From an uncultured Actinomycetes bacterium (lineage in GTDB: Bacteria > Actinomycetota > UBA4738 > HRBIN12), in NCBI GenBank assembly GCA_963704885.1, contig CAVPIB010000004.1, positions 160,001 through 224,000 on the forward strand: a stretch of 64,000 bases of DNA, given 5' to 3'. Positions 1 to 64,000 of this stretch are shown here, in pieces (position 1 is the first letter of the stretch; the number at the start of each line of letters is the position of its first letter). The translations under genes were made by a program, and so were the position numbers. Under the pieces are notes generated by a model. That model ran no database searches. It was given only the letters and a program-made list of their open reading frames with translations, and was not told the origin of the DNA.

Positions 1-1
1 G

Positions 2-1240
2 TTCGCCGACTACGGATTCAACGCGTCCCACGCGTGCGCCTACGGCTACGTCGCCTATCAGACGGCGTATCTGAAGGCGCATCATCCGGTCGAGTACATG
101 TCGGCCATGCTCACGAGCGTCAAGGACGACAAGGACCGCAAGCCGTTCTACCTGTACGCGTGTCGCGGCATGGCGATCCAGGTGTTGCCGCCGGACGTGA
201 ACGGCTCGGAGACGGACTTCGCCCCGGCGCCGGGAGACGACCCGGCGATCAGATACGGGCTTTCGGCGATCCGTAACGTTGGGGAGGGCGCCGTCTCGCA
301 CATCATCGCGGCGCGCCTGACCAAGGGCGCGTTCACCTCGTTCGCCGACTTCTGCCGCAAGGTGGAACCGTCGGTGCTGACCAAGCGTGTGTTGGAGAGC
401 CTGATCTTCGCGGGTGCGTTCGACTCGATGGGGTACTCGCGCCGCGCGCTCATCGAGAACCACGACAAGGTCTCGGGCCCGATCGTGGCGGAGCGCAAGG
501 CCGAGGCGGCCGGGCAGTTCTCGCTCTTCGGCGGGGATTCCGGCGTGAACGAGGTCGACGAATCGGTGCTCGATGGTGAGGAGTTCGACAAGCGGACGCT
601 GCTCCGCGAGGAGAAGGAGATGCTCGGGCAGTTCGTGACGGATCATCCGCTGCTCGGCGTCGAGGATGCGCTGTCGGCCCAGACCACGCATGAGATCGCA
701 GACCTTGCCGCGCTCGGCGACGGCGACCTGGTAACCATCGGCGGAATCGTGGGCGCCGTTCAGCGGAGGTTCACCAAACGCGGGGAGCCCTACGCGCAGT
801 TCCGGTTGGAGGGCCTGGCGGGCGGGGCACAAGTGATCGCGTTCCCGTCGGTGTATGAGGCGGTGCCCGGACTGATCGAGGTGGATCGGATCGTCTTGGT
901 CACGGGACGCATCGACCTGCGTGGACGTGAGCTGCAGATCCGAGCGAACGAGATCCGCGAGCCTGATCTGGGCGAGGCCGCTCTGGAGTTCGTTCCTCGC
1001 CGGGTGGAGGTCGACCTCCCCGCCGCAGCTTGCACACCTGCGGTGCTCGCCCGAGTGAAGGAGCTCTTGGAGTCCCACCCGGGGAGCGCACCGGTACAGG
1101 TCCGGTTTCAGTCGTCTCAGGGCGTCACCCCCCTCGAGGTCGGGAGCGTTCGGGTAGACCCGTCGGCGTCGCTGCTGGGCGAGCTGCGTTCTCTCCTCGG
1201 CGCCGGGGCGGCCCGCGTCGGTCCGGACGACGTCGCGTAG
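2..1240 (+). CDS. dnaE: DNA polymerase III alpha subunit, C-terminal part (5' truncated by window)
   Basis: Frame open from base 2: FADYGFNASHACAYGYVAYQTAYLKAHHPVEYM, then LPPDVN, IRYGLSAIRNVG, EKEMLG, OB-fold region. Confidence 0.96.
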   Translation, partial: FADYGFNASHACAYGYVAYQTAYLKAHHPVEYMSAMLTSVKDDKDRKPFYLYACRGMAIQVLPPDVNGSETDFAPAPGDDPAIRYGLSAIRNVGEGAVSHIIAARLTKGAFTSFADFCRKVEPSVLTKRVLESLIFAGAFDSMGYSRRALIENHDKVSGPIVAERKAEAAGQFSLFGGDSGVNEVDESVLDGEEFDKRTLLREEKEMLGQFVTDHPLLGVEDALSAQTTHEIADLAALGDGDLVTIGGIVGAVQRRFTKRGEPYAQFRLEGLAGGAQVIAFPSVYEAVPGLIEVDRIVLVTGRIDLRGRELQIRANEIREPDLGEAALEFVPRRVEVDLPAAACTPAVLARVKELLESHPGSAPVQVRFQSSQGVTPLEVGSVRVDPSASLLGELRSLLGAGAARVGPDDVA

Positions 1241-1250
1241 GCCGGGCCCG

Positions 1251-1962
1251 ATGGGGTTCGCGCTCATCCCCGCGATCGACGTGCAGGATGGGTCGCTGGT
1301 TCGATACACCCCGGAAGGACCAGCGCCGATGGCGGCGTTCGGGGGCGACCCGGTGCTGGCCGCACGCACGTGCCTGGCGGCCGGCGTCACATGGGTCCAC
1401 GTCGTCGACATGGACCGGGCCTTCACCGGCGTAGCCCGCAACCTCGGCGTCGTGACCGCGGTGGCCGAGCTGGGTCTGAGGGTGCAGGCGGCCGGTGGCG
1501 TGATGTCCGCCATGGATGTCGACCTGGCCCTCTCGGCCGGGGCAGAGAGGGTGGTCTTGGGCTCCGGGGCCCTCCTCGACCTGGAGGAGGCCGCGAGCCT
1601 GATCGGCGAGGTCGGCGATCGACTCGTCGTCGGGATCGAGGTGGAAGGCGGACGGATCCGCGCGCGAGGCCGCAGCGCGACCGACCTTCCGCTCGAAGCG
1701 ACACTGGGCGCGCTCACGACCGCCGGGGCGGCGAGATTCCTGGTGACGTCGATCCCGCGCGTGGGGTCGCTGGGTGGTCCCGACATGGACGTGGTCCGTC
1801 AGGTCGTCGGCACCGGCCGCCCCGTGCTGGCGGCCGGTGGTATCGCGAGCGTCGAGCACTTGGCCGAGACTGCGTCGGTCGGGGGCCGAGGGAGCAGTGG
1901 TGGGACGTGCCGCCCTCGAGGGCGAACTCGACCTCGCGTCCGCGATCGCTTCTCTCGAGTGA
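1251..1962 (+). pseudogene. HisA/PriA-family (beta/alpha)8 isomerase with an apparent +1 frameshift in the G5 run at 1881-1885 (sequencing error or real); probable TrpF role
   Basis: LIPAIDV..G, HVVDMD, AGGV, RVVLGS, VLAAGGI motifs; removing one G restores the C-terminus VGAEGAVVGRAALEG..., stop at 1960-1962; directly upstream of trpC. Confidence 0.8.
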
Positions 1963-2004
1963 GCGCCGGAGGGTCAGAACCCGCCCGCTAGACTCGTCGG
2001 CCCG

Positions 2005-2784
2005 ATGGGTTTCCTCTCCGACATCACCGCCGAGCGAAGGCGAACCCTGGAGCGTCGGCCTCTCGACGCGTCCATCCTGCTGGGTCGCGCCCTGGCGCTG
2101 CCGCTCACCCGCGGATTCACGGCCGCGCTCAGGGCGCGGACGCCCGCGGTGATCGCGGAGGTCAAACGGGCCTCGCCGTCCGCGGGCGAGATCGCCGATC
2201 GAGACCCCGGCGAACAGGCCGCCGCGTACGCCGCGGCCGGTGCGGCCGCCATCTCGGTACTGACGGAGCCGGTTCATTTCAACGGCTCCCTGGCCGATAT
2301 GCGTTGCGCGAGGGTGGTGTGTGAGCTTCCCATCATGCGGAAGGACTTCCTGGTCCATCCGGACGAGATCATCCAGTCTCGAGCCGCAGGAGCCGACGCG
2401 GTGCTGCTGATCGCGGCGTGCCTGTCGAAGGACGAGCTCGTGGCCATGCTGGCCACGGCGCAGGATCTTGGCCTAGACGCTCTGGTCGAGACGCACTCCG
2501 ACGAGGACCTGCAGAAGGCGCTCGACGCGGGAGCCGAAGTCATCGGGGTGAACGCCCGCGACCTGGAGACGCTCGAGGTAGACGTCGAGCGAGCGCTGGA
2601 GCAACTAAGGCGGATCCCTGCCGACCGGATCGCGGTCATGGAGAGCGGGATCGCCTCGCGGGCTCAGGTGGAGGCCGCCGTCGCTGCCGGGGCGTCTGCC
2701 ATCCTTGTGGGAGAAGCGCTGATGCGCTCCGACGATCCCGGGGCGAAGATCCGAGATCTGCTGGGAGAGGAGTCCTCGAGATGA
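2005..2784 (+). CDS. trpC: Indole-3-glycerol phosphate synthase
   Basis: [36 protein letters not shown] motifs. Confidence 0.97.
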
Positions 2785-3989
2785 GCACCGTCGCCGAGCT
2801 GCCACCCGCGGTGCCGGATGATCGTGGCCGGTTCGGGTCCTACGGGGGCCGCTACGTACCCGAGGTGCTGATCCCGGCCCTCGACGAGCTAGCTGCGGCC
2901 TGGGCCGAGCTCAGAGACGATCCAGGGTTCCGCGGCGAGCTGGACGCGCTGCTCCGTGACTACGTGGGTAGGCCCACGCCTGTCACCCACGCCGGGCGGC
3001 TCTCAGATGAGCTCGGGTACGACATCTGGTTGAAGCGTGAGGATCTCGCCCACACGGGTGCGCACAAGATCAACAACGGCCTGGGCCAGGCGTTGCTTGC
3101 CAAACGCCTGGGCAAGCGAAGGATCATCGCGGAGACGGGTGCCGGGCAACACGGCGTGGCCGCCGCCACGGCGTGCGCGCTTCTGGGGCTGCCTTGCGTG
3201 GTGTACATGGGCGAGGAGGACACGCACCGCCAGGCGCCGAACGTCGCGCGCATGAAGCTGCTCGGCGCCGAGGTCGTGCCCGTGACGGCCGGGAGCCGCA
3301 CCTTGAAGGAGGCGGTCAACGAGGCGCTCCGCGATTGGGCGACGTCCGTGCGCGACACCCACTACATCATCGGCTCGGTCGTCGGACCGCATCCGTTCCC
3401 CTTGCTGGTCCGCGATCTCCAGCGCGTGATCGGTGACGAGGCACGCGCGCAGTTCGCCGATATCCATGGCGTCGACCCGCAGGTGGTGGTGGCTTGCGTC
3501 GGAGGTGGGAGCAACGCGATAGGGATGTTCACGGCGTTCGTGGGCGCCCCCGGGGTGCGGCTGATCGGTGTGGAGGCGGGTGGGCGCGGGTCGCAGCTGG
3601 GGGAGCATTGCTCGTCCATCACGCAGGGACAGCCGGGTATCTTGCACGGCGCGCTCTCATACCTCCTCCAAGATGCGAACGGCCAGGTCGCCGACACGCA
3701 CTCCATCTCGGCCGGCCTGGATTATCCGGGGGTCGGGCCGGAGCATGCATACCTGCAGGACGCCGGCCTTGCGTCTTACGTGTCGGCCAGCGACCGTGAG
3801 GCGCTCGCGGGGTTCCAGGCGCTCGCCCGCACCGAAGGGATCCTGCCCGCCCTCGAGCCGTCGCATGTGATCGGATGGCTCCTCTCGCGGCCTCTACCTG
3901 AGGGGTCGACCATCCTGGTCTGCCTCTCCGGGCGGGGAGACAAGGACCTGGACACGATCCGGGCAGCGCTCGAAGGTTCGGATGCCTGA
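2781..3989 (+). CDS. trpB: Tryptophan synthase beta chain
   Basis: ATGA overlap with trpC; [15 protein letters not shown] (PLP lysine), [32 protein letters not shown]. Confidence 0.98.
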
Positions 3990-4755
3990 CCTGGAGGCGG
4001 CGCTTCGCGGGAGACGTGACGAGGGGGGGCGCGCGTTCGTTCCCTATGTAACGGGTGGTCTCCCCGGCATAGACGCCGCTCTCATGCGGGGCCTGCAAGA
4101 GGCTGGGGCCGACGCCCTGGAGGTCGGCATCCCGTTCTCAGACCCCGTGATGGACGGAGGTGTTATCCAGGAGTCCTCCCGACTGGCGCTTCAGGCAGGC
4201 GCGACGCCGGACTCGATACTCCGCACGATCGAGGAGGCGGACCTCGACCTCCCCGTGGTGGTCATGACATACGTGAACCCGGTCTTCCGAGCGGGGTTCG
4301 ATGAATTCCTCACAGCGGCCGAGGGCGTCGGTGTGGCAGGAGCCATCGTGCCCGACCTTCCGGTCGACGAGGCCGGTGAGTGGATGGATGCCTGCGGCGC
4401 ACACGGGCTGGCCGCGGTTCAGCTGGCCGCCCCGGACACGTCGGGAGACCGCCTGGCCCGCATCGCCACCGTCTCGCGGGGCTTCGTTTACTGCGTGGCG
4501 ACCTATGGCGTCACGGGAGCCCGCGAGTCCGTCGCCGCCTCGGCCCGCGAGCTGGTGGATCGTCTCCGGCCCCTGACGGACCTGCCGCTCCTGGTGGGGG
4601 TGGGTGTGGGGACCCCGGTGCAGGCCACGCAGGTGTCGTCCTTCGCCGATGGGGCGATCGTGGGTAGCGCCCTCATGCAACGGTTCCTGGAGTCCGGGGG
4701 AGAGGGGCTGCTAGGGTCCGCTCGAGCCTTCAGGGCCGCGCTGCCCCTGAACTAG
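3982..4755 (+). CDS. trpA: Tryptophan synthase alpha chain
   Basis: [40 protein letters not shown]. Confidence 0.97.
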
Positions 4756-4895
4756 GCCATCCCGAAGGGCCAGCGCCTGCGTATCCGAGTGTGACCGGTA
4801 CGGGTGCGTGTGCACCGAACGGATGGCTGGTCTTGTACCGCGTTATGTGGTACCAACCACCATCCAAAGTAAGAGAAGGAACGGAGGGAGGGTCT

Positions 4896-6238
4896 ATGAA
4901 GCGTAGTGTCGTATTGAGGCTATTCGCGCTCGTCGCGGTGCTTTCGCTCGTCGGAGCCGCGTGCGCGAGTGACGACGAGGAGCCGACACCCGGCGGGGAC
5001 ACCGGTGGCGACGGCGGAGGAGCCACCGTCGACTGTGCCACGGTCGAGTTCGGCTGCGTCGAGGTGGCCGCTGGGGCGCCGATCCAGCTCGCCTCGTTGT
5101 TGGCGATCTCGGGAGACGCGTCGTTCCTCGGCATCGACAGCAACCACGGTGTCCAGCTGGCGATCGACAACCTGGACGGAGCCTGGATGCCACGGACGGG
5201 CAGCTGCTGGGCCACGACGTCACGCTCCAGCAGGAAGACGACCTCTGCTCGGCTGAGGGAGGTTCGGCTGGTGCCACGGCGCTTGCCGCTAACCCGGACA
5301 TCGTCGCGGTCTTCGGGACTTCGTGCTCGAGCGCAGCGCTCGGAGTCGCGGACCAGATCCTGAGTGACAAGGGCATCCTGCTGTTCTCGCCGTCGAACAC
5401 GAACCCGGGACTGACGTCGGAAGAGGCGCACCAGCCCTTCTACGGACGCACCGCGCACAACGACCGGATCCAGGGTGCGATCGTCGCGCAGTACGTGTAC
5501 ACCGAGCTCGGCCTCACGACGGCCGCGACGATCAACGACGAGAGCCCATATGCCGATGGATTGGCTGCCGCGTTCCGCAACAACTTCGAGGCGCTCGGCG
5601 GCACGATCACCGACATCGAGCAGGTCAACAGCGGCGACACTGACCTCGGTCCCGTTCTGACCAGCATCGCCGCCGGCAAGCCGGATGTCGTGTACGGTCC
5701 GAACTTCAACCCCGTCTGCGCCTTGAGCTACACGCAGGGAGCGAAGATCCTGCCCCAGGGCACGATCCAGATCGGGTCGGACGGCTGCCTGGAGAGCTCG
5801 TTCATCGACACGGTCGGTAAGCCGGTCGCGGGGGCGCAGTACATCGCCTCGTCGCCGGACGTCACCGTGTTCCAGGGCGGCGCGTTCTACAACGACACGT
5901 ACCTCCCGGCCTACACGGAGCAGTTCGGAGAGCCCACGTCGGTCTTCAACGCTCACGCCTTCGACGCGGTGAACGTTGTGTTCGACGCGATCGAGGCCGT
6001 GGCTATCGACGATGGGAGCGGCAATCTCTCCATCCCCCGAGTTGCTCTGCGCGACGCGGTCTTCGCGACGAGCGGCTACGAGGGTCTCACGGGGATCATC
6101 ACCTGCACCCCGCTGGGGGACTGCGCGACCGACGTTACGATCGGTATCTTCGAGTACGACTTCTGGCCGGTTGCAGGCGGATCCACGCCTGCCGACCCGG
6201 TCTTCTCGAAGACGTTGACGCTGGCTGACGTCGCCTAG
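4896..6238 (+). pseudogene. Branched-chain amino acid ABC transporter substrate-binding lipoprotein (LivJ/K family), apparent 1-base deletion near 5181-5183
   Basis: SD GGAGGGAGG, ATG 4896, lipobox VGAAC; adding one C at gcc|tgg gives LDGALDATDGQLLGHDV and joins the frame ending 6238 (FYGRTAHNDRIQG, HAFDAVN, GLTG). Confidence 0.8.
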
Positions 6239-6258
6239 CACGAACGGACGCGGCAAGA

Positions 6259-6286
6259 TGCGGGTGGGCCTTCTGGCCCACCCGCA
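6259..6286 (+). terminator. 12-bp stem-loop after the SBP gene (terminator or mRNA stabiliser)
   Basis: TGCGGGTGGGCC-ttct-GGCCCACCCGCA perfect inverted repeat; no U-tract. Confidence 0.6.
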
Positions 6287-6314
6287 GCCGCGCCTGAGGA
6301 TGTAGGCTCCTCCG

Positions 6315-7423
6315 ATGGCTACCGGGTCCCACGAGCCAGGCCACAGCCGCAACGCGCGCGGTTGGGGCGATTCGAGCGCCTGCCATGGCGAGGGATCATC
6401 CTGGTCGTGTTGTCGGTGCTGATCGTCTCGATCGTCTCGATCGGTGCTTACAAGACGCTCACATTGCCGGCCGAGGACCGCTATTCCTTCGACTCGTGGC
6501 GGAACTTCATCGTCCTGGGCATCGCCCAGGGCGCGATCATCGCCCTCATCGCGCTCGGGTACACGCTCGTGTACGGGATCCTGCAGATGATCAACTTCGC
6601 CCACGGCGAGGTCTTCATGTTCGGGGCCTTCGCCGCGTACTTCTTCTCCTCCGCCTACGAGCGAAGTGGCTTCCTCAACTCGAACCCGGTGGTCTCGATC
6701 GCGATCATGCTCATGGTGGCGATGCTCACGTCGATGGGCGTCGCCGTCTTGCTCGAGCGGGTCGCCTATAGACCGCTCCGGAACGCCCCTAGGCTGGTCC
6801 CGCTCATCACGGCGATCGGAGCCTCGCTGTTCCTCCAGAACACCGCGCGAGGGTTCTTCGGGGCAAAGAACCGCGGGTTCGGCGTCCCGGACGTCCTCGA
6901 GGGTACGTGGACGATCCTGGGTCTGGAAGTCAGGAGGGTCCAGGTCATGGTCGTCCTGACCGTGATCGTGGCGGTCGTTGTCCTGTCGTTGTTCATCGCC
7001 CGGACGCGGACCGGGAAATCGATGCGCGCCGTCGCGGCCGATAGCGAGATCGCGAGCCTCATGGGGATCCCGGTCGATCGAGTGATCGTTATCACCTTCG
7101 CGATCGGCGGTCTGCTCGCCGGCATCGCGGCCGTGTTGTTCTCCATAACGTTCGAATCGGTCAACTTCTCGATGGGGGTCCGGTTAGGGATCACCGCGTT
7201 CACGGCGGCCGTCCTCGGCGGGATCGGCAGCGTCGCCGGGGCCGCGCTGGGGGGCTTGACCTTGGGACTCTTGCAGTCCCTGGGCCCAGCGCTCATCCTG
7301 ACCGGCTACGGCATCCCCTCACCGTTCCAGCTGAAGGACGCATTCACCTTCCTGGTTCTCGTCTTGGTCCTCGTCTTCAGGCCCGGCGGGATCCTGGGCT
7401 CCGGGGAATCGGAGAAGGTCTGA
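6315..7423 (+). CDS. livH: Branched-chain amino acid ABC permease (LivH family); start uncertain (TTG 6362 in frame, or leaderless ATG 6315 with a frameshift)
   Basis: ALGYTLVYGILQMINFAHGEVFM, TGKSMRAVA, FTAAVLGGIGS. Confidence 0.85.
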
Positions 7424-9220
7424 ATGGGCGGCGTCTCGAGGCGCTCGATCGTGCGAGGGGGTCTGATCGGGGGCGTGGCCGCGATCTATCTCGCGCTCGT
7501 TGGCCTCTACACCAAGTTCGCCACCCTCGAGTTGGTCGGCGAGCAGGTCACCCTGGGCCGGGTGCTGCTCGTCGCACCGGCCCTCGTCACCGCATACGCG
7601 GTGACACGACCTCGCGTCGAGGCGGGCGAACGTCGTCCGGTCGCCTTCCCCGCCGGGGTAGGTGTAGGGGGATGGGCAGGGCTCGCGACGGGTGTGGTCT
7701 TCGCGGGCGCCGTCGCCTTCGCCGAGTGGTTCGGTGTCGACCGGATCAGGGAGATCTTCGTTTCGGTCACCGAGGCCTTGATCGACTTCCTGACGCTTGG
7801 GAGGGGGGTGCCCGGCGGGCTCCTGCTGCTGGTTGGCGTTTGCGGGGTCGGAGGGGCTATCGGCGGTTTCGCCCGGACCGCACCGGCGAGGATCCGCCAT
7901 CCGGTGACCACCGGACTCCTCGCGGTCCTGCTGCTGGGGATGCTCCAGCGCATCGTCCCGATCGTCTTCGTCGAGCTCGGCTTCGAGGTGGACTGGCTCT
8001 ACCGGCGTGGCCGTGGACTCACCTTCTTGGGGGCTGCGATCGTCTTCCTCTTGGGGGCTGGCGCGAGCGTGTTCTGGAACCGGAACGAGGGAAGCGCGCG
8101 GGAGCAGCTCCGTCAGAAGGTACGGGCCGAGCCGGCGGCGCGCCTAGGCTTGCTCGTCGTCATCATCGCCGTCCTGTTCTCCCTGCCGCTGCTGCTGGGG
8201 TCGGTGATCTCAGAGGTCCTGTCCCAGGTGATGGTCTACGTGCTGCTCGGGATCGGGTTGAACATCGTGGTCGGGTACGCGGGGTTGCTCGACCTTGGAT
8301 ACGTGGCCTTCTTCGCGTTCGGGGCATACAGCACGGCGGTGTTGACCGGGGCGTTCCTCAACACCACTGAAGGTGCGGCGGAACCGGCGCTCTCGGCGCA
8401 CTTCAACTTCTACGTGGCCGTGTTGATCGTCGCTGCTCTCGCCGCCGGCGTCGGACTACTCATCGGCGCGCCTGTGCTTCGCCTGCGCGGCGACTACCTG
8501 GCGATCGTCACGCTCGGGTTGGGCGAGATCGTCACCGTCATCACGGCGTCGAAATGGGCGCAGCCGCTGATCGGTGGGCCTCAGGGCATGCGTGGCGTCA
8601 CCAAGGCCCAGGTCCTGGGATTCAATCCCCAGGACCATCCGCAGCAGTTCTACTACCTGGCGTTGGCCTTCGTAGTGCTGGCTTTATTCGTCTCCTGGAG
8701 GCTCGAGTCGTCTCGCGTCGGCAGAGCGTGGAACGCCATGCGGGAAGACGAACAGGTCGCGGACGCGATGGGCATCAGCACGACCCGGTTCAAGCTGCTT
8801 GCCTTCGCGATGGGCGGCGCGATCGGCTCGCTCGGCGGTGCGCTCTTCGCCGTCAACCTGGGCTCCCTGTCACCTGCGAGCTTCGAGATCTTCGTTTCGA
8901 TCACCGCGCTCTCCGTGGTGGTCCTGGGTGGCATGGGCAGCCTCCCTGGGGTCGTGGTCGGCGCGCTCGTACTGATCGGCCTGCCTGGACTGCTCCGCGA
9001 GTTCGAGGAGTACCGCCTGCTGATCTACGGTGGGGCGATCATCGCCATCATGATCCTGCGCCCGGAAGGTCTGATCCCCAACGTTCGCCGCAGCCGCGAG
9101 TTGGAGGCGTCTGAGAGCGCGCAGGATGCTTGGGCGAAGGGCGCGGTTGGCGAGGCCGAGGCGGTCGCCGGCGTCCTACCTGGAGGGGCGCTGGGTGGCG
9201 ACGTGGAGGACTTGGAATGA
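7424..9220 (+). CDS. livM: Branched-chain amino acid ABC permease (LivM family) with N-terminal membrane extension
   Basis: GLNIVVGYAGLLDLGYVAFF, LRLRGDYLAIVTLGLGEI, GRAWNAMREDE, VVLGGMGS. Confidence 0.9.
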   Translation: MGGVSRRSIVRGGLIGGVAAIYLALVGLYTKFATLELVGEQVTLGRVLLVAPALVTAYAVTRPRVEAGERRPVAFPAGVGVGGWAGLATGVVFAGAVAFAEWFGVDRIREIFVSVTEALIDFLTLGRGVPGGLLLLVGVCGVGGAIGGFARTAPARIRHPVTTGLLAVLLLGMLQRIVPIVFVELGFEVDWLYRRGRGLTFLGAAIVFLLGAGASVFWNRNEGSAREQLRQKVRAEPAARLGLLVVIIAVLFSLPLLLGSVISEVLSQVMVYVLLGIGLNIVVGYAGLLDLGYVAFFAFGAYSTAVLTGAFLNTTEGAAEPALSAHFNFYVAVLIVAALAAGVGLLIGAPVLRLRGDYLAIVTLGLGEIVTVITASKWAQPLIGGPQGMRGVTKAQVLGFNPQDHPQQFYYLALAFVVLALFVSWRLESSRVGRAWNAMREDEQVADAMGISTTRFKLLAFAMGGAIGSLGGALFAVNLGSLSPASFEIFVSITALSVVVLGGMGSLPGVVVGALVLIGLPGLLREFEEYRLLIYGGAIIAIMILRPEGLIPNVRRSRELEASESAQDAWAKGAVGEAEAVAGVLPGGALGGDVEDLE

Positions 9221-10008
9221 GCGACCGGTCCCATCAATTAGAGCTGATCGGTGTCCAGAAGCACTTCGGCGGCCTGTACGCGCTGTCCGGGTTGGACATG
9301 CACGTCGACGCCGGAGAGATCGTCTCGGTGATCGGGCCCAACGGCGCCGGCAAGAGCACGATGTTCAACGTGATCACCGGTCTGTACGGGCCAGACGAGG
9401 GAGACGTCCGGTTCCGCGGTGACAGCGTCGTGGGTCTATCGCCGAACCGGATCACTCGGCTGGGCATCTCCAGGACGTTCCAGACCGTGCATCTGTTCCC
9501 CAACATGACCGTGCTAGAGAACGCCATGGTCGGCCAGCACTGCCGGTCCCGGGCGGGAGTGTTCGGCTCGATCGCGCGGTTGCCGCGCACCCGCCGCGAA
9601 GAGGAGCGGATCCGTCAGCGCGCGAAGGAGAGCCTCGCCTTCTTCGGCTCTCGCCTCGCGGGATACCGGGAGGAGCAGCCTGCGTTCGCGTTGTCCTACG
9701 CCAACCGACGCCGGCTCGAGATGGCCCGTGCGTTAGCTACCGACCCCGTGCTCGTCATGCTCGACGAGCCGACCGCCGGGATGAACCCCACCGAGACGAT
9801 CGAGCTCAAGGACCACATCGTTCGGATGCGCGACGAGCTCGGCCTCACGGTTCTCGTGATCGAGCACGACATGCGCGTGGTAAAGGGTGTGTCGGACCGC
9901 GTGATCGCGCTCGACTACGGACGCAAGATCGCCGAGGGGACCTACGCGGAGGTCGCGAACGACCCTCAGGTGATCGAGGCCTACCTCGGCACGAAGGCTG
10001 TCGGATGA
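9217..10008 (+). CDS. livG: Branched-chain amino acid ABC ATP-binding protein
   Basis: GPNGAGKST, ISRTFQ, LDEPTAGMN, IEHDM, VIEAYLG. Confidence 0.92.
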   Translation: MSDRSHQLELIGVQKHFGGLYALSGLDMHVDAGEIVSVIGPNGAGKSTMFNVITGLYGPDEGDVRFRGDSVVGLSPNRITRLGISRTFQTVHLFPNMTVLENAMVGQHCRSRAGVFGSIARLPRTRREEERIRQRAKESLAFFGSRLAGYREEQPAFALSYANRRRLEMARALATDPVLVMLDEPTAGMNPTETIELKDHIVRMRDELGLTVLVIEHDMRVVKGVSDRVIALDYGRKIAEGTYAEVANDPQVIEAYLGTKAVG

Positions 10009-10733
10009 CCGAAGAGCGTCAACCGATCCTCGAGCTGCGAGACGTGTCGACCCACTATGGGCTGGTCGCGGTGCTCCGGCACGTGAACGTACAGATCTAC
10101 CCCGGCGAGATGGTGTGCCTGCTGGGCGGCAACGCGAGTGGCAAGACCACCACCCTCAAGACGATCCTCGGCTTCGTGAAGCCGAGCGAGGGGGACGTGG
10201 TCCTCTCAGGCGAAGTGGTGAGTGGCATGCCGATCACCGAGGTCGTGCGGCGCGGAGTCTCCATGGTTCCGGAGAATCGCCGGTTGTTCGCCAACATGAC
10301 GGTGTCTGAGAACCTCGATCTGGGCGCCTATCAACGCACCGACCGCCCCGGGATCGCCGAGGACCGGGAGCGCTTGATGGACGTGTTCCCACGCGTCCGC
10401 GAGCGGCTGAAGCAGAAGGCGGGCACCCTCTCCGGCGGCGAGCAGCAGATGGTGGCCATGTGCCGCGCGTTGATGGCCAAACCGAAGGTGCTGCTGATGG
10501 ACGAGCCATCCATGGGGCTCGCCCCGGTCCTGGTCGATCAGGTTTTCGAGATCATCAAACAGATCCGATCCCTGGGGACGACCATCTTCGTCGTGGAACA
10601 GAACGCGAACATGGCACTGTCGATCGCCGATCGCGGGTACGTGATCCAGACCGGCGAGGTGGTCCTGTCCGATACCGCTGCGAACCTACTGGTCAACCCA
10701 CTGATGCGAGAGGCGTACCTGGGGGAGCTCTGA
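10005..10733 (+). CDS. livF: Branched-chain amino acid ABC ATP-binding protein
   Basis: GGNASGKTT, LSGGEQQM, DEPSMGLAP, VEQNA, REAYLG. Confidence 0.92.
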   Translation: MTEERQPILELRDVSTHYGLVAVLRHVNVQIYPGEMVCLLGGNASGKTTTLKTILGFVKPSEGDVVLSGEVVSGMPITEVVRRGVSMVPENRRLFANMTVSENLDLGAYQRTDRPGIAEDRERLMDVFPRVRERLKQKAGTLSGGEQQMVAMCRALMAKPKVLLMDEPSMGLAPVLVDQVFEIIKQIRSLGTTIFVVEQNANMALSIADRGYVIQTGEVVLSDTAANLLVNPLMREAYLGEL

Positions 10734-11647
10734 TGGAGATCATCGGCGCCGAGGAGCTCGGTCGCCGGCTCTCCATGAGGGCGGCGATCGACGCGTTGGA
10801 GATCGCGTTCCGCGAACGAGACCCAACCGCAGGACCGCTTCGTTCCACCGTCGAGACTCCTGCCGGATCGTTGCTGCTGATGCCGGCGAGCGGCGCGGCC
10901 GGGGTAGGGGTGAAGCTCGTAACCCTTTCGCCGGACAATCCCGATCGCGGGCTGCCCCTGATCAACGCGGTATACGTCCTGTTCGACGCGGTCACTCAGG
11001 AACCGGAGGCGGTGATCGACGGGGCCGCCTTGACAGCTCTGCGCACCGGCGCCGTGTCGGGACTGTCCACCCGCTGGCTGGCGAACGACGACGCCACAAG
11101 CTCGGTGATCTTCGGCAGCGGTGTCCAGGCGGCGTCGCACCTGGAGGCTATGCTCGCCGTTCGTCCGATCGAGCACGTCACGATCGTGTCGCGAACCCCG
11201 GAGCGAGCCGAGGCGCTGGCCGCAGACGCCCGGGGTAAGGGCTTGGAGAGCGTTGTCGGCTCGCCGCGAGCCGTTTCAGATGCCGACATCATCTGCACGT
11301 GCACGACCGCCACCTCGCCGCTGTTCGACGGCCGCTGGCTGAAGGCAGGAGCGCATGTCGTTGCGGTCGGCACCCACCTGGCCACGGCGCGCGAGCTGGA
11401 CTCAGCGACGATCGTCCGGGCCAAGGTCGTGGTGGAAACGCGCGAGGCTGCGCTGGAGGAAGCGGGCGAGCTGCTGCTGGCGATCCAGGAGGGTGTCATC
11501 GGCGCCGACCATGTTCGAGCCGACCTGAAGGAGCTCGTGTCCGGCGCGGTCGTACGAACGTCGCGCGACGACGTGACCGTGTTCAAGTCGGTGGGCATGG
11601 GGTTCGAGGATCTGGCCGTGGCTCGCGCGGCCCTTGACGCCGCATGA
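10733..11647 (+). CDS. Ornithine cyclodeaminase / mu-crystallin family protein
   Basis: LMPA, VGVKLVT, LTALRTGAVSG, GSGVQA, FKSVGMGFEDLA; TGATG overlap with livF. Confidence 0.9.
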   Translation: MEIIGAEELGRRLSMRAAIDALEIAFRERDPTAGPLRSTVETPAGSLLLMPASGAAGVGVKLVTLSPDNPDRGLPLINAVYVLFDAVTQEPEAVIDGAALTALRTGAVSGLSTRWLANDDATSSVIFGSGVQAASHLEAMLAVRPIEHVTIVSRTPERAEALAADARGKGLESVVGSPRAVSDADIICTCTTATSPLFDGRWLKAGAHVVAVGTHLATARELDSATIVRAKVVVETREAALEEAGELLLAIQEGVIGADHVRADLKELVSGAVVRTSRDDVTVFKSVGMGFEDLAVARAALDAA

Positions 11648-12795
11648 GCTCGGTCGCCGATGTGGTGATAGTCGGGGGCGGAGCCGTGGGCACGAGCGCC
11701 GCCTACCACCTGGCTGCGGCGGGGGCGGGGCGAGTGGTGCTGGTCGAGCGCGCCGACGCGGTGGGGACGGGATCGACCGGCGCCTGCGCGGGTGGATTCC
11801 GCCACCAGTTCTCCAGCCGGATCAACATCGAGCTCTCGCTCGCGAGCGTCCCCATGATCTTGGGGTTCACGAAGGAACACGGACTGCCGCTCGACGTCGT
11901 CCAAGACGGTTACCTATTCCTGATCAGGAAGCAGGCCGATCTTCACGCGTACCGGGCAGCCGCTGAGCTGCAGCGCTCGATGGGGGTCGATGCTCGCCTG
12001 CTCTCGGCCAAGGAGGCTGCGGAGCTGGTGCCCGGGATCTCGTTGGAGGACGTCCTCGGCGCCGCGTTCTGCCCCGACGACGGCATCGCCGATCCGTCGG
12101 GGCTCACGCAGGGCTACGCTGCCGCGGCGCGGAGAGCGGGCGCGGAGATCCGGCTGGGTTCGGAGTTGGTCGGGATCGACACCGCGGGTGACGGCGTGAC
12201 CGGCGTTCGGACCGCCAACGAGGTGATCGCGACGCGCACCGTGGTGAACGCCGCGGGCCCATGGGCGGGCGCGGTCGCGGCCGCGGCGGGGGTGTCGCTG
12301 CCCCTCGAGCCGATCCCACGGATGGTGGTGACCACGGGGTCGTTCCCCGGCGTCCCACGGCGCCGGACGCTGGTGATCGACGCGGCCACGTCGTACTACT
12401 TCCACCGCGAGGGCGACGGTGTTCTGACGGGGATGGGCGGTCGCGACGAGAAGCCGTCGTTCGATCTGTCCGTCGACCATCGCTTCATCGAGGACGAGCT
12501 ACTGCCGACGGCCGTACGGATCTTCCCGCCGATCGAGAACGCCGGGATCGCAAGGACGTGGGCCGGGCTCTACGAGATGACTCCAGACCGCCATCCGATA
12601 CTGGGGGAGACGCCCGTGGCGGGCTTGTATCTGGCCAATGGCTTCAGCGGCCACGGCTTCCAGCACGCCCCGGTCGTGGGCAAGCTGCTGGCCGAGATGA
12701 TCTTGGAGGGGCGTGCCCACTCCGTGGACGTCTCTTCGCTCGCGCTCGAACGGTTCACGTCGGGAGACCTCGTGGCCGAGGGCCATGTCGTCTGA
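11644..12795 (+). CDS. FAD-dependent oxidoreductase (DAO / sarcosine oxidase beta family)
   Basis: VVIVGGGAVG FAD motif, VVNAAGPWA, WAGLYEMTPDRHPILG, GFSGHGFQHAP. Confidence 0.9.
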   Translation: MSSVADVVIVGGGAVGTSAAYHLAAAGAGRVVLVERADAVGTGSTGACAGGFRHQFSSRINIELSLASVPMILGFTKEHGLPLDVVQDGYLFLIRKQADLHAYRAAAELQRSMGVDARLLSAKEAAELVPGISLEDVLGAAFCPDDGIADPSGLTQGYAAAARRAGAEIRLGSELVGIDTAGDGVTGVRTANEVIATRTVVNAAGPWAGAVAAAAGVSLPLEPIPRMVVTTGSFPGVPRRRTLVIDAATSYYFHREGDGVLTGMGGRDEKPSFDLSVDHRFIEDELLPTAVRIFPPIENAGIARTWAGLYEMTPDRHPILGETPVAGLYLANGFSGHGFQHAPVVGKLLAEMILEGRAHSVDVSSLALERFTSGDLVAEGHVV

Positions 12796-12796
12796 G

Positions 12797-12880
12797 TGCC
12801 GGGAGAGGGGGTCGAACCCTCACGGGCCGAAGCCCACGGGATTTTGAGTCCCGCGCGTCTGCCAGTTCCGCCATCCCGGC
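12797..12880 (-). tRNA. tRNA-Leu (CAA), CCA not encoded
   Basis: Minus strand GCCGGGATGGCGGAACTGGCAGACGCG; anticodon arm CGGGA-CTCAAAA-TCCCG; long variable arm; GGTTCGA T-loop; acceptor ...CCCGGCA. Confidence 0.96.
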
Positions 12881-12941
12881 GCCGCCTTAGACTACCCATC
12901 CCGTCCGCGCGCCCGAAGCGTGCCGGGCGACCCCGACCGAC

Positions 12942-14822
12942 GTGAGCCGACGATCATCTACCGCCGCGGCCCTGGTCGCCCTGGCGGCGACCCTCGCCGT
13001 CGCGTGCACCGGCGGCGGCTCTCCACCGAACGCAACCCCCGCACCCATCCCGGTGAAGGTGGCGTTCTTACAGGATCTGACCGTCCCCGGCGCCTCACAG
13101 CTGGTGACGCCCTCCCTCTTGGCCATAGGGCTCGCGCTCGAGCAAGCGACCGAGCGCGGCGAGCTTCCCGTCGTCCCAGAGATCGAGGCCATGGACACGG
13201 AGGGAGATCCCGGTCTCCTAGGCGAGTTCGCCAGGCAGATCGCCGATGACCCAGCCTTCGTCGCCGTGGTGCAGGGACCGTTCATGCGCCTCACCGACGT
13301 GTCCGAGGCTGTTCTCGGCGAGGCCGCGATCCCAACGGTCAGTCTCTCGTCGTGGGGCGAGACGTCCCCGAGCGGTACGCCGTGGTGGCGCGCCGTTCCG
13401 CCGCTCCAGCGCTCGGCCTCCTCGCTCGTCGCGGCGGTCCATGGTTCGGCGGCTCCGGCGTCAGGGGTGTGCCTGCTAAGTGATGCGTCTGCGTACGGTG
13501 ACGCGCTCGCCTCGCTGGTGCGACGCAGGGTCGGGTCCGACCGCATCGCGCTCGACGATGAACTGCCGGAGGCCGCACCGGTGACGGCCGTCGTGGAGCG
13601 CATCCGCCGATCGGCGTGCGGGAGCATCGCCTGGAGCGGCTCCGCAGCCTCGGCAGCCTCGCTCCGGGTGGCACTCGTCCATGCTGATCTCGCATCGATC
13701 GACGTGGTTGGGGCGGATGCGATGAAGGCTGATGCCTACCTGAGCGAGACCGATGGAGCCGCCGACGGCACGATCGTCGTCTGCGCATGCGCGGACCTGT
13801 CCTCCTCGACCCGCCCGGAGGCCGGTCGATTCATCCACGACTACCAATCACGCTACGGCTCGCCGCCGGGAGCGTTCGCCGCGGAGGGGTGGGACGTCGC
13901 GGGGATGCTGATCGCCGCGTTCGAGACCGGTGCGACGGATCGCGGGGCGGTGGCGGAAGCTCTCGCAGGCGTCTCGCCCTACGGTGGGTTGGCGAACACG
14001 TATCGCTTCTCGGACGAAGGCGAGCTGGAGTCCGGGTCCGTCCGCATGCACTCGTACCGAGCTGAGGGGCTGAGGTGGGTACCGCTCGGGGGATCCGGAG
14101 ACGAGGGGTCCGTGCCGGTCGGCACGCCCGGTTACCTTTCGGTCGCGTCTTGCCGTTCGGGTCCGCCGTTCGCCTATCCGGCCGGGGACCGCCTGTTGGG
14201 GTTCGACGTCGAGCTCGCGGCGGTGATCGCTCGCAGGCTGGGGCTCACCGAGTCGTGGAGCGAGTTGCCGTGCGGTCGAGCCCTGGCGGCGGTCTCCGCG
14301 GGAACGCTCGATGCGGTGCTGGCGCCGTCGGCCTCGGTCGCGCAGGGCACTCCGACGAGCGGTGTGGCGCTCAGCCTGCGGGTCGCCCTCGTGGCCGAGC
14401 GAACATCGGCCAGTGGGGACCGCCCACTCCTAGACCGATTGGGACCCGGAGACCTCGTGGCCGTGATCCGGACCCCGGAAACCGCGGCTTGGGCGAAGGA
14501 CGTCCTGCGCGCGACAGGCGCCCAGGTGCGGATCGTGCCTCGCCGCGCGGACGCCTACGGGGGTTTGGGGTCTGGCCGATACACGGTGGTCGCCGACCTG
14601 GAGCCATGGGCGTGGGCGGCCATCGAGCGACGTCCCGGACTTGCGGTCGCCCAGAGCTTGGACACGGGCGCCCACGACGTCTTCGTAACGGGGGGTCCGG
14701 ACGCGATCCTGGTGGCGACACTCGACCGTGAGCTCCGCCGGTTGCTGCTGAACGGCCGGTATGCGCTGCTGTTCGCGAAGTACTTCCCCGGGACCCCCAT
14801 CCCCGCCGAGACCGGCTCGTAA
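12942..14822 (+). CDS. Lipoprotein fusing a LivJ-type (class I) binding domain and a polar amino acid (class II) binding domain
   Basis: Lipobox LAVAC; N-part with FAAEGWDVA and YGGLANTYRFSDEGE; C-part with PPFAY..GFDVELAAVIARRLG and GRYALLFAKYF. Confidence 0.75.
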   Translation: MSRRSSTAAALVALAATLAVACTGGGSPPNATPAPIPVKVAFLQDLTVPGASQLVTPSLLAIGLALEQATERGELPVVPEIEAMDTEGDPGLLGEFARQIADDPAFVAVVQGPFMRLTDVSEAVLGEAAIPTVSLSSWGETSPSGTPWWRAVPPLQRSASSLVAAVHGSAAPASGVCLLSDASAYGDALASLVRRRVGSDRIALDDELPEAAPVTAVVERIRRSACGSIAWSGSAASAASLRVALVHADLASIDVVGADAMKADAYLSETDGAADGTIVVCACADLSSSTRPEAGRFIHDYQSRYGSPPGAFAAEGWDVAGMLIAAFETGATDRGAVAEALAGVSPYGGLANTYRFSDEGELESGSVRMHSYRAEGLRWVPLGGSGDEGSVPVGTPGYLSVASCRSGPPFAYPAGDRLLGFDVELAAVIARRLGLTESWSELPCGRALAAVSAGTLDAVLAPSASVAQGTPTSGVALSLRVALVAERTSASGDRPLLDRLGPGDLVAVIRTPETAAWAKDVLRATGAQVRIVPRRADAYGGLGSGRYTVVADLEPWAWAAIERRPGLAVAQSLDTGAHDVFVTGGPDAILVATLDRELRRLLLNGRYALLFAKYFPGTPIPAETGS

Positions 14823-14927
14823 GCAGGCGCCCCACGGTCGCGTTGGATTGCCCCCTGGGAGCCACCCCCATATAGTTCCCTGCGATGGGAGGGGGCGCCT
14901 CTCTGGCTTCCCCGGAAGGAGGAGGGC

Positions 14928-15836
14928 ATGCGCAACTCCAAGCTGCGGCTATTCGCATTGACGCTTGCGGTGTTCGCCATGGTGGCGGCCGCCTGCAGCG
15001 ACGAGCCCGAACAAGAACCAGCCGCGCCGTCGGATGCGGGTTCGGAGACCACTAGTCCGGCCGGCGAGCCGGACCTGCTCGCGCGGATCCAGGCCGACGG
15101 CGTCATCCGGGTCGCCACCGACCAGAAGTACAAGCCCCAGTCGTGGTACGACACCAAGAACAGCGAGTGGAAGGGTTTCGACGTAGAGGTCGCTCAGGAG
15201 ATCGCGTCCCGTCTCGGGGTCGAGGCCGAGATCGCTCACCAGGAATGGGATCTGGTCACCGCGGGATCTTGGAACGACCGGTGGGATATGAACGTCGGCT
15301 CGATGACCGTCACGCTGGAGCGCAGTTCGATCTTCTCCTTCTCGCCGGCGTACTACTACACACCGGCATCGATCGCGGTGAACGCCGAGAACACCTCCAT
15401 CCAGGACCTCACGACCGACCTGGACGGCAAGAAGGTGTGCGTCGGGTCGTCGACGACGTACGAGACGTACCTACTGGGGAAGCTGAACATCCCGGGATAC
15501 TCGTTCGACGTCGTGATCGACGACCCTCAGATCATCACGTACGCCACGGACACCGACGCGCTGGACAACCTGGCTCTGGGCGACGGGGTGCGCTGCGACG
15601 CCGCGATGACGGCCACGCCGACGATCGACCAGTTCATCGCCGACGGTGGAACAGTGAAGAACGTGGGTGACCCGCTGTACGGGGAACCACTCGCGGTCGC
15701 CTTCGACAGTTCATCGCCGATCGACAACGCAAGTCTGGTCGCGGCCGTGAGCGCGATCATCGAGGAGATGCACGCGGACGGCACGCTCACCGAGCTGTCC
15801 ATGAAGTGGTACGGCGAAGACATCACGCAGGTCTGA
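14928..15836 (+). CDS. Polar amino acid ABC substrate-binding lipoprotein
   Basis: SD GGAGGAGG, lipobox AAAC, KGFDVEVAQEIA, DGTLTELSMKWYG. Confidence 0.9.
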   Translation: MRNSKLRLFALTLAVFAMVAAACSDEPEQEPAAPSDAGSETTSPAGEPDLLARIQADGVIRVATDQKYKPQSWYDTKNSEWKGFDVEVAQEIASRLGVEAEIAHQEWDLVTAGSWNDRWDMNVGSMTVTLERSSIFSFSPAYYYTPASIAVNAENTSIQDLTTDLDGKKVCVGSSTTYETYLLGKLNIPGYSFDVVIDDPQIITYATDTDALDNLALGDGVRCDAAMTATPTIDQFIADGGTVKNVGDPLYGEPLAVAFDSSSPIDNASLVAAVSAIIEEMHADGTLTELSMKWYGEDITQV

Positions 15837-15861
15837 TCATCCGAAAGCGGTCGGGGGACCC

Positions 15862-17241
15862 GTGAGCACGGCGACATCGCAGCAGGGAGCCGGGGAGGCT
15901 CGGCTCCCTGCTGCTTACGTCGCGGAGATCCCCCGAGGCTCCATCTTCCAGCTCATCGCGGCGTGGCTCCTGCTCACCGAGGGAGGACTCGCCCTGCTCT
16001 TCCTCCCGATCCTGTCGTTGACGCCCGATTTCGACGTCCCCGTGGGCGACATCGCCACGTTCGGGACCCTCGCGGTCGCCTGTATGGTCGCGGGCGGTCT
16101 CCTGTACTCCAGGCTTCGGTGGAGCGTGTGGTTCGCCGCGATCGTGTCGCTCGCAACCGCCGGGTGGCTGGTCTCCGACAAGGGCCTGACCTCGTGGACC
16201 GATGCCTACTTGGGGGTTGGATTCGCGGTCCTCGAGGTGGTGTTCCTGATGCTCGGCCGTCACGCGGCGGGCAAGCCGGAGGCCATGGCGCTCTCGAGCG
16301 CGCATGTTCCCTTCCGCCTCAAGCTCACAGGTGTCTGGATCGGGATCTTCTTCGTGCTGGCGCTCTTCTTTTCGCAGATCGGGCTCGATTGGCGATGGAT
16401 GGCCGACAACTTCAGCATCATCGCGAAGGGGGCGATCTACACGCTCGCGCTGGCGGTCGGCGCCATCATCATCGCGGTGGTGCTGGCGCTGCTCGGGGCG
16501 CTCGGCCGGCTCTCCAAGAACCCCGTCGCGTTCGGCATCTCCGGCTTCTACACGTCCTTCTTCCGAGGCACCCCGTTGATCGTTCAGCTGTTCTTGATCT
16601 ACTTGGCGCTCCCGCAGATCGGGGCGAGCTTGGGGAGCCGAGCGCTGCTGAACGTCCTTGCGCTGACGGCGTTCCAGGCCGGCGTCATCGGCCTGGGTCT
16701 GAACTACGGGGCCTATATCACCGAGATCTTCCGGGCGGGGATCCAATCCGTGGGGCACGGGCAGGCGGAGGCCGCGGACGCCTTGGGCATGTCGTACGCG
16801 CAACGGATGCGCCGGGTGGTCCTGCCCCAGGCCACGAGGGTCATCATCCCGCCGACCGGCAACGACTTCATCGCCTTGATGAAGGACACGTCCTTGGTGG
16901 CGTTCCTGGGAGTGGTTCTGGAGCAGGCGGATCTGTTCCGCAGGGCACAGTTGATCGGGAACCAGGACCTCAAGCGCCTGGAGTCTCTGATCATCGCCGC
17001 GGGGATGTACTGGGCTCTGACGGCGATCTTCACCTTCTTCCAGATGCGGTTGGAGCGGCGGATGTCGGCGGGCTATGTCCGAGGCGAGGCGCAAACGGCT
17101 ATGGGTCGGAAGCGGACCCAGTTCCTCCCCGCTGGGCCCCCAGGGACGGTTCGGCCCGCGTTCACCGAGCCCACCAGCAGCCTCGATCCCGGGGCGCCCC
17201 ACGCACCGGGTCCGGATCAAGGAGGCGGAGACTCAGGATGA
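15862..17241 (+). CDS. Polar amino acid ABC permease with extra N-terminal membrane segment
   Basis: [44 protein letters not shown]. Confidence 0.9.
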
Positions 17242-18005
17242 GCCCTCCCAACGGTGAAGCCGTCGTCAAGGTCGAGAACCTGCACAAGCGGTTCGGCGAG
17301 CTCGAGGTGCTCCGGGGGATCAACATGGAGGTCGACAAGGGCGAGGTCGTGGTCATCTTCGGCCGCTCCGGATCCGGCAAGTCGACGCTCCTGCGATGCA
17401 TCAACTTCCTGGAGGACCCCACGGAGGGGACCGTCGAGGTCTCCGGGATCCGGCTGGAGGGCGGTCACCGGACCCGCGGCAAGCGGGAGCAGATCCGCCT
17501 CGTTCGCCTTCACGCCGGGATGGTGTTCCAGCAGTTCAACCTGTTCCCGCACCTGACGGTGATCAACAACGTCATCGAGGGACCCGTGACGGTGAAGGGG
17601 CTGCCCAAGGACCAGGCCCGAGCGACCGGGATGGAGATCCTCGGGAAGGTCGGTCTCGCAGAGAAGGCCGACGTGTATCCGATCCGGCTTTCCGGTGGTC
17701 AGCAGCAACGTGTCGCGATCGCGCGCGCCCTCGCCATGGAGCCCGATGTGATGCTCTTCGACGAGCCGACCTCCGCGCTCGACCCGGAGCTGATCGGCGA
17801 GGTCCTGACGGTTATGAAGTCGCTCGCTATGGATCTGCACATGACCATGATGGTCGTGACGCATGAGATGGGGTTCGCACGAGAGGTCGCTAACAGGATG
17901 ATGTTCTTCCACGAGGGCGTCATCCTGGAAGAGGGCTCACCGGATCAACTCTTCGATCACACGCAGAACCCCGAGACCAAGAAGTTCCTCGAAGCGGTGC
18001 TGTAG
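17238..18005 (+). CDS. Polar amino acid ABC ATP-binding protein (GlnQ family)
   Basis: [53 protein letters not shown]. Confidence 0.93.
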
Positions 18006-18036
18006 GCGGCGCGAGCGCCGAGCGAGAGCCGTTCCC

Positions 18037-18191
18037 ACACAAAGAGAGACGGGCCGCGCCTCCTTGCGAACCACTCGCGCCTTCCCCATACGCGAGTGCC
18101 TCGACACGAGCGACGCGGCCCGTCACGCTTCGGTCCCGAAGTGACCGCGCTCGTCCCGTTCCCGGTCCGAGCCCGCCCTCCGCGGGACCGC
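18037..18191 (-). ncRNA. Candidate structured small RNA, family unassigned
   Basis: Own TTGACA-N17-TATCTT promoter; several stems including a perfect 11-bp helix (18048-18058 with 18114-18124); UUCG and GCAA tetraloops; U-rich tail. Confidence 0.55.
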
Positions 18192-18196
18192 AGCGA

Positions 18197-18225
18197 AAGA
18201 TAGACTGGAGGTTGAGGGCTGTCAA
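18197..18225 (-). promoter_or_regulatory. Housekeeping sigma promoter driving the candidate sRNA
   Basis: Minus strand TTGACA (18225-18220), 17-nt spacer, TATCTT (18202-18197). Confidence 0.7.
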
Positions 18226-18313
18226 CTCGCCCAGAACGCCTGCGAACGAGGCGATCTCAACGAGAGGTGCAGGTGGGCGTCGTGCGAGCCTGTCGGAAGA
18301 AAGAGTGACACGA

Positions 18314-18739
18314 TCATTCGACCGAGAACCCCGCGTGCATCCCAGCTTCGTAATGCTCCGGTAGGTTGCAGATGATCGCATAGGAACCGGGCTCGAGCGT
18401 GAGCTTGAGCTTTGCGCTCGTCCCGGAGACGATGTCCTCGACTTCGTCGATCAACACCAGACCTGCGGCTGCGAAATCGGCCACGTCGTCCACGATCTCG
18501 ATCTGCTCCAGATCTACCCCATCCGGGAGCGAGAACACCTCGAACTCGTGGGTCGTCGGCCCCGCGTTCTCCGCGACGAGGGTCACGTCGCCGGCCGCGA
18601 GTGAATCGGTCGAGAGTTCCACCGAGAAATCGGCCAGGTCGATCAGCATGTCTGCCTCGCTCGAATCGCCCCCGCTGCAAGCAGCGACACCGAGAACCAA
18701 CAGGCCCACGAGCGTGAGCGAGACGTTCCTTCGAACCAT
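18314..18739 (-). CDS. Cupredoxin-domain lipoprotein
   Basis: Lipobox VAAC; THEF and ICNLPEHYEAGM give the H/C/H/M type-1 copper ligands; SD GAGGGA. Confidence 0.85.
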   Translation of the reverse strand: MVRRNVSLTLVGLLVLGVAACSGGDSSEADMLIDLADFSVELSTDSLAAGDVTLVAENAGPTTHEFEVFSLPDGVDLEQIEIVDDVADFAAAGLVLIDEVEDIVSGTSAKLKLTLEPGSYAIICNLPEHYEAGMHAGFSVE

Positions 18740-18759
18740 CCTGTATCCCTCCTGGTGGG

Positions 18760-19602
18760 TCAGGCAGCTTGCGAAGCCGGGGCGGTCGCAGTTGCCAGGC
18801 GGCCGCGCTGCGGCCACAGAACGTAGGCAGCCATGGGGATCGCGTATGCGAGCCAGACCAAGACCTCCGCGGTTGTGGGTACGGGCTGAAGACCGAGCAT
18901 GCCGGTGAGGAGCGATGCCCGGACGGTCCCGGGAGCCACGAGCCACGACAGGTTGAAGGCCGACCCCTGCAGAGCGGTCACGACGCCGGCCTCGGCGAAC
19001 GCGTGGACGGCGTTCGCGAGGAGGCCCGCCGCCACCAGGACCAGGACGAAGCCCGTGACCTTGAAGAACCGGGCCAGGTTGATCCGGATGCCGCCGCGGT
19101 AGATCGCGTACCCGAGACCGACCGCGATGACGACGCCGATGACTGCGCCGCTCCCGGTCGCGGCGGGGTCAGATGAGCTCTGGAACGCGGCGAGCATGAA
19201 GATCGCGGTCTCCAGTCCCTCGCGCAGAACGGCGAAGAAGGCCAGGGCCACGAGCCCCACGACGGAGCCCGCGACCAACGCCTGGGCTGCGTTCTCCTCG
19301 AGTGTTCCCTTCAGCTCCTTCGCATGGCGACGCATCCACACGATCATGTAGGTCACGCCGGTCACTGCCACCAGGGCTAGGCCGCCCTCCATCGTCTCCC
19401 GCTGGCGGAGCGGGAGGGACCGTCCGATCGCGCTCAAGATGATGGCGGCGCCGGCACACAGGACCACGGCCAGTCCCACTCCGAACCACATCGGCCGTAG
19501 GGCATGGCGCTGACCTCGTTGGATCAGGAACGCCGCGATGATGCCCACGATCAGTGCCGCCTCCATCCCCTCTCGGAGTCCTATGACGAACGTCGGCAGC
19601 AT
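18760..19602 (-). CDS. efeU: FTR1/EfeU-family iron permease
   Basis: Two RExxE motifs (LREGMEA, LREGLET); multiple transmembrane segments. Confidence 0.9.
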   Translation of the reverse strand: MLPTFVIGLREGMEAALIVGIIAAFLIQRGQRHALRPMWFGVGLAVVLCAGAAIILSAIGRSLPLRQRETMEGGLALVAVTGVTYMIVWMRRHAKELKGTLEENAAQALVAGSVVGLVALAFFAVLREGLETAIFMLAAFQSSSDPAATGSGAVIGVVIAVGLGYAIYRGGIRINLARFFKVTGFVLVLVAAGLLANAVHAFAEAGVVTALQGSAFNLSWLVAPGTVRASLLTGMLGLQPVPTTAEVLVWLAYAIPMAAYVLWPQRGRLATATAPASQAA

Positions 19603-19717
19603 CCTCGGTCCTTTCGGTCGACCTAACGGCCGGCTGAATCCTATCTAAGAGGTCGGATATGAGGCAACCTCGTTCGGCCCCGGATCATCTGTCCTGGACG
19701 AACCGGCCACGGAGGGG

Positions 19718-19739
19718 CGTCGGATGAGCGGGCTAGAAT
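19718..19739 (+). promoter_or_regulatory. RecA-NDp/PafBC-type leaderless promoter of polA
   Basis: CGTCGG-N10-TAGAAT, 7 nt before the GTG start. Confidence 0.6.
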
Positions 19740-19746
19740 CCGCCGC

Positions 19747-22395
19747 GTGGCCCCCTCGCACGGACCCGACGGTCCGAAACGCATCTTCCTGCTGGACGGA
19801 CACTCGCTCGCGTACCGGGCCTTCTTCGCCTTGCCGGTGACACTCGCCACGAGCACCGGCCAGGTCACGAACGCCGTCTACGGCTTCACATCCATGTTGA
19901 TCAAACTGCTGGCCGACGAGCGCCCCGACTACCTCGCCGTCGCGTTCGACCTGGGCGCGCCAACGGTCCGGCTGGAGAAGTATCCCGAGTACAAGGCCGG
20001 TCGCGCCGAGACGCCGAGCGAGTTCAAGCCGCAGCTGGGGTTGATCGACGAGGTGTTGAACGCACTTCACGTGCCGATGGTTCGCGTCGAGGATCACGAG
20101 GCGGACGACGCCATCGGCACGCTCGCGGTCCGAGCCGCCGAACGAGGGATCGAGGCGGTGATCGTCACCGCCGATCGGGACTTCTTCCAGTTGGTGAGGC
20201 CTGGGATCCGCGTGATGTTCAACCGGCGCGGGATCTCCGACATCGTTCTGTTCGATGAGACGGCCGTCGAGGAGCGCTACGGGGTGAAGCCGGAGCAGTA
20301 CCTGGAGTACGTGGCCCTCAAGGGTGACCCTTCGGACAACATCCCGGGTGTGCCGGGAGTGGGGGAGAAGACCGCGGCCAAGCTCGTGCAGCAGTACGGG
20401 TCCGTTGAGGAGATCGTCGCCAACGTGGACGAGCTTCGCGGCAAGCTCAGGGACAACGTCAAGGCGTCGGTCGAACAGCTCTCCCTGAACCGAGAGCTGG
20501 CGCGGATCGTGACGGACCTCCCGCTAGACGTTGAGCCGGAGGACTGCGTCCTGGGCGATTGGGATCCCGACGAGGTACGGCGGCTGTTCACGTCGCTCGA
20601 GTTCCGATCGCTGCTCGACCGGCTGCAGGAGGCGGGGGTCTCCAAGGCCAAGGTCGAGGTGATAGAGCTGGATCTGCGAGAGGTGCCGGTCGCGGAGCTC
20701 GTGGGCGTGCTGGAGACCTCGGGGCCGAAGGCGGTGCGGTTGGACGCGACCGCCAGCGAGATCCGGGGCGCCGCCGCGTCGGCGGGGGGCGCACAGGCCG
20801 CGTATGCGTCGCTCACTTCTCTCGAGCCCCTCGCGATGGTGCTCGGTTCGCCGGCCGCGCCGAAATGGACGCACGATGCCAAGTCGCTGGAGCGTGGAGC
20901 TATCGCGGGTGGCGTCGCCATCGATGGGGTGGTGTTCGACTCGCTGCTGGCGGGGTACCTGCTGGATCCCGCGGCCGCCGACTACCCGCTCGGGGCCCTT
21001 GGCGAGAAGTATCTGGGCGCCGATGTTCTGGGATCGATCGACGACGAGGAAGAGGGTCAGCTCTTCAGCGAGGCCGGCTGGCGCAGGGTCGCTGCGGAGG
21101 CGGCAGCGGTGGCGCTCCTGGCCCCCGTGATGTACGAGGAGGTCGACAAGCAGGGTCTCCGTGAGCTGCTCGAGACGGTGGAGCTACCGCTCGCATCGGT
21201 GCTCGCCCGCATGGAGGCGCGAGGGGTCGCGCTCGACGTGGGCTACCTGGATGAGATGGGGACGTCGGTCCGCGAGCGTATGGACGAGCTGCAGGCGGAC
21301 GTGTTCCGCGCCGCCGGCGAGGAGTTCAACCTGAACTCGCCGCCTCAGCTGCGCGTGGTCCTGTACGAGAAGCTTGGCCTCTCGCCCGGCAAGCGCACGC
21401 CCAAGGGCCAGCTCTCCACAGACGCGAGCGTGCTGGAGAAGCTCCGCGAGCACCCGGTCGTGGACGCGCTGCTCGACTGGCGCGAGCTGGACAAGCTGAA
21501 CTCGACTTACCTGGAGGCGCTGCCCCGGCTGGTCGACCCTGGCGATGGACGCATCCACACCTCGTTCAATCAGGCCGTGGCGGCCACGGGGCGGTTGTCC
21601 TCGTCCAATCCGAACCTGCAGAACATCCCGGTGCGGACGGAGCTCGGACGCCAGATCCGCCGCGCCTTCGTCCCGGGCGACGCTGGTCAGGTCCTGCTGG
21701 CGGCGGACTACTCGCAGATCGAGCTGCGGATCCTGGCGCACCTGTCCGGCGACGAAGGGTTGCGCGAGGCGTTCGCGTCGGGACACGACATCCACACGGC
21801 GACCGCGGCGCGTGTCTTCGGATTGCCAGAGGACAAGGTGGACCCCGCCCTTCGTTCGCGGGCCAAGATGGTGAACTACGGCCTGGCCTACGGCATGAAC
21901 GCATGGGGCCTGGCGACGCGACTGGACATCGCGCCGGACGAGGCGCAGGAGATCATGGATGCCTACTTCGCGAGCTTCCCCGGCATCCGTGAGTATCTGG
22001 ACCGTCAGGTGGATCGCGCGACCGTCGACGGATTCACCGAGACCTTACTGGGCAGACGTCGCTATATCCCCGAGCTTCATGCGTCGAACCCGCGCGTGCG
22101 CGACCTTGGCCGGCGGCAGGCGTTGAACGCCCCGATCCAGGGGAGCGCGAGCGATGTGTTCAAGGTGGCGATGATCCACGTGGACCGTGCGCTGAGGGAA
22201 CATCCGGAGCTCGACTGCCATATGTTGATGACCGTCCACGACGAGTTGGTGTTCGAGGTGAGCGAAGCCACGGTCGATGAGGCCGCGGCGCTGGTGAAGG
22301 AACGGATGGAGGCCGCCGTCCAGTTGGAGGTCGCTCTGCGCGCCGACATCGGTTGGGGCTCCAACTGGTCTGAAGCAGCTCCCGAAGGCCACTGA
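19747..22395 (+). CDS. polA: DNA polymerase I
   Basis: LLDGHSLAYRAFFALP, EADD, GDPSDNIPGVPGVGEKTA, TGRLSSSNPNLQNIP, ADYSQIELR, VHDELV. Confidence 0.98.
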   Translation: MAPSHGPDGPKRIFLLDGHSLAYRAFFALPVTLATSTGQVTNAVYGFTSMLIKLLADERPDYLAVAFDLGAPTVRLEKYPEYKAGRAETPSEFKPQLGLIDEVLNALHVPMVRVEDHEADDAIGTLAVRAAERGIEAVIVTADRDFFQLVRPGIRVMFNRRGISDIVLFDETAVEERYGVKPEQYLEYVALKGDPSDNIPGVPGVGEKTAAKLVQQYGSVEEIVANVDELRGKLRDNVKASVEQLSLNRELARIVTDLPLDVEPEDCVLGDWDPDEVRRLFTSLEFRSLLDRLQEAGVSKAKVEVIELDLREVPVAELVGVLETSGPKAVRLDATASEIRGAAASAGGAQAAYASLTSLEPLAMVLGSPAAPKWTHDAKSLERGAIAGGVAIDGVVFDSLLAGYLLDPAAADYPLGALGEKYLGADVLGSIDDEEEGQLFSEAGWRRVAAEAAAVALLAPVMYEEVDKQGLRELLETVELPLASVLARMEARGVALDVGYLDEMGTSVRERMDELQADVFRAAGEEFNLNSPPQLRVVLYEKLGLSPGKRTPKGQLSTDASVLEKLREHPVVDALLDWRELDKLNSTYLEALPRLVDPGDGRIHTSFNQAVAATGRLSSSNPNLQNIPVRTELGRQIRRAFVPGDAGQVLLAADYSQIELRILAHLSGDEGLREAFASGHDIHTATAARVFGLPEDKVDPALRSRAKMVNYGLAYGMNAWGLATRLDIAPDEAQEIMDAYFASFPGIREYLDRQVDRATVDGFTETLLGRRRYIPELHASNPRVRDLGRRQALNAPIQGSASDVFKVAMIHVDRALREHPELDCHMLMTVHDELVFEVSEATVDEAAALVKERMEAAVQLEVALRADIGWGSNWSEAAPEGH

Positions 22396-22407
22396 CCCCT
22401 CGCGGCG

Positions 22408-22437
22408 TTGACGGCGTTTGGGCTGGTCACCTACCAT
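22408..22437 (+). promoter_or_regulatory. Sigma70-type promoter of rpsA
   Basis: TTGACG-N18-TACCAT, followed by a leader with SD AGGAGGAG. Confidence 0.6.
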
Positions 22438-22523
22438 CCCTCTTGGCCGCAGGGCTCCTGCGCCGCTCGCAAATCCCAAACCGCGAGTCGGTGAGCCCGG
22501 CGCGCCAGGAGGAGAACCACCGC

Positions 22524-24221
22524 ATGAGTGAGAACGAGACGAAGGTCGCCGACGCGACCGAGAGCACCGACACCACCGAGGCACCCGGGGCGATCGCCGT
22601 GGCTGAAGCCACCGAGACGGCGCCGACCGTCGAGTCGGCGGCGCCCGCCGAGCCTGAGCGGGACTTGACGCCTGAAGAGCTCATCATCGCCATGGAGGAG
22701 TCCCTGCGGGACTTCAACGACGGCGACATCGTCGACGGAGAGGTCGTGAAGATCGACCGCGACGAGGTCCTACTGGATATCGGTTACAAGTCGGAGGGCG
22801 TGATCCCGAGCAAGGAGCTATCGATCCGCCACGACGTCGACCCGAACGAGGTAGTGAAGGTCGGCGACAAGATCGAGGCCTTGGTCCTGCAGAAAGAGGA
22901 CAAGGAAGGCCGGCTGATCCTCTCGAAGAAGCGCGCGCAGTATGAGCGGGCGTGGGGCAACATCGAAGAGGTCATGCGGTCAGGAGAGACGATCACGGGG
23001 CCGGTGATCGAGGTCGTGAAGGGCGGGTTGATACTGGACATCGGCCTGCGCGGGTTCCTCCCAGCGTCGTTGGTGGATCTTCGCCGAGTACGTGATCTGC
23101 ATCCGTTCGTGGGCACCGACCTCGAGTGCAAGATCATCGAGCTCGACCGAAACAGGAACAACGTGGTGCTCAGCCGCCGCGCGTTCCTGGAGGAGTCGCA
23201 GTCCGAGGGCCGCAAGTCGTTCCTGGAGGGCCTGACCAAGGGCGAGCGTCGCAAGGGTGCGGTCAGCTCGATCGTGAACTTCGGGGCCTTCGTCGACCTG
23301 GGCGGTGTGGACGGCCTGGTGCACGTCTCCGAGCTCTCGTGGAAGCACGTCGATCACCCCGGTGAGGTCGTCACGGTCGGCGAAGAGGTCGAGGTCGAGG
23401 TGCTCGACGTCGACCTAGAACGTGAGCGCGTGTCGCTCTCGCTCAAGGCGACGCAGGAAGACCCCTGGAAAGAGTTCGAGCGTCGCTACCAGGCCGGCGA
23501 GATCATCGACGGACAAGTCACGAAGCTCGTGCCGTTCGGGGCATTCGTCCGCGTGGCGCCGGGGATCGAGGGTCTGGTGCATATCTCGGAGTTGTCCCAC
23601 GAGCACGTCGACACACCGGAGTCCGTCCTCTCGGTGGGCGACGAGGTCCGCGCGAAGGTCATCGACGTCGACGTGTCGCGCAGACGCGTGAGCCTTTCCA
23701 TGCGTGCGGTGATGGACAAGCCGCGCGCGACCGAGATCGTTGCCGAGGTCGAACCCGAAGCGGCAGCCGAGCCGGAGATGGCGCCCGCGACGCTGGAGGT
23801 GCCGCAGGCGATCCTTGATGCGGTGGCGGAGGCCGAGGCCGATGCCCCGGCCGAGGAGGCCGAGGCCGATGCCCCGGCCGAGGCTGAGAGCTCGGTAGCG
23901 GAAGCCGCGATGGACGAGCTCGCCGAGGTGTCCGCTTCGGCCGACCCCATACAGGCGCTTGCAGAGGAGCCCGTCATCGAGGTCGAGGAGGCGGCTCCCG
24001 TGGAGGTCACGGTCGCCGAGCCCGTCGCCGCCGAACCGGAGTCTGAACCAGCGCCAGAGCCCGTGGTCGAGGCGGAAGCAGTTGAGGCCCCCTCCGAACC
24101 CGCTGCCGCCGAGCCCGAGATCGTCGAGCCCGAGACCGCCGAGCCGGCGGCGTCCGACGAGGAGGTCTCGCTCGAGGCCATCCTCGAGGATCTTCGCCGG
24201 CGCGAAGGTCGCAAAGAGTAG
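22524..24221 (+). CDS. rpsA: 30S ribosomal protein S1 with long acidic C-terminal tail
   Basis: Four S1 repeats (DIGYKSEGVIP, DIGLRGFLPAS, FGAFVDLGGVDGLVHVSE, FGAFVRV..GIEGLVHISE). Confidence 0.97.
   Translation: MSENETKVADATESTDTTEAPGAIAVAEATETAPTVESAAPAEPERDLTPEELIIAMEESLRDFNDGDIVDGEVVKIDRDEVLLDIGYKSEGVIPSKELSIRHDVDPNEVVKVGDKIEALVLQKEDKEGRLILSKKRAQYERAWGNIEEVMRSGETITGPVIEVVKGGLILDIGLRGFLPASLVDLRRVRDLHPFVGTDLECKIIELDRNRNNVVLSRRAFLEESQSEGRKSFLEGLTKGERRKGAVSSIVNFGAFVDLGGVDGLVHVSELSWKHVDHPGEVVTVGEEVEVEVLDVDLERERVSLSLKATQEDPWKEFERRYQAGEIIDGQVTKLVPFGAFVRVAPGIEGLVHISELSHEHVDTPESVLSVGDEVRAKVIDVDVSRRRVSLSMRAVMDKPRATEIVAEVEPEAAAEPEMAPATLEVPQAILDAVAEAEADAPAEEAEADAPAEAESSVAEAAMDELAEVSASADPIQALAEEPVIEVEEAAPVEVTVAEPVAAEPESEPAPEPVVEAEAVEAPSEPAAAEPEIVEPETAEPAASDEEVSLEAILEDLRRREGRKE
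23829..23882 (+). repeat. Perfect 27-bp tandem duplication in the rpsA tail (EAEADAPAE x2)
   Basis: gaggccgaggccgatgccccggccgag at 23829-23855 and 23856-23882. Confidence 0.9.
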
Positions 24222-24253
24222 GGACGCCGGGCCGCGGATCGGCCCGTCTCGAC

Positions 24254-24862
24254 ATGTTGCTCGTCGGACTCACCGGCGGTATCGGGTCTGGCAAGTCGAC
24301 GGTTGCCCGGCTACTGGCCGCCCGTGGCGCCGTCGTCATCGATGCCGACGATCTGGCTCGACGGGCGGTCGGTCCCGGCACGGACGCCTTCGACCGTGTG
24401 GTCAAGGTGTTCGGTAGCGACATCCTCTCCGGCAACGGCGATCTGGACCGTCGTCGGCTGGGCGAGGTCGTATTCGCCGACGCGGCCCTGCGTCAGGAGC
24501 TGGAGGGGATCGTTCATCCCGAGGTCGCCCGCCTATTCGCGGAGGCGCTGAACCAGCATCGAGAGACCGACGACGTGGTCGTCTATTCGGTCCCCCTCTT
24601 GGTAGAGCTGGGCATGGCCGACGCGTTCGATGTGGTCGTGGTCGTGGTGGCGGATGCGCGAACCCGCGTGGAACGCGTCGCGCGAGATCGGGGCTTGGAC
24701 CCCCGCGAGGTGCGTGCCAGGATCGCCGCTCAGGTGTCCGACGACGATCGTTCTCGTGTGGCCGGGGTGCTGCTGGACAACGACGGCGAGCCCGAAGAGC
24801 TTGAGCGGCAGGTCGACCGTCTCTGGAGCGACCTGGCGGAGCAAGCGGTCGCCGACCCGTGA
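24254..24862 (+). CDS. coaE: Dephospho-CoA kinase
   Basis: VGLTGGIGSGKSTV, IDAD, LEGIVHP, VPLLVE; conserved position after rpsA. Confidence 0.96.
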   Translation: MLLVGLTGGIGSGKSTVARLLAARGAVVIDADDLARRAVGPGTDAFDRVVKVFGSDILSGNGDLDRRRLGEVVFADAALRQELEGIVHPEVARLFAEALNQHRETDDVVVYSVPLLVELGMADAFDVVVVVVADARTRVERVARDRGLDPREVRARIAAQVSDDDRSRVAGVLLDNDGEPEELERQVDRLWSDLAEQAVADP

Positions 24863-24887
24863 GCTCGCCGTCGGTATCATCGCGCCC

Positions 24888-25586
24888 GTGACGCTCCGCG
24901 CCGTCTTCTTCGATGCCGGTGAGACGCTCGTGCACCCTGCGCCTTCGTTCCCGGAGCTCTTCGCCGCCATCGTGACGCGCGAGGGGCATCCGCGCGACAT
25001 CCCACAGATCATGGAAGGCCTCTCCATGGTGTCCGACGAGTTCTCCCGCGCCGCTAGGGAGAACGAGCTCTGGACGACGAGCCCCGGTCGCTCGCGGCGG
25101 TTCTGGCTGGGCGTATACGACCTGTTCCTGGAGGCGCTCGACATCCCGCAGGCGAACGGACTTCCCGATACGCTCTTCCGGGAGTTCACAGCCCTTCACA
25201 ACTACACGGCCTTCGACGATGTTCGACCTACGCTCGAATCACTTACAGAGCAAGGGTATCTGCTGGGCGTGATCTCCAACTTCGAGCCTTGGCTGGAGGA
25301 CCTGTTGGTGCACCTGTCGCTCGTTGATCTGCTACCGGTGCGCGTGATCTCCGGGATCGAGGGAGTGGAGAAGCCCGACCCGTCGATCTTCCTGCTGGCC
25401 CTGCAGCGCAGTGGTCTGTTGGCTCACGAGGTCGCGTACGTCGGCGACATGCCGGACTTCGACGTCGTTCCGGCCGCGGCGCTCGGTATGTTCCCCATCC
25501 TCATCGATCGCCGAGGGCGCCATCCCGACCACGACGGGGTGCGCGTGAGCGACCTCGCCCACATCCCGGGGCTGCTGCGTGGTTGA
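24888..25586 (+). CDS. HAD-superfamily hydrolase
   Basis: FFDAGETL, ISN, EKPDP.IF, YVGD; leaderless TATCAT-N7-GTG start. Confidence 0.88.
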   Translation: MTLRAVFFDAGETLVHPAPSFPELFAAIVTREGHPRDIPQIMEGLSMVSDEFSRAARENELWTTSPGRSRRFWLGVYDLFLEALDIPQANGLPDTLFREFTALHNYTAFDDVRPTLESLTEQGYLLGVISNFEPWLEDLLVHLSLVDLLPVRVISGIEGVEKPDPSIFLLALQRSGLLAHEVAYVGDMPDFDVVPAAALGMFPILIDRRGRHPDHDGVRVSDLAHIPGLLRG

Positions 25587-25953
25587 GCCGGAGCGTCTCT
25601 TCACCCGCGACGAGGCCCAGGCCGAGCTGGAAGAGCTGCGCGAGCGCCTACCCCGCATCCGGGAGGCTCGGCACGCCTTGATCAAGGCGAGCGCGCGCAT
25701 CACCGAGGCGGTCGCCGTGGATGGAGGTGGCGTGGCAGGCACCGACTGGTTCGGCGCGCAGCAGACGCTGAAGGCAGATGTCGAGTACTTGGCCGAACGA
25801 GGGATCCTGCTCCGCGACCCCGAGACGGGGCTGGTGGACTTCCCCGGGGTGGTCGAAGGGCGTCGCGTGTTCCTCTGTTGGCGCCTGGGCGAGGACGACG
25901 TGGCCTGGTACCACGAGGAGCGCTCCGGGTTCTCAGGACGCAAGTCGCTGTGA
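25579..25953 (+). CDS. DUF2203-like protein
   Basis: FT..EA, GILLRDPETGLVDFP, LCWRLGE, WYH...GFSGRK pattern. Confidence 0.8.
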   Translation: MVEPERLFTRDEAQAELEELRERLPRIREARHALIKASARITEAVAVDGGGVAGTDWFGAQQTLKADVEYLAERGILLRDPETGLVDFPGVVEGRRVFLCWRLGEDDVAWYHEERSGFSGRKSL

Positions 25954-26045
25954 GTCCTGACAGGCCAGTCGTCCTGGCCATGGGCGCGAAGACGGACTGC
26001 GATCTGCGCCAGGACCTCGGATCCATGCCGGGTTAGGGTGATTCC

Positions 26046-26954
26046 GTGACCGAGCGCGTGATCGAGATCCGAGGCCTGCGGAAGTCCTACGGCGACGTCG
26101 AGGCCGTGAAGGGGATCGACCTGCACGTGGAGCGCGGTGAGGTCTTCGCCCTCCTCGGACCCAACGGCGCCGGCAAGACGACGACCGCGGAGATCCTGGA
26201 AGGGTTCCGGTCGAAGACGGACGGCGAGGTGAGCGTCCTGGGACACGACCCCGCGCGGCGAGAGGTCTCGCTCAAACAGCGGATCGGGATCGTGCTCCAG
26301 TCAACCGGCATCGACCCCTTCCTCACCGTGCGCGAGACGGTCGAGCTGTACAGCGGCTACTTCCCGCATCCGCGCGACGTCGACGAGGTGATCGACCTCG
26401 TCGGGTTGGCCGAGAAGCGCACCACGCGGGTGAACAAGCTCTCCGGCGGGCAGCAGCGGCGCCTGGACGTCGCGATCGCGCTCGCGGGGGATCCCGAGTT
26501 GCTCTTCCTGGACGAACCGACGACCGGGTTCGACCCGAACGCCAGGCGGAACGCGTGGGAGATCGTGAAGAACCTGGTGGGGATCGGGAAGACCGTGTTC
26601 CTCACGACGCACTTCATGGACGAGGCGCAGTACCTCGCGAACCGCGTCGCGGTGATTTCCCACGGCCAGATCGTAGCCGAGGGGCCACCGGACACGCTGT
26701 CGGGCCGGGACACGATGCTCGCGCGGATCCGGTTTCGCGTGGCGGGTGACGGCGCGACTCCGCCCGATCTCGGACAAGTGCGCCTGGACGACGGCTCCTT
26801 CGAGATCAGAGCCGAAGATCCGAGGAAGCCAGTTCACGAGCTGACCGGCTGGGCGCTCGTCGGTGGGGTCGAGTTCGAAGTGCTCGAGGTGACCCGCCCG
26901 AGCTTGGAGGACGTCTACCTGGACATCACCGGCGGAGAGGAGGGTTCGGAGTGA
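26046..26954 (+). CDS. ABC-2 type exporter ATP-binding protein
   Basis: GPNGAGKTT, LSGGQQRR, LDEPTTGFD, TTHFMDEA, PSLEDVYL. Confidence 0.92.
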   Translation: MTERVIEIRGLRKSYGDVEAVKGIDLHVERGEVFALLGPNGAGKTTTAEILEGFRSKTDGEVSVLGHDPARREVSLKQRIGIVLQSTGIDPFLTVRETVELYSGYFPHPRDVDEVIDLVGLAEKRTTRVNKLSGGQQRRLDVAIALAGDPELLFLDEPTTGFDPNARRNAWEIVKNLVGIGKTVFLTTHFMDEAQYLANRVAVISHGQIVAEGPPDTLSGRDTMLARIRFRVAGDGATPPDLGQVRLDDGSFEIRAEDPRKPVHELTGWALVGGVEFEVLEVTRPSLEDVYLDITGGEEGSE

Positions 26955-27727
26955 GCACCGTCGGGTTGACGCTTCGGCAGGTCCGCTTCACGAACAAGGC
27001 CTTCTGGCGCAACCCGGCCTCGGCGTTCTTCACGTTCGCCTTCCCGCTGATGTTCCTCGTGATCTTCACTTCACTCCTGGGGAGCGGCACGATAGAGGTC
27101 GCACCGGGGATCGTGATCGACCAATCGACCTACTACGTCGCGTCGATGGCTGCCTTCTCGGTCATCTCGGCTTGTTACACCAACATCGCGATCAGCGTGT
27201 GCTTCAACCGCGACGCCGGCATCCTCAAGCGGACGCGAGGTACACCCTTGCCCGGTTCGGCGTATCTCGCCGCGCGAATCGTTCATTCGCTGGGGGTCGC
27301 GATCATCCTCGTGGTGATCACCGAGGCCTTCGGCGCCGCCTTCTACGGGGCGGACGTACCTACGGGCGTGCAGATCGTGGAATCGCTATTCGTCATCGTG
27401 GTGGGGGCCATGAGTCTGGCTGCGCTCGCTCTCGCGCTGACCTCGGTGATCCCTAACGCCGACGCGGCGCCGCCGATCGTGAACGCGTCGATCCTGCCGT
27501 TGTTGTTCCTGTCCGGGGTGTTCATCCCGCTGGGAGTAGACGCGCCGGCGTGGGTCACGTTCATTGGGCGCGTGTTTCCGATCAAACCATTCTTCGACGC
27601 CATCATGGCGAGCCTCTATGGATCGCCATTCGAGTTCGACTGGTCGGACATCCTCGTGGTGGCGGCGTGGGGGCTCGTCGGCTTGATCCTGGCGGCTCGA
27701 TTCTTCAGCTGGGAGCCTCGGAAGTAG
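26951..27727 (+). CDS. ABC-2 type exporter permease
   Basis: About six hydrophobic segments, R..GILKR.RGTPL, FLSGVFIP; GTGA overlap. Confidence 0.9.
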   Translation: MSTVGLTLRQVRFTNKAFWRNPASAFFTFAFPLMFLVIFTSLLGSGTIEVAPGIVIDQSTYYVASMAAFSVISACYTNIAISVCFNRDAGILKRTRGTPLPGSAYLAARIVHSLGVAIILVVITEAFGAAFYGADVPTGVQIVESLFVIVVGAMSLAALALALTSVIPNADAAPPIVNASILPLLFLSGVFIPLGVDAPAWVTFIGRVFPIKPFFDAIMASLYGSPFEFDWSDILVVAAWGLVGLILAARFFSWEPRK

Positions 27728-27806
27728 GTCGCTGTGCTAGGCTCGCCGCCTCGGATCGGGGAGTCTTCGGTCCGCCATCTTGGCAGGTGAACGAGGGGGT
27801 TCCGTG

Positions 27807-28751
27807 ATGCGCAAGCTCTTGGTCGGTCTGGTCGCGTTGACGTTCGTCGCGGCTGCGTGCGCCAATGAAGACAACTCCGGCGCGGGTTCGACGCCCAGCG
27901 TTAGCGAGACTTCCTCTGAGTCACCGTCCGTGGTCGCCACGGCTGCGACCTGTGCCGCGGACGCCACCTTCATCACGGCCGGGACCTTCACCGTGGGTAC
28001 GGACAACCCCGCGTACCCGCCGTACTTCCAGGGAGGGAGCGAGAAGGCTTCGGACTGGGAGTTCAACGACCCCAACAACGGCGAGGGCTTCGAGAGCGCG
28101 GTCGCGTACGCGGTGGCCGAGAGGCTCGGGTTCAGTGCCGAACAGGTGTCGTGGACCATGGTGCCGTTCGTGCAGTCTTACGCACCCGGCGCCAAGGCGT
28201 TCGATGTCGACATCAACCAGATCTCCTATAAGCCGGCGCGCGCGCAGGCCGTGGACTTCAGCGAGAGCTACTACGACGTGAACCAAGCGCTCATCGGGAT
28301 CAAGGGCACGCCGATCACCGGCGCGACCTCGATCGCCGATCTCAAGGACTACGCGTTGGCAACACAGCTCGGGACCACCAGCTTTGACTACATCCAGAAC
28401 GTGATCCAACCGACTCAGGATGCCGGCGTCTACCAGAAGCTCTCCGACGCCGTGGCGGCTATCAACGCCGGCCAGGTTGACGGGCTGGTGGTCGACTATC
28501 CGACCGCGCTCTACATGGCGGACCCGTTCGTCCAGCAGGTGAAGAAGTCGGTCGTCGTGGGTCAGTTCGCGAACCCTGAGGGCTCCACGCCCGAGTATTT
28601 CGGCATGGTCCTGGCCAAGGGGAGTCCGCTCACGGCATGCGTGAACATGGCCATCGACGAGCTGAAGGCCGATGGGACGCTCGACGCGATCACCAAGGAG
28701 TGGCTGTCCGACAAGACCAACGTCGGCACGGTTCCTGAGTTCACCACTTAG
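27807..28751 (+). CDS. Amino acid ABC substrate-binding lipoprotein
   Basis: Lipobox AAAC, GTDNPAYPPYF, GFESAVAYAVA, DFSESYY, DGTLDAITKEWL. Confidence 0.9.
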   Translation: MRKLLVGLVALTFVAAACANEDNSGAGSTPSVSETSSESPSVVATAATCAADATFITAGTFTVGTDNPAYPPYFQGGSEKASDWEFNDPNNGEGFESAVAYAVAERLGFSAEQVSWTMVPFVQSYAPGAKAFDVDINQISYKPARAQAVDFSESYYDVNQALIGIKGTPITGATSIADLKDYALATQLGTTSFDYIQNVIQPTQDAGVYQKLSDAVAAINAGQVDGLVVDYPTALYMADPFVQQVKKSVVVGQFANPEGSTPEYFGMVLAKGSPLTACVNMAIDELKADGTLDAITKEWLSDKTNVGTVPEFTT

Positions 28752-28759
28752 CGAGGAAC

Positions 28760-29659
28760 GTGTCGTACGGCGGGCCGGGTCTCGCAGACGTCCAGCCGGG
28801 TGACCCCCGGCATGAACCGGGTGATCGATCGTCCAAGATCCTCGGCCCCCTCCGGGCGGAGGGTGGGCGCGGTGTCCTGGTCGCCACCATCAGCACCGTC
28901 GTCGTCATCGGCCTGATCGTCTTCGTGGTGCTGCATTCGGCGCACTGGCTGGAGTTCAAGCAGGCCTTCTTCAACGCGCAGGTGCTGGGAGATACCTTCC
29001 CCGACATCCTCAGCGCGTTCCGGAGGAACATCCTCTACTTCTTGATCGCCGAGCCGATCATCCTGGCGCTCGCCCTGCTGCTCGCGGTCATGAGGTCGCT
29101 TCCCGGACCGGTCTTCTTCCCGTTGCGACTGGTAGCCACCATCTACGTGGACGTGTTCCGCGGGATCCCCACGATCCTGGTGATCTACCTCCTGGGGTTC
29201 GGGGTGCCGGCCCTGCAGATCCCGGGGCTGCCGACCTCGGCGATCCCCTGGGCGCTCCTCGGCCTGATCCTCAGCTACTCGGCCTACGTGGCCGAGGTCT
29301 ACCGCGCGGGGATCGAGTCCGTTCATCCGAGCCAGGCGGCGGCGGCTCGCTCGCTCGGACTGGGACGCTGGCAGACCCTCAGGTTCGTGATCGTGCCGCA
29401 AGCGGTTCGACGTGTCATCCCGCCTTTGCTGAACGACTTCATCGCCCTTCAGAAGGACACGGCGCTCGTCGCCGTGGTGGCGGGTTTTCCCTATGAGGCG
29501 TTCCTCCAATCTCAGATCTTCCAGGCGGCCACGTTCAACTTCACGCCCGTCCTGGGCGCAGCGATCTGCTTCCTGGTGATCACGCTACCCCTGACGCGGT
29601 TCACCGACTGGCTCGTCGGTCGTCAGCGGAAGAAGCGACAGGCAGGGGGTGCGCTGTGA
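28760..29659 (+). CDS. Amino acid ABC permease
   Basis: [42 protein letters not shown]. Confidence 0.9.
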
Positions 29660-30402
29660 CCGAGGCGATCCGCGTATCCGGGCTCAAGAAGCGATTCGGG
29701 ACACTCGAAGTGTTACGCGGGTTGGACCTCACGGTCGAGGACCACGAGGTGATCTGCTTGATCGGTGCGTCGGGCTCGGGTAAGTCGACCCTGTTGCGGT
29801 GCCTCAACCTGGTCGAGCCCATCGACTCGGGCTCGATCGTGATCCATGGACGGGAGATCACGGCGCCAGGGGTCGACGTCAACGCGATCAGACGCCAGAT
29901 CGGGATCGTCTTCCAATCCTTCAACCTTTTCCCGCATATGACCGCGCGTCGGAACATCACGCTGGCGCCGACGCGGGTACTGAAGATGCCGCGCGCCCAA
30001 GCGGACGAGGAGGCGCGCCAGCTGCTGGATCGGTTTGGGCTGCTGGACAAGGCCGACGAGTACCCCGACCGATTGTCGGGCGGTCAGCAACAGCGCGTGG
30101 CCATCATGCGAGCTCTCGCGATGCAGCCCGACATCATGTTGCTCGACGAGGTCACCAGCGCGCTCGACCCGGAACTGGTGGCGGAGGTCCTTGACGTGAT
30201 CCGCGAGCTGGCGACCGGTGGCATGACCATGCTGATCGCGACCCACGAGATGGGCTTCGCGCGCGACATCGCGAGCCGGGTGTGCTTCCTAGATGAAGGC
30301 GTCATCCTGGAGCAGGGTCCTCCAGAGCAGATCTTCACGGACCCGAAGCAGGAGCGCACGAAGCAGTTCCTGCAGCGGATCATCGCGGCAGGCCGGATGT
30401 GA
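29656..30402 (+). CDS. Amino acid ABC ATP-binding protein
   Basis: [38 protein letters not shown]. Confidence 0.93.
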
Positions 30403-30437
30403 GCGGGAGGGCGGATGGAGTTGCGCGGCTCGTCGAC

Positions 30438-30983
30438 CTACGCGATCCTCGTCATCGTGACGAGAGCGCCGTTGGCCGTGACGTAGCGCAACGCCTTGAT
30501 CTCCGGGGGCGGTGCTGGGCTCTCAACCGGCGGAACCGTCCGATCGACGGCCCAAGCCAACTCCCCGGTGCTGCAGATCTGCACCTGCTCGTCCTGCGTG
30601 AACTGGACAACGGCCAACGAGAGGGTTCCACCACCGTGAACGGCCTGGATCGTTCCATGTAGGTGAAGGGCCTGGTTGCCGCCCACGTCGTCCAGGTCGA
30701 CAGAGTGCGACGGGAGCTCCGGAAGCTGTCCTCCCCAGCCGTATCCAACGACCCACTCCTGCACCGACCCATCGACATCGCACGTCAGCGTCACCCCGAA
30801 ACTGACCGAGCTCATGCCGAGCGGGTGCCCGTCCCTCTTGATCAGCTCGAACTGGATAGAGCCGCCCGCTCCGCCCAAGGGTCCCTCGTAGATGCGCAGC
30901 TTGCCCGACCTGGCGGCGGCACTCCCGCCGATCGTGCATACCGCGAGCACCGCAACCGTGACAAGCGTCATCGACCGTCTCAT
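30438..30983 (-). CDS. Hypothetical secreted protein
   Basis: SD GGGGAG; signal-peptide-like [24 protein letters not shown]; beta-rich body with two Cys; fills the gap between flanking genes. Confidence 0.7.
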
Positions 30984-31042
30984 CGTCTCCCCTTCCATCG
31001 GGGGATGAGTATCCGTCCGCTGCGATCACGCCGCCAGGTCCG

Positions 31043-31064
31043 TGTCGGCGCCGGGACCTACAAT
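31043..31064 (+). promoter_or_regulatory. RecA-NDp/PafBC-type leaderless promoter of uvrB
   Basis: TGTCGG-N10-TACAAT, 6 nt before GTG 31071. Confidence 0.75.
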
Positions 31065-31070
31065 CGCTCC

Positions 31071-33086
31071 GTGCCGCCCTTCCGGATCGCCGCCGACTTC
31101 AAGCCCTCTGGGGACCAGCCCGAGGCGATCGCCCAACTCACGGAGAGCGTCAACGCGGGCGATCCCTACGTGACGCTCCTGGGTGCCACCGGGACCGGAA
31201 AGACCTTCACGGTCGCACACGTGGTGGAGGCCGTCCAGCGTCCCACCCTGGTCATCGCGCCCAACAAGTCTCTCGGCGCGCAGCTCGCCAACGAGTTCCG
31301 CGAGGTCTTCCCCGACAACGCCGTTGAGTACTTCGTGAGCTACTACGACTACTACCAACCCGAGGCATACATCCCGACCACCGACACATACATCGAGAAG
31401 GACTCGTCGGTGAACGACGAGATCGAGCGCCTGCGCCACGCCGCCACAGCCGCCCTCCTGTCCCGGCGCGACGTGCTCATCGTAGCCAGCGTCTCGTGCA
31501 TCTACGGCCTGGGCTCGCCCGAGGAGTATGAGGGCCAGATCCTCCGTCCGTTCAAGGGCACCGAGATCCCGCTCGAGTTCGCCATGCAGCGGCTGGTCGA
31601 CATCCAGTACCAGCGGAACCAGGTCAGCCGGGCACGCGGCACGTTCCGCGTCACCGGCGACACCCTCGAGGTGTTCCCGCCGTACGAGCAGATCGGCACG
31701 CGGATCGAGTGGTGGGGCGACGCGGTCGAGCGGGTCAGCCAGTTCGACCCGCTCACGGGCGAGATCGTTGGCGACCTGACCGAGATAACCATCTACCCCG
31801 CGTCGCACTACGTGGCGAGCGACGACCGCATGAAGCGCGCGCTCGTGACCATCGAACAGGAGCTACACGACCGGCTCGCTGAGCTGAACGAACAGGGCAA
31901 GCTGCTGGAGGCCGAACGCCTGCGTATGCGCACGTCCTACGACCTGGAGATGATGCGCGAGGTCGGGTTCTGCAGCGGCATCGAGAACTACTCGCGCCAC
32001 ATCGACGGACGAGGCCCCGGAACCGCACCGTACACCCTCCTCGACTACTTCCCAGATGACTACCTGGTGGTGATCGATGAGTCTCACGTGACCGTGCCGC
32101 AGCTCCACGGCATGTACGAGGGCGACCTGTCTCGGAAGTCCACCCTGGTCGAACATGGGTTCCGCCTGCCGAGCGCCATCGACAACCGCCCGCTGCGGTT
32201 CGACGAATTCACCGAACGCGCGCACCAGGTCGTATTCATGTCGGCCACGCCCGGCCCGTACGAGCTCCGCGTCACGAAGCGGATCGTCGAGCAGATCGTG
32301 AGGCCGACCGGGCTGGTCGATCCCGAGGTCCAGATACGCCCCACGAAGGGCCAGGTCGACGACCTGATCAACGAGATCCGCGCCCGCGCCGAGAAGGACC
32401 AGCGCGTGCTGGTCACCACCCTCACGAAGAAGATGGCGGAGGACCTGACCGACTACCTGGTCGAGATGGGGATCCGCGTGCGCTACCTGCACTCCGAGGT
32501 CGACACCTTGCAGCGCATCGAGATCCTGCGCGACCTGCGTCTGGGGGAGTTCGACGTCCTGGTCGGCATCAACCTGCTGCGCGAGGGCCTGGACCTCCCC
32601 GAGGTCTCGCTGGTGGCGATCCTGGACGCCGACAAAGAGGGGTTCCTCCGTTCCCAGACGTCGTTGATCCAGACGATCGGCCGAGCGGCGCGCAACGTGG
32701 ACGGCACCGTGCTGATGTACGCGGACCAGATCACCGATTCGATGAAGTCCGCGATCAGCGAGACGCAGCGGCGGCGAAAGCTCCAGATGGCCTACAACAC
32801 GGAGCACGACATCGACCCGCAGACGATACGCCGGCGTGTGTCAGACATACTTCTGTCTCTCGGCGGGGATACCAAGGCGGCTACACCCAAACGGGAGCGG
32901 CGCAAGCGCCCCGCCCACCCCGAGATGCCCACTGAGGAGTTGGAGCGTCTGATCCAGACGCTGGAAGACGAGATGCACGAGGCGGCGAAAGATCTGCGGT
33001 TCGAATACGCGGCGCGCCTGCGCGACGAGGTGGTCGACCTCCGCAAGGAGCTGAAGCAGCTCCGCGCGGCGGGGGTCGGGGCGTGA
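31071..33086 (+). CDS. uvrB: Excinuclease ABC subunit B
   Basis: [48 protein letters not shown]-terminal UVR motif. Confidence 0.98.
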
Positions 33087-34111
33087 CGCTATCCATCCGG
33101 GCCGGGCTCGCGTGGCTCGGACCGGGCAGGTTGGTCGAAGACGCCCAGATCGTCTGCGACGGAGGCATCATCACGTATGCGGGGCCCGCCACGCCGATCA
33201 GCGATGCCGACGAGGCGCTCGAGGTCGGCGGGTTCCTGATGCCAGCGGTGGCCGACCGCCACGTGCATATCGAGTTGTCCGACCCCGCCGCCGTGCTGCG
33301 AGGGGGAGTGACGGCGGTGCGGGATCTGGGGTGGCCATCCGAGCGCATCTTCCCCCTGGCCGATGCGTCGGAGCTGCCGTCCTACAGGGGACCGTTGATC
33401 CGCGCGGCCGGACCCATGCTCACCGGTCACGGCGGCTATCCGACCGGTGAGACTTGGGCGCCGCCCGGGACGGGACGCGAACTCGCCGGGACCGACGACG
33501 CGATCGAGGCGGTCCGCGATCTGGTCGGGCGTGGGGCCACGGCGATCAAGGTCTCGCTGAACTTCGAGGCCGGACCCACGCCGACCGACTCGGAGCTGGC
33601 GGCCATCTGCGACGAGGCGCATCGCCACGATCTGCCCGTGACGGCGCACGCGCAGGGCGCCGGTCAGGTCGAGCGCGCGCTGGGTGCTGGGATCGAGGAG
33701 CTGGCCCATACACCGTGGTCACGCCTTTCCGACGAGGTGATCCAGAACGCCGCCGAACGGATGCGTGTCGTCTCCACCCTCGACATCCTGTCGTTCGGCC
33801 TCGACACGCCGCAGATCCGCACAGCGATCGACAACCTCCGCCGCTTCCATACAGCCGGCGGCACGGTGATCTACGGCACCGACCTAGGCAACGGTTCCAT
33901 CCCGCCCGGCATCCACACCCAGGAGGTGCTCCTGCTCCGTGACGCAGGCCTGGAGCCCGAGGAGATCCTCCATGCCATGGTGCGGGCCCCGATGGACCTG
34001 GACGCGCCCGCCGACCTGATCGCCCTCGGCCGCAGCCCGCTAGACGATCTTGCGGCGTTCGACGACCTGCGGCTCGTCATCCGTGCGGGGAAGGTCATCT
34101 TCCCACCCTGA
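33083..34111 (+). CDS. Metal-dependent amidohydrolase family protein
   Basis: MP...[29 protein letters not shown]; GTGA overlap with uvrB. Confidence 0.85.
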
Positions 34112-34152
34112 TCCGGGTTGCAACGCCCGTCGCGAAAGGGTAGACACGCGCC

Positions 34153-35235
34153 ATGGCACAGACCGAACGACCGGCGGGGATCGCCGTGACCGACGAGATC
34201 ACCTTAGAGGAGCTCCAGCTCGCCGCTCGGAACCACGGCATGCCGCTCGAGGCGCTCCGCTACGACGTGACGCCGATCGGGATGCACTACCTCCTGACTC
34301 ACTTCGATGTCCCTGAGGCGGATGAGGCCTCGTGGATCGTGTCGATCGGCGGCCGCGTCCGGCGCCCGTTCGTGCTCTCGATGGATGACGTCCGCTCGCG
34401 GCCGGAGGTCACCATGCAGGTGACCATGGAGTGCGCCGGCAACGGGCGAGCCAGGTTGCACCCGCGGCCGATCAGCCAGCCGTGGCTCTCTGAGGCGATC
34501 GGAACCGCCGAGTGGACCGGTACGCCGCTCCGGCCACTGCTCGAAGAGGCGAGCCTCGAGGACGACGCCGTCGAGCTCGTCTTCGCTGGCGCCGACCACG
34601 GCACGCAGGGAGGGATCGAGCAGGACTACGAACGGAGCCTCACGATCCTCGACGCGATGCGCGACGAGGTCCTCCTCGCGTATGCGATCAACGGACAGCC
34701 GCTCCCGCCGCAGCACGGGTTCCCGCTCCGGCTGCTCGTTCCGGGGTGGTACGGCATGACGAGCGTGAAGTGGCTCCGGCGGATCACCGCCGTCGCCGAG
34801 CCGTTCGACGGGTACCAGATGGACGCCTACCGCTTGCGACAGGAATCAGGCGATGAAGGGATCCCCGTCACCCGTATGCAGCCGCGTGCGCTGATGATCC
34901 CGCCCGGGTTCCCTGAGTTCTTCTACCGAACGCGGACGCTGGACGCCGGGCCCACCACGCTGGAGGGGCGCGCGTGGTCGGGATCGGGCCTCGTCACACG
35001 GGTCGAGGTGAGCGCTGATGGGGGAACGAGCTGGGATGACGCGGCGCTGGAGCCCCCGGCGGGACCGTACGCCTGGCGCCGCTGGACGTTCGGATGGACG
35101 GCCGTTCCAGGCGAGCATGAGCTCGTCGTGCGTGCCACCGACGACGCCGGGGATGTTCAGCCGCTCGACGCACGGTGGAACCACCACGGCCTCCTCAACA
35201 ACATGGTGCAGCGGGTGCCGGTCATCGTCCGCTAG
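34153..35235 (+). CDS. Sulfite oxidase family molybdoenzyme (no obvious signal peptide)
   Basis: MECAGNGR (Mo-ligand Cys), AEWTG, HGFPLRLLVPGWYGMTSVKWL, VEVS.DGG, RATD. Confidence 0.9.
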   Translation: MAQTERPAGIAVTDEITLEELQLAARNHGMPLEALRYDVTPIGMHYLLTHFDVPEADEASWIVSIGGRVRRPFVLSMDDVRSRPEVTMQVTMECAGNGRARLHPRPISQPWLSEAIGTAEWTGTPLRPLLEEASLEDDAVELVFAGADHGTQGGIEQDYERSLTILDAMRDEVLLAYAINGQPLPPQHGFPLRLLVPGWYGMTSVKWLRRITAVAEPFDGYQMDAYRLRQESGDEGIPVTRMQPRALMIPPGFPEFFYRTRTLDAGPTTLEGRAWSGSGLVTRVEVSADGGTSWDDAALEPPAGPYAWRRWTFGWTAVPGEHELVVRATDDAGDVQPLDARWNHHGLLNNMVQRVPVIVR

Positions 35236-35250
35236 TCTGAGTCAGACTAG
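35226..35250. repeat. Left copy of a palindromic direct repeat (att-like)
   Basis: cgtccgCTAGTCtgagtcaGACTAG; 21/25 identical to 38706-38730. Confidence 0.8.
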
Positions 35251-35859
35251 TCGGCTAAGTCTATCGACCAGGTTGGCCGCCCCAAAGAGAGGCCGTTGCC
35301 CTGTCAGGAGTACGAAGGCAGCGACCAGCTCTGCGCCGGTGGCCGGTGAAGGGAGGAGTGGTGCGATGGACCCCTCTCCTAGTCCCCAAGCGATGATCTC
35401 GGCAGCCTGCTCGAAGCCGCGTTCCTTCCACGGGACCGACTCGTCGTCCCACACACGGATGTCACGCAGCGCCAAGAACCGGGCCCGGATGCCTTCGTCA
35501 ACGTTGGCAACCGTCCACGCGTGGGCGACCTCATGGAGCGCGAACTTTCGCGCGTACGGCTCGGATGAACGACCGGTGCACAGGTCGATACGCCCTAGCC
35601 ACCAATAGCCGATCTTGCCATGGCATGGAGCCGTTGATCCATGGAGGAATACTAGGGTCGGCGGGAGCGGCCAAAGAGCGGCCAACCGGAAGCGCTCGAT
35701 GGCCCATTCGACACCTGCCCTCTGCGCGGCATGGCCCCCGTAGATGATGGTGCCGCTCGCGAGTGAGGACACCGTCGAGGTCGGACCGAGGAACGCGATC
35801 GATGCCGATAGTGCGACAAGCACTGCGAAACGGCTGGTCGGGCTGCTCGTTGTGTCCAT
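35242..35859 (-). CDS. Secreted HEXXH (zincin-like) protein
   Basis: Hydrophobic N-terminus FAVLVALSASIAFLG; FALHEVAHAW; downstream FEQAAE candidate third ligand. Confidence 0.7.
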   Translation of the reverse strand: MDTTSSPTSRFAVLVALSASIAFLGPTSTVSSLASGTIIYGGHAAQRAGVEWAIERFRLAALWPLPPTLVFLHGSTAPCHGKIGYWWLGRIDLCTGRSSEPYARKFALHEVAHAWTVANVDEGIRARFLALRDIRVWDDESVPWKERGFEQAAEIIAWGLGEGSIAPLLPSPATGAELVAAFVLLTGQRPLFGAANLVDRLSRLV

Positions 35860-35865
35860 GCCCCG

Positions 35866-35919
35866 ACGTTCGGGGCGGGCACTCGCTGATCGGCCGCAAT
35901 GCGCTGGAGGATCGCTGGA
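35866..35919 (-). promoter_or_regulatory. Putative SARP-activated promoter with phased heptamer repeats
   Basis: Minus strand TCCAGCG (35919-13), TCCAGCG (35908-02), GCGAGTG (35886-80), 8 nt, GAACGT (35871-66), 6 nt, ATG. Confidence 0.6.
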
Positions 35920-35982
35920 AGGTGCCCCTCGTCACCCGTATCGCCCTCGACTTGACGGGAGCGTCGGCATAGCGTTCTGCTC

Positions 35983-38676
35983 GTGGAGTTCCGGATCCTT
36001 GGACCGCTGGAGGTCTGGTCGGCCGATCGTTCCCTTCCGCTCGGGGGACCTAAGCAGCGCGCCGTCGTAGCCCAGCTGATCCTTCGCGCTAACCAAGTCG
36101 TGACGGCGGAGCAGCTGATCGATGAACTCTGGGGCGAGGAACCTCCGGAAACCGCGCGGAACACACTGCAGACGTACGTCTATCGGCTGCGGAAGGTGTT
36201 GGGCGAGGAGCGCATCGAGTCTGCCGCCGGCGCCTATCGACTCCGTGCGGACCCCAGTGAGATCGACTCAGCCCGGTTCGAGGTCCTCGTGCGCGAGGCC
36301 CGCCGGTTGCTCGACTCGGATCCGGAAGGTGCCCTCGCGCGCCTGGACGAGGCACTCGCGTCTTGGCGGGGACCCGCCTTCTCGGACCTGCCTGGCGACC
36401 CGTCGCTCCGAGGTGAAGTGGCGAGGCTGGAGGATCTTCGTCTCGTGGCGATAGAACAACAGATCTCGGCCCGGCTCGCGCTAGGTCGGCACACAACCGT
36501 GATCGGCGCACTCGAGAGCTTGACCGGTCGGTATCCGCTCCGCGAGCGGCTGTGGGGGGGCCTGATGCTCGCGCTGTACCGCAACGGTCGGCAGGCGGAG
36601 GCCTTGGACGCGTATCGCCGCGCCAGGGAGGTGCTCGCGGAGGAGCTGGGCATCGATCCGTCCCCTGAGCTCCAGCAGCTCCACGAGCGGATCCTCCGCC
36701 AGGACCCGGAGCTGGTCGAAGCGACGCCGATTCCTCGCTCGACCCGGTCGGTAGCGGGGGAGCTCACCCCCGGGAGTAGCTTCGCGGGTTACCGGATCGA
36801 CTCCGTGCTCGGTCGCGGTGGCATGAGCGTCGTGTACCTGGCGGAGCACCTCTCGCTCAGGCGGAAGGTCGCGCTGAAGGTCCTCGCCCCTCAGCTTGCG
36901 CAAGACGTTCGGTTCCGCGAACGGTTCGTGCGAGAGTCCCGGATCGCGGCAGGGATGGAGCACCCGGGGATCGTCCCGATCTACGAGGCCGGTGAAGACG
37001 ACGGCCTCCTGTTCATCGCCATGCGGTACGTACCGGGTACGGATCTCGGAGGCCTGATCCGGAGCGAAGGCGTGCTCCCGTCCGATCGTGTCGCCTGGAT
37101 CGTCGGCGAGTTGGCGTCTGCTCTTGATGCTGCGCACGCACGTGGCCTCGTTCACCGAGACGTCAAGCCTGGGAACGTCCTCGTGGTCGAGGGAGGAGGG
37201 AGGGAGGGCCGTGACCTCGTCTATCTCTCGGACTTCGGGCTCACGAAGCGACTCGAAGGGGGAACCGGCGGCCTCACGCAGATCGGGCAGTTCGTGGGAA
37301 CCGTCGACTACGTCGCCCCCGAACAGATCGAGGGGAAGCCGCTCGACGGTCGCACCGACGTCTATTCCCTTGCGTGCTTGGTGTTCGAGTGCCTGGTGGG
37401 GAACCCGCCGTTCGCTCGCGATGAACCGATGGCCGTCCTCTACGCGCACCTGCGAGAACGCCCACCTCGCCTGACGAGCCCGGAGTTGCCGGCTGAGGCT
37501 GATCGCGTGCTCGCGAGAGCACTCTCCAAACGCGCAGCTGATCGGTTCCCGACGTGCGGATCGTTCGCGTCGGCGTTCCGTGAAGCGCTCGGCGCGCTCG
37601 CTGGTGAGGGACTCGGGGAGGACGGTCGCGCCGTCCATCGGTCGGCGAGGAGGCGCACCGGGGTCGCGGCGCTCGTGGCCACCCTGGCCGCCGGAGCGAT
37701 CGTGTTCGCCCTCGCCAGTGGGGGAACGCCGGTCGCCGATGGTGGTGAGGACTCCCCGGCGCCGACGCAGAGCCTCGGTCCCACCTCGAGCTCGACACCC
37801 GCACCGCATTTCGCCACAGTGGAGCGGGCCCTGTCGTCCGATGAGACGCGTCTCCAGAGCTATCTCCCCGAGGGCATGACCGACTGCTTGCCGCTTGATC
37901 GCGCGAACCCGGTCGGGGCCCAGCTGGCGGCGCTCGTCTGTCACGACGAGCCGGTCGAAGTCCTCTACCAGCTGTTCCCGCGCCTCGACCTTATGGACGC
38001 GGCCTTCGATGTCAACGCCAACATGAGAAGTGCCCCGGCAGGGGAGTGTGCCACCGACCGGGTCGCCGTGACCGCGTACACCGTTGGGGGCGAAGCTGCG
38101 GGCCGCGTCTTGTGCTATACGCAGAGACCGGCGGGAGCGTCCGAATTCGGACCGAATCTGGATCCGGTGGAGGGCGAATCCCACATCGAATGGACGGACG
38201 CAAGGCTCTTGATCTACGCACAAGCGATCCGGAACGACCTGTTCGATCTCACGCTGTACGACTGGTGGCGATCGTACAGCGGCCCGGTGATCCCGACCGA
38301 GGATGGTGCGATCGGGCTCCAGAAGGACCTGCCAACCGAGGCGACAGCAGCGCCTCACGGTACGTATCTCCTCTCCGTGGGCCCGAGTGACGACGTCACC
38401 GAGCCGGGAACGTACGACATACGGTTGCGCGGCGGCGCCTACGAGATCGATATCGATGGGTCGCTCAGCCAGACTGGCGCGCTCTTCTACCGCAAACCGG
38501 ACATGGTGGTCTTCGTTCCGGAAGAGGGGCGGTGCAACCACCCGACGGCATCGCCTATGCCAGCGCGGTACGGGTGGTCGATGTCTGGCGCTCGCCTGAC
38601 GTGGGAGTTCCGTGGCGGCGGGAGCTGCGCGGGACCTCAAGTCGGTGCTGGGCGACTCCTTTGGATCCGAGCATAG
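35983..38676 (+). CDS. AfsR/SARP regulator (winged HTH + BTAD) fused to a Ser/Thr kinase, transmembrane helix and extracellular domain
   Basis: MEFRILGPLEV, LMLALYRNGRQAEAL, ELGIDPS; GRGGMS, VALK, HRDVKPGN, DFG, GTVDYVAPE; TM GVAALVATLAAGAIVFALA; Cys-containing C-terminal part. Confidence 0.92.
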   Translation: MEFRILGPLEVWSADRSLPLGGPKQRAVVAQLILRANQVVTAEQLIDELWGEEPPETARNTLQTYVYRLRKVLGEERIESAAGAYRLRADPSEIDSARFEVLVREARRLLDSDPEGALARLDEALASWRGPAFSDLPGDPSLRGEVARLEDLRLVAIEQQISARLALGRHTTVIGALESLTGRYPLRERLWGGLMLALYRNGRQAEALDAYRRAREVLAEELGIDPSPELQQLHERILRQDPELVEATPIPRSTRSVAGELTPGSSFAGYRIDSVLGRGGMSVVYLAEHLSLRRKVALKVLAPQLAQDVRFRERFVRESRIAAGMEHPGIVPIYEAGEDDGLLFIAMRYVPGTDLGGLIRSEGVLPSDRVAWIVGELASALDAAHARGLVHRDVKPGNVLVVEGGGREGRDLVYLSDFGLTKRLEGGTGGLTQIGQFVGTVDYVAPEQIEGKPLDGRTDVYSLACLVFECLVGNPPFARDEPMAVLYAHLRERPPRLTSPELPAEADRVLARALSKRAADRFPTCGSFASAFREALGALAGEGLGEDGRAVHRSARRRTGVAALVATLAAGAIVFALASGGTPVADGGEDSPAPTQSLGPTSSSTPAPHFATVERALSSDETRLQSYLPEGMTDCLPLDRANPVGAQLAALVCHDEPVEVLYQLFPRLDLMDAAFDVNANMRSAPAGECATDRVAVTAYTVGGEAAGRVLCYTQRPAGASEFGPNLDPVEGESHIEWTDARLLIYAQAIRNDLFDLTLYDWWRSYSGPVIPTEDGAIGLQKDLPTEATAAPHGTYLLSVGPSDDVTEPGTYDIRLRGGAYEIDIDGSLSQTGALFYRKPDMVVFVPEEGRCNHPTASPMPARYGWSMSGARLTWEFRGGGSCAGPQVGAGRLLWIRA

Positions 38677-38705
38677 GCCGGGACGGGCTCATCGAGCACA
38701 GTTCA

Positions 38706-38730
38706 CGTTCGCTAGTCTGAGGTGGACTAG
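38706..38730. repeat. Right copy of the palindromic direct repeat (att-like)
   Basis: cgttcgCTAGTCtgaggtgGACTAG; contains the stop codon of the convergent aminotransferase gene. Confidence 0.8.
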
Positions 38731-39878
38731 ATCAAGGCTCGGAGTTCGTCGAAGCAGCGATCGACGTCCTCCTCGGTGTTGAAGAAGTGGGGGCTGATCC
38801 TAAGGCCGTCCCCCCGGAAGTCAGTGCAGACGTCGCGGTCGAGCAACGCATGACAGATCCTCGCGGCTTGGGGTCCGACCCCCACGTTCACCACGCCGCC
38901 TCGCGCCTGGCGAGAGCGTGGCGTCCGCACCGGCAGTCCGGCCTCATCCGCTCGGGCGATCACGTGATCGGTCAGCTCGCCCTGACGTTCGCGGATCCGC
39001 TCGGGTGTGGCCTCCGCGATGATGTCCAGGCCGCCCTGCGCGATGAAGAACACGGGCGCCGGCGGCGTCCCGTGCTCCAGCCTTCGCGCGGTCGGGTGGT
39101 ACTCGAGGTGCTGGTTATCGAACGAGAACGGCTCGCTCGTGGCGAACCACCCGGTAACGGCTGGCTCCAAGTTCGGCAGTAGCTCGCGGCGCGCGTAAAG
39201 GAAGACCGTCCCGGGGCCGCCCAGAAGGAACTTGAGGGTCCCCGCGACGTACAGGTCGCAGCCCAGGTCGTGCAGGTCCAGCGGGACGATCCCGATGCCG
39301 TGGTAGTCATCGACGAACGACAGGGCACCTCGTTCGCGTGCCAAGGTGCAGATCGCCTTCGCATCGACGATCGCGCTCGACCGATACAGAACGCGGTTCA
39401 CCATCACCAGGGCGGTCCGTTCGTCGATCGCTTCCTCGTAGGCCTCTATCGGGATCGTGAGGCCGTCCTCTGACCGAAGCCAGACGATCTCGGCGCCGCG
39501 TGACCGCTGGGCGAGCCAAACATGCCCGTCGGTGGGGAAGTCCAACTCGGACATGACGATCCGGTTGCGCTCGCCGGTGAAGGTCAGGCAAGTCGCGATC
39601 GTTGCCAGGGCGATCGAGGTGTTGGTGGTGATCGCCAGCTCGTCGGTGTCGCAACGAGTCAAGGTCGCGAACGTCTGCTTGAGCGTGGCCATCCGCGGGA
39701 AGATGTCCTCCATCCACACGTGATCGGGCGCGCCCTTGGTCGCCCAGGCGTCCATGTAGTCGGCCAGATAGCGCTGCGACCGTGTCGACACGGGACCGAG
39801 TGACGCGCTGATCAGATAGGTCTTGCGCTCGAGCACCGGGAACTCGTCCCGGTAGGAGAGCAGCGAGCGCTCAGGCGT
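38727..39878 (-). CDS. Class V PLP-dependent enzyme, kynureninase-like; probable ACG start
   Basis: YRDEFP, SLGP, DFPTD, VDDYHGIG, GTLKFLLGGPG (PLP Lys), GWF, LEHGTPP, LRISPHFFN. Confidence 0.85.
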   Translation of the reverse strand, partial: TPERSLLSYRDEFPVLERKTYLISASLGPVSTRSQRYLADYMDAWATKGAPDHVWMEDIFPRMATLKQTFATLTRCDTDELAITTNTSIALATIATCLTFTGERNRIVMSELDFPTDGHVWLAQRSRGAEIVWLRSEDGLTIPIEAYEEAIDERTALVMVNRVLYRSSAIVDAKAICTLARERGALSFVDDYHGIGIVPLDLHDLGCDLYVAGTLKFLLGGPGTVFLYARRELLPNLEPAVTGWFATSEPFSFDNQHLEYHPTARRLEHGTPPAPVFFIAQGGLDIIAEATPERIRERQGELTDHVIARADEAGLPVRTPRSRQARGGVVNVGVGPQAARICHALLDRDVCTDFRGDGLRISPHFFNTEEDVDRCFDELRALI

Positions 39879-40149
39879 CGGGGTGCTCCTCGAGGTACTC
39901 CACGTACATCGGTCGGAGCGCCTCGCCCAACTCTCCCTCGCCGGCATCGTAGAGGTCGTTGATCAAGGCGAGCGGACGGGCGATATCTACCTTGCTTCGC
40001 TCGTCGTCGCCGATGACCTCCTCCGCCACGGGGAGCGCCTTCACCAGATCCCAGAGGAAGCCCACGTCCAGATGGTGCTTGGCGCGGTCGATCGCGCGGT
40101 CGTACAACTCTTTCGTGGTCAGGAGCTCGAGCTCTTCACGGGTCGACAT
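39871..40149 (-). CDS. Small hypothetical protein
   Basis: Leaderless TAGGCT-N6-ATG; protein-like acidic helical sequence; tight packing with neighbours. Confidence 0.75.
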   Translation of the reverse strand: MSTREELELLTTKELYDRAIDRAKHHLDVGFLWDLVKALPVAEEVIGDDERSKVDIARPLALINDLYDAGEGELGEALRPMYVEYLEEHPDA

Positions 40150-40158
40150 GCGTCCAGC

Positions 40159-42141
40159 CTACTCAGCCGCGGGAGCGGGCGGCATGAACCGCTCGAACCA
40201 CGCGAGCGTGCGGGTCACCAGATCGAGCAGGGCCGGGAAGTTCCGGACGCCGTGACCTTCCAGCGGATACAGCGCCAGGTCGGTGGGGACGCCGTGCTCG
40301 CGGAGGGCCCGGTGGAACTCGGTCGCCTGCCCGATCGGGGTGGCGCGGTCCAGATACCCGGCGGTGAGGAGCGTAGGGGTCCGGTTGCGGTCGGCCAGAA
40401 GGACGGGGCTCCGCTCGTGGTAGTGGGCCTGTCGATCGTGCGGATCGCCGCCCAGGAAGTCCTGTGCCCAGACGCCGAGGTTGCTGTCGAACCGCTCGGA
40501 GTACCAGTCGGTCACAGGCGCGATCGAGACGGATGCGGCGAAGCGCTGATCGAGACATGGGAGGAGCGCCGCCATGAAGCCACCGTAGCTCCCGCCGAAT
40601 ACCCCGAGCCTGGTTGGATCGGCCACGCCCGAACTCAGCACGTGGTCGACCCCGGCGAGGAGGTCCAGCGCGTCGGCGCCCCCCATATCACCGACGACCC
40701 GAGAAGCGAAGTCCCGCCCTCGCCCCCAGGAACCGCGCGGGTTCGGCTGGAGGAGTGCGTAGCCGCGTGCCAAGAGGAGCCCGAGGAACGTCCCCGGCCA
40801 GAGGTCGGCGTACGCCCAGACCGGGCCGCCGTGCACGTCGAGGATCAGCGGGAATGGGCCTTCTCCGGCGGGAAGGGTCAAGAAGCCCTGGATCTCCAGA
40901 CCGTCCGGCGCGGACCATGTGAGTACCTCTCTCGAGGCTACCGCCGACGCCACCGCCTCCGTTCCCTCGGTCACCGTCGAGACGATCGTGCGCGGTTCAC
41001 CGTCCGCCACGACCACGATCTCGGGGGGGCGGGTAGCGGAGTTCCGCGTGGTGACGACGTCGTCGCCGATCGGCGCTGCCGCTAGGAACAGGGCGCCGCA
41101 CCCCTCGCTAGTGGCCCAGCGTTCCTGCGCCGCGCCGGCGTCGGTGTTGACGTCGAGCAACACGGTGTCCAGACCGCGGATGCCGGTGGCCAAGAGCGCG
41201 CCGTCCGCACGCCAAGCGAGCCAAGCGACATCGACATCCAGCGTGTTCACCCGGCGGACGTCGTCGCTCCTCGGATCGAGGAGCAGGAGCTCGCCGGCCA
41301 CGATCAGTCGGTCACTGCAGATCGCTTCGACGACGGCTGCGAGGCTGCCGTCGGGAGCGGCCGAAACCCACCCCAGCTGCACGTCCGTCTCGAAGAGCGT
41401 TCGGTCGGTCCTGACAGCGGGGTCGATCGCGACGACGCGTGAGCGGTACCAGGCGCCCTCGCCGGGCTCGTCCGAGGCGATCGCGACGATCAGATCGTCA
41501 CCGCACCAGGCCGCCTCCCAGATGTTGAGGTCGCCTCGACACGCCGGGGAGATCTCACCCGATTCGACGTCGAGCGTCACCAGCCGCCGTCGCGTCGCGT
41601 CCAGCCGGTCCGAGGACTCCACCGCAGGGACCCAGGCCGGCAGCTCATCCGACCGCCCCACCACGCCGGACCCGACGGCGTCGGACTGCTCCGCCTCCAG
41701 GCCTGCGACGACGATCAGGATCATGGAACCGTCGGGCGACCACGCGTGCGACTCCGCGACGCCTTCGACCTGCGGGAGCGCTCGGGCCTCGCCGATCGCA
41801 TCGGAGTCGAGCGCGAATAGCTGGTGCTTGCCCGCCTCCGCCCGGTCCGACCTGAAGGTCAACGTCCGTCCGTCCGGCGACCATCGCGGCTGATCGTCGT
41901 CGTTGGGGCCGTCCGTGATCCGCCGGCTCGACGACCCGTCGACGCCGGCGAGCCCGATCCGTCCGACGGGATGGCCCTCGAGCCGTTCCAAGACGTCGCC
42001 CCGGAACGCGATCCACCGACTGTCGGGGGAGGGCCGCGGGTCGGACACGTCCGAGAACTCGCCGAACCCCGGCCCAAGGGCCCGGCGGTAGAAGTCCTCC
42101 ACCTCCTTGTAGAGAGGTGTCTCGCGAAGGTCTCTGTCCAT
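40159..42141 (-). CDS. S9 family (acylaminoacyl/prolyl oligopeptidase-like) peptidase
   Basis: WSPDG repeats, VHGGP, PNPRGSWG, GGSYGG nucleophile, D and EGH triad residues. Confidence 0.92.
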   Translation of the reverse strand: MDRDLRETPLYKEVEDFYRRALGPGFGEFSDVSDPRPSPDSRWIAFRGDVLERLEGHPVGRIGLAGVDGSSSRRITDGPNDDDQPRWSPDGRTLTFRSDRAEAGKHQLFALDSDAIGEARALPQVEGVAESHAWSPDGSMILIVVAGLEAEQSDAVGSGVVGRSDELPAWVPAVESSDRLDATRRRLVTLDVESGEISPACRGDLNIWEAAWCGDDLIVAIASDEPGEGAWYRSRVVAIDPAVRTDRTLFETDVQLGWVSAAPDGSLAAVVEAICSDRLIVAGELLLLDPRSDDVRRVNTLDVDVAWLAWRADGALLATGIRGLDTVLLDVNTDAGAAQERWATSEGCGALFLAAAPIGDDVVTTRNSATRPPEIVVVADGEPRTIVSTVTEGTEAVASAVASREVLTWSAPDGLEIQGFLTLPAGEGPFPLILDVHGGPVWAYADLWPGTFLGLLLARGYALLQPNPRGSWGRGRDFASRVVGDMGGADALDLLAGVDHVLSSGVADPTRLGVFGGSYGGFMAALLPCLDQRFAASVSIAPVTDWYSERFDSNLGVWAQDFLGGDPHDRQAHYHERSPVLLADRNRTPTLLTAGYLDRATPIGQATEFHRALREHGVPTDLALYPLEGHGVRNFPALLDLVTRTLAWFERFMPPAPAAE

Positions 42142-42167
42142 CCGCGAAGGATAGGCCCCAGATGGCG

Positions 42168-42189
42168 TGTCGGGCGTCGCCTTTACACT
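42168..42189 (+). promoter_or_regulatory. RecA-NDp/PafBC-type leaderless promoter of uvrA
   Basis: TGTCGG-N10-TACACT, 7 nt before GTG 42197. Confidence 0.75.
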
Positions 42190-42196
42190 TCAGTCC

Positions 42197-45082
42197 GTGG
42201 GCACCGAGCGGCTCGTCATCCACGGGGCCCGTGAGCACAACCTGAAGAACGTCACGCTCGATCTCCCCCGTGACAGGTTGATCGTGTTCACGGGTTTGTC
42301 CGGCTCCGGCAAGTCGTCGCTCGCCTTCGACACGATCTACGCCGAGGGTCAGCGTCGCTACGTGGAGTCTCTGTCGTCGTACGCGCGACAGTTCCTGGGA
42401 CAGATGGAGAAGCCCGACGTCGACTTCATCGAGGGACTCTCGCCCGCGATCTCGATCGACCAGAAGTCCACCAGTCGCAACCCCAGATCCACCGTGGGGA
42501 CCATCACCGAGGTGTACGACTACCTACGAGTGCTCTTCGCGCGGGTCGGGCATCCGCACTGCCCAAGCTGCGGCCGCCCGATCGGCCGGCAGACGCCGGA
42601 CCAGATAGTGGATCAGGTGATGGAGCTGCCCGAGGGGACCCGGTTCCAGGTGCTGGCTCCCATGGTCAGAGGCCGAAAGGGTGAGTACGAGAAGCTCCTG
42701 GGCGATCTGGGCCGTAAGGGTTTCCCCAGAGCCCGGATCGACGGCGAGGTCCGCGACCTGTCCGAGCCGATCCGTCTGCCGAAGAACTTCAAGCACACGA
42801 TCGAGGTCGTGGTCGATCGGTTGGTAGCCAAGTCGGACATCCGCCGACGTGTGGCCGACTCCATCGAGACAGCGCTGGAACTGGCCGAGGGGATCGCGGC
42901 GATCGCCGTGGAGACCCATGAAGGCGCCGAGGAGATCCAGAACTTCTCGCAGAAGCTGGCTTGCACTTTCGACGGCATCTCGTTCGACGAGCTGGCCCCC
43001 CGGAACTTCTCTTTCAACTCGCCGTATGGGGCGTGTCCCACCTGCGACGGCCTAGGGACCCGCCTCGAGGTCGACGCAGAGCTGGTGGTTCCCCACCCCG
43101 ACCTCACGATCGACGAAGGCGCCCTGGCCCCTTGGGCCAGTAACACGCTGGAGTACTGGTACCGCGTGCTGGAAGCGGTCGGTGAGGCGCACGGGTTCTC
43201 GCTCGACACCCCGTGGAAGAAGCTCCCGAAGGCCGCCCGTGATGTCGTGCTGTACGGCTCCGACACGGAGGTGTTCGTCCGTTACAAGAATCGATACAAC
43301 CGTCAGCGCGCGTATCACACCACCTACGAGGGGTGCATCCCCAACATCCAACGGCGGCACGCCGAGACCGACTCCGACGCCGCGCGCGAGAAGCTCGAGC
43401 AGTTCATGCGGGAGATCCCCTGCAGCGTGTGCCAAGGCATGCGGCTGCGCCCCGAGAGCCTGGCGGTCAGCGTCGGCGGCATCAACATCTCGGAGCTGAC
43501 CTCCAAGGCCATCCGCGATGCACTGGCGTTCATCGACGGCATGGAGCTTTCCGAACGCGAGCACATGATCGCCGAGCGATTGTTGAAGGAGATCCGTTCC
43601 CGGTTGGGCTTCCTGGTAGACGTGGGTCTCGACTACCTCTCGCTCGGGCGCGCTGCGGGGACACTCGCTGGTGGCGAGGCCCAGCGGATCCGACTGGCCA
43701 CCCAGATCGGCAGCGGGCTGGTGGGCGTCCTCTACATCCTGGATGAGCCTTCCATCGGCCTGCATCAGCGCGACAACCGCCGTCTGATCGACACGTTGAT
43801 CCGGCTGCGTGACATCGGGAACACCTTGATCGTCGTGGAGCACGACGAGGCCACGATCATGGAGGCCGACCACATCGTGGACATCGGGCCGCTTGCGGGG
43901 GAGCGCGGCGGCGAGATCGTCTACACGGGTGATCTGAAGGGGCTACTCGAAGAGGAGCGGTCGCTCACGGGGGCGTACCTATCGGGGCGCCGCCAGATAC
44001 CCACCCCGCGGGTCCGCCGCTCGCCCGGTAAACGCCGCTTGCGCCTGGAGGGTGTGCGCGAGCACAACCTGCAGGACGTGACCGTGGACATCCCACTGGG
44101 GCTCTTCGTCTGTGTCACCGGTGTGAGCGGGTCCGGGAAATCCACGCTTGTCCAAGACGTGATGTTGCGCGCGCTGATGCAGAAGATCTATCGGTCACGC
44201 CTGCTACCCGGCAAGCACAAGCGCATGCTCGGCTGGGAGCAGTTGGACAAGGTGATCGACATCGACCAGTCGCCGATCGGCCGCACGCCCCGGTCGAACC
44301 CGGCCACCTACACGGGCGTGTTCGACCACATCCGCAAGCTGTTCGCGCAGGTGCCCGAGGCGCGCCTCCGCGGGTTCCTGCCGGGGCGGTTCTCGTTCAA
44401 CGTACGCGGCGGCCGCTGCGAGAACTGCGCGGGGGACGGACAGATCAAGATCGAGATGCACTTCCTGCCCGATGTCTACGTGACGTGCGAGCTATGCAAG
44501 GGTCGCCGGTACAACCGCGAGACGCTCGAGGTGAAGTACAAGGGACGCACGATCGCCGACGTCTTGGAGATGAGTGTGGACGAGGCCCTCGAGTTCTTCC
44601 AAAACATCCCGCCCATCAAGCGACACATGCAGACGCTGTCCGAGGTCGGGTTGGGCTACATCAAGTTGGGGCAACCTGCGCCCACCCTCTCGGGGGGCGA
44701 GGCGCAGCGGATCAAGCTCTCGTCCGAGTTGCACAAGCGGGCTACAGGGAACACCATCTACGTCCTGGACGAACCCACGACCGGCCTGCATTTCGAGGAC
44801 ATCCGCAAGCTGCTCGGCGTGCTGCAAAGGCTCGTCGCCACCGGGAACACGGTCTTGGTGATCGAGCACAACCTTGACGTCGTCAAGACCGCGGACTGGA
44901 TCATCGACCTGGGTCCCGAGGGAGGGGACATGGGTGGCATGCTCGTCGCTGCGGGCACGCCCGAGGACATCGCGGCCGATCCCGGTTCCCATACCGGCCG
45001 GTTCCTGGCCGAGGTCCTGGGCAGACCGGTGATCGCCGATCAGGCCGATCAGGATGAACTTGAGCTTGTGCCGCAGGTGTGA
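42197..45082 (+). CDS. uvrA: Excinuclease ABC subunit A
   Basis: [32 protein letters not shown], zinc-binding Cys motifs, second [20 protein letters not shown]. Confidence 0.98.
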
Positions 45083-45108
45083 GGATGCTTGCTAGGATTC
45101 CCGCCGAC

Positions 45109-46776
45109 GTGGCAAAGCGCCTCCTGATCCTTTCATGCGCGGCGGCCCTCTTGACGGCCGCCTGTAGCGATCCTGCGCCGGCGGAGGTCGACTATGGCTC
45201 GGGTGTGGAGTTCGTACCGTTCGTGGCCGACAACCTGGACGACGCGGGATTGGGGAACGCGATCGCCCTGGATCAGGACGGCGTCCCGTACACCTCCTAC
45301 CTGATCTTTCCGGGCGAGCTGAAGGCCGACGCCATCCCGATACCGCGCCCGATCGGCGCACCATTCATCCTCACGACCGCATCAGCGTCTGAGCCATCCG
45401 AGGAGGGGGCGGCGGTCGGCGTCGCGAGCGTCAGCGCGGACGGCACGTGGACCCGTGGTGCGGCCGCCCAGGTTCAGGATCCCCCTCTGAGGGTCATCGT
45501 TCCCTATGGACCGGCAACGGTTGAGAGCCTGATCGGCTCCACGGCCGCGAACACGAACGGGACCGACATCGCCATCGGCGCGAACGGTGGCAAGCACGTG
45601 GTCTGGGCCGGCCGGGACGGCATCTGGTACGCGGGCGGGGTCGATGGGTTTACGCAGTCGCTGGTCGAGGAGTGGGTGCCCTCTCTAGACCACGCCGGAC
45701 CGCTCGGGCGCCCTTCGGTCGCGGTCGATGAGGCGGACACGCCCTGGGTGGCCTACACCGTGGTCACTCCGACCGGGCAAGCCGTGCAGGTAGCCACCCT
45801 CGCAGGCGATGAGTGGACCACCGAGACGGTGGCCACGATCGGATCGTGCTTGGGCTCCGGGTGTTCGCAACCTGGTCCCACCCAGATCGGGATGACCTCT
45901 GGCGGTCCCGTGGTGGTGTATGTCGACGGGGTGACCGAGGACCTGATGGCGGCGACCAAGAACGGCGATCAGTGGACCACTTCGGTGGTGCACGCGGGCG
46001 TCGCCCCGACGGGGCTCTCCATGACGGTGGGCGCAGACGGCGATCCGCTGACGGCCTACTACGGCGATGGATCCGTCTACCTGGCGAGCTCTTCCGGAGC
46101 AGGCTGGACGACAGCCAAGGTGGCCGATGCCAACCCCGGCGACGGCACCGGCAACTTCGCCCAGACGACCGGGGTCGCGCGGGACGACGAGGGCATCGTC
46201 TACGTAGCTTGGTTCGACCAGGGGAAGGGCGTCCTTCTCTCCAGCGGCGACGGATCCGCGTTCACCCTCGTCGAGACCCCTGACGCCACCGGGGGCGGAT
46301 ACCCATCCCTGGCGGTGAGTGGTGACGGCAAGTATGTCTTCCTGGCGTGGTACGACCTCTCGTCGGAGGACCTGTTGCTCGGCGTGCAGGGACCGGTCGA
46401 TGACCTCTTGGTGGCACAACCGAGTCCCACAGCTGCTGAGGCTCCTCCCGCCTCAGAGGCGCCGACCGTCGAGTGTCCGAAGGACGGGATCCCGCTGATC
46501 GCGCCACCAGGCGCGACGGCCGCTGGCTTCGACGTCACGGAGCTGACGGCCCCGGCCGACACGCCCTTCACGATCTGCTTCGACAACCGGGACTCGACCG
46601 TTCCACACAACGTGAACGTGCTCGACTCGCAGGGAGGAACGTCACTCGCGGCGGGGAGCATCATCGCCGGTCCGGCGAAGGAGAACCTGGAGGTGCCTGC
46701 CCAGACAGCCGGCGCGTACTTCTTCCAGTGCGACGTCCATCCCACCACCATGACGGGCACGCTCACCGTCAAGTAG
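45109..46776 (+). CDS. Lipoprotein with repeated beta-propeller-like blades and a C-terminal cupredoxin domain
   Basis: Lipobox LTAAC; repeats IALDQDGVPYTSY / VAVDEADTPWVAY / VARDDEGIVYVAW; PHNV and FQCDVHPTTM copper motif. Confidence 0.8.
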   Translation: MAKRLLILSCAAALLTAACSDPAPAEVDYGSGVEFVPFVADNLDDAGLGNAIALDQDGVPYTSYLIFPGELKADAIPIPRPIGAPFILTTASASEPSEEGAAVGVASVSADGTWTRGAAAQVQDPPLRVIVPYGPATVESLIGSTAANTNGTDIAIGANGGKHVVWAGRDGIWYAGGVDGFTQSLVEEWVPSLDHAGPLGRPSVAVDEADTPWVAYTVVTPTGQAVQVATLAGDEWTTETVATIGSCLGSGCSQPGPTQIGMTSGGPVVVYVDGVTEDLMAATKNGDQWTTSVVHAGVAPTGLSMTVGADGDPLTAYYGDGSVYLASSSGAGWTTAKVADANPGDGTGNFAQTTGVARDDEGIVYVAWFDQGKGVLLSSGDGSAFTLVETPDATGGGYPSLAVSGDGKYVFLAWYDLSSEDLLLGVQGPVDDLLVAQPSPTAAEAPPASEAPTVECPKDGIPLIAPPGATAAGFDVTELTAPADTPFTICFDNRDSTVPHNVNVLDSQGGTSLAAGSIIAGPAKENLEVPAQTAGAYFFQCDVHPTTMTGTLTVK

Positions 46777-46796
46777 AGCGCGATCCATCCGGGGTG

Positions 46797-46818
46797 GGTC
46801 GGCGTCCCCCCCTAGAAT
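46797..46818 (+). promoter_or_regulatory. RecA-NDp/PafBC-type leaderless promoter of uvrC
   Basis: GGTCGG-N10-TAGAAT, 6 nt before GTG 46825. Confidence 0.65.
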
Positions 46819-46824
46819 GAGCGG

Positions 46825-48702
46825 GTGAGCGTCCCCCGACCGGACACGTCGAGCATCCCCGACGCGCCGGGCGCCTACCTCTTCCGCGACGCCGACGGTC
46901 GCGTCGTCTACGTGGGCAAGGCCCGGTCGTTGCGCAAGCGCGTCATCAGCTATTGGGGCAAGCCTCTTCATCCGCGCACCCAGGCCATGACCGAGGCTGC
47001 CGAGACCATCGAGTGGATGATCGCCTCCACAGAGGTCGACGCCTTGATGCTCGAGTACAACCTGATCCAGACCCACCGCCCGCGCTTCAACATCCGCTAC
47101 CGCGACGACAAGTCCTACCCGTTCCTGGCGCTCACGGTGGGGGAGACGTGGCCGCGCGCCCAGGTCCTGCGGGGTGCCAAGCGGAAGAACGTTCGCTACT
47201 TCGGGCCCTACGGCCATGCATGGGCCATCCGCGACACGCTCGACGCCCTCACGCGTGTGTTCCCGGTTCGGACCTGCACGAACAGTTTCTTCGACCAGCG
47301 CGCCCGATCGGGCCGACCCTGCCTGTACTACGACATCGGGCGGTGCTCTGGGCCATGCGTGCCGGCGGCAACCGGCGTCACCGAGGGCTCCTACCGCGCC
47401 GACGTGGACGCGCTCGGGGATTTCCTGGCGGGGAACACCCGTCCGGTGATAGCCCGGCTCGAACGCGAGATGACCGCGGCCGCCGAGCGCCAGGAGTACG
47501 AGCAGGCGGCAAAGCTCCGAGATCAGCTCGGCGCCGCCCGGCGGGCCATGGAGACCCAGGAGATGGTCCTCACCCAACCCGAGGACCTGGACGTGATCGG
47601 TATGGCGGAAGATGATCTGGAGGCGGCCTTCCAGGTGTTCTTCGTCCGGGGCGGGCGGGTCCTCGGCCGGCGTGGCTGGGTGGTAGACCGGGTGGAGGAC
47701 CTGGATCGTGCGGAGCTCGTGGGATCGTTCGTCAGACAGCTCTACATGGAGCGCCAGGAGGTCCCGGCTCGCGTCCTCACGCCCTCGGTGCCCGACGGGC
47801 GCGAGGTCCTCGAGTTGTGGCTGGGTGCTCGCAGGGGAACGAAGGTCTCGATCGCGGTGCCGGAGCGCGGGGCGAAACGGCAGCTGATGGAGACGGTCAC
47901 GCGCAACGCCGAGGAGTCGTTCCACCGGCACAAGCTGAAGCGGGCGTCGGACTTCGGCGCCAGATCCCGGGCTCTTTCCGAGTTGGCCGAGCAGCTCGGA
48001 CTGCCGCAGGCGCCGCTGCGGATGGAGTGCTTCGACATCTCGAACCTCGGGCCGACGGACAAGGTCGGCTCCATGGTCGTGTTCGAAGACGGGTTGCCGA
48101 AGCGAGCCGACTACCGTCGATTCGCGATCACGGGCGTTCCTGGCCAGGACGATTTCGCAAGCATGGAGGAGATGCTCCGCCGCCGTTTCGCTCGCCTGCT
48201 CCAAGAGCGCGATCGGCCCGTCGGTACGAAACGACGCTTCTCCTACCCCCCCTCGCTCGTGGTGATAGACGGAGGGAAGGGCCAGCTTGGCGTCTGCAGC
48301 AAGGTCCTGGCCGACCTTGGACTGAACATCCCGCACCTGGGCCTGGCCAAGCGATTGGAGGAGGTCTACTTCCCAGGACGTCCCGAGCCGCTGATGATCC
48401 CCCGGGGGTCGGAGGCGCTGTTCGTTCTCCAGCACATCCGAGACGAAGCGCACCGGTTCGCCATCACGTATCACCGGCAGAAGCGGGCCAAGCGGGCGCT
48501 GGCCTCACCGCTCGACGAGATCCGGGGCGTCGGTCCGTCCAGGAAGAAGGCGCTGCTGAAGCGGTTCGGCTCCCTCTCCCGGCTGCGAGAGGCAACACCC
48601 GATCAGATCGCCGCCACGCCCGGGGTCGGTCCTGACCTGGCGGCAGTCGTGTACGAGCACCTGCACGGCTCGCCGGACGCCACGCAGCGGGTGAGCGCCT
48701 GA
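46825..48702 (+). CDS. uvrC: Excinuclease ABC subunit C
   Basis: GIY-YIG (PGAYLF..YVGKA), DDKSYP, ECFDISN, IDGGKGQ, RDEAHRFA, HhH. Confidence 0.98.
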   Translation: MSVPRPDTSSIPDAPGAYLFRDADGRVVYVGKARSLRKRVISYWGKPLHPRTQAMTEAAETIEWMIASTEVDALMLEYNLIQTHRPRFNIRYRDDKSYPFLALTVGETWPRAQVLRGAKRKNVRYFGPYGHAWAIRDTLDALTRVFPVRTCTNSFFDQRARSGRPCLYYDIGRCSGPCVPAATGVTEGSYRADVDALGDFLAGNTRPVIARLEREMTAAAERQEYEQAAKLRDQLGAARRAMETQEMVLTQPEDLDVIGMAEDDLEAAFQVFFVRGGRVLGRRGWVVDRVEDLDRAELVGSFVRQLYMERQEVPARVLTPSVPDGREVLELWLGARRGTKVSIAVPERGAKRQLMETVTRNAEESFHRHKLKRASDFGARSRALSELAEQLGLPQAPLRMECFDISNLGPTDKVGSMVVFEDGLPKRADYRRFAITGVPGQDDFASMEEMLRRRFARLLQERDRPVGTKRRFSYPPSLVVIDGGKGQLGVCSKVLADLGLNIPHLGLAKRLEEVYFPGRPEPLMIPRGSEALFVLQHIRDEAHRFAITYHRQKRAKRALASPLDEIRGVGPSRKKALLKRFGSLSRLREATPDQIAATPGVGPDLAAVVYEHLHGSPDATQRVSA

Positions 48703-49607
48703 TGCCCCGCACCGTCCTGCCCGGTCCCGATCACGCCGCTGAGCAGACGTCGCCGGCGTTCACGCTCATCACGGGTGTGTCCGGCGCTGGCCGCTCCGAG
48801 GCCGCCCATTCGCTCGAGGACCTGGGTTACTTCGTGGTCGACAATCTCCCACCGGCGTTGCTGCCGAAGATGGCGGAATTGGCGTCGCGGCCGGGAGGCC
48901 CGGCCCGGGTCGCCATCGTCGTGGACGCGCGTGGCGGGGTCTTCTTCGGCGAGCTGTCCAAGGCGTTGGAGGACCTGGACCAGGAGCGCGTCGAGTACCG
49001 GATCCTGTACCTGGATGCGTCCGACGACGATCTGGTCAACCGCTACGAGGCCACTCGCCGCCGGCACCCGCTCGCGCCCGCGGACCGAGTGGTGGAGGGG
49101 ATCCGCAAGGAGCGGCTCATGATGGAGAGCCTGCGTGGCGATGCCGACCTGATCATGGACACCTCGGATCTGACGCCGCACGAACTCAGGGAGAAGATCC
49201 GCGAGGCGTTCGCCGAGTCGCCCCCCGAGCATGGCCTGAAGGTGACGCTCATCTCGTTCGGTTTCAAGTACGGGGCCCCACGTGACGCCGACATGATGCT
49301 CGACGTGCGTTTCCTGCCCAACCCCCACTGGGTCGACGTGCTCCGGCCACTGCCGGGCACGGATCAGCGGGTGCGCTCTTACGTCGAGGGCCAGCCGCAA
49401 TACCGAGACTTCATCGATCGTCTCCGGGGGCTGCTCGACGTGGTCGTCCCCGGCTACGTCGACGAAGGGAAGTCCTATCTAACGATCGCGGTGGGATGCA
49501 CCGGGGGCCGGCATCGCTCGGTCGTGGCCTCCGAGGAGCTTGCCCGCTATTTCAAGGAACGGGGCCAACCCGTAGCCGTGGAACACCGCGACCTCGAACG
49601 GAGTTAG
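48702..49607 (+). CDS. rapZ: RNase adapter RapZ / YvcJ
   Basis: TGVSGAGRS, VDNLPP, TRRRHPL, SFGFKYG, DVRFLPNPHW, GCTGGRHRSV. Confidence 0.96.
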   Translation: MPRTVLPGPDHAAEQTSPAFTLITGVSGAGRSEAAHSLEDLGYFVVDNLPPALLPKMAELASRPGGPARVAIVVDARGGVFFGELSKALEDLDQERVEYRILYLDASDDDLVNRYEATRRRHPLAPADRVVEGIRKERLMMESLRGDADLIMDTSDLTPHELREKIREAFAESPPEHGLKVTLISFGFKYGAPRDADMMLDVRFLPNPHWVDVLRPLPGTDQRVRSYVEGQPQYRDFIDRLRGLLDVVVPGYVDEGKSYLTIAVGCTGGRHRSVVASEELARYFKERGQPVAVEHRDLERS

Positions 49608-49728
49608 GCGCCAGCGCGGATCCTGGAGCCGATCGGTCGTAGTCCCGGTGCGTCCAGGACATCCCGCCCGGTCGGACGTGCCGTGGGCTGGCTAGGATGG
49701 GTCCGCCCCAGCCTTCTAGGAGGATCTC

Positions 49729-50736
49729 GTGACGACGAAGATCGGCATCAATGGGTTCGGACGGATCGGCCGCAACTTCTTCCGAGCGGCCAAGGAACGA
49801 GGAGCGGACTTCGACTTCGTCGCGGCGAACGATCTACTCCCGCTCGACCTCATGGCCCATCTGCTGAAGTACGACACGATCCTTGGCACGTTCGGGGCCG
49901 ACGTAGAGGTCGTCGGCGATGACATCAAGGTCGATGCAGATACTCTGAAGATGCTCGCGGAACGCGATCCCAAAGCCCTGCCGTGGAAGGAGCTCGGCGT
50001 CGACGTGGTCGTCGAGTGCTCGGGGTTGTTCACCGATCGCGAGAAGGCGGCCCAGCATCTCGACGCCGGCGCGCCGGTCGTCATCATCTCGGCGCCCGGC
50101 AAGGATGTGGACGGCACCTTCGTGGTTGGGGTGAACGACGACACCTACGACCCAACGCGTCACAAGGTGATCTCTAACGCATCTTGCACCACGAACTGCT
50201 TCGTCCCCATGGTCAAGGTGCTCGACGACGCGTTCGGCGTGGAGCGCGGATTGATGACCACCGTGCACGCCTACACGGGCACGCAGGCGCTGGTAGACGG
50301 ACCGTCGAAGGATCTGCGCGAGGCGCGCGCGGCCGCCCTCAACATCATCCCGTCCTCGACCGGCGCGGCGCGCGCAACGAGCCTGGTGCTCGAGGCGATG
50401 AAGGGCCGCCTCGACGGGCAGGCGCTAAGGGTTCCCGTCGCGGACGGGTCGATCACCGACTTCACGGCGATCCTCGGGAGGGACGTCACGGCCGACGACG
50501 TGAAGGGCGCGTTCCGCGCCGCATCAGAGTCGGGACCGCTCAGCGAGGTGCTCGTCTACTCCGAGGCGCCGATCGTCTCATCCGACATCGTAGGTTCGCC
50601 CGCGTCCTGCACGTTCGACGCGCCACTCACGATGGCGCTGGGCAACATGGTCAAGGTCATGGGCTGGTACGACAACGAGTGGGGCTATTCGAACCGGCTC
50701 GTCGATCTCGTCCAGCGGGTCGCGTCGACACGGTGA
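49729..50736 (+). CDS. gap: Glyceraldehyde-3-phosphate dehydrogenase type I
   Basis: [28 protein letters not shown]; SD AGGAGG. Confidence 0.98.
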
Positions 50737-51914
50737 CGCTTCGCACGCTCGACGACCTCGGCGACGTCTCCGGCCTGCGGATCTTCGTCCGCGTGGACTT
50801 CAACGTGCCCTTGCACGACGGCGGGGTCGCAGACGATATGCGGATCCGCGCCACGGTTCCTACGCTCCGGGAGCTGCTCGACGGCGGCGCGCAGCTGGTT
50901 CTGGCATCTCACCTGGGACGGCCCAGGGGCGAGGTGCGCGACGACCTCCGTCTCACGCCGGTCGGAGCCCGGCTGGCGGAGCTGCTGGGCCAGCCGGTGT
51001 TGGCGCTGTCCACCACCGTGCCGGAAACATCGCCCGAGGACCCCGTCGTCCTGCTCGAGAACCTGCGGTTCGATCCGGGCGAGGAGGCGAACGACCCGTT
51101 GTTCGCCGGAGGGCTGGCGGAACTCGCGGACGCCTACGTCGACGATGCGTTCGGGGCGGCCCACCGGGCGCACGCGAGCGTCTCGGCCCTACCTGAGTTG
51201 ATGCTGGCGACGGGACGCCCCGCCGTTGCCGGTCGGCTCCTGCAACGCGAGGTTCAGGTCCTAGGCGACCTCGTACGAGACCCGGCGAGGCCCTACGTGG
51301 CGATCCTCGGCGGGGCAAAGGTGTCGGACAAGCTCGGCACCATCAACGCCCTCCTCGAACGGGTCGACGCCCTGCTGATCGGCGGCGCCATGGCGTTCAC
51401 CCTGATCGCCGCCCGGGGAGGAGCGGTCGGAGACAGCCTGGTGGAGCCCGATCGGTTCGACGAAGTTCTGGCTGCGATCGACCGGGCGGAAGAGCGCGGG
51501 GTCGTGATCGTGATGCCGAGCGATGTCGTCGCGGCCCAAGAGGTTTCCGCCGAGGTGCCGGTCAGGACGGTCCCTGCGGACGAGATCCCTGCCGGTTGGA
51601 AGGGGCTAGATATCGGCCCGGTCACCGTGGCGGCCTTCGCGGACGTGATCGCGTCGGGTGCGACGGTCCTTTGGAACGGACCTATGGGGGTGTTCGAACT
51701 GGAGCCGTTCGCCGCTGGCACGCGTGGCGTGGCCGAGGCCGTGGCGGCCTCCGACGCGTTCAGCGTGGTCGGCGGCGGCGACAGTCTTCTGGCCGTGCGG
51801 CAGTCGGGTCTGGACATCGCGTTCGACCATCTCTCGACCGGCGGCGGCGCCTCGCTCGAGTTCCTGGAGGGCAAGGAGTTGCCAGGCATCACGATCCTGG
51901 AGGACGGCTCGTGA
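50733..51914 (+). CDS. pgk: Phosphoglycerate kinase
   Basis: [46 protein letters not shown]. Confidence 0.98.
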
Positions 51915-52681
51915 GCGAGCGACGCCCGATCATGGCGGCGAACTGGAAGATGCACAAGACGCACCTCGAGGCGATCCAGGCCGTGCAGAAGCTCTCCTAT
52001 CTGTTGGACAAGGATGACGGCGATCGCGTCGAGGTGGTCATCTGTCCGCCCTTCACGGCTTTGCGTTCGGTGCAGACGTTGATCGAGTCCGACCGTCTCG
52101 GGTACGGCCTCGGGGCGCAGAACGTCCACACCCAAGACAAGGGCGCATTCACCGGTGAGGTCTCGCCACCCATGCTCGTGGCGCTGAAGGTCGACTACGT
52201 GATCGTCGGTCACTCCGAGCGACGTGAGCTGTTCAGCGAGGACGATCGGCTGGTCAACAGGAAGGTAAGGGCCGTGTTCGCCCACGGCATGAAGCCGATC
52301 GTGTGCGTCGGGGAAACCCTGGAGGAGCGCGACGCCGGCGGCACCGAGTCGAAGATCCAGCAGCAGGTCAAGCGCGCGTTCGAGGAAGTTCCCCCGGAGC
52401 AGGCAACCTCGGTCGTCGTTGCCTACGAACCGATCTGGGCGATCGGAACGGGCCGCAACGCCGAGCCGGCCGACGCCGGCCAGGTCGTGCAGCTCATCCG
52501 AGGCGTCCTGGGCGAACGCTACGGCGATGCCGTCGCCCAGGGCATCAGGGTCCAGTACGGCGGCAGCGTGAAGCCCGGGAACATCCGAGACTTCATGGCC
52601 CACCCCGAGATCGACGGCGCTCTCGTAGGCGGCGCCAGCCTGGATCCCGAGGACTTCGCTCTCATCGTGAAGTACCGTTGA
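51911..52681 (+). CDS. tpiA: Triosephosphate isomerase
   Basis: [37 protein letters not shown]. Confidence 0.98.
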
Positions 52682-52692
52682 AGGAGCCTTCG

Positions 52693-53976
52693 GTGAAGAA
52701 GCTTCTGTACGTGTGCCTGGACGGACTCGGCGACGACCCCATCCCCGAACTGGATCACAGAACACCGCTCGAGGCCGCGCCCACGCCTGCGCTAGACGCG
52801 CTCGCCGCCCGTGGTCGGACCGGCTCCGTGGTCACCGTCGGCGAGGGGATCGCCCCGGAGTCCGACATCGCCGTCTTCGCGATCTTGGGCTACGACCCGC
52901 GAGAGGAGCACCCCGGACGCGGCGTCGTTGAGGCCGTCGGTTCGGACATGGAGTTCCGAGACGGGGACCTGGCCTACAGGGTGAACTTCGCCACGGGCGG
53001 ATGGCCCGACATCATCGACCGGCGGGTGGGCCGCGATCTCTCGTCCGAGGAGTCCCATGCACTCGCTGATGAGGTGAACCAGAAGCTCTCGCTCCCCAAC
53101 GCCTCGTTCACGCTGGCGGCCACCGTCGAGCATCGCGGCTCGTTGGTGATCCGCGCGGACGATGGAGCGCTCTCGGCCGAGGTCACCAACACCGATCCCG
53201 CCTACCGCAAGGAAGGGTCCCTCGGGGTGGCGCTCGAGACCTTCGAGCCGATCGTGGCCACCTGCGAGCCGCTGCAGGACCTCGACGCCGCTCATCGAGC
53301 GGCCGAGCTCACGAACCTGTTCGTCCGCGAAGCGGCGAGGATCCTCGACGCCTCTGAGGTCAACGACGAACGGCGTCGTCTGGGGAAGCTCCCTGGGAAC
53401 CTCATCCTCACGCGCGACGGTGGGGACCACCTGCCCGAGCTTCAGGACATCCGCTCGCGCTTCGGCCCCGACTGGGGGTGCTTCGTGGAGATGCCGGTGG
53501 AACGCGGCATCGCGAAGATGCTGGGGATGCATCCGGTCGCGGCGCCTCGCTTGACCATCGACGCCTCGCCTGAGGCGGCGGTCGCGCAGTACGCCGGGTG
53601 GGCGAGCCTGGCGGCCGATGCGCTTGGGGGCTACGACGCGCTCTACGTTCACATAAAGGGCCCAGACGTCCCCGCGCACGACGGCCGGTTCGAAGACAAG
53701 CGCGACGTGATCGCCGCGATAGACGCCGGCTTCTTCTCGGAGATCATGAGAGCCATCGATCCAGCGACCACGATCGTCGCCGTGACCGCCGACCACTCGA
53801 CCTCGTGTGTCCGCAAGGCGCACACCGCCGAGCCGGTCCCGCTCGTGGTGAGCGGGGGCGGCGTTTCGTCGGACGGATCCTCCACCTTCGGGGAGCACGC
53901 ATGCGCCACCGGGTCGCTGGGGCAGCTTAGAGGGGTCGACATCCTCCCTCGCTTGACCTCGCTCATGACGTCGTAG
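52693..53976 (+). CDS. apgM: Cofactor-independent phosphoglycerate mutase, archaeal ApgM type
   Basis: LDGLGD, TPLEAA.TP.LD, PESD, GRGVVEA, DLAYRVNF, HIKGPD..AHDG, TADHST. Confidence 0.9.
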   Translation: MKKLLYVCLDGLGDDPIPELDHRTPLEAAPTPALDALAARGRTGSVVTVGEGIAPESDIAVFAILGYDPREEHPGRGVVEAVGSDMEFRDGDLAYRVNFATGGWPDIIDRRVGRDLSSEESHALADEVNQKLSLPNASFTLAATVEHRGSLVIRADDGALSAEVTNTDPAYRKEGSLGVALETFEPIVATCEPLQDLDAAHRAAELTNLFVREAARILDASEVNDERRRLGKLPGNLILTRDGGDHLPELQDIRSRFGPDWGCFVEMPVERGIAKMLGMHPVAAPRLTIDASPEAAVAQYAGWASLAADALGGYDALYVHIKGPDVPAHDGRFEDKRDVIAAIDAGFFSEIMRAIDPATTIVAVTADHSTSCVRKAHTAEPVPLVVSGGGVSSDGSSTFGEHACATGSLGQLRGVDILPRLTSLMTS

Positions 53977-54066
53977 CTGGTGAGGGTGCGGATTGCGGTT
54001 TCCTGCCGTAACATCCGGCCCTAGATTGCCGAGCCGGGGGGATGCTCCTAACATGCGAGCCCTGTC

Positions 54067-55074
54067 ATGAGGACGCCACGGGACGTCGAGGCTTTGATCG
54101 AGGCCGAGCAAGCGGAGGCCATCGGCACCGGCAACGAGGCTCCCGAGATCCAGGCGCCACAGGATATCGTCGGCCGCTCGCCGTGGGAGATCTTCTGGCG
54201 CCAGTTCAAGAAGGATCGCTGGGCCATCGCCGGTGCCCTCATCGTCATCTTCATGATCCTGATGGCGATCTTCGCCCCACTGTTCGTCAAGATCACCCAT
54301 CACGGTCCGAACGACGTGAACCTGCTGGCCCTTGACTCGTTCGGTCTGCCGGCAGGACCGAGCTCCGAGTACTGGTTCGGCGTGGATGCGACCGGTCGGG
54401 ACCTCTTCGTACGTGTCGTTTACGGCGCTCGGACATCGCTCGTGATCGCGTTCTTCGCCACCGGGATGGCGCTCGTGATAGGAGTGATCCTGGGACTCAT
54501 CGCCGGCTTCTACCGCGGCAAGGTGGACACGGTGATCTCGCGGACGACCGACGTCGTGCTGTCGCTCCCCATCCTGCTGCTGGCGTTGGGCCTGGCCGCC
54601 GCGTGCGGGGCGACCGCCGAGGGCTGCATGGGCGGCCTCATCACGCCTGGGTTGGTGCTGGTCAGCCTCATCATCGGTTTGTTCAGTTGGCCGTACATCG
54701 CCCGCATCATCCGCGGTCAGGTGCTGTCCCTGCGTGAGAAGGAGTTCGTGGAGGCGGCGCGGTCGCTCGGGTCGTCGAACTTCCGGATAGTCCTGCGGGA
54801 GGTTCTGCCGAACGTCGCGGCTCCTATCATCGTGTTCACGACCCTGATCATCCCGTCCAACATCTTGTTCGAAGCCGGACTATCGTTCCTGGGCGTGGGG
54901 GTACCGGACTCCACACCTTCGTGGGGCGCGATGTTGGCCTCGGCCGGCTCCGCGTTCACGTACGCGCCCTGGCTCATGATCTTCCCGGGGGTCGCGCTGT
55001 TCATGACCACCCTGGCGTTCAACCTGGTCGGCGACGGCCTCCGCGACGCACTCGATCCTCGGACCTCGGGCTGA
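54067..55074 (+). CDS. Peptide/nickel ABC permease (OppC/DppC family)
   Basis: FGVDATGRD, RVVYGARTSL, EFVEAARSLG, EAGLSFLG, FNLVGDGLRDALDP. Confidence 0.92.
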   Translation: MRTPRDVEALIEAEQAEAIGTGNEAPEIQAPQDIVGRSPWEIFWRQFKKDRWAIAGALIVIFMILMAIFAPLFVKITHHGPNDVNLLALDSFGLPAGPSSEYWFGVDATGRDLFVRVVYGARTSLVIAFFATGMALVIGVILGLIAGFYRGKVDTVISRTTDVVLSLPILLLALGLAAACGATAEGCMGGLITPGLVLVSLIIGLFSWPYIARIIRGQVLSLREKEFVEAARSLGSSNFRIVLREVLPNVAAPIIVFTTLIIPSNILFEAGLSFLGVGVPDSTPSWGAMLASAGSAFTYAPWLMIFPGVALFMTTLAFNLVGDGLRDALDPRTSG

Positions 55075-55181
55075 CCGTATCCAACAACGGGAACGCGGGA
55101 GGCCGAAGGGAGGACATCAGGCAGCACCGGACCGAAGCGGATGTGCAAGTAGAGACCTGCACCTAGGGAAGGGAGGCACCG

Positions 55182-57053
55182 TTGAAAAGAACACTGAAGA
55201 TGATCGCCGTCGTGGCGGTCCTCGCCGTCGTGGCGGCTGCGTGTAGTAGCGGCGACGACGGAGGAACCGACCAGGGCTCCGACACAGGAGCACCGAGCGC
55301 CGCTACCGACCTGTCGGGCGGCACGCTCCGTATGGGACAGCTGGGAGACGTATCGGCGGCGTTCGATCCGCAGAAGGAGTACTACAGCGTCACGTGGGAG
55401 TATTACCGCTGTTGTTTGACGCGTATGTTGATGTCCTACAAGGGGGTCCCGACCGCCGAGGGCGGCACGCAGATCTTCCCGGACCTGGCCGCGTCCGACC
55501 CGACGATCTCTGACGACGGGCTCACCTGGACGTACTCGATCAAGCCTGGCATCTACTACGGTGACCCGCTCGGCGACGTCGAGATCACGGCCCAGGACTT
55601 CATCCGCGCGATGGAGCGGACCGCCAACTCGAAGGCGAACGTCGGTGGGTACTCGTTCTACTACAGCGTGATCAAGGGCTTCGATGAGTTCGGTGCCGGC
55701 GATGCCGACACGATCTCGGGCATGACCGCTGTGGACGACCACACGCTCCAGATCGAGGTAACCGGCCCGACGGCCGACCTGAGCTACCGCCTGGCCATGC
55801 CGACGGCCGCTCCGATCCCGCCGAACGGTGACGCCCCGTTGGGTGTGGCCCAGGGCCACGACAAGAACTACGGACGGTTCCTGGTGTCCTCCGGCCCCTA
55901 CCAGTTCGAGGGTGCGGACGCGCTCGACTTCTCGGTCCCCGCGGGCGACCAGAAGGAAGTGGCGGGCTACGTCCCAGGTCGTTCGATCGTGCTGGTCCGC
56001 AACCCGCAGTGGGACCCGGCGACCGACGAACTGCGCAAGGCCTACCCGGACCGGATCGAGGTCGCGATCGGCGGCGACAACAACGACCTCTACAACCAGA
56101 TCAAGGCGAACGAGCTGGACTTCGTCGTGGACGGCGCCGTGCCGCCCGAGACGATCCGTGAGTACCAGACCAATCCCGACCTGCAAGGCAAGATCAACGT
56201 GAACCCGTCGGATGCCCTCCGGTACATCTCGTTCAACCTGCTGGTGCCGCCCTTCGACGACATCCACGTCCGCAAGGCGTTCAACTGGGCGTTGGACAAA
56301 GCCGGGATGCGGCAGCTCCGTGGTGGTGAGACGACCGGTGAGATCGCCGGCCACATCATGGTGAACAGCCTGCAAGACAACCTGCTGGTGGACTACGACC
56401 CGTACCCCACACCTAACGCGGCCGGGGACATCGCGCAGGCGATGGAAGAGATGAAGCAGTCGAAGTACGACACCAACCAGGACGGCGTTTGCGACGCGCC
56501 TGAGTGCTCGGACATCCTGGCCATGACAGACAACCAGGATCCTTACCCGAAGCAGGCGGCGCTTATCACGCCGATCATGGAGCAGATCGGGCTGACCTTC
56601 GACGTGAAGGAGCTCGAGCGCACGACCATGTACAACAAGTGCGTCGACATGAACGCGCTCGCCGGCATCTGCCTTGGCCCAGCGTGGGGCAAGGACTACC
56701 CGGCGGGCTTCACGTTCGCCAGCCCGCTCTTCGGAGACGAGAGTCTCTGGGAGAGCTGCTGCAACTACAACGGCCTGGGCGCCACCCCCGAGCAGATCAA
56801 GGAGTGGGGCTACACGGCGGTTACCTCGGTGCCGAGCGTCGACGATGCGATCGACGCATGCGGTGAGGCTGTTGGCGATGCGCTGTTCCAGTGCTGGGCG
56901 GACTTCGACACGATGCTGATGGAGGATGTGGTGCCGTTCGCGCCGTATCTGTTCGACAACAACGTCGACATCATCAGCGACAACGTCGTGAACTACTCGT
57001 TCGACCAGTTCGCGGGTCTCGCAGCGTTCGATCAGATGGCCGTGGCCAGCTGA
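55182..57053 (+). CDS. Peptide ABC substrate-binding lipoprotein (family 5), Cys-rich
   Basis: SD GGGAGG, lipobox AAAC, PDLA...SDDGLTWTY, SGPY, PFDDIHVRKA. Confidence 0.9.
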   Translation: MKRTLKMIAVVAVLAVVAAACSSGDDGGTDQGSDTGAPSAATDLSGGTLRMGQLGDVSAAFDPQKEYYSVTWEYYRCCLTRMLMSYKGVPTAEGGTQIFPDLAASDPTISDDGLTWTYSIKPGIYYGDPLGDVEITAQDFIRAMERTANSKANVGGYSFYYSVIKGFDEFGAGDADTISGMTAVDDHTLQIEVTGPTADLSYRLAMPTAAPIPPNGDAPLGVAQGHDKNYGRFLVSSGPYQFEGADALDFSVPAGDQKEVAGYVPGRSIVLVRNPQWDPATDELRKAYPDRIEVAIGGDNNDLYNQIKANELDFVVDGAVPPETIREYQTNPDLQGKINVNPSDALRYISFNLLVPPFDDIHVRKAFNWALDKAGMRQLRGGETTGEIAGHIMVNSLQDNLLVDYDPYPTPNAAGDIAQAMEEMKQSKYDTNQDGVCDAPECSDILAMTDNQDPYPKQAALITPIMEQIGLTFDVKELERTTMYNKCVDMNALAGICLGPAWGKDYPAGFTFASPLFGDESLWESCCNYNGLGATPEQIKEWGYTAVTSVPSVDDAIDACGEAVGDALFQCWADFDTMLMEDVVPFAPYLFDNNVDIISDNVVNYSFDQFAGLAAFDQMAVAS

Positions 57054-57091
57054 TCGTGGGAGACCTCAAGTAACAGGTGACACGCACGACT

Positions 57092-57122
57092 CGGAGGGGG
57101 CCGCGACGAGCGGCCCCCTCCG
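57092..57122 (+). terminator. 13-bp stem-loop after the SBP gene (stabiliser or partial terminator)
   Basis: CGGAGGGGGCCGC-gacga-GCGGCCCCCTCCG. Confidence 0.6.
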
Positions 57123-57156
57123 GTCGAGCATCGAGCGAGGGCGGGAGGCGTAGCGG

Positions 57157-58128
57157 GTGGGAAGGTACCTGATCCGAAGGTTCCTCTTCATGATCCTGGT
57201 GCTATTCGTCGTCTCCCTGCTCACGTTCCTTATCTTCGTCAAGCTGCCGGCCGGCGATCCCGCGCGCCGTGCCGTCGGTCGCACCACGACCCCTGAGCAG
57301 ATCGAGGCGGCTCGCGTCGCGTTCGGCTTGGACAAACCCATCTACGTGCAGTACGGGCGCTTCGCCAAGGGCCTGCTGCCCTGGCCGGGGCTGTTCCTGA
57401 CGGAGGACGTCTACTACTCCTACGGCAACTTCGTGCCCGTGAAGGAGGAGATCTACAGGCGGCTCCCGGTGACCATCACCCTCGCCCTTGGGGCCGCGGT
57501 CCTCTGGCTCATGCTGGGGATCCCGATCGGGATCATCTCGGGGATCAAGCGCGGATCATTCTGGGATCGGGCGGGCATGCTGTTCGCACTGATCGGTGTC
57601 TCGCTACCGGTGTTCTGGCTAGGGCAGCTGCTCCTGTATTTCTTCTGGTTCAAGTTGGGGGTCGCGCCGGCTTCTGGGCTCGAGATCAACGCGACCATCT
57701 GGCAGTCGATCGCCTCGGGGAGGTTCATCCTGCCGTGGATCACGCTCTCCGTGACATCTGCCGCCTTCTACGCCCGGATGGTGCGCGGCAATCTGATCGA
57801 GACCATGAGCGAGGACTACATCCGTACGGCGAGAGCGAAGGGTCTGCCCGAGAGGCGCGTCATCTTCCGACACGGGCTGCGAGGTGCGCTCACGCCGGTC
57901 GTCACCATGCTCGGACTGGATCTGGGCGCACTTCTGGGTGGCGCGTTCATCACCGAGACGCTGTTCGCGCTCCCCGGCATCGGCCAGCTGGCGGTCAAGT
58001 CGATCGAAACGCAGGACTTCCCCATGGTCATGGGTGTCACGGTCCTGGGGGCTCTGTTCATAGCGTTCGCCAACCTGGTCGTGGATGTGGTCTACGCCTT
58101 CCTCGACCCCAGGGTCAGGTACACGTAG
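57157..58128 (+). CDS. Peptide ABC permease (OppB/DppB family)
   Basis: YLIRR, PAGDPA, EDYIRTARAKGL, TETLFALPGIG, YAFLDPRVR. Confidence 0.93.
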   Translation: MGRYLIRRFLFMILVLFVVSLLTFLIFVKLPAGDPARRAVGRTTTPEQIEAARVAFGLDKPIYVQYGRFAKGLLPWPGLFLTEDVYYSYGNFVPVKEEIYRRLPVTITLALGAAVLWLMLGIPIGIISGIKRGSFWDRAGMLFALIGVSLPVFWLGQLLLYFFWFKLGVAPASGLEINATIWQSIASGRFILPWITLSVTSAAFYARMVRGNLIETMSEDYIRTARAKGLPERRVIFRHGLRGALTPVVTMLGLDLGALLGGAFITETLFALPGIGQLAVKSIETQDFPMVMGVTVLGALFIAFANLVVDVVYAFLDPRVRYT

Positions 58129-59141
58129 TGGCCGACCCGCTCTTGGAGGTCAAGGACCTCAAGGTTCATTTCCACACCGAGGACGGGGTCGTCAAAGCCG
58201 TCGACGGCGTGTCGTTCGGGATCCAGCCGGGGGAGACCCTTGGGATCGTCGGCGAATCGGGATCCGGCAAGAGCGTCAGCGCGCTCACTGTGCTTAGGCT
58301 CACCGACTCGCCACAGGCCAAGATCTCGGGTGAGGTGTGGTTCCGTGGCGTGGATCTGCTGAAGCTGCCGACCGACGAGATGCGCACCATCCGTGGCGCC
58401 AAGATCTCCATGATCTTCCAGGACCCGATGACGTCCCTGCACCCCTTCTACAAGGTCGGCGATCAGATCGCCGAGGCGATCCGCGAACACCAGAAGGTGA
58501 GCAAGAAGGAGGCCTTCGGTCAGGCGGTGGAGATGCTCGGCAAGGTGAACATCCCTCGACCTGAGGAGCGTGCGAAGCAGTTCCCTCACGAGTTCTCCGG
58601 AGGTATGCGTCAGAGGGCCATGATCGCGATGGCACTTGCGCTCAACCCCGACCTGCTGATCGCCGACGAGCCCACGACCGCTCTAGACGTCACCGTTCAG
58701 GCGCAGATCTTGGATCTGATCGACCGCTTGAAGGATGAGTTCAACGCCGCGGTGATCATCATCACGCACGACCTTGGGGTGGTGGCCGAGCACTGCGACA
58801 ACATCCAGGTGATGTATGGGGGCAAGGCAGTGGAGTACGGCAACACCGACGACATCTATTACCGGCCACTGCACCCTTACGCGTGGGGTCTGCTCCGGTC
58901 CATCCCGCGTCTGGACGCGGAGGACAAGGAGCCACTGCATCCGATCCGTGGGCTACCTCCGTCGCTCATCAACGTGCCGACGGGCTGCGCGTTCCATCCT
59001 CGGTGTCCCTACGTGATGGATGTGTGCAGGTCCGACGTCCCCGAGCTAATGCCGGTCGATGGCCACCACGCGTCGGCCTGCCACTTGAGCTTGGCCGACA
59101 AGCAGAGGATCTTGGAGCAGGAGGTCTTGGCCCGAGGATGA
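58128..59141 (+). CDS. Peptide ABC ATP-binding protein (OppD family)
   Basis: [42 protein letters not shown]. Confidence 0.93.
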
Positions 59142-60193
59142 GCACCGAAGTCACCGAGCGCGCCGAACCGCCTTCACCTCCGTCCGGGGAGCCCTTGATC
59201 CGGATCGAAGGGATCAAGAAGTACTTCCCGATCACACGCGGCATCTTGATCCAGCATCACGTCGGCGACGTGCACGCTGTAGACGGCGTCGACCTCGAGG
59301 TGGCACCCGGCGAGACGCTTGGATTGGTGGGGGAGACCGGCTGCGGCAAGTCAACGCTCGCACGTGTGGTGATGCGGCTCTTCGAGCCTACGGAAGGCAG
59401 GATCTGGTTCGATGGCCAGGACATCACTCAACTCAAGGGCGGCGATCTTCGCGAACTCCGTCGCGACATGCAGATGATCTTCCAGGACCCCTACGCGTCC
59501 CTGAACCCGCGCAAGACCATCGGGACCATCATCGGCACACCGTTCCGCCTACACGGCACCGTGCCCCGCAAGACGGTCAAGAGCGAGGTCCAGCAGCTGA
59601 TGGAGCTGGTGGGCCTCAACCCGGAGCACTACAACCGGTACCCGCACGAGTTCTCAGGCGGTCAGCGTCAGCGTATCGGCGTGGCCAGGTCGCTTGCCCT
59701 TCGCCCCAAGCTGATCGTCTGCGACGAGCCGGTTTCGGCCTTGGACGTCTCGGTCCAGGCGCAGATCCTGAACCTCCTGGGCGACCTGCAGGAGGAGTTC
59801 AAGCTCACCTACCTGTTCATCGCCCACGACCTTTCGGTCGTGAAGCACGTGTCGGACCGAGTGGCCGTGATGTACCTGGGCAAGATCGTGGAGATGTCCG
59901 ACGGGAGCACGCTGTACAGGACGCCGAAGCACCCCTACACGGGGGCCCTGCTCTCGGCCGTGCCGGTAGCCGATCCGAACATCGCCAGACAGAAGAAGCG
60001 CATCATCCTCGAAGGGGATGTACCTTCGCCGATCGATCCACCCTCCGGGTGCCGGTTCCACCCCCGTTGTCCCCGGGCGCAGTTCCCGCGCTGCCAGGAG
60101 GATGACCCCCAGTTGATGCCGCAGCATCCCGGACAGGTCGCTGCGTGCCATTTCCCCTTGGAAGACCGTACTATCGAGGCTTCCTCGGACTGA
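59138..60193 (+). CDS. Peptide ABC ATP-binding protein (OppF family)
   Basis: [44 protein letters not shown]. Confidence 0.93.
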
Positions 60194-60208
60194 GCTGGAG
60201 TCTCACGC

Positions 60209-60436
60209 ATGCTGAACACGGTCATCATCGTCCTGGACGTCCTCTCAGCGTTGTTCCTCATCGTCACGATCCTGCTGCACTCCGGGCGCGGGAGCGGCCT
60301 GTCCGACATGTTCGGTGGGGGGAGCAACCTGTCCGGCGGCACCGCCATGGAGCGGACGCTGGACAAGATCACGGTGGCCACTGCCGTCGTCTTCGGGCTC
60401 TGCACCATCTGGCTGGCCTGGCGCTGGAACCCGTAG
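60209..60436 (+). CDS. secG: Preprotein translocase subunit SecG
   Basis: ILLHSGRGSGLSDMFGGG...ERTLDKIT, two transmembrane segments. Confidence 0.95.
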   Translation: MLNTVIIVLDVLSALFLIVTILLHSGRGSGLSDMFGGGSNLSGGTAMERTLDKITVATAVVFGLCTIWLAWRWNP

Positions 60437-60475
60437 AGCACGCGCCCCCCGTTGCTAGAATCCTGACTCGCTCAC

Positions 60476-60565
60476 GTCGGAGTGGCGGAACTTGGTAGAC
60501 GCGCTAGGTTGAGGGCCTAGTGTCCTTCGCAGGACGTGGGGGTTCAAATCCCCCCTCCGACACCA
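60476..60565 (+). tRNA. tRNA-Leu (GAG), CCA encoded
   Basis: GTCGGAG acceptor, TGGCGGAACTTGGTAGACGCG, CTAGG-TTGAGGG-CCTAG, variable arm, GGTTCAAATCC, CTCCGACACCA. Confidence 0.96.
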
Positions 60566-60634
60566 CCTAGAAGTGACGTCTCGCGCGTGCCAGCTCCGAA
60601 TCGAAGTAGGAACGGGCTCGCGAGTAAGGCGAAG

Positions 60635-61075
60635 CTAGCGCCGAACGGCGTCGCGGATGAGCCCGTACGCTGCCGTAGCTGATGCCAGCCCGATGACGAG
60701 CCATGAAGCGAGTGCTTCAGTGGTGGCTGGGGATCTGATGAGTCCGGTCGCCGTCCACACGAGGGCACCGACGTTGGCGGCCAAGGCCGCGATCAGGACA
60801 ACTCGGCCAACGACCCGGGCCTCTCTCCAAGCACCATCTGGCGTTCTTGTCATCAGTGAGCCCGCCCATACGAGCACAGTGATCAGTCCGGCGGAGGTCA
60901 GCAGCCAGGGGACCAACCGGGGCAAAGGTGTTCGGAACCGGTCCGCTACGTAGGCCTCACGAGCGAGCACGTACACGAGCGTGATCATCCGGGCGGCCGC
61001 AACCACCAAGCCCTCTGCGATCAAGAGCCCACCTGCCAACCGGCCGAAGCGATCTGCGCGCTGACCATCGGGCAT
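60635..61075 (-). CDS. Hypothetical membrane protein (about 4 TM)
   Basis: Four hydrophobic stretches; fills the gap after the tRNA; start at ATG 61075 is inferred. Confidence 0.6.
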   Translation of the reverse strand: MPDGQRADRFGRLAGGLLIAEGLVVAAARMITLVYVLAREAYVADRFRTPLPRLVPWLLTSAGLITVLVWAGSLMTRTPDGAWREARVVGRVVLIAALAANVGALVWTATGLIRSPATTEALASWLVIGLASATAAYGLIRDAVRR

Positions 61076-61178
61076 GGAAGCAGTATCCAGCCGCAGGCGA
61101 TCGGCGAGCACTAAGCTGAAGTTATGCAGCGGATCTCATCCGATCGGGAGTGAAGATGGGATCGTCCGGAGGTGAGAC

Positions 61179-61451
61179 GTGGTTCGTCGAGTGACGCCGC
61201 GTTCGCGTCTGCTACGGATCCTTCGGATCGTCATGCTCTCGTTCGCTGCGTTGTTGGCGGCGCTCGGCATCCCGATCATCGTTCGCTCGTCGCACCGTCT
61301 CGGCCAGCGGGGAGAGGTTGTTCTCGACGCCGACGAACCCGATCGGGAAGGCGCGACGACGCTCGACCCGAAAGCCAGACCACCTTTTCCCGGAGTCGGG
61401 GGTGCTGGACACACCCTGAGGCGTTTGGGACACTCGAACCAGATGAGCTAG
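61179..61451 (+). CDS. Small hypothetical membrane-anchored protein
   Basis: SD GGAGGTG before GTG; basic N-terminus plus one hydrophobic segment. Confidence 0.45.
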   Translation: MVRRVTPRSRLLRILRIVMLSFAALLAALGIPIIVRSSHRLGQRGEVVLDADEPDREGATTLDPKARPPFPGVGGAGHTLRRLGHSNQMS

Positions 61452-61524
61452 CTGGCCCTCCTCGGCAGCGCCGCGCGCCACACTTGGCGCCCGGTTCGTG
61501 TACCCAGCCAGGAGGCCGACCGAG

Positions 61525-61590
61525 ATGCTCACTCCCGCCTCAACCAGGAACTTGCCCCGTCCCGCTCGCCCCAGGAGCGTCGTGTTGTGA
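61525..61590 (+). CDS. Putative leader peptide MLTPASTRNLPRPARPRSVVL
   Basis: SD AGGAGG (61510-15), 9 nt, ATG; TGA stop overlaps the GTG start of the ABC-F gene. Confidence 0.5.
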   Translation: MLTPASTRNLPRPARPRSVVL

Positions 61591-63182
61591 CCACCCTCGA
61601 GGTTCGCGATCTCTCCGTCGAGGTCGGCGGCAAGACCGTCGTCCAAGACCTGAGCTTCACGCTGCGCGCCGGCGACAAGATGGGTGTTGTCGGACGCAAC
61701 GGCGCCGGCAAGACGAGTCTGCTCAAGGTGCTTGCGGGGGAGGAGCTTCCGCTTGCGGGCAGCGCTGCTCACACCGGCGCCTTGGGTTACCTGCGGCAGG
61801 ATCCACGCCAGCACCGCGCGGACGATCAGCTCACCGGCCTGGAGCACATCCTGGCCGCGCGCGACCTGATCGACCTGGCCCGACGTCTGGAGAAGGCTCG
61901 GATCCAGTTGGAGGAATCGCACGCGGAACGCGACGTGACGCGGTTCGCTCGGTTGGAGGAGGAGTACCGCGAGCTCGGCGGATACGCGGCGGAGTCCGAG
62001 GCTCGCACGATCACGGCCGGCCTGGGCTTGGCCCAAGACCGTCTTGCCTTGCCCGTTCGCGCACTATCCGGAGGTGAGCGCAGGCGTCTGGAGTTGGCGC
62101 GGATCCTGTTCGGTGGGAGCGATCTGCTCATGCTGGATGAGCCCACGAACCACCTGGATGCCGACGCCAAGCTCTGGCTGATGAAGTTCCTAGCGTCCTA
62201 CCGGGGCGCGCTCATGGTCGTCAGCCACGACCTCAAGCTGCTGGATGCGTCGATCACCCGGATCCTGCACGTGGACCGCGATCAGGTGGTGGAGTACCGC
62301 GGCACCTACTCGCAGTACCGGGAGGCACGCAAGCAGGACGAGATACGACTGCGCGCTCTCGCTGGTCGGCAGCAACACGAGATCACACGCCTCAAGACGC
62401 TGGCCGACTCCATGCGCGGCCAGACCGCGAAGCGCGCGCGCAAAGCGAAGACCCTCGACACGCGCGTCCAGAAGCTCACCGCCAAGAAGGTGGAGGGCCC
62501 AACGCGGGAGAAGCGCGTGACTTTCCGGTTCCCCGAACCGCCGCACAGCGGCAAGGTGCTCCTGGTGGCGAACGACCTGACCAAGAGCTACGGCGGGCCC
62601 CCGGTGTTCGAGGACATCTCGTTCGACGTGGCTCGAGGTGAGCGGCTGCTGATCATGGGTTTGAACGGCGCGGGCAAGACCAGCCTGCTCCGGATCTTGG
62701 CGGGAGAGTCCGAGGCTGATCACGGTTCGTTCCGATTGGGCCACGGCGCGGAGCTCGGGTACTACGCGCAGGAGCACGAAGGGCTCCGCGACGAGGTCGC
62801 GGTACTCGAGCACATGCGCGCGGAGTCGGGAGCCGAGGACCAGCAGCTTCGCTCGCTGCTCGGCATGTTCCGGCTCACGGGCGAGATGGCGTTCCAGGAC
62901 GCGGGCACGCTCTCGGGTGGGGAGAAGACCAAGCTCGCACTCGCGCAGTTGGTGGCGGGCCAGAAGAACCTGCTCCTGCTGGACGAGCCGACGAACAACC
63001 TCGATCCGCCCTCCCGCACCGCCATCGCCGAGGCACTGGCCGGGTGGCCGGGGACGATGGTTCTGGTGAGCCACGATATCGAGTTCGTGGAAGCGCTTGC
63101 CCCGCACCGGGTGCTGATGATGCCGGACGGCACGCTCGACTTCTGGAGCGACGATCTGCTCGAACTCGTGGCGCTCGCCTGA
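61587..63182 (+). CDS. ABC-F family ATPase (ribosome-associated)
   Basis: Two ABC domains (GRNGAGKT, LSGGERRR, DEPTNHLD; GLNGAGKT, LSGGEKTK, DEPTNNLD), basic linker, no transmembrane segment. Confidence 0.93.
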   Translation: MTTLEVRDLSVEVGGKTVVQDLSFTLRAGDKMGVVGRNGAGKTSLLKVLAGEELPLAGSAAHTGALGYLRQDPRQHRADDQLTGLEHILAARDLIDLARRLEKARIQLEESHAERDVTRFARLEEEYRELGGYAAESEARTITAGLGLAQDRLALPVRALSGGERRRLELARILFGGSDLLMLDEPTNHLDADAKLWLMKFLASYRGALMVVSHDLKLLDASITRILHVDRDQVVEYRGTYSQYREARKQDEIRLRALAGRQQHEITRLKTLADSMRGQTAKRARKAKTLDTRVQKLTAKKVEGPTREKRVTFRFPEPPHSGKVLLVANDLTKSYGGPPVFEDISFDVARGERLLIMGLNGAGKTSLLRILAGESEADHGSFRLGHGAELGYYAQEHEGLRDEVAVLEHMRAESGAEDQQLRSLLGMFRLTGEMAFQDAGTLSGGEKTKLALAQLVAGQKNLLLLDEPTNNLDPPSRTAIAEALAGWPGTMVLVSHDIEFVEALAPHRVLMMPDGTLDFWSDDLLELVALA

Positions 63183-63235
63183 GGCGAGTATCATGCGCCG
63201 ACCCCACGCGGAGACAGATCGGAGCGAACGAACCG

Positions 63236-64000
63236 GTGAGCGAACAAGCAGATGCAGATCTGGTCTTCTTGAACGGCTCGGTTTACACGGTGGACTCGGC
63301 CCGCAGCTGGGCGCACGCGGTCGCCGTGAAGGATGGACTCATCCAGGCCGTGGGTACCGATGACGACGTTCGCCTGCATGCGGGTTCGAGTACTGAGATC
63401 GTGGATCTCGGCGGACGATCGCTCCTCCCGGGGTTCCAGGATGCGCATATCCACCCGCCGAGCGGCGGGCTGGAGATGCTGCGTTGTGATCTCAATGACG
63501 CGTACACCCTGACCGACTACGAGGCCGTTATCGCGGCGTACGCGGCGGACCGACCGGACGTGCCGTGGATCCTCGGGGGCGGATGGTACATGGGCGTGTT
63601 CGCCCGAGGCGCACCTCCGAAGGAGCCACTGGACCGGCTCCTTCCCGACCGGCCGGCGTTCCTTCAGAGTCGTGATGGTCACTCCGCTTGGGTGAACTCC
63701 CGCGCGCTGGAGCTGGCTGGGATCGACGCGTCGACGCCCGACCCGGGCGACGGTCGTATCGAGCGGGATGCCGACGGCTCGCCTAGCGGCACGTTGCACG
63801 AGGGCGCCATGGAGCTCCTAGAACACGTCGCACCTCAGGACACAACCGAGGACTTCGCGGAGGGCCTCCGAGTGGCGCAGACCTACCTACATTCGCTCGG
63901 GATCACGGCATGGCAGGACGCGATCGTTGGGCTCGATGGCGGCTACCGGACGTTCGACGCGTACGTGCAGGCCGCCGAACGTGGCGAGCTGACGGCACGC
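63236..64000 (+). CDS. YtcJ-like amidohydrolase, 3' truncated by window
   Basis: Read manually: MSEQADADLVFLNGSVYTVD..AVAVKDGLIQAVG, LLPGFQDAHIH, DGHSAWVNSRAL, GITAWQDA. Confidence 0.88.
   Translation, partial: MSEQADADLVFLNGSVYTVDSARSWAHAVAVKDGLIQAVGTDDDVRLHAGSSTEIVDLGGRSLLPGFQDAHIHPPSGGLEMLRCDLNDAYTLTDYEAVIAAYAADRPDVPWILGGGWYMGVFARGAPPKEPLDRLLPDRPAFLQSRDGHSAWVNSRALELAGIDASTPDPGDGRIERDADGSPSGTLHEGAMELLEHVAPQDTTEDFAEGLRVAQTYLHSLGITAWQDAIVGLDGGYRTFDAYVQAAERGELTAR

What the first reader, a model, noticed from the sequence alone, without database searches (positions are those of the whole stretch)
18037..18225. Candidate novel structured sRNA with a consensus promoter and GGA/SD-like loops
Seen: a ~310-bp gap between convergent genes contains, on the minus strand, TTGACA-N17-TATCTT with no convincing gene downstream. 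The predicted ~155-nt RNA has hairpin 1 (CCCGC-GGAGG-GCGGG inside CGGUCC/GGACCG), a C(UUCG)G hairpin (18132-18146), and a multi-branch domain closed by a perfect 11-bp helix. That domain holds an 8-bp stem with loop AUGGGGAAG and a GCAA tetraloop, and is followed by CUCUCUUUGUGU. G-U extensions favour the minus strand. Seven GGA trinucleotides are present. I do not recognise it as tRNA, SRP, tmRNA, RNase P, 6C or a riboswitch. Inference: a protein-sequestering (Csr-like) or base-pairing sRNA; position next to the iron uptake genes is suggestive only.
Basis: partly seen in the sequence, partly recalled or inferred. Interest (0 to 1): 0.75.

Follow-up and report, generated by a model that had tools for sequence, protein, structure and literature searches.

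The report
Undescribed conserved small RNA near polA
The gap holds a real gene for a folded, non-coding RNA of about 150 bases that nearly every relative of this high-GC actinobacterium keeps at the same spot beside the DNA polymerase I gene, that matches no catalogued RNA family, and whose job is still unknown.

Summary
Window 18225-18037 (minus strand) is a separate transcription unit. It has a near-consensus promoter, two hairpin domains and a U-rich tail.

- **Distribution:** the 3' hairpin was found in 122 of 123 genomes of the same order and in several other actinobacterial families.
- **Structure:** compensatory base changes and a strong excess of G-U pairs fix both the fold and the strand.
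- **Invariant loop:** the apical loop UAUGGGGAAGG is identical in all 103 distinct sequences aligned.
- **Gene order:** it is constant. polA lies upstream and divergent, often with an FTR1 permease gene in between, and an amino-acid ABC transporter lies downstream and convergent.
- **Known families:** no Rfam family reaches threshold. 6C scores 23.5 bits against a cut-off of 47, and the 6S and Ms1 models find nothing.

Both domains are extended hairpins. The Csr idea is not supported: the genome shows no CsrA, and only one unpaired GGA is conserved.

The function is unknown. I favour a trans-acting RNA that works through the 3' hairpin, probably by binding a protein. Transcription has not been shown.

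The parts
18220..18225 (-). -35 hexamer TTGACA
   Evidence: TTGACN is kept in 109 of 111 distinct related loci, and 97 of them read TTGACA.
18197..18202 (-). -10 hexamer TATCTT (TANNNT type), 17-nt spacer
   Evidence: The spacer is 17 nt in 91 loci and 18 nt in 18 loci.
18189..18191 (-). Inferred transcription start, 6-8 nt after the -10 (not measured)
   Evidence: Inferred from promoter geometry. No 5'-end data are available.
18131..18190 (-). Domain 1: one extended hairpin closed by CGGUCCCG/CGGGACCG (18190-18183 with 18138-18131), capped by GNRA tetraloop GGAA (18162-18159)
   Evidence: MFE folds. Covariation on 29 short-form relatives: 86.1% paired, 8 of 19 pairs compensatory. In other genera the homologous domain is 135-200 nt, with a 13-bp closing helix and a GNRA apex.
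18125..18130 (-). Single-stranded linker between the two domains
   Evidence: The linker is 5-7 nt in most relatives.
18048..18124 (-). Domain 2: extended hairpin. The closing helix is 13 bp (18124-18112 with 18060-18048), followed by an irregular middle and the apical stem 18098-18090 with 18080-18072
   Evidence: Covariance model R1 scores 82.6 bits here. On 103 distinct sequences the structure is 92.7% paired, against 30-47% for slid controls, and 16 of 22 pairs are compensatory. Middle helix.
18080..18090 (-). Invariant apical loop UAUGGGGAAGG (9-nt loop closed by a U-G pair)
   Evidence: These columns are invariant in 103 of 103 distinct sequences. The U-G closing pair is present in 103 of 103.
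18037..18047 (-). U-rich tail after the closing helix; inferred 3' end (intrinsic-terminator-like)
   Evidence: The first 12 nt after the helix are 38% T across the related loci.

Best explanation
Window ~18191-18040 (minus strand) is a stand-alone gene for a structured non-coding RNA of an uncatalogued family. The RNA is about 150 nt here and about 100-235 nt in relatives.

**How it is made (inferred).** A near-consensus housekeeping-type promoter transcribes it. It ends at the U-rich tail that follows its 3' hairpin.

**How it works (inferred).** It acts in trans, and the working part is the 3' hairpin (domain 2). That part consists of the invariant G-rich apical loop UAUGGGGAAGG on an invariant upper stem, plus a conserved asymmetric internal loop. 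I think it most likely binds a conserved protein or cellular machine, so that it is the RNA part of an RNP or a decoy, rather than acting only as a free antisense seed. Domain 1 is a GNRA-capped rod of variable length with a sequence-conserved closing helix. It would serve as a scaffold, stabiliser or processing element.

**Shown here:** conservation, fold, strand, promoter and terminator signals, gene order, and lack of a match to any Rfam family.

**Inferred only:** transcription, trans action and the protein partner.

I put the gene itself at about 0.9. The figure of 0.4 below is for the mechanism.
For: **The gene is real**
- DNA search: 54 of 61 relatives match, covering 41 of 45 genera.
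- Covariance model R1: 122 of 123 genomes of the order match, covering 48 of 48 genera. In a phylum sample, 31 of 151 genomes match.
- Structure, domain 2: 92.7% of cells are paired, 16 of 22 pairs show compensatory change, and 0 of 500 shuffles reach the observed value.
- Structure, domain 1.
- Strand: 255 G-U against 31 A-C cells; 82.6 against 38.1 bits.
- Promoter: TTGACN-N17/18-TANNNT in 109 of 111 distinct loci. The tail is 38% T.
- No conserved ORF: the ORF that starts at the loop AUG is 4 codons long in 50 of 111 sequences and ranges from 4 to 384 codons.

**It is not a 5' leader**
- A convergent ABC ATPase gene lies downstream in 94 of 116 distinct loci, and no other orientation was seen.

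**Domain 2 is the working module**
- The loop and the top five stem pairs never covary in 103 sequences.
- Some genomes of another family carry a second, hairpin-only relative. It has its own promoter and U6 tail and the same GGGGAAGG loop and internal-loop letters.
- One phage-like contig carries domain 2 alone, at 76.4 bits.

**Protein binding is favoured**
- Sequence invariance extends into helices. One example is a G-U wobble kept in 41 of 41 long-form closing helices.
- Sites complementary to the loop are not enriched in the genome.
Against: - **No transcript shown.** The only RNA-library evidence is two metatranscriptome contigs from relatives. One, of 287 nt, covers 18003-18231 and so includes the promoter. 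They give no strand and no ends, and DNA carry-over cannot be excluded.
- **No partner protein.** None has been identified, and no RNA-binding protein gene is a conserved neighbour.
- **Invariance fits base-pairing too.** An invariant loop is also what a multi-target base-pairing seed would show. In the hairpin-only relative the apical stem letters differ while the loop core is kept. That fits a seed at least as well as a protein site.
- **The target scan was weak.** It covered a single genome and used exact words only, so it does not count strongly against base-pairing.
Confidence: 0.4

Rival explanations
1. It is a base-pairing regulatory sRNA, in the manner of Hfq-independent actinobacterial sRNAs. 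The invariant G-rich loop would be a seed that pairs with C/U-rich sites (complement CCUUCCCCAUA) in several mRNAs and changes their translation or stability.
For: - The loop is invariant in 103 of 103 sequences.
- The hairpin-only relative keeps the loop core while its stem letters differ.
- Single hits exist at start regions. One example is a 9-nt match that covers the spacer and AUG of a TrpB-like gene at G000 C1:446214.
Against: - 8-mers complementary to the loop are not enriched: 162 occurrences against a median of 112 and a range of 29-370 for same-composition words.
- No conserved pairing with the polA 5' end was found. Duplex energies of -15 to -24 kcal/mol fall at scattered positions, and the window's own polA start has no C run.
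- The upper stem is invariant, which a seed alone does not need.
- No comparative target prediction was run.
Confidence: 0.3
2. It is an RNA-polymerase-binding RNA that fills the 6S/Ms1 role in lineages where neither has been found.
For: - The Rfam 6S model finds nothing in this genome. The Ms1 model finds nothing in 41 relatives.
- The authors of PMC11077062 (passages read) propose that each species has one abundant RNAP-associated RNA and that unknown types exist in actinobacteria that lack 6S and Ms1.
- The RNA has a strong conserved promoter, a rod-like domain 1, is essentially single-copy, and keeps a conserved gene order.
- In the phylum sample, none of the 8 genomes with 6C is among the 31 genomes that carry this RNA. 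In two mycobacteria-like loci scanned, 6C lies beside Ms1.
Against: - Neither the folds nor the covariation show a large central bubble.
- Domain 1 shrinks from about 140 nt to about 60 nt, and in some lineages is nearly lost. The conserved part is a terminal hairpin loop instead.
- The Ms1 control rang in no control genome, so that negative is weak.
- Abundance and RNAP binding are untested.
Confidence: 0.1
3. It is a cis element rather than a gene product with its own role. It could be a shared or bidirectional terminator, or a 3'-end antisense element, for the FTR1 operon and the convergent ABC transporter operon.
For: - Domain 2 sits 40-45 nt from the stop codon of the convergent ABC ATPase gene.
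- The position between FTR1 and the ABC operon is constant.
- One RNA-library contig bridges the ABC gene end and domain 2 (record 8).
Against: - A terminator does not need an invariant 11-nt loop, an invariant upper stem or a second domain.
- It has its own conserved promoter.
- Compact loci have no FTR1 gene upstream.
- Relatives of the hairpin stand alone in other gene contexts.
Confidence: 0.05
4. It is a CsrB/RsmZ-type sponge that titrates a CsrA-family protein through GGA loops (one of the first reader's two suggestions).
For: The window's RNA contains seven GGA, against a mean of 3.7 in shuffles.
Against: - CsrA (PF02599) was not found in the 97%-complete genome, while the controls rang.
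- Only 2 of the 7 GGA are conserved in 29 relatives, and one of those two is paired.
Confidence: 0.01
5. The product is a small protein: the 50-codon ORF 18089-17937 that starts at the loop AUG.
For: The ORF exists in the window (one search lists 17937-18107).
Against: - From the same AUG, the frame is 4 codons long in 50 of 111 distinct relatives and varies from 4 to 384 codons.
- The substitutions keep base pairs.
- The AUG sits in an invariant hairpin loop, and no upstream ribosome-binding site is conserved.
Confidence: 0.01

Closest known systems
6C RNA (Rfam RF01066; B11 of mycobacteria, cgb_03605 of C. glutamicum)
   Same: - Both are actinobacterial stand-alone small RNAs.
- Both have two GC-rich hairpins, the second of which doubles as the terminator, and conserved hairpin loops.
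- 6C is the best, though sub-threshold, Rfam match. The match is driven by similar letters in the second stem.
   Different: - It scores 23.5 bits against a cut-off of 47, and there is no 6C hit in the genome.
- The loops are G-rich or GNRA rather than C-rich. The C-rich definition of 6C is recalled, not taken from a call.
- It is two to three times longer than 6C.
- The locus differs. Here it is polA/ABC transporter, whereas in two mycobacteria-like genomes 6C lies 1.1-1.4 kb from Ms1.
- None of the 8 genomes with 6C in the sample carries this RNA.
Ms1 (RF02566) and 6S RNA (RF00013), the RNA-polymerase-binding RNAs
   Same: - Size class of 150-300 nt.
- A rod-like helical domain.
- A conserved chromosomal position.
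- This RNA occurs where the 6S and Ms1 models find nothing.
   Different: - No match to either model.
- No central bubble.
- Ms1 gene order (HAD-IB hydrolase, oxidoreductase, CpaE; PMC9130861, passages read) is not the order found here.
- A mycobacterial Ms1 folded shares no motif with this RNA.
- Binding to RNA polymerase is untested.
CoRP RNA of Corynebacterium (PMC11077062)
   Same: It is an actinobacterial RNA that was missing from databases and sits in a lineage without 6S or Ms1.
   Different: CoRP is about 516 nt, lies between tRNA genes and is cleaved into two fragments (passages read). Neither the size nor the locus fits.
CsrB/RsmZ-type protein sponges
   Same: A GGA is displayed in a hairpin loop.
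   Different: There is one conserved unpaired GGA rather than many, and no CsrA gene.
Spot 42 (spf) of enterobacteria
   Same: It is a small RNA gene that neighbours polA. This point is recalled knowledge and was not tested here.
   Different: It belongs to another phylum and has another orientation. Nothing links the two in sequence or structure, and no Rfam hit appeared.

Membership tests
6C RNA (RF01066) | Score at or above Rfam's gathering cut-off (47 bits) | tested here: not met
   23.5 bits, E = 0.68, at 18044-18151 on the minus strand. No match at E <= 0.001 anywhere in the genome.
6C RNA (RF01066) | Two hairpins whose loops are C-rich (definition recalled) | tested here: not met
   The supported loops are GGAA (18162-18159) and AUGGGGAAG (18089-18081).
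6C RNA (RF01066) | Chromosomal neighbourhood shared with known members | tested here: not met
   In L181 and L183, 6C lies beside Ms1. Here the neighbours are polA, FTR1 and an ABC transporter.
6S RNA (RF00013) | Score at or above the gathering cut-off (46.4 bits) | tested here: not met
   No match in the genome, while 5 control genomes rang. 6S is not among the E <= 10 matches in the gap.
6S RNA (RF00013) | Long hairpin with a large central bubble that mimics an open promoter | tested here: not met
   Folds of 29 homologues and the consensus structures show rods with small internal loops only.
6S RNA / Ms1 | Binds RNA polymerase (holoenzyme or core) | not testable with these tools
   This needs RIP-seq or a pull-down.
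Ms1 (RF02566) | Score at or above the gathering cut-off (162 bits) | tested here: not met
   No match in the gap or in a long-form homologue at E <= 10. 0 of 41 relatives match at E <= 1, but that control rang nowhere. The model does find Ms1 in L181 and L183.
Ms1 (RF02566) | Flanked by HAD-IB hydrolase/phosphoserine phosphatase and oxidoreductase-type genes (PMC9130861) | tested here: not met
   The flanks are a cupredoxin-like ORF, FTR1, polA and an ABC ATPase.
CsrB/RsmZ-type sponge | Several conserved GGA motifs in unpaired positions | tested here: not met
   2 of 7 GGA are conserved in 29 relatives, and one of the two is paired.
CsrB/RsmZ-type sponge | The genome encodes CsrA | tested here: not met
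   PF02599 was not found in G000 (97% complete). The controls rang in 3 genomes.
Stand-alone bacterial small RNA gene (generic kind) | Own promoter and terminator-like 3' end, conserved with the RNA | tested here: met
   109 of 111 loci have the promoter, and the tail is 38% T.
Stand-alone bacterial small RNA gene (generic kind) | Conserved secondary structure supported by compensatory changes, and no conserved ORF | tested here: met
Stand-alone bacterial small RNA gene (generic kind) | A discrete transcript of the predicted strand and ends | tested here: inconclusive
   Only unstranded contigs of relatives from two metatranscriptomes are available.

The most novel reading that the evidence does not exclude
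This RNA is the RNA subunit or ligand of a conserved, still unknown actinobacterial ribonucleoprotein. That would make it a housekeeping-type RNA. It could be the missing RNA-polymerase-binding RNA of lineages without 6S or Ms1, or an RNA tied to DNA replication and repair. Two observations hint at the second option: the gene sits back-to-back with polA across distant families, and a phage-like contig carries the 3' hairpin right after a DnaB-like helicase gene.
Probability: 0.2. Interest if true: 0.85.

Novelty: new variant of a known kind. Interest (0 to 1): 0.68.

Why it matters
Few small RNAs are kept across whole orders with an unchanged loop and an unchanged chromosomal position. Those that are (SRP RNA, tmRNA, 6S, Ms1, 6C) have mostly turned out to be central parts of the cell.

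This family is missing from Rfam and from the papers I could search. It is present in 122 of 123 genomes of its order and in several other actinobacterial families, many known only as uncultured soil and sediment genomes.

A covariance model now exists (R1), so the RNA can be annotated. The proposed partner or targets can be tested directly with a pull-down or a deletion in any cultured carrier. The RNA also offers a candidate answer to an open question raised in PMC11077062: what replaces 6S and Ms1 in actinobacteria that lack both.

Tried and rejected
- **Rfam.** The whole window at gathering thresholds gave two tRNAs only. The gap at E <= 10 gave 6C at 23.5 bits and noise. Eighteen related loci gave tRNAs only. 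A long-form homologue gave noise only.
- **SRP RNA.** It is found elsewhere in the genome, so this RNA is not SRP.
- **Ms1 and CoRP.** Both were rejected on model score, size and gene order.
- **CsrA.** Rejected.
- **Small ORF.** Rejected.
- **Loop targets.**
  - The window holds 13 sites with up to 2 mismatches, against 7.9 expected. Four of 100 shuffles reach that number, and the only exact site is the gene's own complement.
  - Genome-wide words are not enriched.
  - The listed start-region hits are unconvincing.
  - There is no conserved pairing with the polA 5' end.
- **Public RNA libraries.** Two metatranscriptomes hold small shares. Their contigs from relatives cover the region but give no strand, ends or level. 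This counts neither for nor against transcription.
- **Plasmids.** No match.
- **Viral contigs.** Three pattern hits, of which two are coding chance matches.
- **Model R1 in two streptomycete-like and three mycobacteria-like genomes.** Nothing better than E = 1.4.
- **Earlier notes of this scan.** Nothing for this place or sequence. The word search returned only unrelated proteobacterial and phage RNAs.
- **Literature.**
  - The literal loop string gave only unrelated primer hits.
  - Topic searches on polA, actinobacterial sRNAs and structured-RNA surveys found no description. Passages were read in PMC5737381, PMC3388012 and PMC11109978.
The motif lists of those surveys and the 824-species Ms1 table of PMC9130861 could hold this locus, and I could not see them.

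Full report
**What is in the sequence**

The window is a high-GC actinobacterial contig, G000:C4:160001-224000. The gap 18006-18313 lies between two genes.
- On the + strand, an ABC-transporter ATPase gene ends at 18005 (PF00005).
- On the minus strand, a cupredoxin-like ORF runs 18946 to 18314.
- Further upstream are an FTR1 iron-permease gene (19602 to 18760, minus strand) and polA (19747-22395, + strand).

On the minus strand the gap holds TTGACA-N17-TATCTT at 18225-18197. This is the only promoter-like site in 17500-18800, where shuffles give a mean of 0.1. Then follow about 150 nt of GC-rich sequence that fold into two hairpin domains, and a U-rich tail. Folding energy alone is unremarkable: z = -2.8 on the minus strand and -2.2 on the plus strand. 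The case therefore rests on comparative data.

**Conservation**

| Search | Genomes with a match | Without unpublished genomes |
|---|---|---|
| BLAST of 18030-18235 in relatives | 54 of 61 (41 of 45 genera, eight families of the order) | 49 of 56 |
| Model R1, order (genomes at least 90% complete) | 122 of 123 (48 of 48 genera) | 110 of 111 |
| Model R1, phylum sample | 31 of 151 | 30 of 150 |

About a hundred are Actinomycetota genomes (mostly MAGs) that show the same hairpin. The rest are chance hits in other phyla or in coding sequence.
- Model R1 covers the 3' hairpin. It has 82 positions and 22 pairs and was built from 103 distinct sequences, with unpublished genomes left out.
- In the phylum sample all 11 genomes of the own order match. 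Two other families match at 9 of 10 and 8 of 10. There are scattered further hits, and many families have none.
- Three mycobacteria-like and two streptomycete-like genomes, searched with lax thresholds, gave nothing better than E = 1.4.

**Structure and strand: domain 2 (18124-18048)**

Domain 2 has a 13-bp closing helix and a 9-bp apical stem.
- On 103 distinct sequences, 92.7% of cells pair, against 30-47% when partners are slid by 1-3 columns.
- 16 of 22 pairs show compensatory change, and no shuffle of 500 reaches the observed values.
- The loop UAUGGGGAAGG and the top five stem pairs are invariant or nearly so.
- The stretch between the two helices pairs as an extension of the hairpin: 78.2% paired, with 5 of 8 pairs compensatory.

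**Structure and strand: domain 1 (18190-18131)**

Domain 1 is one long hairpin, closed by CGGUCCCG/CGGGACCG and capped by a GNRA tetraloop.
- This model is 86.1% paired with 8 of 19 pairs compensatory on 29 short-form relatives.
- In most other genera domain 1 is 135-200 nt long. It has a 13-bp closing helix of conserved sequence, including a G-U wobble kept in 41 of 41 sequences, and a GNRA apex.

**Strand**

The strand is settled by three results.
- G-U cells number 255, against 31 A-C cells.
- R1 scores 82.6 bits on the minus strand and 38.1 on the plus strand.
- The promoter and the tail both lie on the minus strand.

**Transcription unit**

- Of 111 distinct loci with enough upstream sequence, 109 have TTGACN-N17/18-TANNNT upstream of the RNA. 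TTGACA itself occurs in 97.
- The implied RNA lengths fall into classes near 100-120, 150 and 230 nt.
- The 12 nt after the closing helix are 38% T in these GC-rich genomes.
- The ORF that starts at the loop AUG is not conserved. It is 4 codons long in 50 of 111 sequences and ranges from 4 to 384 codons.
- Direct evidence for a transcript is weak. Two metatranscriptomes hold contigs of relatives over the region. One of 287 nt covers 18003-18231. Contigs give no strand, ends or level, and that contig also covers the promoter.

**Gene order**

In 116 distinct loci the neighbours always have the same orientation.
- The ABC ATPase gene is downstream and convergent in 94 loci.
- polA is upstream and divergent in 71 loci.
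- FTR1 is upstream on the same strand in 63 loci.

These counts are lower bounds, because many contigs are short. The order holds even where polA is only 47-58% identical to the window's. In the most compact lineages the polA start codon lies about 50 nt from the RNA's -35, back to back with it. polA itself looks leaderless: TAGAAT, then 7 nt, then GTG at 19747.

**Comparison with known RNAs**

- **Rfam in general.** No Rfam 15 family reaches threshold in the window, in 18 related loci or in a long-form homologue.
- **6C.** It is the best sub-threshold match, at 23.5 bits against a cut-off of 47. The loops are not C-rich, the locus differs, and none of the 8 genomes with 6C in the phylum sample carries this RNA.
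- **6S.** Not found in the genome.
- **Ms1.**
  - Not found in 41 relatives, although that control rang nowhere.
  - The published Ms1 gene order is different (PMC9130861, passages read).
  - A mycobacterial Ms1 that I folded shares no motif with this RNA.
- **CoRP.** It is about 516 nt and lies between tRNA genes (PMC11077062, passages read).
- **SRP RNA.** It lies elsewhere in the genome.
- **CsrA.** Not found, and only 2 of the 7 GGA are conserved.
- **Papers.** My searches found no description. Supplements were closed, so motif tables of the structured-RNA surveys and the Ms1 species table might list this locus without my seeing it.

**What it probably does**

Domain 2 behaves as an autonomous module.
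- Some genomes of another family carry a second, hairpin-only relative of about 85 nt.
  - It has its own promoter and a U6 tail.
  - It has the same GGGGAAGG loop core and internal-loop letters, but different stem letters.
  - It lies between glyoxalase-family and enoyl-CoA hydratase genes.
- One phage-like contig carries domain 2 alone, just after a DnaB-like helicase gene.

I read the RNA as trans-acting, and I favour a protein or machine partner, for four reasons.
- It has a strong conserved promoter.
- It is near-universal and essentially single-copy.
- Helix nucleotides are invariant, including wobble pairs.
- Sites complementary to the loop are not enriched.

A base-pairing seed remains a serious rival. 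A 6S/Ms1-like role is the boldest reading that the data allow. None of these readings has been tested at the bench.

**Caveats**

- Transcription, RNA ends and abundance are inferred, not shown.
- Taxon names are unknown.
- The tallies include unpublished genomes. Counts without them are given in the table above.
- E-values from R1 are rough, as the tool states.

Noticed in passing
window 19734-19749: polA looks leaderless. A -10-like TAGAAT lies 7 nt before the GTG start at 19747. Many related loci show the same TAGAAT/TAGGAT/TACGAT plus 6-8 nt plus GTG arrangement.
   Followed up: partly
window ~19636-19660 (FTR1-polA spacer): A palindrome GAATCC-N13-GGAT lies here. Its arms are longer (8 bp) in L073, L097 and L023. 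It could be an operator or a leader hairpin for the FTR1 operon.
   Followed up: no
window 18211-18226: The sRNA's -35 hexamer sits inside an inverted repeat GTTGA-N6-TCAAC. The repeat is kept in the short-form lineages but not in the long-form ones, so it may be a lineage-specific operator.
   Followed up: no
L190 3981-4061, L191 4002-4082, L192 4023-4103, L194 4086-4165: Genomes of another family carry a second, hairpin-only relative of about 85 nt. It has its own TTGAC-N17-TAACTT promoter and a U6 tail. The loop is AAAGGGGAAGG and the internal-loop letters are the same, but the stem letters differ. It lies between a glyoxalase-family gene and an enoyl-CoA hydratase gene.
   Followed up: partly
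L195 4004-4077 (and similar 74-nt hits in one genus): This is a weaker second hit of about 42 bits. It keeps the internal-loop letters (GAGUAGAGAAC ... CCAAAGG) but has a different, C-rich apical loop. The internal loop may be a reusable module.
   Followed up: no
L187 9210-9292 (IMG/VR contig): A phage-like contig, with Gp3-like recombination directionality factor and DnaB-like helicase genes, carries domain 2 alone at 76.4 bits. It has its own compensated closing helix and sits just after the helicase gene. polA, FTR1 and ABC genes are not nearby.
   Followed up: partly
window 12797-12880; L036, L037, L040, L041, L044, L048, L055: An 84-nt tRNA gene lies a few kilobases from the sRNA in the window and in 7 of 18 related loci scanned, so the conserved block extends further.
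   Followed up: no
G000 C1:446214-446222: The spacer and AUG of a TrpB-like gene (CUUCCCCAU) are a 9-nt complement of the sRNA loop. This is a single-genome observation, and conservation was not checked.
   Followed up: no

Follow-up and report, generated by a model that had tools for sequence, protein, structure and literature searches.

In the 64-kb window considered here (the whole stretch of 64,000 nucleotides that was analysed), two genes lie between two copies of a short palindrome, and the question that this locus raises is whether they form a cassette moved by a recombinase encoded elsewhere, or whether the palindromes have another role and the genes have come to lie between them by a different route. 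The best reading of the analysis, to which we give a probability of roughly 0.6, is that the palindrome is a lineage-specific 19-bp element, with CTAGTCYR half-sites around three free bases and about 60 copies in the genome, which would be the operator of a PadR-family regulator that has been multiplied to gene ends, and that the two-gene module was inserted at one of these copies with no recombinase cassette involved. The genome under study, G000, is 3.0 Mb in size and 97% complete, and its relatives are numbered from G001 upward.

Two genes between two palindromes

The segment comprises the 3461 bp (35251-38711) between the two 19-mers and has a GC content of 64-69%, like that of its flanks. 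One of its genes (35242-35859, minus strand) encodes a protein of 205 aa with a hydrophobic N-terminus and an HEXXH motif, HEVAH, for which no Pfam or NCBIfam family match was obtained. The other (35983-38676, plus strand), which ends 35 bp before the right-hand palindrome, encodes a protein of 897 aa in which a SARP-type regulator is joined to a Ser/Thr kinase; its domains occur in the order Trans_reg_C (Pfam match at 2.4e-12), BTAD (1e-48) and Pkinase (8.8e-43), followed by about 350 C-terminal residues without an assigned domain, and every NCBIfam match of this protein lies under its cut-off. The left neighbour is a sulfite-oxidase-like molybdopterin oxidoreductase gene (34153-35235, plus strand; 360 aa) matching Oxidored_molyb at 3.2e-56 and Mo-co_dimer at 1.9e-16, and the right neighbour is a gene for a class-V aminotransferase or kynureninase-like protein (38727-39947, minus strand; 406 aa) matching Aminotran_5 at 2.2e-31 and KYNU_C at 1.3e-11.

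Within the left palindrome (35232-35250, CTAGTCTGAGTCAGACTAG) the sulfite-oxidase-like gene terminates with its TAG, and the HEXXH gene has its last two codons and its TGA stop there; in the right one (38712-38730, CTAGTCTGAGGTGGACTAG) the aminotransferase gene terminates with TAG. The original prediction of two similar sites 3480 bp apart, with the stop codons of three genes inside them, is therefore correct: the 25-mers that begin 6 bp upstream of each palindrome are 21/25 identical, and a 12-mer, CGCTAGTCTGAG, is exactly common to both. The layout of 6-bp arms around a 7-bp spacer that was given to both sites does not do justice to the left one, which is really a perfect 9+1+9 palindrome. 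Similarly, the stated absence of a third copy is true of the window, where CTAGTC-N7-GACTAG with at most one mismatch occurs at these two places only (dinucleotide shuffles of the window give 0.05 expected sites, and two or more in 0/100 shuffles), but fails beyond it, there being 49 exact copies in the 3.0-Mb genome.

A palindrome family at gene ends

The 49 exact copies of CTAGTC-N7-GACTAG in G000 depend strictly on their spacing, none being found at spacings of 0-6 or 8-14, and seven control arms gave 0-2. For the fuller form, CTAGTCYR-N3-YRGACTAG, there are 46 perfect and 20 one-mismatch copies, i.e. 66 at no more than one mismatch, and the mismatch histogram against the 16-position consensus (46/20/3/30/497, from none upward) indicates that the family is sharply bounded.

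The palindrome is almost confined to the 3′ ends of genes, for the most part at convergent junctions, and in many cases the stop codons of these genes are part of it. Among 69 sites at no more than two mismatches, 37 are convergent, 22 tandem and 1 divergent, with 9 in-frame within genes; the background junctions number 410/2054/412, convergent ones making up 410/2876. A stop codon is embedded in 43/57 extragenic sites, in 9 of which both genes have theirs there, and the embedded stops are 45 TAG and 7 TGA. Most of the sites are at positions where no promoter can be. The genes downstream of the tandem sites are housekeeping or metabolic ones that are unrelated to each other, so a classical regulon was rejected.

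Copies of the palindrome are kept at orthologous junctions across genera. In 15 site pairs from G000 and G012 at 14 orthologous junctions, among which both locus copies of G000 were paired with the single copy of G012, arm positions are identical in 14-15/15 (the last base in 12/15) and centre positions in 4-6/15, showing that the arms are kept by selection at these junctions while the centres drift. The two half-sites vary independently of one another: positions 7/13 read TA in 25, CA in 13, TG in 5 and CG in 3 copies, which matches the product of the marginals, and the arm types TG, CG and CA assort randomly in G000 and likewise in G012 (a hand count over 33 exact sites). A scan for decayed copies beside intact ones yielded only self-overlap artefacts at +/-15 bp (19 versus 10.4 expected).

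A PadR-family regulator and the reading of the sites

The gene that accompanies the palindrome encodes a PadR-family regulator of 182 aa (contig C1 of G000, 491267-491815), with a Pfam PadR match at 1.5e-20 and PDB matches that all belong to the PadR family. One or two copies of the palindrome lie just upstream of this gene in every orthologue-bearing genome inspected; this includes 12/13 genomes of the genus, the contig being cut in the 13th, 10/10 orthologue-bearing genomes from nine genera, in which the distance is 11-50 bp, and also G148, G157, G099, G127, G149, G071 and G139. At the PadR paralogue loci of motif-less genomes the palindrome was found in 0/5.

With few exceptions, the palindrome and the regulator are either both present in a genome or both absent from it. 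Gene profiles were compared with motif presence for PadR, one neighbouring gene (HAD), Y1_Tnp and DUF559, and among 41 relatives the PadR orthologue occurs in 21/23 motif-bearing and 0/18 motif-less genomes. The HAD gene served as the control and is present in 38/41 relatives, and so is otherwise universal; it is missing from the two motif-bearing relatives without a PadR orthologue, indicating that the PadR locus is unassembled in these two exceptions. Across 151 genomes of the order, which are related and hence not independent samples, 48 have both palindrome and PadR, 99 have neither, two have the motif only and two PadR only; a first count had given 46 with both, 3 with the motif only, 3 with PadR only and 99 with neither, and G071 and G139 moved to the first class on re-checking. 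The motif-only genomes are G047, with five copies, and G051, with two, in which the PadR orthologue was not found, while G143 and G054 have an orthologue-level PadR match and no copy at up to one mismatch. The association also holds within a genus, where G157 has 17 copies and the PadR orthologue and G019 has neither. Across 10 orthologues with an overall identity of 54-85%, the recognition helix and wing of the protein are invariant. A DUF559/Vsr-like nuclease was considered as partner and was found 0 times in G000 and in 4/41 relatives, unrelated to motif presence.

Position and co-occurrence make it probable that the palindrome is the operator of the PadR protein, which would repress its own gene through it; the extra copies at gene ends would then be further predicted PadR binding sites. 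The operators of PadR and LmrR, as described in PMC3506622, consist of an ATGT/ACAT inverted motif with a spacer of 8-10 nt and mediate autoregulation. The palindrome resembles them, as far as that description goes: it too is an inverted repeat that precedes the gene of the regulator itself, about 7-9 bp separate the short cores of its half-sites, and the associated protein carries the same PadR winged-helix domain as the Bacillus subtilis PadR and Lactococcus lactis LmrR repressors. It differs from them in its half-site, CTAGTCYR rather than ATGT, and in that each genome holds 20-60 more copies, with predicted binding, which are located at gene 3′ ends instead of promoters and beside functionally unrelated genes. 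If PadR does read these sites, a member of a classical family of small-molecule-responsive repressors would have taken on the task of marking where dozens of unrelated genes end.

What bound protein might do at a gene end can be suggested only tentatively: PadR dimers may act there as roadblocks or insulators against read-through between tail-to-tail genes. A literature search on PadR with roadblock, convergent genes or palindrome gave nothing relevant among the matches listed. Taken further, and as a rather unlikely extension, the PadR protein and the 19-bp palindrome could form a genome-wide, protein-based punctuation system, in which the operator stands at 20-60 gene ends, dimers insulate tail-to-tail genes and insertions duplicate the palindrome such that each new convergent junction keeps a copy. 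Under such a system the host lineage would be one poor in U-tract terminators, and the locus in the window would be a caught example of palindrome duplication on insertion. To our knowledge, what defines gene ends in high-GC Actinomycetota, which lack canonical terminators, is an open question, of which TRIT in mycobacteria is one instance, and here there is a testable protein candidate, with one protein, one 19-bp site and about 60 addresses.

A quite different account places the function in RNA, the palindrome being a hairpin of conserved sequence at the 3′ ends of transcripts that serves as a bidirectional terminator, an RNase III site or an mRNA stabiliser. We consider it doubtful, and equally so its counterpart for the regulator locus, whereby the copy upstream of the PadR gene is another gene-end copy or target and the PadR protein is not its reader. 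The sites do fold, the left one at -11.5 kcal/mol and the set with a median of -10.25 versus -4.7 kcal/mol for random 23-mers, but the hairpin has no U-tract: neither locus site is a U-tract terminator, 0 terminator-like sites were found in 34800-39200, and the position matrix of the 49 copies contains no T run after the palindrome, for which reason an intrinsic (Rho-independent) terminator was rejected. The variants at positions 7, 8, 12 and 13 are transitions that preserve G-U pairing on one strand, as a hairpin would allow; the wobble-compatible strand agrees with the transcribed strand in only 5/9 tandem sites (hand count), a split that says little either way, and the paired positions 7 and 13 do not covary. 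An Rfam search of 33000-41000 with E up to 1 matched no family. Finally, a hairpin that acts independently of a protein would not be expected to co-occur tightly with one PadR orthologue, to keep a fixed position upstream of its gene and to lose all its copies in congeners without PadR.

The position at 3′ ends and the stop codons inside the stem are nevertheless what has been reported for TRIT, the Tuberculosis Rho-independent terminator motif, and speak for a role in RNA. TRIT is described as having 147 copies in Mycobacterium tuberculosis and as being bidirectional, closely linked to gene ends and overlapping the stop codon, and its authors proposed a sequence-specific factor (PMC3152330); its role in termination is now doubted, with RNase III processing proposed instead (PMC13714241). 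According to these two accounts, it is about 45-50 nt long and restricted to Mycobacterium (PMC3152330, PMC13714241). The palindrome shares with TRIT, so described, its being a sequence-conserved, multi-copy element at gene ends that overlaps stop codons, as it does in the 43/57 extragenic copies mentioned above, and is set apart from the TRIT descriptions by its 19-bp length, its occurrence in another actinobacterial lineage, the lack of stem covariation and the link to PadR.

Other dispersed palindromes invite comparison as well. Like REP and REPIN sequences, the copies are short extragenic palindromes, present in tens, with a preference for convergent junctions and a patchy distribution over related genomes, but they form no doublets around a transposase gene and their arms are invariant, not co-varying. 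A REP/RAYT system was rejected as partner, Y1_Tnp (PF01797) having 0 matches in the 97% complete G000 and occurring in 2/41 relatives, G018 with one palindrome copy and G035 with none, neither of which is motif-rich. SlmA, Noc and MatP are chromosome-organising proteins from transcription-factor families, with dispersed palindromic binding sites (SBS, NBS and matS, respectively); in each case a dimeric protein binds tens of high-specificity palindromes that either avoid the terminus region or are restricted to it. The present palindromes are likewise specific, number in the tens and are spread over the chromosome, with a deficit of pairs closer than 10 kb, but are unlike those sites in being tied to gene ends and in lying near dnaA as well as near the GC-skew terminus, which led to the rejection of any origin or terminus exclusion.

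Insertion at the sulfite-oxidase/aminotransferase junction

Considering how the two genes came to lie between two copies, the search for empty sites with one repeat, a check set beforehand, was successful: such sites were found in G012, G011, G003, G001 and G004, of the same genus, and in G015, of another, with the single copy intact in G012, G011, G003 and G015 and decayed in G001 and G004. G012 and G015 have, as the single copy at their empty site, the very sequence of the left copy of G000, and the right arm of the right copy of G000, with the ATCA that follows it, equals the end of the aminotransferase gene in G011 and G005. The segment bounded by the repeats, which was predicted to be removable by a crossover between them, is thus a real 3.48-kb indel whose ends fall exactly in the repeats. 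According to BLASTN against 25 relatives and the junction sequences, it is missing at the junction in 12/12 same-genus relatives and in G015. Since the flanking genes abut on one copy in relatives, the segment is a true insertion, and since G015 falls outside the genus, a supported clade (100/99) in the tree of the flanking genes, it was gained in the G000 lineage. The divergent HEXXH/SARP-kinase pair is therefore an insertion in that lineage at a sulfite-oxidase/aminotransferase junction with one copy, and where there was one convergent junction with one copy there are now two, each with its own.

The second copy would have arisen together with the insertion, perhaps because the target palindrome was duplicated in the course of break repair, or perhaps by short-homology recombination with a copy carried by the donor. 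The six bases to the left of the two copies, CGTCCG and CGTTCG, are alike at 5/6, for which a rough hand estimate of the chance is about 0.01-0.03; this identity is compatible either with a 25-bp target duplication or with a staggered-cutting enzyme. We infer that the second copy arose without a dedicated recombinase and that the segment is no member of a cassette system.

The opposing idea, that a tyrosine-type recombinase encoded elsewhere uses the palindromes as its core sites and the segment is a mobilisable cassette, with crossover in the common left part, is improbable. Inverted arms of 6-7 bp around 7 bp resemble a tyrosine-recombinase core site, but the centres of the two copies, TGAGTCA and TGAGGTG, are identical at 4/7 positions and differ at 3/7, a difference between spacers that a classical tyrosine recombinase would not tolerate. 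The 5/6 identity to the left would suit a recombinase, as would the one-copy empty sites, the exact ends of the segment and the repeated gain of genes by this junction, which holds fillers of 815, 620 and 235 bp in other relatives; each of these, however, has one palindrome copy only. Elsewhere, the expected pairs of repeats around accessory segments did not appear: two flanking copies were seen in 1/104 one-sided indels between G000 and contig C2 of G012, and the one case is this locus. Between G000 and G012, convergent junctions carry the palindrome at a similar rate whether they have indels or replacements (5/31) or none (8/42), and it is missing from the three sharp synteny breakpoints of that comparison (0/3).

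Nor do the genes and the motif behave as parts of one mobile system. No recombinase gene was found among the ORFs and domains of the 3461-bp segment, and in seven other genomes HEXXH homologues adjoin SARP-kinase homologues, again divergently, with the palindrome absent; at SARP-kinase loci it occurs in 0/80. The gene whose presence the motif was seen to follow codes for a PadR-family DNA-binding protein rather than a recombinase, and the roughly 60 copies of the motif show conservation at the ends of orthologous genes, unlike the behaviour of att or attC sites. With integron cassettes and their attC sites, and with tyrosine-recombinase att sites, the locus shares two related palindromes that bound a segment and an empty site with one copy; it differs from them in having no integrase, no array and non-identical centres, as well as in the conservation at gene ends and the single two-copy case. 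Mobilisation in trans is accordingly not borne out for what has proved to be a dispersed gene-end motif of 46 perfect and 20 one-mismatch copies, an outcome that had been named beforehand as one that would refute the cassette. More generally, an insertion that is bounded by repeats and matched by an empty site does not suffice to infer a recombinase cassette, and the genome-wide behaviour of the repeat needs checking first.

Least probable of all is that the two genes are old at the junction and were precisely lost several times through recombination between the direct copies, G000 keeping the old state: direct repeats of 12-19 bp are able to mediate precise deletion, and the empty sites look like its predicted product, but the segment is missing from the junction in all 12 congeners and G015, the fillers of relatives show no homology to it (BLASTN), more distant relatives are without even the sulfite-oxidase gene there, and, with G015 outside the genus in the tree, the same loss would have to have happened independently two or more times, in place of one gain.

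The flagged locus and its palindrome family

The two palindromes of this locus, at 35232-35250 (CTAGTCTGAGTCAGACTAG) and 38712-38730 (CTAGTCTGAGGTGGACTAG), share the 12-mer CGCTAGTCTGAG exactly, and the positions, the 3480-bp distance and the 21/25 identity of the 25-mers claimed in the original prediction were all reproduced. Its statement that the window holds no third copy also stood: CTAGTC-N7-GACTAG, with up to one mismatch, occurs only at those two places, and shuffles of the window gave an expected 0.05 occurrences, with two or more in 0/100. The gene layout and embedded stops were likewise as described, by ORFs and Pfam. Inside the left copy lie the TAG stop of a sulfite-oxidase-like gene (34153-35235, + strand) and the TGA stop of a gene for a 205-aa HEXXH protein (35242-35859, - strand), and the right copy holds the TAG stop of a class-V aminotransferase/kynureninase-like gene (38727-39947, - strand). 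An 897-aa Trans_reg_C, BTAD and Pkinase protein, the SARP-kinase, is encoded at 35983-38676 (+ strand), ending 35 bp short of the right copy. The 205-aa protein matched no Pfam family; its translation has a hydrophobic N-terminus and contains HEVAH. The GC content of the inserted segment, 64-69%, is no different from that of the flanks.

The palindrome is not, however, a private site of this locus. The window corresponds to C4:160001-224000 of the source assembly G000 (3.0 Mb, 20 contigs, 65-69% GC). A scan of G000, less 16 kb of contig C4, returned 49 exact copies, with none at spacings of 0-6 or 8-14 between the same arms and 0-2 copies for each of seven control arms of similar composition. 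The position-matrix consensus is a-CTAGTC-Y-R-NNN-Y-R-GACTAG-t, and windows with 0, 1, 2, 3 and 4 mismatches at its 16 specified positions number 46, 20, 3, 30 and 497, against 0, 1 and 20 at 0-2 mismatches for a scrambled control motif, which indicates a sharply bounded family. Distinct loci number nearer 60, since some copies sit on small contigs that repeat stretches of larger contigs (C2/C3 with C4, C12/C13 with C1, C9 with C11). On C2, C3, C9, C11, C12 and C13 the gene orders of larger contigs recur, the genes differing slightly in length; this duplication, which probably stems from the merging of strain variants in one bin (contamination 4.5%), inflates the copy counts by about five.

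Origin of the insertion and the test for recombination

The original model was of a two-gene cassette mobilised in trans by a recombinase acting at both repeats, with empty sites bearing one repeat expected in relatives. Such sites were indeed seen when window positions 33083-42141 were searched by BLASTN in 25 relatives and the junction sequences read: a single intact copy joins the two flanking genes in three genomes of the same genus (G012, G011 and G003) and in G015 from another genus, and in G001 and G004 they meet at a decayed copy. G012 and G015 have a copy identical to the left one of G000. Other relatives carry different fillers at the same junction with one copy apiece, namely 815 bp in G002 and G006 with a reverse-strand ORF, hydrolase-like by eye, whose apparent stop lies inside the palindrome, 235 bp of non-coding DNA in G007, and a plus-strand gene of 620 bp in G005, G009 and G010. 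In the more distant G008, G014, G028 and G029 the amidohydrolase gene (33083-34111 in the window) adjoins the aminotransferase gene, so the sulfite-oxidase gene too was inserted there, at an earlier time. Within the clade this convergent junction has received no fewer than five distinct inserts. Since the genus forms a clade in the aminotransferase tree (100/99) with G015 outside, and given the empty junctions, a single gain of the module in the G000 lineage is parsimonious.

The outer arms of both flagged copies continue ancestral gene ends, and the inner parts could stem either from target duplication or from a copy brought by donor DNA. A 25-bp target duplication is hinted at by the six bases to the left of both copies, five of which are identical; the three central differences between the copies are clustered, and are expected alike of old copies or unrelated copies. 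As Ku is present, end-joining capture at a broken palindrome would also be possible.

The HEXXH/SARP-kinase pair is a unit of its own. Among 80 loci of SARP-kinase relatives, a HEXXH homologue lies divergent and directly upstream in seven (L021, L022, L023, L024, L029, L045 and L088) and elsewhere in the locus in two more (L025 and L026), and the palindrome (up to one mismatch) was found in 0/80. The L088 kinase is 75% identical, with an ion-channel/cyclase pair and unrelated genes as neighbours. G000 carries a second pair outside the window, at about C4:34224-39659 (HEXXH protein 40% identical, kinase protein of 1570 aa), 1.5 kb from a palindrome copy at C4:32686 that G012 keeps.

The palindrome did not behave as a recombination site when the whole contig G012:C2 (1,443,516 bp, genes called) was compared with G000 through 859 reciprocal best hits (median 78% amino-acid identity, 695 on G000 C4) and the 692 junctions between consecutive anchors. 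At convergent junctions the motif was present in 8/42 unchanged cases, 2/10 G000 insertions, 1/8 G012 insertions and 2/13 replacements, i.e. without enrichment at indels, and at divergent junctions in 0/68. Between tandem anchors it was commoner at gained or replaced genes (9/131 vs 5/420), an excess that we do not read as recombination because inserted genes create new convergent ends. Two flanking copies were seen at 1/104 one-sided indels, the flagged locus only, and a copy at 0/3 sharp rearrangement breakpoints. At 14 orthologous G000-G012 junctions, giving 15 site pairs as both flagged copies were paired with the single G012 copy, the arms are identical in 14-15/15 (last base 12/15) and agreement at the three central positions falls to 6, 6 and 4 pairs; purifying selection thus acts on the arms at fixed addresses, unlike the scars of mobile cassettes. 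At C4:387665-387700 a decayed copy is directly followed by an intact new one where the orthologous junction, G012:C2:885805, has one intact copy, a sign of local copy turnover or replacement.

A PadR-family regulator linked to the palindrome

Only once in G000 do two copies stand in tandem (C1:491206 and 491231), and 17 bp downstream of them begins a gene for a 182-aa PadR-family protein (Pfam PadR, 1.5e-20). In this stretch (C1:491206-491815, outside the window; loci L181 and L197) the standard palindrome is followed 5-7 bp on by a CTGGTC...GACCAG variant, a double kept in 6/13 genus genomes; in G004 both arms of the second copy have changed, leaving it perfectly palindromic. One or two copies occupy the same spot in 12/13 genus genomes, the contig of G002 ending inside the gene. 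According to PMC3506622, PadR operators have short inverted cores 8-10 nt apart and mediate autoregulation, with which the palindrome layout here agrees; the same source also points out that PadR proteins are structurally similar to RTP, the replication terminator protein.

PadR matches in 41 relatives were bimodal, with either E <= 1.2e-53 and at least 54% identity, here taken as orthologues, or E of about 1e-11 to 1e-15 and mostly 27-30% full-length identity. Orthologues were found in 21/23 relatives with at least one exact copy vs 0/18 without. A control, the neighbouring HAD-hydrolase gene, was detected at E <= 1e-91 in 38/41 genomes and is missing too from the two exceptions, G027 and G033 (83% and 81% complete), which indicates that the PadR locus is unassembled there. 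The start codon is preceded by a copy at a distance of 11-50 bp in all ten inspected genomes that have an orthologue (9 genera, 3 families), and in motif-less genomes 0/5 of the best paralogues have one; four of these five upstream regions are AT-rich and palindromic by eye. In the motif-less G013 and G021 other genes replace PadR upstream of HAD.

An even, order-wide sample of 151 genomes at least 85% complete (orthologue cut-off E <= 1e-35) initially gave 46 with both, 3 with the motif only, 3 with PadR only and 99 with neither. Re-checks showed that in G071 a copy is followed after 19 bp by the N-terminal 84 residues of PadR (71% identity), and that G139 carries the motif four times with one mismatch, in one case 18 bp before the orthologue, making the tally 48, 2, 2 and 99 among related genomes that are not independent samples. 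Motif and orthologue also travel together within genera, G157 having 17 copies and the orthologue and G019 neither. Five genomes flagged unpublished (G008, G029, G037, G085 and G128) enter the motif, BLASTN, orthologue, HAD and order-wide tallies, and G008 and G029 also the junction and PadR-upstream listings; their removal alters no conclusion.

The recognition helix (ASVYQ.L.RLE) and wing (GPDRRV) are invariant in 10 orthologues of 54-85% overall identity. Inner half-site bases differ by lineage, CTAGTCCA...TGGACTAG being dominant in G157 and CTAGTCTGG...CCAGACTAG in G020, and with its PadR orthologue only 48% identical, G157 may reflect protein-site co-evolution. The system may be in decay in G018, whose orthologue (C279:418-948) has an in-frame TAG and whose copies are only one exact and, upstream of the gene, one with a single mismatch. 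As other partners of the palindrome, Y1_Tnp (0 matches in G000, 2/41 relatives) and DUF559 (4/41 relatives) were rejected.

Placement and possible role of gene-end copies

With our own heuristic gene caller (2896 genes, 91% coding), 69 G000 sites with up to two mismatches comprised 37 convergent, 22 tandem, 9 intragenic and 1 divergent, compared to 410 convergent, 2054 tandem and 412 divergent junctions in the background. A stop codon from one or both flanking genes lies inside 43/57 extragenic sites (up to one mismatch), with both in 9; embedded stops are 45 TAG and 7 TGA, with genome-wide usage of TGA 1810, TAG 940 and TAA 137. Eight of the nine intragenic copies (e.g. C1:206628, C1:544541, C1:585696, C4:141778 and C4:985913) share one frame (CTA GTC ...) and are translated as Leu-Val-x-x-Arg/Gly-Leu, so the palindrome is tolerated in coding sequence.

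With modest confidence, we favour a protein roadblock or insulator as the role of the gene-end copies. A live rival is action at the RNA level, of the kind considered for TRIT in PMC3152330 and PMC13714241: predicted folding has a median of -10.25 kcal/mol over sites vs -4.7 for random 23-mers, the flagged sites giving -11.5 and -8.1 kcal/mol (+ strand). The paired positions 7 and 13, however, vary independently (TA 25, CA 13, TG 5, CG 3), so the half-sites evolve separately and not as a stem; no U-tract terminator was found at either flagged site, nor any Rfam match at the locus. A classical regulon for the tandem sites is unlikely since the genes downstream are unrelated (CDP-alcohol transferase, Glu/Leu dehydrogenase, acyl-CoA dehydrogenase, AlgH-like, aldehyde dehydrogenase, Met-tRNA synthetase, response regulator, sulfatase and IlvC).

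Site pairs less than 10 kb apart number 1, 2 and 0 on G000 C1, G000 C4 and G012:C2 vs 4.1, 5.4 and 3.1 in simulations that sampled real junctions. Copies are over-dispersed: leaving aside the flagged pair (3.48 kb) and the tandem pair, the smallest gap is about 10 kb, and the sites listed for G017 and G024 have no gap under about 14 kb. With copies close to both dnaA (C1:197.6 kb) and the GC-skew terminus (about C4:250 kb), the family is neither terminus-excluded nor terminus-confined. GC skew and gene-strand bias change sign near C4:250-300 kb, the 250-kb point lying about 26 kb past the window end, which puts the probable replication terminus at some 30-90 kb from the window.
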